Of a stretch of 64,000 nucleotides of DNA, positions 1 through 64,000 are shown in pieces. Numbering within the stretch: the first letter of the stretch is position 1; every line of letters starts with the position of its first letter. The stretch is from NCBI RefSeq assembly GCF_009914755.1, contig NC_060929.1; one strand, written 5' to 3'. Origin of the DNA: the human T2T-CHM13v2.0 reference genome, Homo sapiens. The notes below the pieces were generated by a model, which was given only the letters and a program-made list of their open reading frames with translations, ran no database searches and was not told the DNA's origin. A program made the position numbers and the translations under genes.

Positions 1-643
1 TGCGTGCAAACTGGTTGAATGGTAAAGATCACTGTTTATCTCCTGTTAAGTTTTAATTAATGGGAAAAAGAATTTGTGAGGCTATACTTAAGCTATAGTG
101 AATCTGTTGTAGTCTGTGCTATGAATTTGTCTTTCTGTATTGTTCTGTCATAATGAGGGGTACTTTAGGATACAACGTGGGCTTAGGACAACTTAAAAGC
201 CCACTGTTAAGACAAACCAGCAAACTGGTCAGTCATGTCCTTGGAACATGTAACTTGTAACCATGTGGCTGTGCTTTCTTTTTTCACAATGGAGGCTGAG
301 GTTCAGGGTTCAACTCTGGCTTAGGGGATGATCCTTTATCTTCTGTCTGTCTGTGTATTTACATGTATTATATGTGTGATGTTTATATATGAAAAAGCTT
401 TAATTAATTGGTTTAATAATAATGAAAGCTTAAATCAAATATTTTGTTAGAAAAATAAAAAGTGTAATGCCTTATAGTTCATGTGACCTAAGTAATCTTT
501 GGGAAACAAAAACAGTTTTAAAGATTATTGGTAAAATAAAGACATTTGGTCTAAATTATACAGGTCAGATATTAAGTTCACTAAATGATTTAAGGTCATA
601 AACTGCTTCTATGACTTTTGGAAATTGTTCAATTTACCTACTT

Positions 644-949
644 CGTTTGTTTGTTTGTTTTTTGAGATGGAGTCTCACTCTGTTGCCCAGGCTGCAGTGC
701 AGTGGTGTGTCTCGGCTCATTGCCACCTCTGCCTTCCAGGTTCAAGCGATTCTCCTGCCTCAGTCTCCTACTGGGTAGCTTGGACTACAGGTGTGTGCCA
801 CCAGGCCTGGCTAATTTTTTTGTATTTTTAGTAGAGACAAGTTTTGGCCATGTTAGCCAGGCTGGTCTTGAACTCCTGACCACAGGTGATCCGCCTGCCT
901 CAGCCTCCCAAAGTTCTGGTGTTACAGGCATGTGCCACCACACCCGGCC
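644..949 (-). mobile_element. AluS (Sx/Sz-like) inserted in MER41-int
   Basis: Reverse-complement Alu dimer with a (TTTG)n tail. Exact TSD CAATTTACCTACTT at 630-643 and 950-963. Confidence 0.95.
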
Positions 950-1994
950 CAATTTACCTACTTTGGAGCATTAGATTCTAGATACCGCCTGGGGACATGT
1001 GGAGTTAGCCACACCCCGTAGCTATGCTGGAGAGTCAGCTTTTATCTGCACTTCTGCCTGATGTGTCCTAGGCTAGGCTCCACACCTAGTACACAATTAA
1101 AAACCCAAACTTACCAAGGTTTTCATCAAAAGTAAAAGTCGCTAAGAGTTAACAGTATAACATACAATTGAGACTACAGAAGTTTTACATACAAGGTGTC
1201 TAAGGAAAGTAGAATGTACTTTTGGTAAAGATTGTAAGAAGGCATGGGAATATGATTTTTTTTTTTTGGCCTAGATTAAAAGGTTAAAGCATTGTTTTAA
1301 GTTAGATAGAATAAAGCTAAAGATTTGAACAAGTTATGGAAGGTTTGTAAAAAATTAATTGTAAAAGAGATTCTGTGTGTGAACATATAGGCTAAAGTAA
1401 AAGGGGTATTCTTCAGTTTTTCCATAAATTAAACATTGGAACAAAAGCACAACAGGTTTTTCTTAGAGCACTTATCTGCTCTTTAACAAAAATTGTAAAG
1501 GGAATGGCATGCTTTCCTTAAGCAATTAAAACTTGACTTATAAAGCCAATAAAAGCCCTTTGGGGAACTGGCCTCATACCTTGCCTATACAGTCCCTATA
1601 TAACATTTCTGACTTGTGGTAAGTAAAGAATGTCACTTTCCAACAGGTCCAGGAGCCCCAAGTTATCTTGGGACCTCAAGAGAATGGGAATTTACTCAAT
1701 TCATAGGTATTTGAGGGTACAAACCCATGGCAGATCTTGGCCTTAAAAAAAGTCTTATCTGAGATTCCTTCTGTGGAACAGAGTTCCATCAAAGCCAATT
1801 TACAAAGAGCTTATTTGAAAAATAATTATTCTTGCTGCACTTTATACACATAACCAGGCCAAGTGTAATAAAACAAATCAGTCTTACCATTATTTATCTT
1901 TAGTAAAAATGGGAAACTGGAGAGAGAAATGTTATGTTTCAAGAACTATGGTATGCTTGTTATTAAATTCTAGTCTCATTGGTTATTTTTAAGT

Positions 1995-2423
1995 TTGTTT
2001 CTGCAATTTAAGCTAACCCTGCTTATTCCTGTGAACCAACCGGTAATCTCCGACTGTTGCTTAGAAGAAACAAAAGGGATAGGTAATGTAAATATCTGGA
2101 TGAATATTCTTATTATGGGCACATTACAATCAGCTAGCAATACCATATCAGCTTGGTTCCAGCAGTTGCCCAGTTCATGGAAAGCCTTCTTATTTAGTTT
2201 ACTTGGGATAATTTTACTTATTTTGCTTTACTCTTGTGGAATATACTGTTGTTGTACTCATTTTATAGGAACACAGAATAAGCTTACTCAATGTTTTCTT
2301 AAATTGAACTCTTCCAGCTGTCACCTCTTTTCAGAACTCAAGAGTCATGAATGGCCCCCAGCATACTGTTGCTTTCTGACTGAGCTCCTCTCTACTCTGA
2401 ACACAAGAGACCCTAATAGCTAG
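1995..2423 (+). pseudogene. env: ERV env C-terminal (TM anchor) remnant
   Basis: ORF contains SAWFQQLPSSWKAFLFSLLGIILLILLYSCGIYCCC (Trp-rich juxtamembrane segment, hydrophobic helix, Cys cluster) at the env position just upstream of the PPT. No ectodomain is recognisable. Confidence 0.5.
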
Positions 2424-2532
2424 GCAGAAATATTATCGCCCCTATTCCGCCTGAAGAAGTTACAGAAAATGGATCTTCATCCCTTTGCAACCCTTAGGAT
2501 TAAGGGTTCTCTTTTAAAAGGGAGGGGGAAAA

Positions 2533-3080
2533 TGTCAGAGGTGTGTGAATCAGAGAAACTTCATCTTAAATAGGAGCTGGGTAAAATGAGGCTGAGATCT
2601 ACTGGGCTGCATTACTAGACAGTTAAGGCATTCTAAGTTACAGAATGAGATAGGAGGTCAGCACAAGATACAAGTCATACAAACCTTGCTGATAAAACAT
2701 GTTGCAGTAAAGAAGCTGGCTAAAACCCACCAAAACCAAGATGACCACAAGAGTGACCTCTGGTCATCCTCACTACTACACTCCCACTACCAACATGACA
2801 GTTTACAAATGCCATGGCAAGTCAGGAAGTTACCTTATATGGTCTAAAAAGGGGAGACATGAATAATCCACTCCTCGTTTAGCATATCATTAAGAAATAA
2901 CCATAAAAATGGACAACCAGCAGCCCTTGGGGCTGCTCTGTCTATGGAGTAGCAATTCATTTATTCTTCTACTTTCCTAATAAACTTGCCTTCACTTTAC
3001 GGAGTTGTCATGAATTCTTTCTTGCACGAGATCCAAGAACTCTCTCTTGGGGTCTGGATCAGGACCCCTTTCCCACAACA
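2533..3080 (+). mobile_element. MER41A-type 3' LTR
   Basis: Starts TGTCAGAGG, ends GGACCCCTTTCCCACAACA. Follows the remembered MER41A consensus throughout, including AATAAA near 2979. Confidence 0.9.
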
Positions 3081-4840
3081 TTACGACAGGGCCAGGATGG
3101 GCCGCGTTGCCTCTGCCTGGTTCCTCCTGTAGGCATGAAGACCAGCAGTGGTGTATCGGGTGGCTGAGGGACTTCTGTCATCATGCTACTCTTGAGGACC
3201 TCCCACAAAACCTTGTCCCTTTCTTTGATGACTCCTACCTCTTTGAAAACTTCTTCATCAGTAACTCCTACATGTGGCCATTCAATATTTTTATCTCAGT
3301 TGATGTGGATGGCAGTGAGAAAACATTTGGTGCCTTTTGCCACTTTGGCTTCAGTGGGCTAATAAGGAGTCCAAGATGACCCTAGAAACACTGTACCTTT
3401 AGGAAAAAATGTGGGATCTACCTTTGGTGCATGAGCTGTGGGCATCCTTGGAGGAAACCTGTCATGGCTCTACCAAGGTCATGAAGATCAGAAGGTGGGA
3501 GACTCAATTGGGGAATATGAGGACCATCCAATTCCTTCCTATCAACTGAATGATTCTTTATACTCTTCATTCTTTTTTGTTTCTTGCTCACTTAACCCAC
3601 ATTTTTCTCACCCTGTCTCATGTTTTCCTTTGGCACTGTGTAGCTGCAGTGTAAAAATGCCATCGTTGAGACCTAAATTATCTCTGCCTATAATGAAGTC
3701 AACCAGACATGCACTGGGCAGTCTCCCTGGGAGTGCCTTCCTTCCACAAGGAGCCTGCCCAGAAGGGTGATATCATTGTCGAACTCAAAGTTTATTCCTA
3801 GACAGATTAACACCCCAAGTATTAAGATGCTTAATCAATCATTCTTATTTTCAGCTTTATCACAATCATCTTAGGGCCCACCACACAAACACCCTAAAAC
3901 ATATACTCCCTCGTTCCCATGCAGAAAGCCCACATGACTTTGTGCCTGTTGGAAACTGTTATTATTTTCTACATTTCAGAATGCCACTATTTTAATAATA
4001 TGTGTCTACCACTGAACTCCTTCTCAGTTTGGCTATTTTGTCATATGGGGTAGGAGAAGAAACCTAACCTAAGCCTGAGATTGATTTTCATATTTCAACC
4101 ATTGAGTCCACTTTCTAGCCCATGGCTGGAGACAGACCTGAGTGCTACATGAAAATGGGAAGAGATGTCATCTCCAAGCCTGCGGATTTCATGTTTTTAT
4201 TTCATGTGTGCACACACAATCTTCAGACTCTCAAAATCACTTAATCACTTTTGTTTTTAATGCCAGCCATCCTACATAATCTGGCCTTGCCTTGCATCAG
4301 CGACACATAAAATCCAGCCTCCCTTCAAGTTTACCCAAAATAACTGACTTCTACAGAAAAACATGAGTGAGTAATGTAGTCTCTATTAAAGACACAAAGA
4401 GTGACAAAGAGGGAGAGAGGTGCTATCAGGGCCCATAGCACGTATTTTAACACACACACCCACTCCCACCCAAGAATGCAGGAATTGTTTGTCTATCAAG
4501 TCTCTGTTGAGCAACTTAGTGCCCTGAAGCTTCTCAAATCTGCCATCTCAGTCCATGCAAGTGTCTTATTTTGCTGGTCTCTGTCTTCTAGTTTACCTTC
4601 CCCTTAGCATCCTCATCATAATTTCACCCACAATTATACAGAGTAGTTCAAATCTCCCAAGTTGCTAACTCAACCCCATTTCAATTTGGAGAGTGGGTGA
4701 AGCATTATCTTTAGCATAATCAAAGATTTTACGAGTTCTTGGCTCTTTTATGGAATGATATGTTTACTTTTTTTTTTCTCTCTTTTATACCTGTAGTTCT
4801 TTTCTCTGTGACAGTTTCCTTATTTTTGACTTTTACTTTC

Positions 4841-5162
4841 TTTTTTTCTTTTTAAATTTTGCCCTAAGTTTCAGGATACATGTGCAGAACATGAAGGTTT
4901 TTTACATAGGTATACAAGTGCCATGGTGGTTTGCTGCACCTATTTACCTACCCTCTAAGTTCCCTCCCCTCACCCTCCCACACCCCAAAAGGCTGCGGTG
5001 TGTGATGTTCCCCTCCCTGTCCATGTGTTCTCATTGTTCAGCTCCCACTTAGGAGTGATAACATGTGGTATCTGGTTTTCTATTCCTGTGTTATTTTGCT
5101 GAGGATTATGGCTTTCAGCTTCATCCATGTCCCTGCAAAGGACATGATCTCATTCCTTTTTA
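4841..5162 (-). mobile_element. 5'-truncated L1PA (about PA8-PA10) 3' end
   Basis: Reverse-complement L1PA 3'UTR (GATACATGTGCAGAAC...GGACATGATCTCATTC). TSD TTTGACTTTTACTTTC (4825-4840) / TTTGCCTTTTACTTTC (5163-5178). Confidence 0.9.
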
Positions 5163-5799
5163 TTTGCCTTTTACTTTCTAAGTTTTCACCAAAATTTCTA
5201 TTAACCTTCAAATAATTCTTAAAATTAATTAATGAGCATCTATCTATCTAGCTGGCTAGCTATGAGATTTATCTTCCTCTATTTGTCAGGCATATAACAG
5301 TTGCTACATTGACAGCTTCATTATCAGGATGATAAACTGCTGAAATCAAGCACTGTATCAAGTTCTTGCTTTAAATTCCTCAATTCCGCTCTAATTCTAA
5401 GTAATCATCCTCGATCCAGGACACCAAACCTTTCCCATGCAGGTGATAAGTCTTTAACAGAGTTGACAGATTCCTTTCTTTGCATCAGCTGAGTCTCCAT
5501 AGTCCCCTGTCCTCAAAGGACTTATTCTTCATATCCTCTCCCCATGGGAGAGGTAGGCTTCTCTCCAGGTAGGCTTTCTGTTCAGAAATTTTCCTCTGCA
5601 CATCCGGGGATCTCCATAAATTGTCATTTATGGCCTAGTTGTGGTTCCTACTGGCCCTAAAAACTCCAGGATTCTCAATGTGAAAAACATGCTTCCAAAT
5701 GTAAAGAGAGATAAACTGTAGAAAGAGAATTTCTAGGGAATACAAGATGGTATAGAAAATAGCCTAAATACCTTATTATTCAAAATAATCATGCCATAA

Positions 5800-6535
<736 letters not shown>

Positions 6536-6774
6536 AATGATTCATGACTGTCTCCTAAATTTTACCACCACTTTGAGAGTCTCTGACTTCACTACTTCCA
6601 TCATACAAGGCTCCCAGAAATGTGGTAAATCAACTGAAAATCCTATTAGGTGCTGTCCCAGCCAAAATCCCTTATCACAACTGCGGTTCCAATATTTCAT
6701 CCCATATTCATATGGGATAAATGAGATTTTTAATTCATTATTGAATTAATTTTGGTAATTTGTGTATTTTTATG

Positions 6775-7608
6775 TGTGATATTGTGAAATACATGTTTGG
6801 TCTTCAATGCTGTTTCCTGACATAAACCTCTAAAATTCTTAGACTCTTTAAAGTGATGTCATTTTGTATGCTAATGAATTGACTGGTGGATGGCAGCCCC
6901 TAGGTAGCTTCAGGATGGTGCTGGTCACAAAAGAAGACATGCTTAGATGGTTCACATTTTTAGCCTTGTCCCGACATTTAGGGAGGGAAGAGGAGCTGAA
7001 GGATTAGGCTGATCACCAATGGCCAATGGTTTAATCAATCATGCCTGCATAATGAAGCTTCCAGAATACCCAAAAGGACAAGGTTAGAAGTGCTTCTGAG
7101 ATAGTTGAACACGTGGAGGTTCCTGGAGCTTGTCATCCCTGGGGAGGGCATGGAAGCTTAGTGTCCTTTTCCCCATAGCTCACCCTATGCATTGCTTCAT
7201 CTGTATCCTTTGTAATATCCTTTATAATCAACTGGCAAACATAACTAAGTGCTTCCCTGAGTTCTGTGAGCCACTCTAGTAAATTAATTGAATCCAGAGA
7301 GAGGGTCCTGGGAGTCCCAAATTGAAGCCAGCCAGTTAGAAGTTCTGCAGCCCTAGATTTGTGACTGGTGTCTGAAGAGGGGACTGTCCTGTGGGACTGA
7401 GCCCTTACTTAGCCTGTGGGATCTTTAGCTGTCTCCAGGTGGATAGTGTCAGAATTGAGTTGGAGGACACCCAACTGGTGTCTATTGCAGAACTTATTGC
7501 TCGCTTGTTGATGGGGAGAAATCTCTACACATTTGGTCACAAAATTCCTCTGTGTTGATTGTTGAGGTGTGAAAACAGAGGAAAAACAATTTTTTTTTCC
7601 CACTCACA
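6775..7608 (+). mobile_element. MER21 (B-like) solo LTR
   Basis: Starts TGTGATATTGTGAAATA, contains GGCAGCCCCTAGGTAGCTTCAGGATGG, ends CA. Flanks TTATG / CTATG (5-bp TSD, one mismatch). Confidence 0.85.
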
Positions 7609-9076
7609 CTATGAATTTTTTCTTTTTCATAAAAGTTGTATAATTTACTGATAGGAAATTATAGTATTTCTGAAAATTATTTTAATAAATTTGGTGATAC
7701 TGCCCACTCTCATTTTTAATTTTAGAAATCTCTATCTTTTACCTTATTTACTATTTGTCAGTCTAAGTAATGAAAGACAATTAGCAAATATTTTGTTAAT
7801 TTTGTTGATATTTTCAACAAGCCAATATTTTGTTAAATTGATTTTATTTTTTAAAATTTCTATTTTATTGATTTTTGCTCTAATATTTATTACTACCTTC
7901 CATATTTTGCTTTGGCTTTAGAGTTTAGGTATTTTTTTTCTAATTTCTTAAGTTTGAAGCTTAGATTCTTGACTTATGATATTTATTCTTTCCCAATATA
8001 GGTACTTAAAGCTATACATCTTCCCTCTAAGTGCTGTTTTGATACATTATAAATTTTGATATGTTTTTACTTCCATCCACTTCAAAATATTTGCTAATTT
8101 TCTTTGTGATTTTTTTGACTTACAGGTTATTTATTTTAATTGACATGTACTAATTATACATATTTATGAGGTAGAGAGTGATGTTTTAATAAATGTATAC
8201 AATGTGTAATGATCAAATTAGGGTAATTAGCATATATATCACCTCAAATCTTTATCATTTCTTTGTGCTAGGAAAATTAAAAATCCTCTCTTCCAGCTAC
8301 TTGAAAACATACAATAAATTATTGCTAACTGTTGTCACTCCACAGTGCCACAGAGCACTAGAGCTGATCCTTCCATCTGCCTGTAATTTTGTACCCAGTA
8401 ACCAACTTCTCCATAGCCTCCTCCTCCGGCTACTCTTCCCAGGCTTTAGTAAACACAATTCTATTCTCTATATCCATAAGCTCAACTATTTTAGCTCCCA
8501 CATATGAATGAGAACATGTACTATTTATCTTTCTGTGCTTGTTTCACTTAATATAATATCCTGCAGGCTCATCCACATTGCTATAAATGAGAGGATTTGA
8601 TTTTATTTTTTATAGTGGAATAGTATTCCATTGTGCATGTGTGTATGTTTGTGTGTATAGATACATATGTGTGTGTGTATAGATACATGTATATACATTT
8701 GTTTGTCCATTCATTTGTGGATAGACACTTAGCTTGATTCTATATCTTGGCTATTGTGAATAGTGCTGTGATAAACATAGGAGTGCAGATATTTGTTTGA
8801 TATACTAATTTCCTTTCCTTTTGATAAATACCCAATAGTGGGATTGCTGAATCATATGAAAGTTCTGTTTTTAGTTTTTTGAGGAGCCGCCATACTTTCT
8901 TCCATAATAGCTGTACTAATTTACATTTTCACCAACAGTGTATAAGAGTTCCCTTTTTCACCACATCCTTGCCAGCATTTATTATTATTTTGGTCTCTTT
9001 GATAATAGCTATTCTAACTGGTGTGAGATGATATCTCATTGTGGTTTTGATTTTCATTTCTTTGTTGATTAGTGAT

Positions 9077-9515
9077 CCTGATGGTTAATATTGAGTGTCA
9101 ACTTGATTGGATTGAAGGATACAAAATATTGATTCTGGGTGTGTCTGTGAAGGTGTTGCCAAAGGAGATTAACATTTGAATCAGCGGGCTGGGAAAGGCA
9201 GACCCAGTCTTAGTCTGGGTGGGCACAATCTAATCAGCTGCCAGCATGGCTAGGATATAAGCAGGCAGCAAAATGTGAAAAGAGAGACAGGCCTAGCCTC
9301 CCAGCTTACACTTTCTCCCGTGCTGGATGCTTCCTGCTCTCAAACATCAGACTCCAAGTTCTTCAGTTTTGGAACTTGGACTGACTCTCCTTGCTCTCCA
9401 GCCTGCAGATGACCTATTATGGGACCCTGTGATCATGTGAGTTAATACTTAATAAACTTAATAAACTTAATAAAAAGTAATGTCTATTCCATTACTTCTA
9501 TCCCTGACTAATACA
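9077..9515 (+). mobile_element. MLT2A1 5' LTR
   Basis: (CC)TGATGGTTAATATTGAGTGTCAACTTGATTGGATTG...CTGACTAATACA. About 10% diverged from the 3' LTR (hand count about 31 differences in about 300 nt). Confidence 0.9.
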
Positions 9516-9520
9516 GATTT

Positions 9521-9538
9521 TGGCACCAGAAGGGCTTC
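9521..9538 (+). promoter_or_regulatory. Primer-binding site (HERV-L, tRNA-Leu type, degenerate)
   Basis: TGGCACCAGAAGGGCTTC, 5 nt after the 5' LTR end, at the position of the HERV-L PBS. Confidence 0.7.
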
Positions 9539-9559
9539 TAGAGGAGCAGAATATTAAAG

Positions 9560-11260
9560 ATGGAGCTCTTTTGTTGGTTTGGAAGTTTCTGGAGTTGGGT
9601 GCTTAATATAATTAGACCCCAAAATGCTAAGGACTCTACTTCTAATAGTATGGAGAACATTGATAGTCCTTGGCATGAAATGTTTAGTGAGTTATGAAAA
9701 TAAATGCATTTGACACTCCTGATTCACTGCCCATGAGAGGCAAGGAGTTTAGTGACTCTATACATAACACCTTTGACCATATGTGGAGAACCAAGGAACA
9801 TGATGAAGTTGATTGGTTGCTCCTAAGTGCAGTGGACAAAGTGATGAAAGAAATGATGAATTCAGAGATTCTATCTCCTGGCTTCAGAAGCAGATACTGA
9901 GTCTCAAATCTGCTAAGATTGCTCTGAATGAGAGTCTTCTGTAGAGAAAGAGCTGAAATTGTGGAAAAACAGACATAAGCTCTTATCATGTGAGTGGCTG
10001 ACCTGCAATGAAAGGTGCATGCACAGACTTGCCAGGTGTCTACTGTTAAAGTGAGGGCATTGATTGGAAAAGAATGGGACCCTGAAACTTGGAATGGGGA
10101 CATAAGGGAGGGCTCTGATGAAGCTGGAAACACTGAGTTTGTAAACGCTGATGAACCTTATTATTATTATTATTATTATTATTTCCAGAATAAACAGCTT
10201 CCCCATCCTCAGCAGTAGCAACATCCTCTCCCTGACTCATGCTGCAATCAGCCTTTCCACTTTTGCCTGAGGAGATAAACCCTGAGCTGCCTGAGGTAAC
10301 AATGATGGCCTCCCATGAGGCAGTTGCCAGGCAAGATAATGTTGATTCTCCTCAGGACAAGCCACCAACACCCCTGTTTGCTTCTAGACCTATAACTAAA
10401 GTCCTGGTGGGCCTCTAAAGGTGAAGTTGAGAGGGTGACCCATAAGGAGGTGTGCTACACTTGAAAAGAACTGCTTGACTTTTCTAATTTATAAAAACAG
10501 AAATCTGGAGAACAGGCATGGAAATGAATATTAGGGGTGTGGGATAATGGTTGAAGAAACACAGATTTGGATCAGGCTCAATTTATTGATTTGGGCTTAT
10601 TAAGTAGGGATTCTGCATTTAATGTTGCAGCTCGGGGAGTTAAAAAATGTTCTAATAGTTTATTTACTTGGTTAGCTGAAATATGGATTAAAAGATGCCC
10701 CCCTGTGAGTGAGTTGAAAATGCCTGTTCTCCCTTGGTTTAATGTGGAGGAGACTGGGATGGTGGAGTGAATTAGTCATTTTAGACTTACTCATCCCATC
10801 TAGGGGGGTCCAGAAGATATACCCTTGACCAATGCCTTGTGAAATAGATTTGTGAGGGCAGCACCTGAATATTTGAAAAGCCCTGTAATTGCTCTTCTCT
10901 CTATGTCAGATCTAACACTGGAAACACAGTCACTCAACTACAACATTTAAATACAGTGGGAATAATTGGATTCTTTGGGGGCAGGGGCCAAGTGGTAGCA
11001 CTAAACTATCAAAGGCAAAATGGGTATAGCTACCATAATGGAAAGCAGAGGCAGAGAAGCAATCACACTAGTCTGACTCGGGTAGAGCCTTGGCATTGCC
11101 TAATTAATCATGATGTTCTTAGAAGTGAAATTGATAGGAAGCCTACTGCATTCCTACTTATAGTACACAAATAATACTTCTATGTTGAATGGACAAAAGA
11201 CTAATTTGAATTTTAAAAACAAAGAATCACGGCCCCTCAATTGATTCCGGATTTGAGCCA
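9560..11260 (+). pseudogene. gag: HERV-L gag, multiply disrupted
   Basis: Fragments KINAFDTPDSLPMRGKEFSDSIHNTF, VKVRALIGKEWDPETWNGD and DQAQFIDLGLLSRDSAFNVAARG. Many stops and frameshifts; (TTA)n expansion at about 10158-10182. Confidence 0.85.
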
Positions 11261-11369
11261 GTTTACTGGCCCAGAACCCCTTGAATAAAGGGGAGGCCAG
11301 GTCCCCTTGAGGAAGGACTCCACTACATTGCCGACAATTGTAGTGAATCTTTCTCCCATCCTTCCCCAA

Positions 11370-14880
<3,511 letters not shown>

Positions 14881-15260
14881 ACCATGCTTTGTGATTAAGG
14901 TCAATGGGAAACTACAATAGCCCAATCCAGGCAGGACTACAAATGACTCAGACCCTTCAGGAATGAAGGTTTGTGTTACTCCACCAAGGAAAATCTATGA
15001 CCTGCTGAGGTGCTTGCTGAAGGTAAAAGGAATACAGAATGGGTAGTAGAAGAAGGTAGTCATTAATACCAGCTATGACCATGTGACCAGCTGCAGAAAT
15101 GAGGATTGAAATTGTCATGAGTATTTCCTCCTCTTTTGTTAAAAACATATTTGTGCATGTATACACTTGGACTAATAAAAGATCTTCATTTAATTTCCTT
15201 TCTGCTTTACCATGTGACATAAGATTTATTGACTTCATATCAGCATTTAAATATTGTTAA

Positions 15261-17572
15261 ATTTTTTTATTATTATTCTTTAAGTTCTGGGATACATGAG
15301 CAGAACGTAACAGTTTGTTACACAGGTATATATGTGCCATGGTGGTTTGCTGCACCCATCAACCTGTCATCAACATTAGGTATTTTTCCTAATGCTATCC
15401 CTCCCCTAGTCCCCACCCCGCGACAGGCCCCAGTGCATGATGTTCCCCTCCCTGTGCCCATATGTTCTCATTGTTCAACTCCCACTTATGATTGAGAACA
15501 TGTGGTGTTTGGTTTTCTGTTCCTGTGTTAGTTTGCTGAAAATTATGGTTTCCAGCTTCATCCATGTCCCTGAAAAAGACAAAAACTCATTCTTTTTTAC
15601 AGTTGCAAGTATTCCATGGTGTGTATGTGCCTCGTTTTCTTTACCCATGCTATCATTGATGGGCATTTGGGTTGATTCCAAGTCTTTGCTATTGTGAATA
15701 GTGCTGTAATAAACATACGTGTGCATGTGTTTTTAGAGAAGAATGATTTATAATCCTTTGGGTATATACCCAGTCATGGGATTTCTGGGTCAAATTGTAT
15801 TTCTAGTTCTAGATCCTTGAGGAATCGCCACACTGTCTTCCACAATGGTTGAACTAATTTACACTCCCACCAACAGTGGAAAAGCATTCCTATTTTTCCA
15901 CATCCTCTCCAGTGTCTGTTGTTTCCTGACTTTTTAATGATCACCATTCTAACTGGCGTGAGATGGTATCTCATTGTGGTTTTGGTTTGCATTTCTCTAA
16001 TGACCAGTGATGATGAGCTTTTTTTCCTATGTTTGTTGGCTGCATACCTGTCTTCTTCTGAGAAGTGTCTGTTTATATCTTTCACCCACTTTTTGATGGG
16101 GTTGTTTGTTTTTTTTCTTGTAAATGTGTTGAAGTTTCTTGTAGATTCTGGATATTAGCCCTTTGTCCAACGGGTAGATTGCAAAAATTTTCTCCCATTC
16201 TGTAGACTTCCTGTTTACTCTGATAGTTTCTTTTTGCTGTGCAGAAGCTCTTTAGTTTAATTAGATCCCATTTGTCATTTATGGCTTTTGTTGTCCTTGC
16301 TTTTGGTGTTTTAGTAATGAAGTCTTCGCCCATACCTTTGTCCTGAATGGTAATGCCTCGGTTTTCTTCTAGGGTTTTTATGGTTTTAGGCCTTAGGTTT
16401 AAGCCTTTAATCCATCTTGAGTTAATTTTTGTATAAGCTGTAAGGAAGGGGTTCAGTTTCAGTTCTCTGCATATGGCTAGCCAGTTTTCCCAACACCACT
16501 TCTTTAAAACTTTAAATTTCATATGGAACCAAGAACGAGTCTGTATAGCCAAGACAATCTTAATCAAAAAGAACAAACCTGGAGGCATCATGCTACCTGA
16601 CTTCAAACTATACTACAAGGCTACAGTAACAAAAACAGCATGGTTCTGGTACCAAAACAGATATATAGACCAATGGAACAGAACGGAGGCCTTTGAAATA
16701 ACACCACACATCTACAACCATCTGATCTTTGACAAACCTGACATAAACAAGCTATGGGGAAAGGATTCCCTATTTAATAAAAGGTGTTGCTGCCTTTCTT
16801 TCAGAGATGCCCTGCCCAGAGAGGAGGAATCTAGAGAGGCAGTCTGACTACAGTGGCTTTGTGGCACTGCAGTGGGCCCCGCCCAGTCCAAACTTCCAGG
16901 AGGCTTTGTTTATACTTTGAGGGGAAAAACCGCCTACTCAAGTCTCATTTATGGTGGACACCTCTCCCCGCACCAAGCTCGAGCATCCCAGGTCAACTTC
17001 AGACTACTGTGCTGGCAGCCAGAATTTCAAGCCAGTGGATCTTAGCTTGCTGGGCTCCGTGGGGTTGGGATCCGCTAAGCAAGACCACTTGGCTCACTGC
17101 CTTCAGCTTCGGGGGTTCTGTCTCACTGGCTTTCCAGGTGCCACTGGGGTATGGAAAAAAAAATAATCCTGCAGCTACCTCAGTTTCTGCCCAAAGGGCC
17201 ACCCAGTTTTGTGCTTGAAACCCAGGGCCCTTCTTGTGTAGGCACCTGAGGGAATCTTTTGGTCAGTGGGTTGTGAAGACTGTGGGAATAGCATAGTATC
17301 TGGGCTGAATAGCACCCCTCTCTCATGGCAGGGTCCCTCATGGCTTCCCTTGGCAAAGGGAGGGAGTTCCCCAACCCCTTGTGCTTCCCAGGTGAGGTGA
17401 TGCCTCACCCTGCTTCTTCTTGCCCTCCATGGGCTGCACTCACTGTCTAACTGGTCCCAGTGAGATGAACTGGGTACCTCAGTTGGAAATGCAGAAATCA
17501 CTTGCCTTCTGTGTTGATCTCTCTAGGAGCTGCAGGCCAGAGCTGTTCCTATTTGGCCATCTTGCCTGGGAA
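15261..17572 (-). mobile_element. Rearranged L1PA (about PA7): 3' end (-), inverted ORF2 piece (+, about 16503-16790), 5'UTR (-)
   Basis: L1PA 3'UTR/ORF2 end at 15261-16500, sense-strand ORF2 fragment, then 5'UTR ending GGCCATCTTG (YY1 site, 17555-17564). TSD TAAATATTGTTAA (15248-15260) / TAAGTATTGTTAA (17573-17585). Confidence 0.9.
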
Positions 17573-18124
17573 TAAGTATTGTTAATTTTATGTAGTAGTA
17601 TTTGGGTTGGGGATTGGTGCATTTCTGGTTGTACCAAGGATAGTTGTATTATGTTAGGCATAATTATGACCTATTATTGTCTTTATTTGAACATTATATA
17701 TGATCTCAGGAGGTGTGTATGGGTTCAAGTTGACAAAGGGTGGATTTGTGATGGTTAATACTGAGTGACAACTTGATTGGATTGAAGGATACAAAGTACT
17801 GATCCTGGGTGTGTCTGTGAGGGTGTCGCCAAAGGAGGTTAACCTTTGAGTCAGTGGGCTGGGGAAGGCAGACCCACCCTTAGTCTGGGTGGGTGCAATC
17901 TAATCAGCTGCCAGCATGGCTAGAATGTAAGCAGGCAGAAAAATGTGAAAAGAGAGACTGGCTTAGCTCCCCAGCCTACATCTTTCTCCTGTGCTGGATG
18001 CTTCCTGCCCATGAACATCGGACTCCAAGTTCTTCAGTTTTGGAACTTGGACTGCCCTATTGGGGAACCTTGTGATTGTGTGAGTTAATACTTAATAAAC
18101 TCATATATATATATATATATTATA

Positions 18125-18495
18125 TTCCTCTAAGAACTGAGACAAGACAAGGTTGCCAACTTTTACCACTCTTATTCAACATAATACTGAAAGTATTAGC
18201 CAGAGCAATTAGAGAGGAGAAAGATATAAAAGGTATCCAAATTTGAAAAGAGGAAGTCAAATTGCCCTGGTTTGCAGATGACATGATCTTGTATACAGAC
18301 AAATTTAAAAACTTCACCAAAGAACTCTTGGAACTGATAAATGAATTCAGTAAATTTGCAGAATGCAAAATTAACATACAAAAATTGGTAGTGTTTTTAT
18401 ACACCAATAATGAACTGAAAAAGACATTGAGAAAGCAATCCTATTTACAATACCTACAAAAAAAATGCTAGGAATAAATTTAACCAAGGAGGTAA
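18125..18495 (+). repeat. 371-bp inverted duplicate of 19918-20288 (L1MA ORF2)
   Basis: Reverse-complement match with 2 mismatches. The ORF track shows mirrored peptides (MPWFADDMILYTDKFKNFTKEL / ...FTEEL). Confidence 0.95.
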
Positions 18496-18652
18496 TATAT
18501 ATATAGGTTTAGTTTATATATATAATATATATATAGGTTTAGTATATATATTATATATAAACCTGTAATATATATATAGGTTTAGTGTATATATATAATG
18601 TATAAACCTATAATATATATATAGGTTTAACCAAGGAGGTAATATATATATA

Positions 18653-18845
18653 GGTTTAGTTTGCTAATGTTTTGTTGAGCATGTTTGGCATATATGTTCA
18701 TTAGAGATATTGGCCTGTAGTTTTGTTTTTAGTGTATGTGTGTCTTTGTCTGGTTTCAGTGTCAGGATAATGCTGGCCTCATAGAACGAGTTTGAAAGCA
18801 TTTCTTTGTTTTCAATATGTTGAAATAGTTTGAGGAGAATTGGTG

Positions 18846-18851
<6 letters not shown>
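18653..18851 (+). repeat. 199-bp direct duplicate of 20588-20786 (L1MA ORF2)
   Basis: GGTTTAGTTTGCTAATG...GGTGTCAGTT, 6 mismatches by hand count. Confidence 0.95.

Positions 18852-18903
<52 letters not shown>
18852..18903. repeat. (TA)~26 microsatellite
   Basis: Uninterrupted TA run. Confidence 0.97.
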
Positions 18904-18906
<3 letters not shown>

Positions 18907-21900
18907 GGCAGTTTATTAAGTATATATATGTATATATTCCATTAGTTCTGTCCTCCTAGAGAACCCTTACTAATACAGTGATGATGAGTATTTTTTTTTA
19001 TACTTGGGAGTTTGAATGTCTTCTTTTGAGGAATGTCTATTCAGAATATTTGCTCTATTATTTCTTTGTTGTTGTTGTTGTTGAGTTGTCTGAGTTCCTT
19101 GTATATTCTGGATATAAATTCTATGCTTAATGAATAGTTTACAAATATTTTTCCCTTTATTCAGGGTCTCTGAACTCTATTGATTATTTCCTTTGCTGTA
19201 CAGAAGATTTTTAGTTTGATATAATCCCATTTGCCTAGTTTTGCTTTTGTTGTTTGTGCTTTTAATGTTCTATCCATAAAATCTTTCCCCAGACCAATGT
19301 CCCCAAAAAATTTCCCAATGTTTTCTTCTGGTAATTTTATGGTTTTGTGTCTTACGTTTAAGTCTTTAATATATTTTTAGTTGATTTTTGTATGTTGTGA
19401 GAGATAGGAGTCTAGTTTTATTCTGCACATGGATATCCAGTTTTCCCAGCACCATTTATTGAATAGGGTGTCCTTTCCCTATTGTTAATTTTTGTTGACT
19501 TTGTTGAAAATCAGATGGCTGTAGGTGTGCAGTTTTATTTCTGGATTCTCTATTCTGTCTCATTGATCTATGTGTTTGTTTTTATGCCAATACCTGCTTT
19601 TTTGGTTACTATAGTTTTGTATATTTTGTAGTTGGGTAGCTTGATGCCTCTAGCTTTGTTCTTTTTGCTCAGGATTACTTTGGCTCTCTGGGGTATTTTT
19701 TTGTGGCTCCATATGAACTTTAGGATTTCATAATAAAATTTCTGTGAAAAATAGTATTTTGACAGAGATTGCATTGAATTTGTAGATTGCTTTGGGTAAT
19801 ATGCTTATTTTGACAATATTAATACTTTCAGTTCTTAAACATAGTTGTTCTTCCAATTTTGTGTGCACTTATCAATTTCTATCATCAATGTTTTGTAGTT
19901 TTTATTGTAGACATTGTTTACCTCCTTGGTTAAATTTATTCCTAGCATTTTTTTTGTAGGTATTGTAAATAGGATTGCTTTCTCAATGTCTTTTTCAGTT
20001 CATTATTGGTGTATAAAAACACTACCAATTTTTGTATGTTAATTTTGCATTCTGCAAATTTACTGAATTCATTTATCAGTTCTAAGAGTTCTTCGGTGAA
20101 GTTTTTAAATTTGTCTGTATACAAGATCATGTCATCTGCAAACCAGGGCAATTTGACTTCCTCTTTTCAAATTTGGATACCTTTTATATCTTTCTCCTCT
20201 CTAATTGCTCTGGCTAATACTTTCAGTATTATGTTGAATAAGAGTGGTAAAAGTTGGCAACCTTGTCTTGTCTCAGTTCTTAGAGGAACAGCTTTTAACT
20301 TTCTTCTGTTCAATATGATGTCAGTTGCAAATTTGTTGGAAATGGACATTACTGTGTTGAAGTACCTTCCTTACACATCTAATTTGTCAAAAGTTTTTTT
20401 TTTAATCATAACAGTATTTCTTTTTTTTTTCAAATGCTTTGTATCTTTTGAGATGATTGTGCAGTTTTTGTCCTTCATTCTCCTAATGTGATGTATTTCG
20501 TTTATTGATTTGCATTTGTTAAGTCATCCTTGAACCCCTGGAATAAATCTCTCTGGATGATAGTGTATAATCTTTTTCATGGCTATTGGTTTAGTTTGCT
20601 AATGTTTTGTTGAGCATGTTTTGCATATATGTTCATTAGAGATACTGGCCTGCAGTTTTGTTTTTAGTGTATGTGTGTCTTTGTCTGGTTTCAGTGTCAG
20701 GGCAATGCTGGCCTCATAGAATGAGTTTGAAAGCATTTCTTTGTTTTCAATATGTTGAAATAGTTTGAGGAGAATTGGTGTCAGTTCTTCTTTAAAAGTT
20801 TGGTGTGAAGTTTTCTAACTTTAAAAGTTATTAGTGAAGCTGTCTGGTCCTGGAATTTTCTTTGTTAGGAGACCTGTTACTACTGATTCAATTGCATTTC
20901 TCATTACTGAACTATTCAGATTTTCTATTTCTTCTTTGTTTAATCTTAGTGGGTCATATGTGGCCTGGAATTTATCCATTTCCTCTAGTTTTTCCTACTT
21001 GTTGATGTTTAGTTGTTCATAGTAATCTCTAATGATCCTTTGTGTTTCTGTGGTATCAATTGTAATATCTTTTTATTTCTGATTTTATTTGAGTATTTTC
21101 TCTTTTTAAAATAAACATCTAGCTAATTTTCCATTTCACTTACCTTGTTAAAAACCAACTTGTATTCTGTTGATCTTTTCTTTTCTTTAGTCTCTCTTTT
21201 GATAATTTTATGCTGATACTAATTAAGTTTCCACCTACTACTTTTGGGTTTGGTTTGTTCTTGGTTTTCTATTTCCTTAAGATGAAACGTTAGATTGTTT
21301 ATTGAAATCTTCCTGCTTTTTGATGCAGGCATTTATTGCTATTAACTTCCCTCTTAGTATTGCTTTTGTTGTATCCCATAAGTTTCGATATGTTGTGTTT
21401 TTATTTTCATTTGTTTCCATTTTTAAAAATTTTTCTTAATTTCTTCATTGATCTATTGTTTGTTTAGAAGTCTGTTGTTTAGTTTTCATGTATTTGTAGT
21501 TTCCAAAACTCCTCTTGTTATTGCTTTCTAGTTTTATTCCACTGTGGTCAGAAAAGATACTTGATATGAATTTGATTTTTAAAAATTTGTTGAGACTTGT
21601 TTTGTGGTCTAACATGTGGTCTACCCTGGAGAATACTCCATGTGCTAAAAAGAGAAATGTGTATTCTGCAACTGTTGGATGAACTGGTTTGTAAATATCT
21701 TTTAGGTTCATTTGGCCCATGGAGCAGTTTAAGATCGATATTTCTTTGTTGACTTTCTCTCTAGGTGATCTGTCCATTGCTAGGAGTGCAATGTTGAAAT
21801 CTCCATCTATTATTATGTTGGGGTCTATCTTTGCCTTTAGCTCTAATGGTATCTGTTTTATATATCTGTGTGCTCAAGTGTTGGGTGCATACATATTTAA

Positions 21901-23083
21901 AATTGTTGTTTCCTCTGATGAATTGATCCCTTTATCATTGAGTTTTTTGCAGGCAGCATATAGCTGAGTCTTATTTATTTCCCAACCATGTGTCAGTCCA
22001 TATCTTTTACTTGGAGAATTTAAACCATTTAAATTCAAAGTTATTATAGATAGGTGTCAATTGCTCCTGTCAATTTTTTTGTTTTCGGGTTGTTTCATAT
22101 ATCTTTATTTCTTTCTTCCTCTATTATTCTATATCCTTGTATTTGGGTGTTTTTCTGTAGTGATAAGGTTTGGTTTATTTCTCTTATTTGTGTATCTGAT
22201 CTACCGAGGACTTTTATTCTCTCATGTATTTTTATGATGGTAGTCATCATCCCTTTGCTTCAGATGTAGGATTTCCTTAAGCATTTTTTTTTTTTTTTGG
22301 TAGAACTAGTCAAGTGGTGATAAATTCCTAGTTTTTAGTTATCTGGGATAACCTTTATTTCTCCATTATTTATTTTCCATTTCTTAAGGATAGCTTTCCT
22401 GAGTATATTAATGTCGGCTAAGAGTTTTTTTGTTTTTGTTTTTGTTTTTTTTTACTTTTTCTTTCATCACTTTGAATATATCATCTTATTCTTTCCTGGC
22501 CTGTAAAGTTTCTACTGAGAAATCTGCTTAGTCTGATGGGATTTCTTTGTATGTGACATGATACTTTTCTCTTGCTGTTTTCAGAATTCTTTTATTGTCT
22601 TTGACTTTTGACTGTTTGACTATATGTGCCTTAAAGAGGACCTTTCTGTGTTGAATTTACTTGGAGGTCTTTGAGTTTCCTGGGTCCAGATGTCTATATC
22701 TTTCTCAAAGCCTGGGAAGTTTTTCACTATAATTTTATTAAATAGGTTTTTAAAAAATGTATTTTCTCATCTGTTCACCCTCTGAAACTTCCACAATGTA
22801 AAATGTGTTTGCTTAATGTTGTCCCATAAGTCTCATAGGCTTTCTTCATTTATTAAAATAAATTTATTTCTTTTTTGTCTGACTGGGTTATTTCAAAACA
22901 CCTTTTTCAAGTTCAGAAATTCTTTCTTCTGCATGCTCTACTCTATTATTGAAGCTCTTGATTTCATTTTTTATTTTATTCATTAAATTATTTAGTTTAA
23001 ATATTTCCATTTGGTTATTTTTTATAATATCCCTTTGCTGAATATATCACTCAGATGATGATTTTTTTTTCTGATTTTGTTGA

Positions 23084-23488
<405 letters not shown>

Positions 23489-24557
23489 AGATTTCTTTTT
23501 TATTGGGATCTGTTACTGGAGAATTATTCTGTTCCTTTGAAAGTGCCATGTTTTCTTTTTCTTTTTTTTCTTCTTTTGTTTCTACATTGATATCTATGTA
23601 CTTAGTGGACCAACAGCTTCTAATTTTATGAAGTAGCTTTCATAGGAAAAGACTTTTTCCTGTATATGTGTCCATAGTATGTTTGGTAGGATGTTTTGAC
23701 TTGGTTCTGGGTGGGTGCAGTAGTATACTCTTTATGTGATTTTTTTTTATGGCTGTATTCAATGTTCACGGTGTCTATAAGTGTCTCAGTGGCCTCTGCT
23801 GCAGGTGTTTGTGGAGGGTATGGTGTGGCTTTGCTGGGGTCAAGGACCACCAGGCTGACCAATCTTTGAACTTCTATGGTAGCTTCACAGATGTACGGTG
23901 GTTGTTCCACAGAATGAATAGGGTTACCAGCGATGGAAGGCCCTGGGTGGGCTAGTCATCAGGCCTACAAAGGTGCACAGTTGCTCTGCTACTGAACAGT
24001 CAGGGTTGCTGGTACAGGCAGGTCCCAAGCTGTCAGCTGTCAGCTCTCTGGAGTGTACTCATTGGCTAGCTTTGTCTTGGAGGTTGCCTCCCTGCTGTGC
24101 TTTGCTACCTGTTCCCCAGGGTGTCAGATGCTACATTGGCTTGGGTGCCAGTTTAATAGCTGCACTGTTGGGTCCAGCTAGGGTCATGCCTGTAGCCCTA
24201 TGTGTGGGTATGGTGGGATGAGAGTGAGGCCCCAGGGATGTGGAGATGCAGGGGCTATTGAGCTTCAGGGAAGGATGCACTATGGCAATGGTTCCATCCT
24301 CAAAATGGTGCCATACTTCAGCAGCCTGGGTACTGGGTATTTAGGGGAGGACCCAGCACGAGTGCCTTCTCTTGAATAATACAGTCATGTGGATTACAGA
24401 CAGTTCCCTACAATGGGCTTAGGGCCTGTGAGGACTGTGGGGCTCTCTTGCAGCTAGGATTGCAGGCATCTGTGATGGGAATGTGAACTGCTGGGTATCT
24501 CCTTTTCCCTTTTCTTGCACTGGGAGTCCCTCTTGGCTCTGAGCAGATCTCAGTCAG

Positions 24558-24967
24558 TGATATAATTTGGATTTTTTGTCCCCACCCAAATCTCATGTTG
24601 AATTGTAATCCTCAATGCTGAAACTGGGCCTGGTAAGAGGTGTTTGGATCATGGAGGAGGATCCCTCGTGGCTTGGTGCTGTCTTTGCAATAGTGAGTGA
24701 GGTTTCATGAGATCTGGTTATTTAAAAGTATATGGCACCTTGCCCCCTACACTCTCTCTTCTTTCTTGCTTTTTCTTTCTCCATGAGATGTTCCTGCTCC
24801 CAGTTTGCCTTCTGCCATGACTGTAAGTTTCCTGATGTCTCCTCAGAAGCAGATGCCACTATGCTTTCTGTACGGCCTGCAGAATTATGAGCTAATTAAG
24901 CCTGTTTTCTTATAAATTACCCAGCCTCAGGTATTACTTTATAGCAATGCAAGAATGGACTAATACA
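24558..24967 (+). mobile_element. MaLR solo LTR (MSTA/MSTB type) in the L1MA 5'UTR
   Basis: TGATATAATTTGG...GTCCCCACCCAAATCTCATGTTGAATTGTAATCC...GACTAATACA. Flanks GTCAG / GTTGG fit CpG decay of a GTCGG TSD. Confidence 0.9.
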
Positions 24968-25293
24968 GTTGGGGACTTTTCTTCTTTTCCTATGCTACCA
25001 TCCCAGGCTTCTTTGTCTCTGAGGGTCTTCACTAGTTTCTTGTTGAATTCTGCTGTTCTCCCCTAGACACGCTATTTGATGTCCAGTTGTCTACTTGTTT
25101 TTTGGTTCTTCCTTGTGGAGGAGGAGAATATTGAGCATGTCCAGTCAGCCATCAAGATGATGCCTCCCTCACCTACAGGTTTAAAGCGTAGTTTTGAATG
25201 TTATAAAATTATTTATTGATTTTGTTTTCCAGCATATAGAATATATATTATCCCATTTTTATTGCTTCTACTGTTAGGATATAAAGTGTTTAG

Positions 25294-25590
<297 letters not shown>

Positions 25591-28500
25591 TAATATTTTT
25601 GTCTTTATTATATTTGAATTTTATTGTGCTTTTTGGATCTATAGGTTAATCTTTTATACATTTTGCAAGTTTGCAGCCAGTATTTCTTTAGATATTTTTT
25701 TCTGTCCCTTTCTTTCTCTCTTCTCTTTTTCTGGAATTTTCAACATGCACAAGTTGTTACTCTTGATATTGCCCCACAGGTCTCTGAGGCACTGTTAATT
25801 TTCTTCATTTTTAATATGTTTTCCAGATTGTATTGTTTCTATTTATTTATTCGTGTTTGCTGTTTCTTTTTTCTTCCAGTTTAAACTTTTTATTGAATCC
25901 CTCTAATATATTTCTTATTTCAGTTATTTTACTTGCATCTCCAGAACTTCCATTTTGTTCTTTTTTATATTTTCTATTCCTTTACTGATATTCTCTATTT
26001 GGTTATTCATTGTTGTCATATCTCATTGTTGTCATATTTTTCTTTAATTCTTTAAACATGGTTTCCTTTACTCCTTCCAATATAGTTATTATAATAGTTA
26101 CATTGAAGCCTTTGTCTGCTGAAGTCAACATCTGGATCCCCTCATAGATCATTTCTACTGATAGCTTTTTTTCTGTGTGTTGGCCATATTTTCAAATTTT
26201 GTTCTATTTTTCATGTTACTGTCAATAAATGGACATTTTAGATAACATAATACTCTGAAATCTGATTTTTCATTCCCAGGGGATGTTTTTGTTATTGCTT
26301 TAGTTTGTTTAGTGACTTGACTGGACTATTTCTGTCGAACATTTCTGCCTTGTGTCTTGTAAACACTGATGTCTTCATTCAGGTTTTTTTTTCTTATTTC
26401 TTTTTTCAAATTTTAAGTTTGTCTTTTTGTTTGTTTGCTTGTTTTACTCCTGCGTCAGCACAGCTTAATGATGAGTCAAAGGTTGGTCAAAAGTTGTGTT
26501 TAAACACCTGGAAAGTTTTATTTTTTGCTTATGGCTCTGTGTGTAAATTGCAGAATGCCTTCAAAGTTGAGGCAGTTATCAAATATTCTGCAGCTTTTAC
26601 TTTCTGTCTGTGCAAGATCTCTCATTCCAGCTAAGATGAGTAGATAGCTAGGACTCCTCTCTCATCTCTCCTGAACAGGCACATAGCATTTCAGACCACA
26701 AAACAAAACAAACAAAACAACAACAACAACAATAACCCCCGGGATATTAGCGAGACCCACTGTGTCTGCCTTGTTCCTTGGATTTTTCTACTACATTTCT
26801 GGCTAATCTGTTGCTTGGCTCAGTCAGTATTGCAGCCTGAGGCAGCTCTGATATTTGCCCTCCCAGATTGGCACTGAGATTGCTATTATTTTTTAAAATG
26901 CCTTTGGGCATGTGGCTTTTCTCCACTCTGCTCCAACTCAAGCCAGTTCTCTCTGGTGGCAGAGCTGTTTGTTCTCACACTGTGCCAAATCATAGTACAA
27001 CTTCCATGCCATGGAGCTAGAAGAGAGGATGGGAACAGCCTAAAAAGTTGCAGACTCCCATGTCTTTATAGGAATTTAGTAGTTTTTCTTGAATGAATAT
27101 TTCCAAGTTTATTGTATGCCTTTGGTCAATTTCCAGAGTCCTAGAATGGTTGTTTTTAACTATCTTATTCAGGTTTATCATTGCCTTTTGGGGGAGAAGA
27201 TTTGCCAAATCTCTTCTCTGACATTTTGTGGAACACTATTTATAAATGTAATCAAGTTCCATAGCTGAATCCAAATACTATCATAAGATACTGTCCAGTA
27301 CCCCACAGCAATCTATAAACAAATTTTAGTCTCTTCCTTACTCCCTCTAAAATGTCATACAAAATATATAATTTTACTAGTATCAAGATTAAAAGACATA
27401 GAACATAACTAAAAATATTTCATTCTTTGATCAGCCATAAGGAGAGAGAGGAGAGAGGAGTCTAGGTTTTATTCTATCATTAGTGTTCACATTCCTAACA
27501 TGTTCACATTTATAATTAGTGCTCATATTTCTAATGTGAGGAATTTAGAACCTAGCAGGAATTCAACAGTATAGAATTGCACAGATTTAAACGTCATTTA
27601 TTTGACTCTTTCACTTTACAGATAAACAAAGTGAGTCCCAGGTAGATTAGCTAGATGAGTAAATTTCAGAGCGCTACTTTGTGGAGACTCACTTATGTGT
27701 ACATAGCTACTTTTTTTTTTTTTTCCCTAGAGCAGTGGCAGAAAGAGCTGAAGCAGTTGAAAGGCTGTGTGGCAGGCTGATTTTTGCTGTTTGGTGGGAT
27801 AAAAGTACTGGTAGTATTTCTTTTACTTTCTTTCTAAGGAAAAGAATATGCTTTGTTGTGACAGCAAGGGACTGTTTCCACAGAAAAAGAAAAATCAATT
27901 TCTACAGATACCAGCTCTGCATTCTCCTGCTATGCAGTTAGAAATACAAAATTGAAATATAATGATCAGGGGTTTGTATTAGAACTCAATTAGGGATGTA
28001 TGCTGCAGAAAGGGTGTGATAAACTCACATTGCATTGCTTCTATACTCCTAGTTTAGAAGTCAGAAATATGTTTGAATCACTGATTTTAATTCTCAGAGC
28101 CCACCACCATCCCCTAGCATCTCTCACAGGCTTCTGGGCTGAAAAAAGATATCTGCTTCCAGAAATGGGCTACGCATAAACAAACAGACCTCTTTGAAAG
28201 AGGTGTCAATCTCCTGCGGTTTGACTAAAGTCTCTTAACTTCCCTCATCCCTGGTGGTGGTGACTTGTACTTCATGCCTGCTCATTCTGTTTGAATACTC
28301 TGTTTGGATTTTGCTGCAGTTGGGTCTTTCTTTGCACTTTCTATGCCAAATACTTAGCATTGGGGTACATATATGCAGCATCTGTGATCTTGGATGTGGC
28401 TGTGCATCAGACACTAGAAAAAGAGATTTTCAGCCAAAATAACAAGTAGTTTTCAAAGGGAAAAGAGAGAGGACTTGGGGGGAGTGGTATTTCTAGGTTC

Positions 28501-28614
28501 TTGAATGTCAAGATTTAAAACCATCTTATGTTAGAACTATTCTCAGAGAGCAACGAATGTTGTTCACTTGTTATAACACTGACTACAAGCCATGGAGCCA
28601 GAAAAGATGATTCT

Positions 28615-28800
28615 ATGAGGAGGAAAAGAGGGAGAGGAGCAGGATAGAGAGAGGGAAGGATAGAAAGAAAAGCAGAAAAGGAAGATAAGAAATAGAACTT
28701 GGAGAAGGAGACATTAAGAATGGGAAAGGAAGAAATTTGGATGAAAGAAAAGAACAATGAAAGTAGAGGAAGAAGGAACCTGAGAATGATGACAACAAAA
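28615..28800. repeat. GA-rich low-complexity tract
   Basis: Purine-rich degenerate (GGAA/GAGA) run. Confidence 0.7.
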
Positions 28801-28999
28801 GCCCTATTACACACCATAGGACCTGGGCTCTTCTCTTCTACTTAAAAGGGATCTGTTAATCTTTGGTTTGTGTAATCCCACCTGTTGAATGAATAGGTTG
28901 GATTAGGTAACTGCTTAGATTCCTGCTGGTTTAACGTTCTGTGAAAATAATACTATCCCTTTATATACTGCACTTCACAATGTTTCCACCTGTGTAATC

Positions 29000-29441
29000 T
29001 TGGGTCCACCATTTTCCTCCTCACTCATTCTCAACAGTCATGCAGACCTTCCTGCTCTTTCTCCTACTTGTGGCATTCACTCCTCACCCACTGACACCCA
29101 CTTAGACATTCTCTTTTCCTAAACGGTTCTTTCTAGTCTTCATGAGGCACACACTCTCAGTTAGATTTCTGCTCAAATATTGCCTCCTTGGAGAGTCCTT
29201 CTCTGACCTTCCTATGTCACAGGAGACTGCACCAGCACTCTTATATTCTCTCTCTATCCTTTCATTCAGTTCTACTTATTTTTTGTGTAGTATAATATAG
29301 TATAGTATAAGTGTAGGTGTTTACATGTTTATCATCTGTCTCCTCATAAAATGAGGATTTGGCCTTGTTCTCTGATGTGTCCTTAGCACCAAGGGCAGTA
29401 CCTATTGCATAGTAGACACTTAGTAAATATTCAAAGAATAA
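29000..29441 (+). mobile_element. L2 3' end
   Basis: CTCAAATATTGCCTCC...CCTATTGCATAGTAGACACTTAGTAAATATT...GAATAAA, a typical L2 terminus. Confidence 0.75.
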
Positions 29442-29908
29442 ACCTCACATCTGGCTGTGGGAGTAGACCTGGGAGGTTTTAAGACTCCCATTTAATAGAT
29501 TGGGAAACCACATTGTAAAATAGGGCATCTGCTTAAAACATCCTGTGATTTGGTGGTGATTTTTGTCTTATTCCCCTGTCACTGTGTCTACTTGCCTTGC
29601 ATTTGTACTAGACGTCAGCACTGTGCTTCCTCCATCCCAACACACTCTATAACATCCTGCTCTGATTAATAAATTGCAATCAATTGCAGTGCCTAATTAT
29701 CTCCTTAGGAGGTCTGCAAAGAAGGTAATAGATGGAGCATACTTACCACTCAGCATGGGAGGGTAACTATGCCTGGGTAACCCAGAAAAAAATGCTTCAA
29801 GGAGAAAAAAATAAGAGAGCAAATGAAAAGTTGTTCTAAGTAAAAGTAATTAAAATGTGTTTGCTACTTCACAACATCAAGTTTAGTAAAAGTTGGATTG
29901 ATGTCTAC

Positions 29909-30105
29909 AGTGCTTAAAGCGTATTTACCCAAGTGTGTTCAGTAGCTCACCCAATTCAAAGATACCCAAGGTGCTTGATAAAAATGCAAGTGCCCAGGAC
30001 TCCAGCTTGATGGAATCAGAGTCTCTGAGGGTGTAGTCCAGAAATCTGCATCTTTACTAACTTCATGATGTTTTCTGATGCACATTAGCATTTGGAATAA
30101 AACTG
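29909..30105. mobile_element. MER5-type hAT-Charlie element
   Basis: GAATCAGAGTCTCTGAGGG...AATCTGCATCTTTA...TTCTGATGCAC core. Confidence 0.65.
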
Positions 30106-30171
30106 ATCAAAAGCTTATTCAGTTTTATGCTGCTTTTTAAAAAGTTCTATGCTTTAAAGTAGGTATGCTTT

Positions 30172-30420
30172 CCTTTATTTATCAACAGACACTTCCTGAG
30201 TGTCTACTACGTGAGACACGCTATGCTGAGGACTTGGATACAGAGATGAATAAGATATGAGCTTTATGGAGTAAAGGTCCTCTGTCTTTTGAAATCACTG
30301 ATTTCAGAGAGAAAAGATGGCACAGTACAGGGGAGGGATCCCATCCTGTGGCCTGGGCTCTGCATGAGAAGGCTGGGGTCAGGCAGTTTGAAGAGTTGTC
30401 ATGTGGAATCGACAGAAGCC
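30172..30420 (-). mobile_element. L2 3' fragment
   Basis: TTTATCAACAGACACTTCCTGAGTGTCTACTACGTG...GATACAGAGATGAATAAGA. Confidence 0.65.
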
Positions 30421-30829
30421 ACCTTCTATGTGAAGAAGTGGACAGAATTAGGCCAATGTGTGCCTGTCTCAGGAAAGTTAATTTGGGCTCCATGTGGAGA
30501 AAAATTTTCCCGAGATCAGAGCTGCCCAGTCAGGGAGCAAGTGGCCCCATCACTGACATGATCCAAGTGGGTATTCAAAGAACCATCTTCTTGAGATTTT
30601 GAAAAGGGAGTCCCACAGTCAGTGGGAGGTGGCATTTCTTTGATTCTGGCTTCCTGGTGACTCTGAGATTCACTGATTCACCAAAAATACTGTAGTAAAT
30701 GATATTCCAAAATCAGCATTTTGATTTATAGCTCTAAATTTTTTTCCACCTAGACTCTGAAAGGGGCACATGGCAATAAAGACAGACTTAGCATTCTTAG
30801 AGACTAGAAGAAAAAGAAAGGTACTAAGA

Positions 30830-30990
30830 TGGATGGCTAAGATTTCTTGCATGCTTACTGTGTGCTAGCTCTTACGTGAAGCATCTTTCATGCATCACTT
30901 TATTTTGTTTTCAGAGCAATGCTACAAGATGAGTACCATGATTATTTTCATTTTACAGATAGACACAATGAGATTTTAACCCAGAGAATA
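30830..30990 (-). mobile_element. MIR fragment
   Basis: GCTTACTGTGTGCTAG...CATTTTACAGATAG core. Confidence 0.6.
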
Positions 30991-31499
30991 GAGTACCATC
31001 TTGGAATAGGTTGGTTTTGCAGATTTTGAGATGTTAAGAAAATCTCATGTGATTATTTGACTCTTTCCCTGGTTAATATCTACTCACCTCTAGAATCTGT
31101 CTTCAATGTCAGTTCCTTGGGACCAACTTCTCTATTCCCCCTGGATTAAACCAGATCTCCTGATAATCTGCTCTCACAGTGTCCTGTAACTCTTCTTAGC
31201 TATTAGTTATTATTCTATTGCTATGAACTATTATAAAGGTAGAAAATAGTTTAAAATCCATTTAACAGAGATTCAATTTATTCTTTAAAATTGTAACTCA
31301 TATAATCATATCAGGGCATCATGATTGCTGAAACTTAAATGACCCTGGAGGATTGCTCCGCCTGGAAGAGAAATACAGGGTTTCATTTTTAGTATAGCCT
31401 GCATTTGTCACACACAAGTTTCAAGGGTTATTGGCACCAGAGTTAGGGGCTCCAGCTTGCTATACCAAGTCTTCCTAGAGGACTCTCTACTGACTCTTC

Positions 31500-32145
31500 T
31501 TCCTCCTTCTCCATGCCTCATTCACCATTCCATAAGTGGTCAGCTATGCTGAACTACTCATAGTTCTCTCAGGAGCCTGCTGTTTCCTCTCTATCATTTT
31601 CCTGACCCTGTTACCTCCACCTGGCATTTCTGTATCCCGCCTCTCTGCTTGGATCCCTTTCAAGGCATCTTTATTTATTTATTTTTTTTTTTCTGAGAAC
31701 TCACCCCCTGCTTCATTTAGCCCATACCGTATACCTCACATAGAATTCTGTAGTTACACCTGCCACACTTGATTTCACTTAATCTTCCTTCTACTACATC
31801 AGGGATCAGCAAACTTTCTGTAAAGCCTCAGTAAATATTTTTGGCTTTGCGAGCCACACAGTTTTTGTCAAAACTATGCAACTCTACTGTTGTAACACAA
31901 AAATAGCCATAGATAGTATGTAAAAAAATGGGCATGGCTGTGTTCCAGTACAACTTGATTTAGCAAAATAGGTACTGGGTCAAATTTGGCCCACAGTCCA
32001 CAGTTTTTTTTTTTTTCCTTAACTCTGTTCTAGATTACAGACTCCTTCAAGACATCAAATTTGTTTTATTTATCTATTTCTACCAGATAGAACCTGATAC
32101 CCAGCACAGGATAGGTGTTTAGAAGATGTTTTTTGGCTGAATATG
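31500..32145 (+). mobile_element. L2 fragment interrupted by MER58A
   Basis: Pyrimidine-rich L2 3' sequence resumes at about 32028 (CTAGATTACAGACTCCTTCAAG...GCTGAAT). Confidence 0.55.
31800..32027 (+). mobile_element. MER58A (hAT-Charlie)
   Basis: CAGGGATCAGCAAACTTTCTGTAAAG...GGCATGGCTGTGTTCCAGT...AACTCTG. Confidence 0.85.
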
Positions 32146-33329
32146 TGATTCCAATCCTAAGATAAACTATGTCATGAGCTGAGACAATTCCCTTCCAACT
32201 CTAATATTCTAAAACCACTCTTTACATTTTGAGCTTCCATTTCGTCATCCAGTTACCCTGCACCACTCACAGAGTTTTGAAGGGGATCAAAGTGACACTG
32301 CCCTTGGATGTGGACTTCTATGAAGCAAAGGACACACGTGAGAGACTTTGTCTTCTATCAAGTGCTGTTGGACCTATAGCCAGTGAGGTCTTCACCAAAA
32401 CTGAGTGGACCAGGAACATGTAAATGTGAGGTCTGGTTTGGTAAGTGTAACAAAACAAAACAACAACAAAAAAACTCCTTTGTATGTGACAAAGAAATAT
32501 GCAAGGAACAATTAATCAAACAGAGGAGGCAAGGGAATCATCTGCACCTAGCAGCTGCACTTTCTTGCCATTACTTGACCTCTTCTGGTGCTGAAGTTGT
32601 CCCACTGCCTTAAAGCCATCTTATCTGGTTCTCAGGCTGTGGTGGCAGGCTGATTTGTACACCCATGTGCCAGTGCTGATTGATTCTCAGGGGCTGCCTA
32701 ATGCTGAGGCTTCTCAGACTACGTCCAGTCTCAGTGAGGAGTTTTACATGAGCAAGTATTGCCCAGGGGAACTATGCATTTTAGGGGCAGGCATATCATA
32801 GACCCAGCTGCCTCGAGGACCTGAGCATGTCCACTGCACTGGGGAGCTAAGGAAAATGTGTAGGTCTTTCACACGTAGGGAAAGGAATACAAGAGAATCC
32901 GGAAAGTGAAGTGAGATGATGGTTCACTCTACCCTGAACCATTTCACAATTTTATTTAGATTCAGACCAGGAAAAATGACAGAATCTGTCATCTCTTCTT
33001 TCTTCCTTTCCTCTGAAGAGCCCAAATACTATCTAATATTATTACTATATTTGATTGCTCATAATGTGGGTCAATTATGCTCCAGTCGGCTATTCTGGAA
33101 ATCTTTCTCCATTGAGAAGATTGCCCTTATTAGGAAATTAATTACAAGTTTTTCCCAATTGATTTATAAACTTGTGAGCAAACTCATAGGTCAGTTTTAC
33201 CTTGTTTGGCTTCTGTCTGATAGGTTTTTTTGTTTTGCTTTCTTGCTCTTGTGAACACTCTGACTCCAGCCCATCTGTCTGCCTGTGACTCTGTCCAGCC
33301 TTGCTTTAACTGTGGCTCTGAACACTTGC

Positions 33330-33490
33330 TGTGCCAAAGAATCACAAGGTGAGCTTTTAAGATGGTTTGATGATTGGAACCCCACTAATGGAGCCTGTAG
33401 TTTTCTTGGTATAGGCAGAACCTGGACATGAGTGTTTTTTAAAAGCCCCCAGAGAAGATTCTAATTTTTTTGTTGAAGTTGAACACCGTC
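33330..33490. mobile_element. MER5-type fragment
   Basis: AGAATCAC...GAGCTTTTAA...TTTTAAAAGCCCCCAGAGAAGATTCTAAT...AAGTTGAACACC. Confidence 0.5.
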
Positions 33491-33494
33491 GTTA

Positions 33495-33735
33495 GAACTT
33501 AGGCCTCTGGAACAGACAGGAATAGTTTTAACTTCCCCAGTTATGGTGTGACTATGGAAAAGTGGTATAACTTATCTGTTCCTTACTTATTTCACCTTGT
33601 TTAGTGGGTCTAATAATAGTACCATCCTCACAGGGTTATCGTTATGAAGAACAAGTAAGATGACATGTAAAAAGCACTTAGAACAGAGTCTAGCTCGTGT
33701 TAAGTGTGCAATAAATATCACCTATTTGGCTACTG
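33495..33735 (+). mobile_element. MIR
   Basis: GGCCTCTGGAACAGACAG...ATAATAGTACCATCCTCACAGGGTT...TGTAAAAAGCACTTAGAACAG...CAATAAAT. Confidence 0.8.
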
Positions 33736-33773
33736 CATGTTTTGTTTTTATTGCAGTTGTTCTTTTTGTTGTT

Positions 33774-33804
<31 letters not shown>
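33774..33804. repeat. (GAT)~10 microsatellite
   Basis: Direct read. Confidence 0.95.
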
Positions 33805-33805
<1 letters not shown>

Positions 33806-34145
33806 CATTACTACCAGCCTGATATACAAAATTTACTTCATTTGCTTTCTCCTATACACTTTTGGATATTTCCAGGCACAGCAGCAAGCTAGTTTTCCAT
33901 TTTTTGCTTTTTTATTTTATACCAGGCTATGTAAATACACAGGAAACAGAGTCTAGAACTAGAGTCAGGAGACCTAGGCTCTAGAACTCAGGTCTGTCAT
34001 ATACTAGTTATGTGATCTCCAGAAGTTATCTAGTTTTCTCAGTTGAAAATAGAAAACTATGACTCCCTCAAGGGGGAAAAGTTTATAGTTTTCATGCATG
34101 CTGTTCCATTAGCCTGGAATGTCTTTCTTCTTGATTCCACTTCTA

Positions 34146-34507
<362 letters not shown>

Positions 34508-34714
34508 TCAGTTTACTTTTATGTTTCCATAGCATATTATTAGTACTTCTTTTGGCACCCTTATTTTTATTTTGTCTTGAATTATAACTTATTTCTCCTC
34601 TCTCTTACTATGAAATCTTTGAAGGTAAAGAGTACTTTTTTTTCTGTTTTGTTTTTCAATTTGTATCCTGATGTTTTCTGGAATAGAAGCTGGCATATTA
34701 TGTTAGTAAACTAT

Positions 34715-35110
34715 AGCTGCCTGCCAAATGACCTCAAAATTTCAGAGGCAGAAAAAATAAGTATTAATTTCTTGATCATGCTCTGCTGTTCAGCTGGGGA
34801 AGCCCTGCTTCAGGCTGCAGGTTTGTGAGTTGGCTGGGGTTGCTTTGTGTCTCTCATCCTTCTCTGGAACAGGTGGTTAGTTGAGGCACGTTTTTCTCAT
34901 GACTATGGCAGAAGTATGAGAGAACAAGCTCAATTATGCATGTCCATTTAAATCTGTTGCTCATATTTTGTCTGTTAATAATATACCGTTGGGCAAAACA
35001 AGTCCCATGGTCAAAGTCAGCACTTATAAGAGGAAATGAAAAGTTACATAGCAGCAATTGTGGATACTGGAAGGGATGAAAAATTGTAATCAATAATTCA
35101 CTGTAGCACA
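34715..35110 (-). mobile_element. Old MLT1-family MaLR LTR fragment
   Basis: TTTTTCTCATGACTATGGCAGAAG...TTGGGCAAAACAAGTCCCATGGTCAAAG resembles reverse MLT1J/K/L. Confidence 0.6.
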
Positions 35111-35624
35111 TGTAATGGGATTGAGGAAAAATGCAAAAAAAAAAAGAGACAAATAAGCATTTCTGTCTAATAAAACACATTTTCGTGGTAGGGAAACATT
35201 TCTCAGAATGTTTATTATGGGACACTAATTCCAGCAGACATGGCTAGGTGTTTTACAATACAAGAAGGAATATTAAGATTTTATAGTAGAATAAACATGG
35301 GAAATGCCAAGTTACACTTAAATGGTTTCTGTTTTGTTAACTGAGGCAAGTTTAGAACTTTTAATTGGTTAACTTGTATGTATATGCTAAAAACAATACA
35401 GTAGACGGACTCACCAAACCTTCATGAGCATGAAACCCTCTTTTTAGGATCCTGAGCAACTCTCCTCTTGTTGGACTAGTGTTCTGTAGGACCCATTTCA
35501 GGACATATTGTGTGAAATGATGAAACAGTTTTGATGGTCTCTCTTAGAAGTGTTACTTCGGGGATTTGAAGAAGGATTAAGTTAGCGAGGGCAGAAGAAT
35601 GAGCAATTAGGAAGCTAAATGAAG

Positions 35625-36346
35625 AATTTTTGTGTATGATATAAGATAAAGGCCCACATTCATTCTTTTGCATATAGATATCAAGTTTTCCTAGCACCAT
35701 TTGTGGAAGAGTATTCTTGCACCCTTTGTGGAAGAGTATTCTTTCCCCATTGTGTATTCTTAAAGAACCCTTGTCAAAGATCAGTTGACTGTATAGGCAT
35801 GGGTTTATTTTTCTGCTTTTTATTTCGTTGATCTATGCATCTTTTATATGCCAGTACCAGACTGTTTTAATTACTATAGCTTTGTAATATACTTTGAAAT
35901 AAGGATGTGTAAAACCTCCAGCTTTGTTCATTCTTTATATAGCTTTGGCTATTCGTTGTCTTTTGTAATTCCAAATGAATTTTAGAATTGTTTTCTCTAT
36001 TTCTGTAAAAAATGGCCTTGAGATTTTGAAAAGGATTGCATTGAATGTATAGATTGCTTTGGGTAGTATGGACATTTTAACAATAAAGAGTCTTCTAATC
36101 TATAAATATGAGATGTTTTATCACTTATTTTTGTCTCATTTCTTTCATCAATGATTTGTAGTTCTCAATGAACAAATCTTTCACTTCCTTGGTTAAGTTT
36201 ATTCCTAACTATTTTTTAATATACTACTGTAATTGCAATGTCTTCTTAATTTCCTTTTCATATTTTTTGTTAGTATATAGAAATGCAACTGATTTTTATG
36301 TCGATTTTGCATCCTGCAACTTTATTGTATTATTTTTAGTTCTAAC

Positions 36347-36389
<43 letters not shown>

Positions 36390-37787
36390 CTTAGTCTTTA
36401 GGATTTTCTACATATAGAATCATATCATCAACAAATAGTTTTAGTCCTTCTTTTCTGATTCAGATGAATTTCTCTGTGTTTCTTGCCTAATTGCTCTGGG
36501 TAGGGCTTCCAGTACTATGTTGAATAGAAGTGATGAGAGTGGGCATCCTTGCCTTGTTTTTAATCTTAGAGGAAAAGCTTTCAGTTTTTCACCTTGAGTA
36601 AAATGGATTAAAAATTGTAATGTAAAATCTGAAACTTTAAAACTCCTAAAAGAAGACATATGGGAAAAGCTTCATGACATTGAGCATGCCAATGATTTCA
36701 TGAATATGACACCAGCAGCATAAGCAACAAAACAAAATTATACAAGTGAGACTATCAAACTAAAAGGTTCTACATAGCAAAGAGAGCAATTAGCAGAGTG
36801 AAAAGGCAACCTACAGAATGAGAGAAAATATTTGAAAACTATCTGATGAGGAATTAATATCCAAAATATAGAAGTAACTCTCACAACAGCAAGAAAACAA
36901 AACAAAAACTAATTAAAAAGTGAGCAAAGGACTTAAATAGACATTTCTCCAAAAAAGACATATAAATGGCTACAGATACATGAAAAGATGCTCAGTGTCA
37001 CTTATCACTCAGGAACTGCTAATCAAAACCACAATGAGACATCCCTTCACACCTATTTGAATGGTTATTTTCAAAGAAAAGATAGTCTTAGCAAAAGTGT
37101 ATAGAAAATAGAGTAATTGTACACTGTTGGTGGGAATGTAAAATGTTGCAGTAACTACATAAAAACAGTATGAGGTGCCTCAAAAAAATAAAAAATGGAA
37201 TTACCAATGATCCAGCTATCTCATTTCTGAGTATATCTCCAAAAGAATGAAAATCAGGATCTCGAAGTGATACATAGGTACTACCATGTTAATTGTAGCA
37301 TTATTCACAATAGCTAATATATGGAAACAAGCTAAATGTCCACTGACAGGTGAATAGATAAAAATATTTATAATAAAATAAATAAAATGTTTATATATAT
37401 ATATATATATACAGTGAAATATTATTAATCCTTAAAAAAGAAGACCCTGCCAAGAGACAATATGGATAAACCTTGAGGACATTATGCTAAGGAAAAGAAG
37501 TCAGTCATAAAAGGACAAATACTGCATGATTTCACTTATATGAGGTATCTAAAATAGCCAAAACTCAGAATCAGACAGCCAAACTCAGAATCAGAATCAG
37601 AGAGTAGGATGGTGGTTGTCAAGGATTGAGGGTGGAGGAAAATGGGGAGTTTCTGTTAAAGAGGTATACAATTTCAGTTGAGCAAGATGAGTAAGTTCTA
37701 GGGATCAGCTATACAAGAGTGTGCCTATAGTTAACAACATGTACATTTAGAATTTTTTTAAGTGGGTAGATTAAAAAAATAATAAAA
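35625..37787 (+). mobile_element. 5'-inverted L1MA (about MA8-MA10): antisense 35625-36595, sense 36596-37787
   Basis: Junction TCAGTTTTTCACCTTGAG|TAAAATGGATTAAAA. The outer end of the inverted piece (TACACAAAAAT) is adjacent in L1 to the start of the sense piece, the twin-priming geometry. L1MA-type 3'UTR. Confidence 0.85.
36349..36386. repeat. (GT)~19 microsatellite
   Basis: Direct read. Confidence 0.95.
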
Positions 37788-37789
37788 TA

Positions 37790-38754
37790 CAGCAGTCCCC
37801 CTTTATCTGTGGTTTTGCTTTCTGCAGTTTAAGTTAAGCAGAGTTCAGTATGAGATATTTTGAGAGAGAGAGAGAGAGAGAGACCACATTCGCATAGCTT
37901 TTATTACAGTATACTGTTACAATGGTTCTATTTTACTATTTTTGTTTTTAATATGTTACCATGCATAATTTATAAATTAAACTTTATTATATGTATACAT
38001 GTATAGGAAAAAAACATAATATTTATAGGATTTGGTACTATCTGTGGTTTCAGGCATCCACTGGAGGTCTTGGAGCATGTGATGGTTAATACTGAGTGTC
38101 TACTTGACTGAATTGAAGGTTGCAATATTGATCCTGGTGTGTGTCTTTGAGGGTGTTGCCAAAGGAGATTAACATTTGAGTCAGTGGGCTGGGGAAGGCA
38201 GACCCACCCTTAATTGGGTGGGCACCATCTAATCAGCTGCCAGATAATACAAAGCAGACAGAAAATGTGAAGCGATGAGATGGGCCTAGCCTCCCAGCCT
38301 ACATCTTTCTCCTGCGCTGGATGCTTCCTGACCTCAAACACTGGACTCCAAGTTCTTCAGTTTTGATACTTGGACTGGCTCTCCTTGCTCCTCAGCTTGC
38401 AGACAGACTATTGTGGGACCTTGTGATTGTATAAGTTAATACTTAATAAACTCCTCTCTCTCTCTCCATATATATAATATCTATATCTATATATCCATAT
38501 ATATATACACACTTACTAAACTCCTCTCTCTCTATATATACACACACATATATATACACATGCATATACATATACACACACTTGTATATATACACATATA
38601 TGTGTGTATATATGTACATGTATGTGTGTGTGTGTGTGTATATATATATATACACACACACACACACATACACATATATCCTATTAGTTCTGTCCCTCTA
38701 AGAGAACCCTGCCTAACACACAGCATATCCCTCATGAATAAAGGGGGAATACTG
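37790..38754 (+). mobile_element. MER44A (TcMar-Tigger) interrupted by an MLT2A1 solo LTR
   Basis: TA|CAGCAGTCCCCCTTTATC ... GAATAAAGGGGGAATACTG|TA terminal inverted repeats with a TA TSD. Internal GAGAGAGACCACATTC. Confidence 0.9.
38078..38720 (+). mobile_element. MLT2A1 solo LTR with an expanded internal microsatellite
   Basis: TGTGATGGTTAATACTGAG...AGAGAACCCTGCCTAACACA. TSD GAGCA / CAGCA. (CT)/(TA)/(CA) array at 38452-38678. Confidence 0.92.
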
Positions 38755-39698
38755 TAAATAAAAAACAGCTAAAAGGCAATTATAATAAATGTATTTCTAG
38801 CAATGTTAAGACAATTGTTTTAAGATAAAAACTCAATTCTGAGATAGAGCATGAAAAGAGTTGAGTAAATAGTCCACCTGATGATAGAAGGTACATACAG
38901 TGAAGCAACTTTTAAAAAGAAACATGCTCTTGGGGAGCTCAAATGACAAATTTTAGAAATTGAGAATTCTATGAATGCCTTTCATGCTAGAAGTCACTAT
39001 ACTGTCATATTGGAGCCCGGTTGATGGATCAGAGAATTATGACTTTGAATTAAAATTGCATGAAATTAAATATGATGAGATTGGCCTGTCTGGAGAATCT
39101 CCATCCTCTGAGGTGCAGTGCCTCAGGCTGCAAAGCTGAAGATGATTTTCAGGCTCAGAGGGAGTAGATTAGCAGCTCATGAAGCTCTGCAATCAGTGTC
39201 CATCTTCCCTCTCCGTCCTTTGTCCTCTGCTTTTCAACTTCTTCACTGAACTCTAATCTTGCAAACATGGAGTCATAACTCACTGGGCTCTGTTGACAAA
39301 TAGCTGATTCATTGATTAGATGGATGGAACTGATAGAAGGCAGGCTATTGTTGTGAGCGGAATGAAGAGTATAGATAAGTACAGAGAGGGAGGGAACTAG
39401 GACAAAAGACGCAAAACCAATCTTGCAGAGTAGTAGAGCTCATTCTGTACCTACAGGGACCAGGTTGCAGGGAAATTTATTTAGATGTGTTTGCAAACCA
39501 GGAAGAAATTATCATCTGAGATGAAAGATAGGAGTGAGATCCACAAAATTTGAAGAGGCACAAAGAATATTAATCTCTTTTTGACAGTTTTGAAAAGAAA
39601 TACATATTTAATGTCTTTTGTCTCCTCATCACTGTTACAAGTTTTTAGAATGAAGTGTTGATGCTCCCTTTCAAGAACTAAAATAATAAAGATACCTT

Positions 39699-40012
<314 letters not shown>

Positions 40013-40532
40013 TTATATTAGAGGTAATCAGCTCACATGCCAGAGAGTCTAGGTAGATGATGATAATAGGTGGTGCTGAGCAGGGATAAATTGGGGAGGG
40101 AGAGGATAGTGATGAGTGGATCACAAGACATGTGCCACATTGAAAGCATTGAAAGCTGGGAGCAAGTACTCATCTTTGGGAATTTCATCCTTGCAGGATT
40201 GGGGACTTAGAGTTGCCAGATGTTCTTATTTTCAAGAAAGCCTACAACTACACATTTTGCCTGTAAATTATACCCTTTGGGCCAAAGCTATGAGGGTATG
40301 GTCCACATAGCACTCAGGAGTCTGTGAATTCTGTTCCACAGGACTACAGTGAGGTGGGACTGGGAATGCTGGAGTCAGCGTTAGAGTGGATATATGGATG
40401 TGTGTGACCTGAAGATTACTTACAAACTGACTTGCAATTTCCTTATCAATAAGTTGGGGTTTTATAATACCTACCTATAATAATATAATACCAACGTCAT
40501 AGGTTTAAATGGCGTAATATGGTTGAAGTCAC

Positions 40533-40970
40533 TGTAGCAGGGACAGTTAACTGCCCACTAACATTTTGTTGTCCTTTCTTGATATAGAGTCATTTTTGAG
40601 AGGTGACTGTTCAGCTTCAACTACATTTCCTAGCTCTCCCTTACAATAAGCTGTACCCATGTGAGTGAGTAGTTTTCATTATTGGGCTGAGAACAAAGTG
40701 ATTTATATGTCACTTTTAGACCAATATTTCCCAGAAGCAGGGGTGCCTCTTCATCCTCTCTTTGTCAGTGGAATATATGTGATGATGAGGGTGACCAAAC
40801 CACAAGACAGAAGGATCCTGGGTCTCAGAATCACCACATGTATGGAAGCTAGCTGCCAACCAGGAACATCCACTTGCATTGTTAGATAAGTGACAAATTA
40901 ATGTCTGTTTTGTTTGAATCATCACACACTTTGAGATCAATTTGATGCTGTCCTGTCCCAACCTAATAAC
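40533..40970 (+). mobile_element. MLT1 (I/J-like) LTR inserted in a MIR
   Basis: TGTAGCAGG start, CTACATTTCCTAGCTCTCCCTT, GGATCCTGGGTCTC, ends CTAATAACA. MIR sequence at about 40340-40530. Confidence 0.65.
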
Positions 40971-41089
40971 ACAACTCTTGACACATGAAAGGTGCTATGT
41001 GAGTGTTAGTTCCTTTCTCTAGAATTATGTTCATAATTATACACTGTTATCTTTTCTTCTATATCTACTGCGTGTGTAGCACTCTCACA

Positions 41090-41345
41090 TACTTATTATG
41101 TGTATACCTATGATATGTGCAGAACTATGGTGAGGAATGACACTTTGCCTGCACTGTGTCATTCCACACCACCACAGTTCTGCAAGGTAAATATTATCAC
41201 TTTCATTTTATAATTGCACAATCAGCTACTCTGAGAAGTGAAGTTATGCATCCAAGGTGACCCGGCTGGTAAGTGGTGGAGATACAATGTGAACTATGTC
41301 CATCTAATTCCACACCTAGGCTCTTTCTAGTAAACCACACTATCT
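41090..41345 (-). mobile_element. MIR
   Basis: AAGGTAAATATTATCACTTTCATTTTATA...TCCAAGGTGACCCGGCTGGTAAGTGGTGGAG. Confidence 0.75.
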
Positions 41346-41754
41346 TCCTATCCTGGCCCTAGGGCTAAATGAAGTATAGTGGGAGAAAGATTTCACATGG
41401 CCCTGGATACTATGATAGATGCTTTTAGTCTTTATCTCTTTTAAATTAATAGAGCATAGAGCGCTTCAGGAAACTTTTCAATACTTTAGAATGATTTTTG
41501 TGACTTCCTACTGAAACTTAAAAACTATTTTTGCTTATCTAAATTGGATAAAGGATGTGATTTTCCAAAGAAACTTCACACTGAATTATTCTATGACAAT
41601 AGTATCAGACTGGATTGCTCAGCTGCATTTATGATAAGTGAATGAAAAATAATTTTCAAAGCGCAAGAGACAGTATGGTCTAATCTCAAATTTATCTTTG
41701 TATCCCTAGGGCCTACGCAGTCCCTAGCATACAATAGACACCCAAATATGGTTT

Positions 41755-41960
41755 GGAAGGAAGGAGGGAAGGGTGAAAGGGAGGGCAGAAAGAAAGTAGA
41801 AAGGGAAGGTGAGAGGGATGGAGGAAGAGGGGAAAGGAAAGAGGGCATGAGAATGACAAGAAGAGGGGAGGATCAGAAGGAGAGGAGGGATCAGAAAGAG
41901 ACTAGGAAAGGAGAGAAGAGGGAACAGAAGTAGAGAGAGAGGGAATAAGGGGAGAGAGAG
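41755..41960. repeat. GA-rich low-complexity tract following an L2 terminus
   Basis: Degenerate (GGAA/GGGA)n tract after CCTAGCATACAATAGACACCCAAAT. Confidence 0.7.
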
Positions 41961-43166
41961 CAAGATGCACCATACTACCAATCTGCAGTCTGTGTTCTAT
42001 TTTGGATTGAAGTCCCAGTGCTTACACTAACTGGCAGTACAAACTCTTAATATAAATTTAGAATCTTTTCTGAGCCCCCTCTTTGAAGATGAGGAATCTG
42101 AGATTTAGTGGTTAGACACGTTTTGCAAAGTCTTTCAGCTAGTTAATTGTAGAAGCAATATTAGAACCTAATTCTCCTGAGTCCCAATTACATTACCTTT
42201 AAACAATTTTCATCATACCATTAATAATAAATGCAGTTGAGATGAAAGCAAAGAGGCTCTTGTGCAGAGAAGTCAGCATAAGTAAGTATATATGTGTATA
42301 TGTGTCATTCATTATCCTGAGTCAGTGACTTGTAACAACCAAACTGACTAAATTTCATAGATAAGTTCAGTCAAGTCTCAACATACATTTATTTTTGGCA
42401 AACTTAACTCTAGAAGCTCAGCAGAGATTAAGAGAAGGAAAGAGAACGGGAAGAGTTTAAATAATGCAGGCAATCTCACCAGTCCCTCGACTCAAACATA
42501 TGGCCTGAGGCAGCCCAACATGGAAGCCTCGATCTGCCATTCCTCCGTTGGTAGTAAGTTCTCTTGTGTTTCCCATGGAGTGAGCATCTCACTGTGCTGA
42601 GTGTTTAGTGTTTAAAGATACATATTTTTCATACAACATTGCCCCTGAATGCAAGCCAACTCACCACTTCATCTGGTGCTCAACTGAAGAGAGAGCAATC
42701 TGTTCCAAAATTGGAGCAAATGTAGTCTGTGTTGGATATTCTGAGAGTTAGTTTTATGATACCCAATGTAGTGCCTTCTGAGGGGCATTGAAAGGTGATT
42801 TTCAACTATGTATTCTGTTTGCTTTGGAAGCTGACTTGAGAAACCAGTCCCCTGTTGAGATATGACATCCTTGAATTGATTTCTGCCATGTAAATTCAAT
42901 GTACTATTTGCTTGCTCCTCTGACATTAGCATGGCCAAACACCACACACTTTAATTGCAATTAGTGACTTTGTAACCTTGACTCAAACTGTGTTATTAGA
43001 ATACATGCCTGGGTGATGAACAATATTTAAAATTCCTGTCATATTGGAGAACAAATAATACCAAAGTGGCAATTTTTTTGAATGAAAATAGTTAGGATTC
43101 CTCTAATAATGAGGACCAAGGATGAGTATTCCTTCAAAGACATGAGGTGTTTAGACTTCAAAGACT

Positions 43167-43693
<527 letters not shown>

Positions 43694-44580
43694 TTAGCTC
43701 TACCATTGATAGCTGTGTAGCACCTGGCATGTCAATTACACTATGTGGGATCTGATTTTATTACTTAAAACATGTGTAGGCAGTAACAGTGATCTCAAAA
43801 GTTGCTTCCGGATTTTACATTATTTCGGTCTATTAAATATGTTTCCCTTTCTTGTATGCACAAGGACAAGAGAAAATAGCTCTCTAGAATCTGTTTGCAC
43901 ACCTGCCACTTGGTAGATCAGAAGGCAAGAACCGAATTGGAACTATAATTTGGCTCATTCCCAAATTAGAAGTTTGATGCTGTCTTAACATTCTCCTATA
44001 GGATTCTTCCTTCCTATTGCAGGTGCAGTTACCCATTAGATTCAGCTTTATTTTCTATACCCAGCATTCAAAGTGTAAGAAACCCCAGTGCATGTTTCAC
44101 TTTCCTCCCACTGCAGCGTCGATTCAATGATTTTGTGATTTGCTGATGGCTCATGGTTCTTCTGGATTTTGGATATCAGGCTAATAATGCTGTATTATTT
44201 TGATGCCACCAAAATCCTGTTACCTGGGAAATCCTATCCACTTCGATCTGGTTCTTCTAAGAATCTGTGACCAAGAAGAATTGATATTTCTTCAAAGACT
44301 GAGAGTTAAAAACAAACAAAAACACAAAAAACTCTATGATCTTAAGCTTGCCTTTTCTTCTCAGCAACCAAGAGTATCACTGAAAAAATCCGGTTCCAGC
44401 CAAAGCAAAATATAGCCCCGTAACACACTATCAGCTTTTGAGTTAAGCAATAAAAGCGTCAGCAAGGAAAATACTAAGCTAAGACGACTCAAACACTAGT
44501 GAATGGGGAAGAAAAAAAAAGACATCAATGGTTGAAAATATTGCAAAGGAGTACAGAGCTTCCAATTAAAGAAATGTACC

Positions 44581-44883
44581 AGCTGGGCACGGTGGCTCAT
44601 ACCTGTAATCCTATCACTTTGGGAGGCCGAGGCGGGTGGATTGCCTGAGCTCAGTAGTTCGAGACCAGCCTGGGCAACAAGGTGAAACCCCATCTCTACT
44701 AAAATACAAAAAAATTAGTCGGGTGTGGCGGTGTGCTCCTGTAATCCCAGCTACTTGGAGGTTGAGGCAGGAGAATTGCACTGGGGAGGCGAAGTTTGCA
44801 GTGAGCCAAGATCACGCCACTGCATCCAGCCTGGGTGACAGAGCGAGACTCCATCTCAAAAAAAAAAAAGAAAAAAGAAAAAG
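44581..44883 (+). mobile_element. AluS
   Basis: Full dimer. TSD AAAGAAATGTACC (44568-44580 / 44884-44896). Confidence 0.95.
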
Positions 44884-46039
44884 AAAGAAATGTACCCCTT
44901 CCTCAGCTTTTGAGGAGTTCTTGAAAGAGGCGAGTGTTATCTAATTGAAAGAGATTGGATGTTTGGGAAGGGAAAAAGACAGAAAATATAGCTCATTCTA
45001 GTGAAAGAATAAATTCAAAGTTTCCTGAACCTTGTCTGAACCATTAATAGAGTGGCTTCTTCCTCTCAGGGCCAAACACAGATGTGACTTCTGAGGTCAT
45101 AGAGCGATGTGTTCTTCAGATGTCTTCCTCACCAGCTTGTGAGCCCTTCACTTGCGAGGGCTAAAAGTAGGTATTTACTACATGTTTTATTTTATTTAAC
45201 ATGCTTTTAGAATGTCTCTGCTTTCAGTGTTCTTATCTTGGAGAAATCCTGCTTAGTTTTCTGGGCCATGAAGTCACAAAAGTAGGAAGGAAGAGAAGTG
45301 AAGTTCAAGGTCCACTTTCAGGAGTATATTTATGTATATGAGAGTAATTTGTAAATGGAAAATCTTACATGGACAGGAGTGGTGATTACCAGGGAGGCTG
45401 AGGAAACTTAACAGAATGATACACAGCTAGAATATAAGCAAAATCTAAGCAATTCCAAGTTAGACAGGAAGCATAATAAGAGTTCTGAGAAAGGGAAGGT
45501 GACTGTGGGCTGGAGCCTCGTGTCGTGTTCAGCTGCCAGAGTCATGTTTAGAAAAGCACACCCTACAGAACACTCTAGCTGAGTTTGTGGTGTGGGAAGT
45601 TAAAGAGCGCTCCTACATTTGTATTTTTCTTTTCCTTTCATTTTAACAGAGCCACAAGCCATGTAGCCTGAAGAAGCCATCTCTGCTCTTTGGCCATTGG
45701 CATCCGGAGGCGAAAAGGCAGGATCTGTGGAAAAGTCTGTACTCATTCGCTGTACTTAAAAGCCCCGATGCTCCATGATAACTAATTTATCAGAAGGTAC
45801 CCTCACTGTTCAATTTGTAACAGTATCAAACACGAAGTACAAGTGATAATCTAGGGACAAAGGATGGATATGGTGATAAAAGAATAGTAGGTCATAAAGA
45901 AATATTCAGTTGATTGGATTAAAAAGAAAGCCAAAGAATGTTTCTGAAATACAGAGAGGATTCAGATGGCATGTATTCTTTCAGCTGGTCCACATTTAGC
46001 CTCTGAAGAGAAGGCAGTGGGAGATTTTGCTGAAGTTTA

Positions 46040-46240
46040 CTCTGGGACAGGCATATTGCTAAGTCCTTCTTATGGCTTGTCTCACTCAACTCTCATAGCA
46101 AGGCTATATATTTCGGAGGATTATTGGACTCACCTTTGAAGATGTGAAAATTACTCACAAAGTAGTTACATAAGTCTGCCAATAAGTGCTGGAACCAACA
46201 CAAAAACCTGGACAGTCTGAGTTTAAGGCCTACATTTTCG
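46040..46240 (-). mobile_element. MIR fragment
   Basis: CTGGGACAGGCATATTGCTAAG...CTCATAGCAAG...CAGTCTGAGTTTAAGGCC. Confidence 0.55.
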
Positions 46241-47099
46241 GGCGCTGTTCATGGTGATAGCTATCTCTTATTATGCAGTTATTATGCTGGATGATTTAAA
46301 ACTAACATCTCTTTCCAAAAACTAAAACTAAGGGAAGTTGCATGACTTGCCTAATACCACACAGCTATTAAGTAGTTGAGAAATAAAAAAATTGTTTTCT
46401 TCAAAGCCACATTTTTTTTAAACTAGGAAATGAGGGAATATAGAACAAAAAACAAATCTTGACTCTTTTCTTGTAGAAACTTATAGTCTTGAAGAATACA
46501 AAAAATAAGAGACAGAAATAGCAAAAATGAAATTAAAATCCTGGATCAAGTTAACAGTTGACTGCTATGGGCCAGGAGGAATGAGAGAGAGTGACAAGGC
46601 TGGGTGGCCTGAAAGCTCTTAGGGGAATGGGGTTAGTTCTCAAATTTGCAGAAAGACTTGTCAGTTTCTCCTTTTAATTATCTTCCCATCTATCTGTTTC
46701 CCCTCCCTAGATCTTGAAATAAACCTCTTGTCTATTTTCAGCTGAATGGTACCATGGAGACAGGCCTGGTGTCCAGGAAGTAGAGATTCAAGCAATCTGT
46801 CCTGGAGTGCCTCATGACTCCTGTTCCAGGGCCAGGGGCAGAGCCTAGCATGTGTGTGGTAGGAGGTGGCTGTGCTGCTCTGTGGGCTGCAGAGGAAGGT
46901 CTCAGAGAGGTGTATTAGAAACTGGAAGTGAAGATTGCCAATTATTGACATTTCACCTAGGAAAGCTGTGGCAATAAACATTTGCAGAGAAATAAAGCCA
47001 GTGAAGTTGTGTATAGAAAGTGGGCCAAGGAGATGCTCATTAAAAAAAAGGCAAAAGCATGTCTATTATATACTTTCATATATTTCTGAGTGTCATAGA

Positions 47100-47295
47100 G
47101 AAAATGCTAATAGCTGCTTTGTATGGAGTGTATGCTACGTACCAGATGCTATGCATTCCTGATCTCTATTTACAGGGGTTCCTTTCTAACAGGGGGTCAA
47201 AATGAAGGGTTGAAAGAGGTTAAAGGAATATCACACATCTTTGAGTCCAGGTTGGTTTGGATCTAAAGCCTGTGCTTTTTAACTTAACACTCTAC
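47100..47295 (-). mobile_element. MIR fragment
   Basis: GCTAATAGCTG...GCTACGTACCAGATGCTATGC...TTTGGATCTAAAGCCTGTGCTTTTAAC. Confidence 0.6.
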
Positions 47296-48099
47296 TGTTC
47301 TGCAAGTGATCAGAAACCCTATGCCACGGATAAGCCACAATTTCAGACCTTTCTGTCATATCTAGGAGCAGGTTTGTGTTGTGGTTTCTGTATTTGTGTG
47401 TGGGAAACTAGCAAGAAGAGGGGGTTATGTATGTTGAGACTGGGTCTCCTGGCAAGCACAGTGGTGGAAGTGTTTGCTTCTTCTGAGGCAGCCTCCATGA
47501 AACTTCTAATCCCTACTTCTGTCACTTTTGATCTGAGTGGTGGGCAACATCTCCCATAGAGTGTTCACAGAATAGCCAATGGCATGGCTGGCCATGTCTC
47601 TTAAGTGCACTTGTTCCTGGTTAAATGGCAGCCCAGTATGTTTCCCAGAAATTATGTATGCTTATAATAAATCATTTTCTGTTTGAACAAGCCTGAGTGG
47701 ATTCTGTGGTCTGTAAAAGTCCCTGTAATTTATATTACATCATTTGACAAACAAGGAAACTGAGGCTTAGGGATGATGTGACTTGCCTACATATTCCTTC
47801 CCTCTGCCATATTCTTTTTCCATAAGTAGCCAGATTTTCTTGTAAAGTTCTTCTATGGGTAGGGTTTATCTGTAAGAAATGTGAGCTTAGACTGTTTACC
47901 TGGCTTTTACCCTCAGTGATGATTACATGGCATTATTTCAGGTAATATATGGAATTTTTTTTAACCTAACTTTAAAAGAACAGGATTTCCTAAAAATACC
48001 CTTCGCAAGAGGCAATCTATGGTGCAGTCAAATGAAGGCCATGTGGATATGTGTTGGTTTTACCTACTGGGCAGCCTTTCTCCCATTTCTGGTAAGCGT

Positions 48100-48631
48100 C
48101 TCCTGTTTTTCCTTGAGGGAACTCTTATTCTGCAGGCCACGTGATTCTGATGGGGCTGAATCATAAAGGCCCCCTGACAGGGGCCAGCATGTGACTGAGA
48201 GCGGCCAATCAGTGTGCTAGTGTGGTCTGGGGGAGGGCACATGTCAGGTCAACTAGAGTCCATTTCGGATGTTTAGTTTGACTTTTGAGAGTGGGAGAGC
48301 TGCATTATACCTTTGACTGAAGCATGGAAGCTTGAAATGTCAAGAGGTCATCTTGTCACCAAATGGGACAAACTTTCCTGAGAATAAAATTTAAAAAGAA
48401 TGAAAGAGTTGATAACTGAGAGAGAGAACCAGATGAAGAAAAACAACTGGAGAAGGAGAGACAGAGAGATGGGCAGAAAGAGAGTGATAGACAGAAAAAG
48501 GCGGAAAGAGACAAAAGGAAGACAGAACCACAAGCAGAGAAAGAGGAGAAACCCTAGGCACATATGCATACAGATTACACAGAAACAGACACATAGAAAG
48601 ACAGAGGCACAACACTCACTGACACATATAG

Positions 48632-48664
<33 letters not shown>

Positions 48665-48845
48665 AAGATATACATGGAGAGAGACTCCATTGAGTCAGAG
48701 GGACTCAATGCCACCATCTCTTAATGGTATCGTTAGAATTCCTAGAACCATCTGAGCCCAAAACTATATCTGTTCATTGGATTTCCTGGCTCTAAGAGCT
48801 AACAAACTTCTCTTTTCCTTAAGCCCATTTAGGTTGGAGTCCTGA
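48100..48845 (+). mobile_element. Old MLT1 (K/L-like) LTR with internal GA/CA simple repeats
   Basis: GCATGTGACTGAGAGCGGCCAATCAG ... CTCTTTTCCTTAAGCCCATTTAGGTTGG. (CA)n at about 48637-48664. Confidence 0.6.
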
Positions 48846-48849
48846 AGTG

Positions 48850-49030
48850 TACAGACTATGAATCTGGTGTTTCTCACTCCAGTTGGTCACTCAGCCAACT
48901 CTGTGACCTCAATTTATCTCAGATCCCTTAGTTTTCTCACCTTTAAAAAGGCAGCAATGACAACTGCTTTACCTGCCTCCAATGTTGTGAGAGCTGATGT
49001 GATAAGACTATAAAATGGTTTTGAAAGTAA
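48850..49030 (+). mobile_element. MIR
   Basis: CTGTGACCTC...CCCTTAGTTTTCTCACCTTTAAAA...TTACCTGCCTCCAATGTTGTGAG. Confidence 0.65.
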
Positions 49031-49689
49031 AAAACAAAAAAGCTGCATAGATATATGGACATAATCATTAATAATCTATCCTGAAAAATTGTCATGGTAG
49101 GAATTTGGTGGTTGTGGTGGTGGTAGTAGTGGTAGTTTTTTTTAAATGCTGCAGTTTTCACAGTGGATAAGGCTGTAAAACAGCTAATCCACACAGACGA
49201 TGCTTTTTGAGGTAACAGAATCAGCTATTAGAAGATGTCAAACACTTGGGGAGCTGATGCATCTAAAGGGAAGGAATTGCTTTCAACGGAGATGATTGCT
49301 AGTTTTAAGGACACTTTGAGGAAATGGCCCAGAAAATTAGCATGATCACCTGCTGCAAAGTGGTTCTTACTTCTTCATTTGCTTCCAGATGAAAGAAAAT
49401 GGGGGAAGGACACATTACCCTGATTTTTATTTTTACTGATTTTGCAGAGTTAAGTGTTTGGTTAAAAAGAAGAAAAATGTTTCTCTGACTTTATCCTTAT
49501 GCCTCTCTCACAGAAGATGTTTTGCTTGTTATGTGTTGGTTTTGTCATTGGTTTCCTTTAGCCACAATACGGCTATAACCTCTCCCTGTGGTGAAGAACT
49601 AATAGATACATGGCAGTTATGATCAATAGGTTGCGTCCTAAAACCACACTGAAATATTCTGGAAGAAACCACCTCAAATGTATTAATTG

Positions 49690-50100
49690 AAAGAGCATAT
49701 CTAACACATATTGAGTGCAGGACAATGAAATAGATGTTTCATGTCATGTTTGTCCTTTAGTACTCACATGGGGGATAGGTATCGAACCACATCTTACAGA
49801 TGGATGCAGCGAGGTGCAGAACATTTAGATGAGAGGCTCCCAAATCTGGTTGCCCACCAGCATCATCTGGGGTGCTTATTTTAAAGACAGCTTCTTGGAT
49901 TAAGAAGAGATTCTGAGATGAACAGAAATCCTGTTTCAGGAGCTTTGAGGGAGGGCCTATGAGGGTTCGGTCAGCTTCCCAGGTGATTTTGATGTGTGAC
50001 CAGGTTTGGATAACATCTTGTTAAATGACATGGCTAAGACTTTACAGCTGGTTGATGGGACCAGTACCTAATTTAGGTCTAAGTCCAAATTTCACTTTCT
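49690..50100 (-). mobile_element. MIR interrupted by a MER5-type element (about 49832-50020)
   Basis: ATCTTACAGATGGATGCAGCGAGG...; inner GGCTCCCAAATCTGGTTGC...CATCTGGGGTGCTT...CCCAGGTGATTTTGATG. Confidence 0.6.
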
Positions 50101-52486
50101 TTTTGTTTAATCATTTTTATTGATAATCTTTCCAGGTAACTTAAAACAAAACAAACTGCTACAGACGTCCTTTGCATTGCTCCCCATACTGGAAACATTC
50201 CATCATGAGATATGAAATCACAATCCCCATTGAGTCTACACTTTTGGCCAAATGGGAAGGAATAATATTTTCCTTCTGATAATGATCTTGTCTACATTAC
50301 ACCTAACAGGGCAAATTAGATGCTCACTGTCCCATGTCAGGCTTGGCAAGTGACATTGGACTGGTTATCTGCTTGCTGGATAAATTAAGAGAATAAAACA
50401 CATTCACTAGAGTGTGGAAGGTCAGTTCTCCTTAATAAAGGGTTTGTGGCTATGTGAAATTGGAAAAGAAATGATGTATTCTGAAGCTATTTTCATTCCA
50501 TTAACTTAAGTCAAAAAGAATAAAGGCAAATGCAGTTTCAAAGATTAGCTTCCAAATCTGATGTGCATTGAAGGGGAATAACTGACTTTTTCTACTGTCT
50601 CCACTGTCCTTTCCTCCTCGGTTTAGAAACTTGGAATGAACATTCACAAATGCTGGGAGGATACATGTACTTTGTATGTTTCTCTACTATAGGACATACA
50701 TTTCCTGAGTTCAGGGTCTGCAAATTTACTCATCCTTAGGGTAGGAATCACTTCTGCTTCCTTCTCTGAGGCCACGAAGGCCCTCCACCATCTGTCTCTG
50801 CTAGGACAATGAATATGGGACCCCGATGCCTTCTGACCTTTAATTCAGGGCTGGTGGTAAGCTTACTTTAATTCAGTGCAATCAGTTTTCTTCAGTTGGT
50901 CTGTATTATGGCTTGGGACATTCTCTTCCAGCAATTTTTGGCTTTCTCGGAGTATCAAGATAACTAAGAAAAGACAAAGTAATTTCAACTAGAGAAAGCA
51001 AAGTGATATCTCCAGCCCTTCTCAAAAGAGTATACATTGTTTCTGGTATACATAGACTACAGAGTCACTTCCAGAGTGTTTATGTTTTTGAGAATGATAT
51101 ATATGTGTGTTATATATACATACATAATCTTTCTAGTATTCACAGTAAATAGCACTTTGGAATTATTCCAAGTATTCTCAGATATTCTGAAACAAAGATT
51201 GGCATTTCGCTGTTAAAGAGCCCAGGTTGTCCATTTTTTTAATAGAAGAAGTAAATCGGGGTCCCCATTTTAGCCATAAAGAGTTAAAGGTGAAAGAGTA
51301 GGAGTGATGAACAGGAATGTCCTCAAAATGCACAGATTGAATTTTGAACCATCTGCATGCAAGTACCAAATTTCCAGTGGTAGATGGGTCCTGCGTGGGC
51401 TGGGGGAGTGCAGCATTATAAAGTTTGCTGTTTATTCAGATAAATTGTTTCACTCTGTTTTAATAGTATGCCTCCATTACGTTAACACATATTAATAGTC
51501 TTTGTCACAGAGACAAAACTGTGCTTTTAAGCCAGCCAGTGTACTCACCTTCTGGGGAGTACACTCTCCATAAAAATGAGCATTCCAATGGTTATTGCCA
51601 TGAAAACTCTCTCTTAACTCCCTTGAATTCCCCTGCCGTCACATTTTGCATTTTGTCCCAGCCTTCATGAGAATATTCTTCCATTTCTGGCCACCTGAAT
51701 TGGGCAGACTCTGTTTTGTCAGGCAGCTCCTCTCTCCTATACACCATGCACTTAAAATCTGTTTTTTTTCCATAGTAGGTTATTCTGGAAAACCACCTTG
51801 TTCACTCCAACCCCAGCCTCTGGGATGCTTCCACCTGTATCAGAAGACTTAGTTGGCATCCCTTTGTCCTTGCTCAGTTCCACATGATAAGCATCATTTA
51901 GCTCCCTTTTCTACTAGTTCACCAGATAACTAGATCTCATCCATTTAATTTGCATTGTAGCAGATGTCTGCTAGAAGTGAATTTAAAATAAAAGGTAGTA
52001 GCATTATGTCTCTGATGTCAAGATCTAAAATCATCAAACCCATGACTGTCTGTCTAGCACAGCCCCTGCTAACTCTGTTCTTATCTCCACCCTCAGAGAG
52101 AGAGAGATACTCAGAAATTAATTCAGGAAAATATTCACTCAATAATTTCCAGGCTCTAGTTCCAATTTCTTTGTATTTTACACATCTGCTGAACTGACCT
52201 AGAACAAATGTGACCCACTAACATGTTGTTTGTCTAGATTGGTGACTGGCCTAAATGTTCTCTTCAGCATCACCCTGTTTCTTCTTGGCCTTCCAACTTG
52301 AGAGGAAGAGTTCCTGTAGACTTCTGGACTCTAACTTCACAGACCAAAAGAATTAAACATTATCAAAAGAGAGAGAACCACCTTTAGTTCAATTTACAAT
52401 CTCTTTAATCTTCTCCATTTCTTCCATTTTGTTCTTAAAGCTTATAGGAACATCTCCTCTTCCTTGAAGGAGAAATGAGGTGTGAT

Positions 52487-52488
<2 letters not shown>

Positions 52489-52523
<35 letters not shown>
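52489..52523. repeat. (GT)n(GC)n alternating purine-pyrimidine tract
   Basis: Direct read; followed by a G-run. Confidence 0.9.
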
Positions 52524-52526
<3 letters not shown>

Positions 52527-53043
52527 TGGGTGGGGGGGGGTCTCCCTTGAGGTTAGAATGTGCTGCCAACAATAGCCCCAGGGGATAACTGATGAAAAGA
52601 GATCTGGATAGTGAAGGTGTGGGGAAATCAGCCATTCTCAAGTGTGGCAGGCTAAAGGACAAATCGGTAAAGCCATGCCTTAGGATAATCTGTTCATATT
52701 TATCAATCAACTTAAAATACATATATTTTCTTCTTTAAGAAACAATAAGAAATGTAGAAAAGGATTTGTGCACAATGATCTGAATCTCAGCATCCTTTAT
52801 TCCAATAAAAAAATCTCAGGTATTTCTTAGGTGTGTAATGAAATATCCAGACAAGATTCTGTTCTTCAGGAATAGAATTTTTAATGATGAGGAAATGAGT
52901 ATGCTAAGTGAAAAGGATAGATATAAAATTATGCAAATATAATACCACTTCTACCAAAAGTGAAATATTGAAAAAGGTAGCACAGAGATGTTAATTGGGT
53001 TTTGGGTGATTTTTTTCCTTTTTCTTTATATTTTCTGTATTTG

Positions 53044-53045
<2 letters not shown>

Positions 53046-53079
<34 letters not shown>
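53046..53079. repeat. (AC)~17 microsatellite
   Basis: Direct read. Confidence 0.95.
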
Positions 53080-53081
<2 letters not shown>

Positions 53082-55735
53082 CTCCCATACAATAACCACT
53101 AGGACAAAAGGAAAAATAAAACATCAGGTTGATTAGACTTACCAAGGCAAACTTTCAGTTTCAAGCTCCCTGCAAACAGTGGAAGTCAACCCTGACATAC
53201 TAAAACAAAAGGATTTATTGGAAAAATACTTGGGGCTTCTAGAATGGTGAGAAGCCTGAGGATAAGGCTGGAGAAAGACAAGTAGGCCACATTGAACATT
53301 TGTGGGGCCAGGATAAGAGTACAAGGGGTGGCTCATATACTATATGTTTAAATATTTATGAGTTATAAATCAAACTAATAAGCTATTAAATAAAAAATGT
53401 TCTATCCTTTACCCTTGCCAAATATGTATTCATAACAACAGAAAAGATGTGCTAAGCAACAGTTACTTCCAAATAACTGTGACTAGCATGCACATTTGCC
53501 CTGGGGCTATGCAGACACAGCAAAGGAATAAAGAGAGAGGAAAAAGAAGAATTCTCTCTGGCTCGCTGGATGCTTTCTTAGTCTCTTGATGGCTCAGGAA
53601 ATCCATAAAAGAAGCTCCCCATTTTTATCTCTGTTGGAGGTATTCTGGGAGGCTCTTCATTCTTATGTTCAGCTGCTCACCCACCAATCACCCCTTTTCC
53701 TCCCATTCTGAGCACTTATTTCATAAGCCACAAACTTTCTCTTTATCCTTCATAGTCCAAATTATGCAACCTCTGTTCACAGAGTGCCCTGACCCCCACC
53801 TCAGCCCCTGCTGGCATTACGCTTTCATACTTTGCAAAGGAACCTCTACCCTCCCCTTTTCTCACCACTCGTGGCCCCAGGAAGGGCCTAGCCAGACCAA
53901 ATATGGACACCCCAGACCAAGTTTTAGCCACACTCTCCTGCCTGCTTGCAATGAGCCACACTTTGGCCAACCCTAGGTCCTAGGAGTTTGCACACCTAGG
54001 GCAGGGTGGTCTACCCTCAGGATTATAAATATGGTGACCCACTGAATGTAGGCTGGGACCAGTTGGGCAGATAATTCTAGGGCCCTCAGTATCCAGAATA
54101 GGATGAGGGGCCTCAGGGTAAGCACATCTCCTTGGACCTGTTAGAACAAGAAACGAAGTCCTGGAGGACCAAGAATAGCCAGAAAAGCCTATTCAGGAAA
54201 GGTCTGCCATTGTTGCTGCTGCCTCTGCTGCTGGTAGTAGTTCAAGATTCAAGATTCAAGGTCCAGGGAGAAGCCCTCTGACTGGCCATACTTGGGTCTC
54301 CTGACTGCCCCTAGAGGACCAGATAGCAGTTAGAAGCAATATCATGCTACCATAGTTGAGAGGGAGAGGGGAAACTGGAAATTCTTATGCCAAGACAAGA
54401 TGCAATGGAAGAGGAATTCTCCAAATGAATATGAGAATGTTAGGAGGGAGAAGGGACACTATGGAATCACCTGGAAGGAAGCAAGGCCATTTATCTGTAA
54501 AATAACTTACCTGTGCAAGACAGAGATACAGGCACTACCTTTCTCTGAGAAGACTAATTCAGTAACAGTATAGAGGAGTAAAGTAGAGATGGGAAGATGA
54601 GTTAAGAACTCTCTCTACCTTGGTGTGAACATTAGTGGCCACCTCTGAGACAAGTAGTCATTTAAGATAATGTCCTCAGATTGCGCTGAGTGTGCTTGAA
54701 CTCCAGGTAATTCCTTCCAAGCTCTGTGGGTTACAGAGTGACTGCTCCTGCCCACCCGGGTAGGGGGTATGTGATGCTGAGTGAGGCAGGTAGCTCTCTG
54801 TTTGCCCCCACCATGAAATGCATTTGAAGACACAGAGGCAGACATACAGTCTTGTGTCTGGAAGAATGGCCCCTGGGTTGAGGTAACCACATTGAGCCCA
54901 CTATGTCTCAGAACACTTCTCTGTGAGAGATTAAATGGCTCCCTCATGGAATATTTATGTCACATGCACACAGAATGTGAAGGGACCTAGTAACACACAT
55001 AAAAAGTAAAAGAATTTATGATCTCAAAATATAAATGTGAATAAATGCAGAAAGCAGGCTGGGGGAAGAACCCCTTGTTTCATACCTCAACTTGTGAGTT
55101 TAATGCCTAGATCATGGTTAAGTGCTTTTGAAAATTGTAAAGATGATCTCTGGGATTTGTGATTACAAACTGTCTCCCACATGACCCATTATTTCAGAAG
55201 CTCTAATTCAAGTGTACAAACGCCTGTGTTTCTAGGCTGAATGATTCATGGGATTGGCTATATATTTTCTCTTTCGAAGGTTAAAGCAATGGTGATGTCT
55301 TGTACCTTATTAATTTCCTCTGTTCTCTTATTTTCTCTTTGTCTTTCCATGCAAGGCTTCTCTCTCTCCTCTGCCCTCCAGCTGTGCTCTTGCTTTAAAG
55401 TAGCCATCTCTCAGATGTTGCCATTTCTGTCAGTGGGGCAATCATGGTTCTTTTTGTTCAGAATTAATACCTGGATGACATCATCTACCCGCCCTCTTTC
55501 CTCATATCTAGTCTTTCATAATTTCTGTCCTCCCTGTCAATGTTGCCTGCATGGCAACTCACATATGCCTACCATCCCTTCATTCATTCCCATGGTCACC
55601 ATCCAGTTTCTATGCTTTCCCCCCTTACATCTATATTATGTCCAATGTCTCTTTTTAAAATTTTTTCTCCTTTCACTCACTCTTACATACTGTTATAAGA
55701 TTAGTATATTGTTGCATAAAAAATGATAAAGTGGG

Positions 55736-56131
<396 letters not shown>

Positions 56132-56953
56132 CTAGAAAATCTAGAAGAAATGGATAAATTCCTGGACACATACACTCTCCCAATACTAAAGCAGGAAGAA
56201 GTTGAATCCCTGACTAGACAAATAATAAGTGCTGAAATTGAGGCAGTAATTAATAACCTAACAACCAAAAAAAGCCCAGGACCAGATGGATTCATAGGCG
56301 AATTCTACCAGCAATACAAAGAGTAGTTGGTACCATTCCTTCTGAAACTATTCAAAACCATAGAAAAAGAAGGACTCCTTTCTAACTCATCTTATGAGGC
56401 CAGTATCATCCTGATAACAAAACCTGGCAGAGGCACAACAAAAAAAGAAAATTTCAGGCCAATATCCCTGATGAACATCAATGCGAAAATCCTTAATAAA
56501 ACCCTGGCAAACCAAATCCAGCAGCACATCAAAAAGCTTATCCCCCACGATCAAGTCAGCTTCATCCCTGGGATGCAAGGCTGGTTCAGCATACACAAAG
56601 CAATAAACAATCCATCACATAAACACAACTAATGACAAAAGCCGCATGGTTATCTCAATAGATGCAGAAAAGCCTCCGATAAAATTCAACACCGCTTCAT
56701 GCTAAAGACACTCAATAAACTAGTTATTGATGGAATACATCTCAAAATAGTAAGAGCTATTTATGACAAACTCACAGTCAATATCATACTGAATGGGCAA
56801 AAGCTGGAAGCATTCCCTTTGAAAACCACCACAAGACAAGGATGCCCTCTGTCACCACTTCTATTCAACATAGTATTGGAAGTTCTGGCCAGGGAAATCA
56901 GGCAAGAGAAAGAAATACAGGGTATTCAGATAGGAAGAGAGGAAGTAAAATGA

Positions 56954-57172
<219 letters not shown>

Positions 57173-58905
57173 TAACTTACAAGGGATGTGAAGGACCTGT
57201 TCAAGGAGAACTACAATACATTGGTCAAGAAAATAAGAGAGGACACAAACAAATGGAAAAACATTCCATGCTCATGGATAGGAAGAATCAATAACGTGAA
57301 AATGGCCCTACTGCCTAAAGTAATTTATAGATTCAATGCTATTCCCATCAAGCTACCACTGATTTTCTTCACAGAATTAGAAAAAAGTACTTTAAATGTC
57401 ATAAGAAACCAAAACAGAGCCTGTATAGCCAAGACAATCCTAAGCAAAAAGAACAAAGCTGGAGGCATCATGCTACCTGACTTCAAAGCATACCAAAAGG
57501 CTACAGTAACCAAAACAGCATGTTACTGGTACCAAAATAGATATATAGACCATGGAACAGAACACAGTCCCCAGAAATAACAACACACACCTACAACCAT
57601 CTGATCTTTGACAAACCTGACAAAAACAAGCAATGGGGAAACGATTCCCTATTTAATAAATGGTGTTGGGGAAACTGGCTACCCATATGCAGAAAACTGA
57701 AACTGGACCCCTTCCTTACACCTTATGCAAAAATTAACTCAAGATGGATTAAAGACCTAAATGTAAGACCTAAAACCATAAAAATGCTAGAAGAAAACCT
57801 AGGCAATACCATTCAGGAAATAGGCATGGGCAAAGACTTCATGACTAAAACACCAAAAGGAATGGCAACAAAAGCCAAAATTGACAAATGGGATCTAATT
57901 AAAGTAAAGAGCTTCTGCACAGCAAAAGAAACTATCATTAGAGTGAACAGGAAACCTACAGAATGGGAGAAAATTTTTGCAATCTATCCATCTGACAAAG
58001 AGCTAATATCTTGTAGATATTAAGAATCTACAAGAAACTTAAACAAATTTACAAGAAAAAAAACAACCCCATCAAAAAATTGGTGAAGGATATGAACAGA
58101 CACTTCTCAAAAGAAGACATTTATGAAGCCAACAAACATATGAAAAAAAGCTCATCATCACTGGTCATTAAAGAAATACAAATGAAAACCACAATGAGAT
58201 ACCATCTCATGCCAGTTAGAATGGAGATCATAAAAAAGTCAGGAAGCAACAGATAGTGGAGAGGATGTGGAGAATTAGGAACGCTTTTACACTGTTGGGA
58301 GTGTAAATTAGTTCAACCACTGTGGAAGACAGTGTGGCGATTCCTCAAGGATCTAGAACCAGAAATACCATTTGACCCAGCAATCCCATTAGTGGGTATA
58401 TACCCAAAGGATTATAAATCATTCTACTATAAAGACACATGCACACGTATTTTTATTGTAGCACTATTTACAATAGCAAAAACTTGGGACCAATGCAAAT
58501 GCCCATCAATGATAGACTGGATAAAGAAAATGTGGCTCATATACACCATGGAATACTATGCAGCCACAAAAAAGAATGAGTTCATGCCCTTTGCAGGGAC
58601 ATGAATAAGTCTGGAAACCATCATCCTCAGCAAACTAACACAGGAACAGAAAACCAAACACCTCATGTTCTCACTCATAAGTGGGAGTTGAACAATGAGA
58701 ACACATGGACACAGGGAGGGGATCATCGCACACCAGGGGCCTGTCAGTGGGTAGGGGGCAAGGGGAGGGATAGTATTAGGAGAAATATCTAATGTAGATG
58801 ATGGGTTTATGGGTGGAGCAAACCATTATGGCACATGTATACCTATGTAACAAATCTGTACGTTCTGCCCATGTATCCCAGAACTTAAGGTATCATAATA
58901 ATAAA

Positions 58906-59052
58906 ATACAGAAACAAGCTATCTGTGAAAATGCTTTGTGATGTGTGGATTCATCTCACAGAATGGAACCTGTGTTTCATTTCACCAGGTTGGAAACACC
59001 ACTCTTTTTTAAGAATTTATGAAGAGACATTTCCGAACCCATTGAAGCCTAT

Positions 59053-59056
<4 letters not shown>
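58906..59056 (+). repeat. Alpha-satellite monomer (about 150 bp, A-type, no CENP-B box) transduced by L1
   Basis: AGAAACAAGCTATCTGTGAAAATGCTTTGTGATGTGTGGATTCATCTCACAGA...GGTTGGAAACAC...CTTTTT...AGAATTT...GACATTT...CCATTGAAGCCTATAGT follows the alphoid consensus order. Followed by A29. Confidence 0.88.
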
Positions 59057-59086
<30 letters not shown>

Positions 59087-59092
59087 TTACTA

Positions 59093-59481
59093 TCAGCAAA
59101 CTAACACAGGAACAGAAAACCAAACACCTCATGTTCTCACTTATAAGTGTGAGTTAAACAATGAGAACACATAGACACAGGGAGGGGATCATCACACACC
59201 GGGGGCCTGTCAGTGGGTAGGGGGCAAGGGGAGGGATAGCATTAGGAGAAATACCTAATATAGATGATGGGTTGATGGGTGCAGCAAACCATTATGGCAC
59301 ATGTATACCTATGTAACAAATCTGTACATTCTGCACATTTATCCCAGAAATTAAGGTATCATAATAATAAAATAAAGAAACAAGCTATCTGTGAAAATGC
59401 TTTGGGAAAGACTCTTTTTGAAGAATTTATGAAGAGACATTTCTGAAACTATTGAAGCCTATAGTAAAAAAAAAAAAAAAA
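59093..59481 (+). repeat. Tandem duplicate of L1 3'UTR + alpha-satellite (internal deletion of about 55 bp) + poly(A)
   Basis: Matches 58627-59084 with about 16 differences in about 285 nt of the L1 part, and shares private variants with it. Confidence 0.92.
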
Positions 59482-59529
59482 GATTCCTGTATTGTTGCTA
59501 AACACTATTTTAAAACTTATGAAATTTCC

Positions 59530-59810
59530 CAGTATGAAATATAAATTTCAAATTCCCTAACTTAGCATTAAAGGCTCACTCCATTGGTACCTACATTTTC
59601 TCTACCTCACCCCCCTCATCTCTGTACTGTTCCACAAAGAATTCTTGACCAGCTCAAGAGCATTCTCACCTGTGGCAATCTCTGCTTCTTGTATTCCAAC
59701 TGCCTGGAATTCCTTTTCTTTGCTTCTACTCTTGCCAAACACTGTTTATCTTACAAAGCTCATCAGAAATCTTACCTTGACTTTGGAACCTTTTCTGACT
59801 GCCTAATATA
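59530..59810 (+). mobile_element. L2 fragment
   Basis: AAATTTCAAATTCCCTAACTTAGCATTAAAGGCTC...TGCCTGGAATTCC...CCTTTTCTGAC. Confidence 0.6.
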
Positions 59811-59974
59811 TAATATTGTCCTCTCCTTTAATAAACTCTCTACCATTCTCTAATGTAATGCTGACTGTGACGTTATTTTTCTGTTGGTAGAGATGTTCTG
59901 TTCCTTCAGTTAGGTTGTATATTCCTGAGTTTATAACCATTCTCTTAGGAGTTGAAGCTCTGACAATTAATGAA

Positions 59975-60225
59975 AATAATAATGGCAACATTCACTGGGT
60001 GCTAACTATATGCTGGAAACTGTGTTAAGAATTTTATGTGTGTGATCTCACTTGAGTCTTTGTCACGACTGAATGAAGTAGGCACTGCTATTATTTCCTC
60101 TTTACAGATAAGGAAATTGAAGCTAAGAGAAAGTAACTTACCTGGGGTCACAAAACTAGAAAGTTGTAAGACCAGCATTTGAACCTTTGTCTATCTAGCA
60201 ACAGATTCTAAACTCCTAAACTTGT
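59975..60225 (-). mobile_element. MIR
   Basis: AATGGCAACATTCACTGGGTGCTAACTATATGC...TTTACAGATAAGGAAATTGAAGCT...GGTCACAAAACTAG. Confidence 0.85.
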
Positions 60226-60449
60226 TCTTACAAGCTCAGTTTTTCACTCAGTGCACTTCATCCAAAGGGTTTTTGAGTGCCAACTAAATGCAAAGCATTG
60301 TACTAGTAACTGATTCATTGATTCATTGATATGATAACTAAAAATTAACAAAGGCAGCTCAAACTAGCTTACCTGAAATGGGCTACTTCCTGTGGAGGCA
60401 CAGAACATTCTCAGGGAACCCAAGTACAGCCAACCATCGTGAAGGCCCA

Positions 60450-60995
60450 TGTGATGGGTTAAGGATGGCTACACATTTCTTTCAACTCTTTTCATTGAGA
60501 GGGCAAACCTAGCTCCCCTTCCCTTGCATCTGAACTGAACTTAGTGAGTTGCTTCATTAGTCATGTGGCAGAAGAGAATGCAGTGCATTTCCAGTCCTGA
60601 CCTTCCAGGACTGGCACCTTCCATTTTCCCTCTTTTAGAATTCTTTCAAGGTGAATTCTGAACAACTTTGAAAGAAGCCTGGCTACTCCAAGACTGTCAT
60701 AATACAGAGGCCACACATAGATGGTCAGGCTGACATTCTCGTTTGAATCTTCCTGCCAACTCCACCAACGCACCAGACATGAGAGTGAAGCCATCTTGGG
60801 TGCTCCAGACCAGCCAGTCCACAAGCTAAGTACCACTGAGTAACCTCAGCCAATAACACATGAAGCAAGAGAACCACCCAACCAAGCTCTGCCCTAATTC
60901 CTAATCCACAAAATCATAAGATATAATAAAATGTTTGTTGTTTAAGGCACTAATTTTTAAGATAATATGCTGCACAGCAAACTGGTAATCAGAAC
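60450..60995 (+). mobile_element. MLT1 (G/H-like) LTR
   Basis: TGTGATGG start, GAGTGAAGCCATCTTGG, CCCTAATTCCTAATCCACAAAATCATAAGATATAATAAA. Confidence 0.75.
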
Positions 60996-61649
60996 CTCCT
61001 AGAATCAAGGACTGTTAACCAGAGACTATTCTGTTTGGCTTTGTGAGCCTATAGAGTTTTCCATTGCCTTTCTTTTTTACAGGCCTCTGTCATTTTCTTT
61101 CTCCCTGAGGGCTAACTTCCTCTATTTTTCTGTGCTTATAGCAAGAATTGGTCATAGCACAGCTCCCTGGTTTATATATCCTTTTAGATCAAGAGATGAT
61201 AAAAAGTGAATAGTATCTCTTGTTTCAATGCTAAATTTCAGTGAGAGGTATTTTGTATTGGGCTCAGCTTGAGACAGTTTTCAACCTCTGCTTGATAAGC
61301 ATTAGCCAAGGAGAAAGGGTCATATAATATTAATATGGCTTCCAGCAGCCACAACTGTGTATGTGTAGGAAGAGGGAATGAAGAAGGTCCCAAAAAAGTA
61401 CTCAGCTACACTTCACATAAGGGCCTGCCCTCCTTGTTTCCTCATCCTCAAATGACTCTGCCTCTAGACTGTGGAGTGTATCAGCTTCCTAGAGTGTCTC
61501 ACATGCTTATTAGCACAGTATTGATCCCTTGAGTGGCCTCCATTAGTCAGTGTCTTCCAGGAGTTCTTTGAAAAGCACAGGAAATTGGTAACCAAGCACG
61601 GTCAGCATCTTTCCTCTCCTTCCCTTGGTTAAACATTCTCCTCACAAGA

Positions 61650-62520
<871 letters not shown>

Positions 62521-62524
62521 CCAG

Positions 62525-62760
62525 AGAGAGCCTCTTCTTGAGTTAGACTGTCTGGGTTTGAATTCCTGCTCTACCCATTTACTAGGCTATGTGATCTTGG
62601 AAAATTACTTTTTCTCTCTGAAGCATGGTGTTCTAAAATAAGAACTAATAACAGAATAAACAGAATCTATCTCAGAGGGTTGTCATTAAGATTAAATGAG
62701 ATAGCCCATGTAAACCACTTAGGGGAGAATCAGTTTTTAGCTCAATAGGTATTACTTTTA
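62525..62760 (+). mobile_element. MIR
   Basis: GAGTTAGACTGTCTGGGTTTGAATTCC...TGTGATCTTGG...GATTAAATGAGATA. Confidence 0.85.
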
Positions 62761-63089
62761 ATACGCACTATCCATCATGGCATGCTATACCATAGCCACT
62801 GGATGTAAGGAAAAGAGAACAAGATGCTTCACTCATTCTGAAACACTTCACTGTCAATTTCAAACATTTGTACCTGTATATAAGCATATATGCACCCTTA
62901 TATAAATGTCAGTGGTATTATATGCCAACAATTTTCAATTCTGGTTATTCAAAAGAATTATCCAAAGAGTTGTGAGAAGAAATGCTGATTTTCCAGTTTC
63001 TCTTAGATATCATGAGCAAAAAAATTCCTCGTATGAGACCCAAACATGCAGTCTTTCAAAATGTTTCCTGGGTGATTTTGATATCCACC

Positions 63090-63529
63090 TGCATTTATTG
63101 GTTTCTTAGGGATACCACAACAAATTACAACAATCGGGGGGCTTAAAACAAATTTACTCTGTCACAGCTCCAGAGGCTAGAAGTTCAAAATCAAGGTGTC
63201 AGCAGTGCGGTGCTCTCTCTGAAGGCTCTACGGGAGGATCCTTTCTTGCATCTTCCCAGCTTCTGACGGTTGTCAGCAATGCTTGGTTTCTTGGCTTGTG
63301 AATACAGAGCTCCAATCTTTTCCCTGTGCTGTTCTCCCTGTGTGTCCATGTACAAATTTCCCTCTTCCAAGGACACCAGTTTCTGGATTAGGGTCCATAA
63401 TCTAGTATGACCTCATCTTGACTTTACTACCTCTATAAAGACCCTATTTCCAAATGAGGTCACATTCACCAATATTGAGAATTAGGACTTCCACATACCA
63501 TTTTGGGGGACACAATTCAATCCATAACA
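63090..63529 (-). mobile_element. MLT1B/C LTR inserted in a MER5-type element
   Basis: GGCTAGAAGTTCAAAATCAAGGTGTCAGCAG...GGGGACACAATTCAATCCATAACA. MER5 halves on each side (CCTGGGTGATTTTGAT / TTAAGAACCACT). Confidence 0.85.
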
Positions 63530-63579
63530 CCAGAGATGGTTAAGAACCACTACTTTAGACTTTTTTTCTGTCTAATAAG

Positions 63580-63760
63580 AATAGCAATGATAGTTATCAT
63601 TTATTAAGCACTTACAAAAATCACCTGCTGACTTTATATGATGATAAAGGTATAATTTTCCCCCATCCTCATTTTATAAGTGAGAAAACTGAGCTATGAG
63701 TTTCACAACTTGCTAGTTAAAAATAAAGCCAAGATGGATCTCAGGACTTTAGATTTTATT
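63580..63760 (-). mobile_element. MIR fragment
   Basis: CATTTATTAAGCACTTAC...CATTTTATAAGTGAGAAAACTGAG. Confidence 0.7.
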
Positions 63761-64000
63761 ATTTTTTTAGGGAGACCCACAAAGACTATGGAACTTTCAG
63801 ATGTCCATGTTATACCTTGGTAAGCTATCTCTGGGCTGATAAAGACAAGACCGGAATCTTATAGTTAGAGAGAATACTCCTCCAATATTTCAGCAGATGA
63901 GGAAATGAGGTGGAACCTGACTGGAAGACTGGTTTCCCCGATTTCTGCCAGTAAGTCACTTCTTCCCTGGGGCCAGAGGCATACCTGGACAGCAGGTGTT

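What the first reader, a model, noticed from the sequence alone, without database searches (positions are those of the whole stretch)
18103..18930. Multi-step locally templated insertion inside the (TA)n tract of the HERV-L 3' LTR
Seen in sequence, in order: (TA)n; a 371-bp inverted copy of 19918-20288 entered through a TTCC microhomology (LTR TATATTCC vs donor GTTCCTC); TA spacers with repeated short starts of a second donor (GGTTTAGT at 18506, 18536, 18579, 18653); a fold-back TAAACCTATA...TATAGGTTTA (18603-18629); a re-copy of the first donor's end (TTTAACCAAGGAGGTAA, about 18626); a 199-bp direct copy of 20588-20786; (TA)26; and an inverted copy of the LTR's own poly(A)-signal flank (AAGGGCAGTTTATTAAGTAT). 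There is no poly(A) tail or TSD, so this is not retrotransposition. Established: long (TA)n tracts form cruciforms and stall forks; serial template switching (FoSTeS/MMBIR or Pol theta) copies nearby DNA. Inference: a germline repair scar recording several successive switches. It is about 1.4% from its donors against about 10% LTR-LTR divergence, so it is much younger than the provirus.
Basis: partly seen in the sequence, partly recalled or inferred. Interest (0 to 1): 0.75.

Follow-up and report, generated by a model that had tools for sequence, protein, structure and literature searches.

The report
Old repair scar in TA repeat
An 800-base patch of copied neighbouring DNA sits inside a TA repeat of an old retroviral end-repeat on human chromosome 5, likely left by a germline repair event several million years ago; it is a clear case of a known kind of DNA-copying error and has no sign of function.

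Summary
The structure is real. About 800 nt sit in the (TA)n tract of an ERV-L 3' LTR: a 371-nt inverted and a 199-nt direct copy of the neighbouring L1, TA spacers, and an inverted LTR piece. The adjacent L1 is the best donor found genome-wide (99% and 97%, others at most 81%). The 8 insert/donor differences split 4:4 between insert and donor, which argues against misassembly and puts the event near the human-chimpanzee split (1.4%, CI 0.6-2.7%). No variant is listed here in 11 long-read genomes. Best reading: serial microhomology-mediated template switching at a stalled or broken TA tract, a known class (complex germline MMB-TI). New but modest: 8 of 41 scored sister LTR tracts carry smaller locally templated re-copies, so this LTR family may serve as a natural replicate series for germline repair at TA repeats.

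The parts
9077..18977 (+). ERV-L-type provirus (HERV-L / MLT2-type LTRs; family names recalled) inserted into an older L1; target duplication GTGAT at 9072-9076 and 18978-18982
   Evidence: Pfam rve E 2e-14; weak RNase H, integrase zinc-binding and dUTPase matches below the curated cut-offs; LTR pair; target duplication
17747..18102 (+). 3' LTR left of the TA tract, ending at the poly(A)-signal flank
18103..18128 (+). (AT)9 plus TATATTCC: first pass through the tract and the first bases of the right flank; TTCC shared with donor A
   Evidence: TTCC background 34 of 6527 positions
18125..18495 (-). Segment A, inverted copy of L1 19918-20288 (ORF2 reverse transcriptase region)
   Evidence: 369 of 371 identical; RVT_1 match in both copies, below cut-off
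18479..18662 (.). Amplified A/B junction: five copies of one 18-mer, two inverted AAACC units, exact 37-nt repeat 18479-18515 = 18626-18662
   Evidence: 18474-18670 folds at z = -4.0 as single-stranded DNA
18653..18851 (+). Segment B, direct copy of L1 20588-20786
   Evidence: 193 of 199 identical
18852..18923 (-). (TA)26 plus inverted copy of the LTR poly(A)-signal flank, holding a stretch that the present left flank lacks
18924..18977 (+). Rest of the tract and the LTR 3' end, with the second TATATTCC at 18933-18940
19918..20288 (+). Donor of A in the host L1
   Evidence: best genome-wide match 99%, next 81%
20588..20786 (+). Donor of B in the host L1
   Evidence: best genome-wide match 97%, next at most 81%

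Best explanation
The insert is a patch of DNA copied from 1-2 kb away into the (TA)n tract of an old LTR, likely made in the germline near the time of the human-chimpanzee split by a nascent strand that likely stalled or broke at the hairpin-forming tract and switched template several times at microhomologies of 1-4 nt (MMBIR/FoSTeS type). Shown: the pieces, their donors, orientation, junction homologies and the symmetric later divergence. Inferred: the path. Read along the top strand it runs tract, TTCC, A (opposite strand), TA, B (same strand), tract and LTR flank (opposite strand), then back to the right flank; the sequence cannot tell which direction synthesis ran. The palindromic tract would act as a hub, since it can pair with either strand. 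The single A-TA-B junction was then re-copied by slippage and fold-back, during or after the event, into a small minisatellite. No function is implied.
For: Local donors are the best in the genome. Both strands serve as template, and TATATTCC appears on both sides, as expected if one strand overshot the tract and returned. Two junctions have 4-nt homology with background frequencies of 0.52% (TTCC) and 0.72% (TTTA). Of 8 differences, 4 are derived in the donor and 4 in the insert, judged on 33 L1 paralogue loci. All five GGTTTA share the same 12-nt upstream spacer, and its last A differs from the donor's T, which 29 of 31 paralogues share. Complex germline templated insertions from up to five templates are documented (PMC8421209); Pol theta/Pol delta MM-BIR gives insertions of median 155-234 bp with fold-backs (PMC13065848); TA repeats are break hotspots repaired by MMEJ with small duplications (PMC13645644). 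8 of 41 scored sister LTR tracts hold smaller local re-copies.
Against: A and B differ in divergence (2 of 371 versus 6 of 199; Fisher p = 0.024, or 0.054 if two adjacent changes count as one), which a single event explains only by chance or by later conversion between the A arms. Junctions with the TA tract have 1-3 nt of homology, which is uninformative beside a TA repeat. The inverted LTR piece has G where the left flank has C and keeps bases lost there, so an extra slip or a later change is needed. No ape orthologue could be examined. The cited experiments concern cancer cells, ecDNA, telomere crisis and human polymorphisms, not old fixed events.
Confidence: 0.6

Rival explanations
1. Two-ended break repair: a nuclease cut the TA cruciform, the left end copied A, the right end copied the LTR flank and B, and the ends were joined at TA microhomology (Pol theta-type end joining; the inverted flank could come from an opened hairpin end).
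For: TA breaks are cut by ERCC1-ERCC4 and repaired by MMEJ with small duplications (PMC13645644). [quoted passage not shown] Loss of bases at the left flank fits end trimming. In L067, L072 and L081 the LTR end is lost right at the tract.
Against: The left side carries the right-flank bases TATATTCC, which needs a pass across the tract first. Pieces of 200-370 nt from 1-2 kb away are longer than typical Pol theta insertions (recalled).
Confidence: 0.2
2. Several separate events at a recurrently fragile tract: for example an earlier fold-back made a long palindrome, B came later, A later still.
For: A/B divergence differs. Small inverted flank re-copies occur alone in sister LTRs L070 and L091.
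Against: A's end and B's start sit in one junction 10 nt apart, and the donors lie 300 nt apart on the same side. The rate difference is marginal.
Confidence: 0.13
3. RNA-templated repair: both broken ends primed on one plus-strand read-through transcript from the LTR, as in twin priming, giving inverted A, an internal 300-nt gap and direct B.
For: The order inverted piece, internal deletion, direct piece matches the twin-priming layout (PMC2837659). The provirus is on the plus strand. RNA patches at breaks are reported (PMC5110952; PMC1920257).
Against: No poly(A) tail and no endonuclease-type site. In either reading one of the three copied pieces needs the minus strand as template. No transcript evidence was obtained, and no gene is annotated here.
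Confidence: 0.05
4. Assembly artefact at TA runs.
For: TA runs are hard to sequence (recalled); reads were not available.
Against: The insert keeps the family-typical base at 4 sites where the donor has changed. The GRCh38 offset at a polymorphic Alu 4 kb downstream agrees within about 25 nt with the offset upstream (one recalled coordinate), so GRCh38 likely has the same 800 nt.
Confidence: 0.02

Closest known systems
Complex germline MMB-TI (Osia et al. 2021, PMC8421209; abstract passage, first part of section 10 and search passages read, supplement searched)
   Same: Germline insertion copied from several nearby templates in both orientations, with microhomology or microhomeology, returning to the original template.
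   Different: Those are variants against the reference, found in short reads with microsatellite calls filtered out. This one is about 800 nt, sits inside a microsatellite, appears fixed and is millions of years old.
MMEJ repair of TA-repeat breaks (Billing et al. 2026, PMC13645644; abstract, sections 8 and 10, passages read)
   Same: TA tract as break site; short templated duplications as outcome.
   Different: Shown on ecDNA in cancer cells; the words 'germline' and 'LTR' do not occur in its main text.
Mitotic MM-BIR / chromoanasynthesis (Ngo et al. 2026, PMC13065848; abstract and passages read)
   Same: Segment sizes of 150-250 bp, 2-3 nt overlaps, fold-backs, repeated copying of one locus.
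   Different: Telomeric or induced breaks, donors from many chromosomes.
Class 2 TSIP and non-classical L1 insertion (PMC5110952, PMC1920257; passages read)
   Same: No poly(A) tail; L1-derived patch at an AT-rich site, with simple-repeat filler in some NCLI loci.
   Different: TSIP donors are distant and NCLI involves young L1 (<2% from consensus). Here the donor is the adjacent old L1 copy, about 20% from its paralogues.
Twin priming (PMC2837659; passages read)
   Same: Inverted plus direct piece with an internal gap.
   Different: No poly(A), no endonuclease-type site, third piece from the opposite strand.

Membership tests
Complex MMB-TI (MMBIR/FoSTeS-like templated insertion) | Insertion copied from nearby template(s), at least one inverted | tested here: met
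Complex MMB-TI (MMBIR/FoSTeS-like templated insertion) | Several template switches, then return to the original template | tested here: met
   three donors plus tract passes; right flank intact
Complex MMB-TI (MMBIR/FoSTeS-like templated insertion) | Microhomology or microhomeology at junctions | tested here: met
   TTCC and TTTA (4 nt, background under 1%), TAT; the others 1-2 nt and uninformative
Complex MMB-TI (MMBIR/FoSTeS-like templated insertion) | Single event against an uninserted ancestral allele | not testable with these tools
   no ape genomes held; A/B divergence differs marginally
Complex MMB-TI (MMBIR/FoSTeS-like templated insertion) | Dependence on Pol delta, PIF1 or Pol theta | not testable with these tools
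   needs genetics
L1 target-primed retrotransposition, including twin priming | Poly(A) tail | tested here: not met
L1 target-primed retrotransposition, including twin priming | Target duplication at a TTTT/A site | tested here: not met
   an 8-nt repeat TATATTCC exists, but not in a TTTT/A context on either strand (motif from PMC5110952)
L1 target-primed retrotransposition, including twin priming | Inverted plus direct piece with internal deletion | tested here: met
   A inverted, 299-nt gap, B direct
Non-classical L1 insertion | Young L1 source (<2% from consensus) | tested here: not met
   nearest paralogues at most 81%
Class 2 TSIP | Distant donor | tested here: not met
   donors 1-2 kb away
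Class 2 TSIP | Polymorphic in humans | tested here: inconclusive
   no row at the estimated place in Table S5 of PMC8082928, 11 individuals; small sample, estimated coordinates

The most novel reading that the evidence does not exclude
The TA tract built into this LTR family is a recurrent germline breakage site that has captured locally templated patches at a sizeable share of its copies, then grown them into minisatellites. Thousands of sister LTRs would form a dated natural experiment on repair at cruciform-forming TA repeats, with this locus at the large end.
Probability: 0.45. Interest if true: 0.55.

Novelty: new member of a known kind. Interest (0 to 1): 0.33.

Why it matters
The locus itself looks neutral: no gene or annotated element lies in the window. 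Its value is as a record. Break and repair at TA repeats has been shown in yeast and in cancer cells; this is a readable, datable germline outcome with every donor still in place. Repeat annotation would likely show it as L1 fragments, and the MMB-TI survey filtered out microsatellite calls. If the pattern in sister LTRs holds genome-wide, it makes the germline repair spectrum at TA cruciforms testable with ape and pangenome assemblies.

Tried and rejected
Distant L1 donor: rejected, at most 81% among the 40 best candidates scored in each (10,429 and 2,602 first-look candidates). Copying errors as the source of the mismatches: rejected, half are donor-side. Independent restarts on donor B: rejected. 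The 5' LTR or the solo LTR at 38 kb as donor of the inverted piece: neither has that stretch now; the exact 27-mer occurs only here and at chr1:203499517, so an outside LTR donor is possible but less simple. The 8-mer flank test (10 of 41 versus 3 of 205 control window pairs) is inflated: flank words share TA bases with the tract, and 8 of the 10 hits come from the sample selected for long tracts (similarity sample alone 2 of 23 versus 3 of 115, p = 0.19). I therefore use a stricter hand count of 8 of 41. The motif offsets printed are wrong (indexing slip) and were not used. The great-ape structural-variant paper was not held, so its supplements, which may list this locus, were not seen. The supplement search of PMC8421209 at estimated coordinates found nothing. 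PMC9237045 held no twin-priming passage. Ten paper searches showed no paper on this locus or on templated inserts in this LTR family's tract, judged from listings; one search returned none. Earlier scan findings were not available.

Full report
Observation. The sequence at 18103-18930 is as described. Segment A (18125-18495) is an inverted copy of 19918-20288 with 2 of 371 mismatches, and segment B (18653-18851) is a direct copy of 20588-20786 with 6 of 199. (TA)26 follows, then an inverted copy of the LTR's poly(A)-signal flank, then the LTR end. The insert lies in the 3' LTR of an ERV-L-type provirus. Frames in its body match the integrase core above the Pfam cut-off, and RNase H, integrase zinc-binding and dUTPase below it; a 5-nt target duplication GTGAT flanks the element. 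The provirus interrupts an older L1, which supplies both donors and aligns in one piece with another L1 in the window, so the stretch between the inverted arms is in its original orientation. The names HERV-L, MLT2, L1MA and AluY are recalled, not from a call.

Donor. Whole-genome searches return the adjacent copies at 99% and 97%, and all other scored L1 copies at 81% or less (40 best candidates scored in each). The donor is local.

Reality and age. With 33 paralogous L1 loci as outgroup, 4 of the 8 differences are derived in the donor (20094, 20645, 20653, 20703) and 4 in the insert (18330, 18687, 18767, 18787). An assembly error would copy today's donor, and error-prone synthesis would load changes on the insert; neither fits. 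Divergence is 8 of 570 = 1.40% (95% CI 0.6-2.7%), against 37 of 352 = 10.5% between the two LTRs. Human and chimpanzee differ by 1.23% with a split at 6.5-7.5 million years (PMC7488140, passages); simple scaling gives about 8 million years, range about 3.5-16. Against a neat story, A (0.5%) and B (3.0%) differ (Fisher p = 0.024, or 0.054 counting two adjacent changes as one). Chance, conversion between the inverted A arms, or two events could explain this. In a long-read table of 11 Japanese genomes (PMC8082928, Table S5) the only chr5 row between 160.9 and 161.1 Mb is a 332-bp deletion at frequency 0.364. It fits a young Alu at window 23162-23488. That anchor agrees within about 25 nt with an offset taken from a recalled GRCh38 coordinate of LINC02159, 49 kb upstream of the window. 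So GRCh38 likely carries the same 800 nt, and no variant was called at the insert. This is inference from a small sample and one recalled number.

Corrections to the anatomy. First, all five GGTTTA copies are preceded by the identical 12-mer AATATATATATA, and 18479-18515 equals 18626-18662 over 37 nt, spanning A's end, the spacer and B's start. The A before GG differs from the donor's T, which 29 of 31 paralogues share. Independent primings from a variable tract would not repeat one spacer and one mismatch five times, so one junction was made and then re-copied. The stretch folds far better than shuffles (z = -4.0). Second, TATATTCC occurs on both sides of the insert (18121-18128 and 18933-18940). 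It is not in an L1-endonuclease context and there is no poly(A), but it suggests that one strand crossed the tract and came back. TTCC at the A entry has a background frequency of 0.52%, and TTTA at the re-copy 0.72%; the other junctions have 1-3 nt. Third, the inverted LTR piece carries a CCCTTT-type stretch missing from today's left flank. That stretch is the commonest state among sister LTRs (10 of 26 anchor hits in 24 of 29 loci), so the piece likely records the tract's flank before bases were lost. The exact 27-mer occurs only here and once on chr1.

Sister LTRs. I examined 50 other copies: 29 from a similarity search and 21 from an exact pattern that selects long tracts. 41 had both anchors within 600 nt; 3 lacked the left anchor and 6 lacked a near right anchor. 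By hand count 8 of 41 hold a clear templated re-copy. L068 has 98 nt of its own LTR (94 of 98 identical). L069 has an exact 20-mer from 762 nt downstream. L060, L076, L082 and L085 have direct flank copies. L070 and L091 have inverted flank copies, amplified 11 times in L091. Two more (L054, L084) have only a 7-mer. For donors outside the LTR the rate was 1 of 41 with own flanks and 4 of 205 with foreign flanks at an 11-nt threshold, so capture from outside the LTR is not shown to be enriched; only about 1.5 kb of flank was held per side. Six of the 8 come from the long-tract sample. Among the unscored, L067, L072 and L081 lose the LTR end at the tract, L042 has a very long AT-rich run and L086 holds another element. 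None has an insert like this one, so the locus is the extreme of a common small-scale process.

Mechanism. Shown: pieces, donors, strands, junctions, age class. Inferred: a strand stalled or broke at the hairpin-forming tract ((TA)26 region, z = -4.5) and switched template repeatedly, with the palindromic tract as a hub (0.6). Rivals are two-ended cruciform cleavage with Pol theta-type patching (0.2), successive events (0.13), RNA-templated twin priming (0.05; the A-gap-B layout fits, but one piece always needs the minus strand) and misassembly (0.02).

Comparison. It meets the testable features of the complex germline MMB-TI class: 33 and 26 such events in two people, up to five templates (PMC8421209). 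It resembles the products of mitotic MM-BIR in size and fold-backs (PMC13065848) and links to MMEJ at TA breaks (PMC13645644). It fails the tests for target-primed retrotransposition, non-classical L1 insertion and distant-donor TSIPs. Ten paper searches listed nothing on this locus; most subscription papers and the great-ape variant tables were not available.

Verdict. A real, old and probably neutral new member of a known kind. The family-wide pattern is the part worth following.

Noticed in passing
window 58905-59084 and 58627-59481: A 150-nt alpha-satellite-like monomer (name recalled; 229 matches at up to 87%, in tandem arrays of about 170-nt spacing on chr1, 3, 4, 5, 16, 19 and X) sits between an L1 3' end and an A29 tail, like a 3' transduction. 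L1 end and tail are then duplicated in tandem with an internal deletion (17 of 315 and 4 of 71 mismatches).
   Followed up: partly
window 62013-62085 and 62416-62488: A 73-nt direct repeat (12 mismatches) flanks an Alu, far longer than a usual target duplication.
   Followed up: no
window 38441-38680: A solo LTR of the same family whose tract holds a re-copy of its own poly(A)-signal flank amid TC/TA/CA repeats.
   Followed up: partly
window 9447-9474: The 5' LTR has three tandem copies of a 9-mer over its poly(A) signal and has lost the TA tract.
   Followed up: no
window 15261-16789: An L1 inside the provirus with an inverted part at 16509-16789, the usual 5'-inversion layout.
   Followed up: no
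window 23162-23488: A young Alu that likely is the 332-bp presence/absence variant at frequency 0.364 in PMC8082928 Table S5; 97% identical to the Alu at 14358-14623 inside the provirus.
   Followed up: partly
window 18125-18851 versus donors: 7 of the 8 changes run from A/T to G/C, a possible trace of GC-biased conversion; not tested.
   Followed up: no
L068 (G000:C19:14880647-14880743): A 98-nt copy of the LTR's own upstream part inside its TA tract, 94 of 98 identical.
   Followed up: partly
L091 (G000:C23, near 121860942): An inverted flank motif amplified 11 times between TA runs, a minisatellite born in the tract.
   Followed up: partly

What the first reader, a model, noticed from the sequence alone, without database searches (positions are those of the whole stretch)
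58906..59084. Centromeric alpha-satellite carried to a non-satellite site by L1 3' transduction
Seen in sequence: directly after the L1PA 3'UTR and its AATAAA (about 58900) come about 150 bp in alphoid consensus order (GCTTTGTGATGTGTGGATTCATCTCACAGA...TTGGAAACAC...CCATTGAAGCCTATAGT). An A29 tail follows, and the whole unit lies inside the L1 target-site duplication. The flanks are ordinary MIR/L2 DNA with no other satellite. The poly(A) starts where the A-run of the alphoid A-box would be, there is no CENP-B box, and no canonical AATAAA precedes the tail. Established: L1 transcription can read through its weak poly(A) signal and mobilise 3' flanking DNA. Inference: the source L1 sat in an alpha-satellite array, probably an old monomeric layer, was transcribed in the germline, and exported a sample of it. 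The tag could identify sibling insertions from the same centromere-resident source element.
Basis: partly seen in the sequence, partly recalled or inferred. Interest (0 to 1): 0.8.

Follow-up and report, generated by a model that had tools for sequence, protein, structure and literature searches.

The report
L1-transduced alpha-satellite monomer, locally duplicated
One centromere-type (alpha-satellite) repeat unit sits on the arm of chromosome 5 because an old L1 retrotransposon copied it along behind its own tail, a known mechanism, and a piece of the insert was duplicated on the spot.

Summary
Window 58898/58901-59055 is about 0.9 of an alpha-satellite monomer. It matches 172-bp tandem arrays at E down to 1e-45 and is 87.7% identical to the majority state of 464 array monomers. 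It follows an L1 3' end in sense orientation and is followed by A29.

The real 17-bp target-site duplication (55699-55715 / 59482-59498, 14/17) encloses both copies. Only its first 9 nt follow A29.

Best reading: one L1PA7 insertion with an alphoid 3' transduction, then a roughly 466-bp tandem duplication. No donor and no sibling with this junction was found in T2T-CHM13.

The alphoid is already catalogued as sat_823 (Feliciello et al. 2020, PMC7719264), which invokes eccDNA and microhomology and denies any role for retroelements. The anatomy here contradicts that for sat_823. A second entry from that paper, sat_607, is a clean L1PA2 case with a 16/17 TSD. Five other arm alphoid loci showed no L1 signature, so this is a minority route.

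The mechanism is known and interest is modest.

The parts
55699..55715 (+). 5' copy of the 17-bp target-site duplication (GATTAGTATATTGTTGC)
   Evidence: It matches 59482-59498 at 14/17. Anchored shuffles reached this in 1 of 100000. It abuts the first L1 base.
55716..55735 (+). 5'-truncated start of the L1 (within ORF2), cut off from the rest by an Alu
   Evidence: Sequence read. Homology to an older L1 copy in the window reaches this stretch. Its position within ORF2 is recalled, not tested.
55736..56049 (+). Alu inserted into the L1, with an (AAAAC)n-type tail and its own duplication (AAATGATAAAG)
   Evidence: context print. It is a later event and not part of the transduction.
56050..58900 (+). 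Body and 3' UTR of the L1 (called L1PA7 in PMC7719264 Table 1), ending in AATAATAAAATA
   Evidence: It is 84-91% identical to other L1 3' ends over the last 270 bp. The subfamily name comes from the paper.
58901..59055 (+). Transduced alpha-satellite monomer (about 0.9 unit, from the A-run ATAAAA.CAGAAAC to CCTATAGT). It equals the published sat_823.
   Evidence: and (hg38 chr5:161040056-161040240).
59056..59084 (+). A29 tail of copy 1
   Evidence: TRF.
59085..59093 (+). GATTACTAT, the first 9 nt of the TSD, marking the right end of the duplicated unit
   Evidence: It matches the 5' copy at 8/9 and the 3' copy at 7/9, and equals the majority state of the three.
59094..59363 (+). Copy 2: the last 270 bp of the same L1 (homologous to 58628-58897)
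   Evidence: 15 differences in 269-270 aligned sites against copy 1. It shares 9 derived states with copy 1.
59364..59465 (+). Copy 2: the same L1/alphoid junction and the alphoid with a 56-bp internal deletion bounded by TTG microhomology
   Evidence: hits at 59367-59407 and 59411-59465.
59466..59481 (+). A16 tail of copy 2
   Evidence: TRF.
59482..59498 (+). 3' copy of the 17-bp target-site duplication (GATTCCTGTATTGTTGC)

Best explanation
This is a molecular fossil, not a working element.

Proposed sequence of events:
1. An L1 sat in sense orientation in a divergent, monomeric alpha-satellite array. It had integrated at the monomer's A-run (inferred).
2. It was transcribed in the germline past its own poly(A) signal. 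The RNA ended about 155 nt downstream, at the next A-rich stretch of the monomer (inferred).
3. Target-primed reverse transcription inserted a 5'-truncated L1, 0.9 alphoid monomer and a poly(A) tail into chr5. This made a 17-bp TSD (shown by anatomy).
4. An Alu later landed in the L1.
5. A roughly 466-bp unit (58628-59093: the last 270 bp of L1, the alphoid, the tail and 9 nt of the 3' TSD) was duplicated in tandem.
6. The second copy then lost 56 bp of alphoid and part of its tail.
For: - Alphoid identity.
- Order and orientation are L1 3' end, alphoid, A29. The 17-bp TSD encloses everything (14/17; 1 of 100000 anchored shuffles).
- Both copies carry the same junction. The 35-nt junction pattern with up to 3 mismatches occurs only at these two places in the 3.1-Gb assembly (2 hits).
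- A 40-mer carrying three of the nine shared-derived L1 states is exact only in the two copies. There were 0 hits at 1 mismatch and 15 at 2 mismatches. So no wider source lineage is visible, which favours local duplication.
- The copies differ at 21 of 371 sites, or 5.7%. Polarised on 14 related L1 ends over 261 sites, there are 9 shared-derived changes, 5 private to copy 1 and 8 private to copy 2.
- Donor-type sites exist. There were 32 exact hits of an L1 3' end followed within 20-90 nt by an alphoid motif. All but one lie, by recalled centromere positions, in or near pericentromeres. About 21 have the L1 tail merging into the same A-run.
- Independent parallels exist. sat_607 at C2:70.443M is a twin-primed L1PA2, then A11, about 155 bp of alphoid and A8, inside a 16/17 TSD at a TTTT/AAAAAG site. 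C2:238.157M is an older L1, then A10, 49 nt of alphoid and (AAAG)n.
Against: - No donor was found. The L1-end/alphoid pattern hits only the window and C2:238.157M. The DNA searches scored only 40 of 1251-1694 candidates.
- There is no A-tail of the source L1 between the L1 end and the alphoid, unlike the two chr2 cases.
- No canonical poly(A) signal lies ahead of the tail, so how the RNA 3' end formed is unexplained.
- The EN site (TCTT/ATAA-like) is a weak match to TTTT/AA.
- PMC7719264 dates the alphoid to Hominidae, while the L1 is called L1PA7, an older family by recalled ages. The 5.7% divergence between copies is also somewhat high for a duplication in the Hominidae ancestor (recalled ape divergences).
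- The structure alone cannot tell a tandem duplication from a second nested insertion.
- No outgroup genomes were available.
Confidence: 0.7

Rival explanations
1. Two retrotransposition events. A second, shorter sibling from the same alphoid-tagged source L1 inserted into the A-tail of the first, making a TSD of A(n)+GATTACTAT.
For: The layout is exactly what a nested insertion into a poly(A) tail would give. Private changes in the two copies (5 and 8) are similar to those of the closest unrelated L1 ends (7-9), so the copies could be as old as the family.
Against: The junction and the shared-derived 40-mer occur nowhere else in the assembly. The only two surviving offspring of a source would then have to hit the same 30-bp target, which is far less likely a priori than a local duplication (inference).
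Confidence: 0.1
2. RT template switch instead of read-through. TPRT started on a polyadenylated alpha-satellite RNA. At the monomer's A-run the cDNA jumped to the poly(A)/3' end of an L1 RNA, giving an L1-alphoid chimera with no L1 resident in an array.
For: There is no source-L1 A-tail at the window junction, and alphoid and L1 homology overlap over ATAAAATA at 58898-58906. That is the kind of microhomology a switch would use.
Against: L1s sitting in sense orientation at exactly this A-run of alpha monomers are common (about 21 of 32), so donors for read-through exist. The two chr2 parallels keep an A10-A11 tract like a genomic L1 tail. By recall, known template-switch chimeras place the L1 part at the 3' end, not the 5' end.
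Confidence: 0.08
3. The published model (PMC7719264). An alphoid fragment excised as circular DNA recombined by 2-10 bp of microhomology (TAA) between two pre-existing L1PA7 fragments in the Hominidae ancestor.
For: The paper dates sat_823 to Hominidae and lists it as 'between 2 L1PA7' with duplication TAA.
Against: - The second L1PA7 piece carries the same L1/alphoid junction and alphoid remnants. So the alphoid was joined to the L1 end before the two pieces existed.
- The poly(A) follows the alphoid rather than the L1, and the 17-bp TSD encloses the whole.
- A 3-nt 'duplication' has no statistical weight.
- The paper tested outgroup loci only for alphoids embedded in repeats, and sat_823 is not in its Table 2.
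Confidence: 0.03

Closest known systems
L1 3' transduction (Moran 1999; Goodier 2000; Pickeral 2000, all recalled; catalogued for T2T-CHM13 in the Hoyt et al. preprint 10.1101/2021.07.12.451456, passages read)
   Same: An L1 3' end, then foreign flank DNA, then poly(A), all inside one TSD, with 5' truncation.
   Different: The cargo is a satellite monomer. No donor locus was identified. No source-L1 A-tail sits at the junction. The insert was later partly duplicated.
sat_823 in Feliciello et al. 2020, Genome Biol Evol (PMC7719264; abstract, Table 1 passages, section 16 and supplement rows read)
   Same: It is the same locus: hg38 chr5:161040056-161040240, 101 kb from LINC02159, between two L1PA7.
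   Different: The paper calls it 0.7 monomer, inserted by eccDNA and microhomology recombination with 'TAA' duplicated. It states that retroelements play no part. Here the anatomy points to L1-mediated co-mobilisation followed by a duplication.
sat_607 (TGFA region, L1PA2) of the same paper, at C2:70443170-70443328 in CHM13
   Same: L1 3' end, an A-run, about 155 bp of alphoid beginning at the same monomer phase and ending in the same A-rich stretch, a short poly(A) and a TSD.
   Different: It is younger and a different monomer type (best array hits 93%). The L1 is twin-primed (inverted 5' part). It keeps an A11 between L1 and alphoid and has no later duplication.
AluSx3-WaluSat (Hoyt et al. 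preprint, passages read)
   Same: A satellite unit picked up by retroelement transduction and carried to other chromosomes.
   Different: The carrier is an Alu and the unit is 64 nt. That unit later expanded into arrays, whereas the alphoid here stayed single apart from the local duplicate.

Membership tests
L1 3' transduction | An L1 3' end in sense orientation directly upstream of the non-L1 segment | tested here: met
L1 3' transduction | A poly(A) tail after the non-L1 segment rather than after the L1 | tested here: met
   A29 at 59056-59084. There is no A-run between the L1 and the alphoid.
L1 3' transduction | A target-site duplication flanking L1, cargo and tail | tested here: met
   17 bp, 14/17, 1 of 100000 anchored shuffles. 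It encloses the duplicated copy as well.
L1 3' transduction | An L1 endonuclease-type target (TTTT/AA on the primed strand) | tested here: inconclusive
   The context ...TTATAA|GATTAG gives a TCTT/ATAA-like site, a weak variant (context). The consensus is recalled.
L1 3' transduction | A donor locus, meaning an L1 followed by the same flank | tested here: not met
   There is no other hit for the junction or for the L1-end/alphoid pattern except C2:238.157M. The searches need near-exact anchors or score only 40 candidates, so a decayed or lost donor is not excluded. The class of donor is present.
L1 3' transduction | An empty site in species that split before the insertion | not testable with these tools
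   No other primate genome is held.
Alpha satellite | Homology to the roughly 171-bp monomer over most of its length | tested here: met
   The arrays have period 172.
Alpha satellite | Tandem head-to-tail arrangement | tested here: not met
   There is a single 0.9 monomer. The second remnant is 310 bp away and belongs to the duplicated unit.
Alpha satellite | A CENP-B box (B-type monomer) | tested here: not met
   No match in the alphoid. The tail starts where the box position begins, so the site is cut off. The motif is recalled.
Tandem duplication (post-insertion) | Two adjacent copies sharing derived states and a junction found nowhere else | tested here: met
Tandem duplication (post-insertion) | A single-copy allele in a species that split after the insertion | not testable with these tools
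   No other primate genome is held.

The most novel reading that the evidence does not exclude
L1 elements resident in (peri)centromeric alpha-satellite were transcribed and retrotransposed in the primate germline repeatedly. At least three independent events are seen here: an older L1PA, an L1PA7 and an L1PA2. Their 3' transductions would account for the subset of published 'dispersed euchromatic alpha repeats' that abut L1PA 3' ends, which is seven Table 1 entries in PMC7719264, two of them checked here. This would overturn that paper's conclusion that retroelements play no part. It would also give dated tags of when particular satellite layers were open to Pol II in the germline.
Probability: 0.5. 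Interest if true: 0.5.

Novelty: new member of a known kind. Interest (0 to 1): 0.35.

Why it matters
It corrects the published mechanism for at least two catalogued dispersed alpha repeats, sat_823 and sat_607. It also shows that L1s lodged in satellite arrays could still be expressed and mobilised. The tagged inserts are small, datable samples of satellite layers that have since turned over. However, the mechanism itself is textbook. The route is a minority one: 0 of 5 other arm alphoid loci examined had it. No function is implied.

Tried and rejected
- Sibling search by junction found only the two window copies.
- Donor search by L1-end/alphoid pattern found only the window and C2:238.157M.
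- The 33-mer shared with the chr2 element is the family consensus (606 hits with up to 2 mismatches, 49 exact including the window). It therefore says nothing about kinship.
- L1s found inside the nearest arm arrays (C3:81.02M and C5:24.0M) are antisense to the alphoid or 3'-truncated, so they are not donors.
- Donor search for sat_607 gave a best non-self hit of 93%, with 40 of 3797 candidates scored.
- Timing by polarised changes could not separate duplication from nested insertion.
- Five arm alphoid loci were picked through the 33-mer without regard to L1: C19:48.86M, C15:91.67M, C6:54.83M, C4:55.31M and C3:128.39M. None has an L1 3' end upstream or a poly(A) downstream (0 of 5).
- Six literature searches for L1 transduction of alpha satellite listed no paper reporting it. 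The supplements of the Hoyt et al. preprint, which hold the transduction tables, are closed, and the journal version is not held. This locus could therefore be listed there.
- Earlier findings were not open.

Full report
WHAT IS THERE

Reading 55500-59700 shows a 5'-truncated L1 starting at 55716. It is interrupted by an Alu (55736-56049), resumes at 56050 and ends in ...CTTAAGGTATCATAATAATAAAATA near 58900. Next come about 155 bp that are not L1, then A29 at 59056-59084 (TRF).

A search of the window's own assembly (T2T-CHM13) with 58890-59060 gave 228 matches at E<=0.001. Only 40 of 1694 candidates were scored. Apart from self, the best hits are 86-87% identical (E 1.4e-45 and weaker). They lie about 171 bp apart in arrays at C1:103.9M, C5:24.0M, CX:57.4-57.5M, C16:38.2-38.5M, C19:30.2M, C3:81.0M, C4:12.26M and C17:28.1M.

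TRF on two of these loci gives period 172, about 18 copies per 3 kb and only 71-73% matches between neighbouring units. They are therefore divergent monomeric arrays, not higher-order repeats, at least on a 3-kb scale. The TRF consensus shares long exact runs with the window, for example GTGATGTGTGGATTCATCTCACAGAATGGAACCTGTGTTT.

Against the majority state of 464 distinct monomers taken from the fetched arrays, the window monomer is 87.7% identical. The array monomers themselves have a median of 81.6% and an interquartile range of 78.4-85.0%. The alphoid call is therefore secure. Homology begins at 58898-58901, overlapping the L1's last bases, and ends at CCTATAGT (59055).

There is no CENP-B box (the motif is recalled). 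The tail begins just where that box position would start. No AATAAA or ATTAAA lies in the alphoid apart from the L1's own at 58900.

After A29 come GATTACTAT and then a second partial copy. It holds the last 270 bp of the same L1 (59094-59363), the same L1/alphoid junction, the alphoid with 56 bp missing between two TTG triplets, and A16 at 59466-59481.

The true TSD is GATTAGTATATTGTTGC (55699-55715) against GATTCCTGTATTGTTGC (59482-59498), a 14/17 match. Only 1 of 100000 anchored shuffles reached this, and 7 of 2000 shuffles when any offset in 40x40 nt was allowed. The 9 nt after A29 are the first 9 nt of that TSD. They match the 5' copy at 8/9 and the 3' copy at 7/9, and equal the majority state of the three.

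The locus therefore reads: TSD, then L1 (with the Alu), alphoid, A29, TSD[1-9], then L1 3' 270 bp, alphoid with the deletion, A16, and the full TSD.

ONE INSERTION PLUS A DUPLICATION, OR TWO INSERTIONS?

A tandem duplication of 58628-59093 and a nested insertion of a sibling into the first tail give the same layout, so the structure cannot decide between them. Three results favour duplication.
- The 35-nt junction, with up to 3 mismatches, occurs only at these two places in 3.1 Gb.
- The two copies share nine derived L1 states relative to 14 related L1 ends over 261 polarised sites.
- A 40-mer holding three of those states is exact only in the two copies, with no hit at 1 mismatch and 15 at 2 mismatches that carry only some of the states.

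A source lineage with these states has thus left no other trace. Two lone offspring hitting the same 30-bp target is far less likely than a local duplication (inference).

The copies differ at 21 of 371 aligned sites, or 5.7%: 15 of 269 in the L1 part and 6 of 102 in the alphoid. Private changes are 5 for copy 1 and 8 for copy 2, against 7-9 in the closest unrelated L1 ends and 7-33 in all 14. Timing therefore does not settle whether the split came well after the insertion.

IS IT TRANSDUCTION?

Four features fit L1 co-mobilisation.
- The cargo lies in sense orientation between the L1 3' end and the poly(A), inside the TSD.
- It starts at the monomer's A-run (array consensus GATAAAAACTAGAAACAAGCTATCTGTG).
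- It ends in the next A-rich stretch (CCTATAGTGAAAAAC...).
- That A-run is where L1s usually sit in alpha arrays.

On the last point, the pattern ACTTAAAGT-N{20,90}-TTTGTGATGTGTG has 32 exact hits. All but one lie, by my recalled centromere positions, in or near pericentromeres. In about 21 of them the L1 tail runs straight into ...AAAAACTAGACAGAAG. Another 4-6 join at the other A-rich stretch and 5 join elsewhere. This is my reading of the strings. It includes evident paralogous duplicates, and the gap limits bias which phases can be seen. Donor-type sites are therefore common.

The donor itself was not found. ACTTAARGT-N{3,45}-GCTATCTGTGAAAA hits only window copy 1 and C2:238.157M. L1s in the nearest arm arrays are antisense or truncated.

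Two things remain unexplained. No A-tail of the source L1 sits at the junction, and no poly(A) signal precedes the tail. An RT template switch from an alphoid RNA to an L1 RNA at the A-run is therefore kept as a minor rival.

PARALLELS

The single arm hit, C2:70443147, was fetched. It is a twin-primed L1, with the 5' part inverted and 88.5% identity to the window L1. It is followed by A11, about 155 bp of alphoid starting at CTAGACAGAA and ending at GGAAATT, and then A8. The TSDs are AAAAAGTACATATAATT and AAAAAATACATATAATT, at a TTTT/AAAAAG site. By position it is sat_607 of PMC7719264 (hg38 chr2:70431415-70431597, 'between L1PA2 and Charlie8').

C2:238.157M holds an older 5'-truncated L1, then A10, 49 nt of alphoid and a long (AAAG)n, with a decayed possible TSD. 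Its 33-nt identity with the window is only the family consensus (606 hits with up to 2 mismatches). It is therefore an independent event, not a proven sibling.

Five arm alphoid loci chosen through that 33-mer without regard to L1 showed no L1 3' end upstream and no poly(A) downstream (0 of 5). L1 transduction is thus one route among others.

WHAT IS IN PRINT

Feliciello et al. 2020 (PMC7719264) list this alphoid as sat_823: 0.7 monomer, 101,431 bp from LINC02159, 'between 2 L1PA7', dated to Hominidae, duplicated sequence TAA, hg38 chr5:161040056-161040240. I read the abstract, Table 1 passages, all of section 16 and two supplement rows.

The paper proposes eccDNA and microhomology recombination. 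It states that there is no indication that retroelements play a role. Its outgroup test (Table 2) covers only alphoids embedded in repeats, not sat_823.

The Hoyt et al. preprint catalogues L1, Alu and SVA transductions in CHM13 and describes an Alu-transduced satellite unit, WaluSat (passages read).

Six full-text searches listed no paper reporting L1 transduction of alpha satellite. I judged this from titles and abstracts, plus passages of PMC10415145 (irrelevant).

VERDICT

The alphoid is a known catalogue entry whose published mechanism looks wrong, and the mechanism proposed here is a textbook one.

The Hominidae date in the paper may reflect the duplication rather than the arrival of the alphoid, or the L1 may be younger than its label. 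Only outgroup genomes can tell. L1PA ages, ape divergences, CHM13 centromere positions and the L1 EN consensus are recalled, not tested here.

Noticed in passing
window 55736-56049: An Alu with an (AAAAC)n-type tail is inserted into the 5' part of the L1. It is flanked by its own duplication AAATGATAAAG.
   Followed up: partly
window 20835-21140 (- strand): An older, diverged L1 fragment, 69% identical to 56060-56294. It was used only to place the 5' end of the L1 under study.
   Followed up: partly
L094+L093 (G000:C2:70441238-70443340): The published sat_607 is a twin-primed (5'-inverted) L1PA2 carrying about 155 bp of alphoid between A11 and A8, inside a 16/17 TSD. It is a cleaner L1 3' transduction of alpha satellite than the window's. 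The best array match for its monomer is only 93% (C12:34.58M).
   Followed up: yes
L033 (G000:C2:238156700-238157700, - strand): A 5'-truncated older L1, then A10 and 49 nt of alphoid, whose tail has grown into a roughly 260-bp (AAAG)n microsatellite. The flanking duplication is decayed (about 11-12 of 17, partly at CpG sites).
   Followed up: partly
one search hit list (32 places, mostly pericentromeric): L1 3' ends that sit in sense orientation in alpha arrays join the monomer mostly at the AAAAACTAGACAGAAG run (about 21 of 32). Less often they join at the GGAAAAGGAAATATC run (4-6). Alpha monomers thus offer two preferred L1 endonuclease sites.
   Followed up: partly
L095 (G000:C19:48863287-48863340, - strand): A roughly 50-nt alphoid fragment (CCACCATAAAAACTAGAAACAAGCTATCTGTGAAAATGCTTTGTGATGTG) lies inside GC-rich unique sequence with no L1, no poly(A) and no neighbouring monomers. 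How it got there is unexplained.
   Followed up: no
L096 (G000:C15:91669200-91669770): Two alphoid pieces lie in inverted orientation to each other (a palindrome-like pair) on a chromosome arm, without L1.
   Followed up: no
L009 (G000:C3:81019619-81020620) and L020 (G000:C5:23999705-24000890): L1 copies 85-88% identical to the window L1 lie inside the arm alpha arrays at chr3:81.0M and chr5:24.0M. The first is antisense to the alphoid and the second is 3'-truncated and antisense, so neither is a donor.
   Followed up: yes
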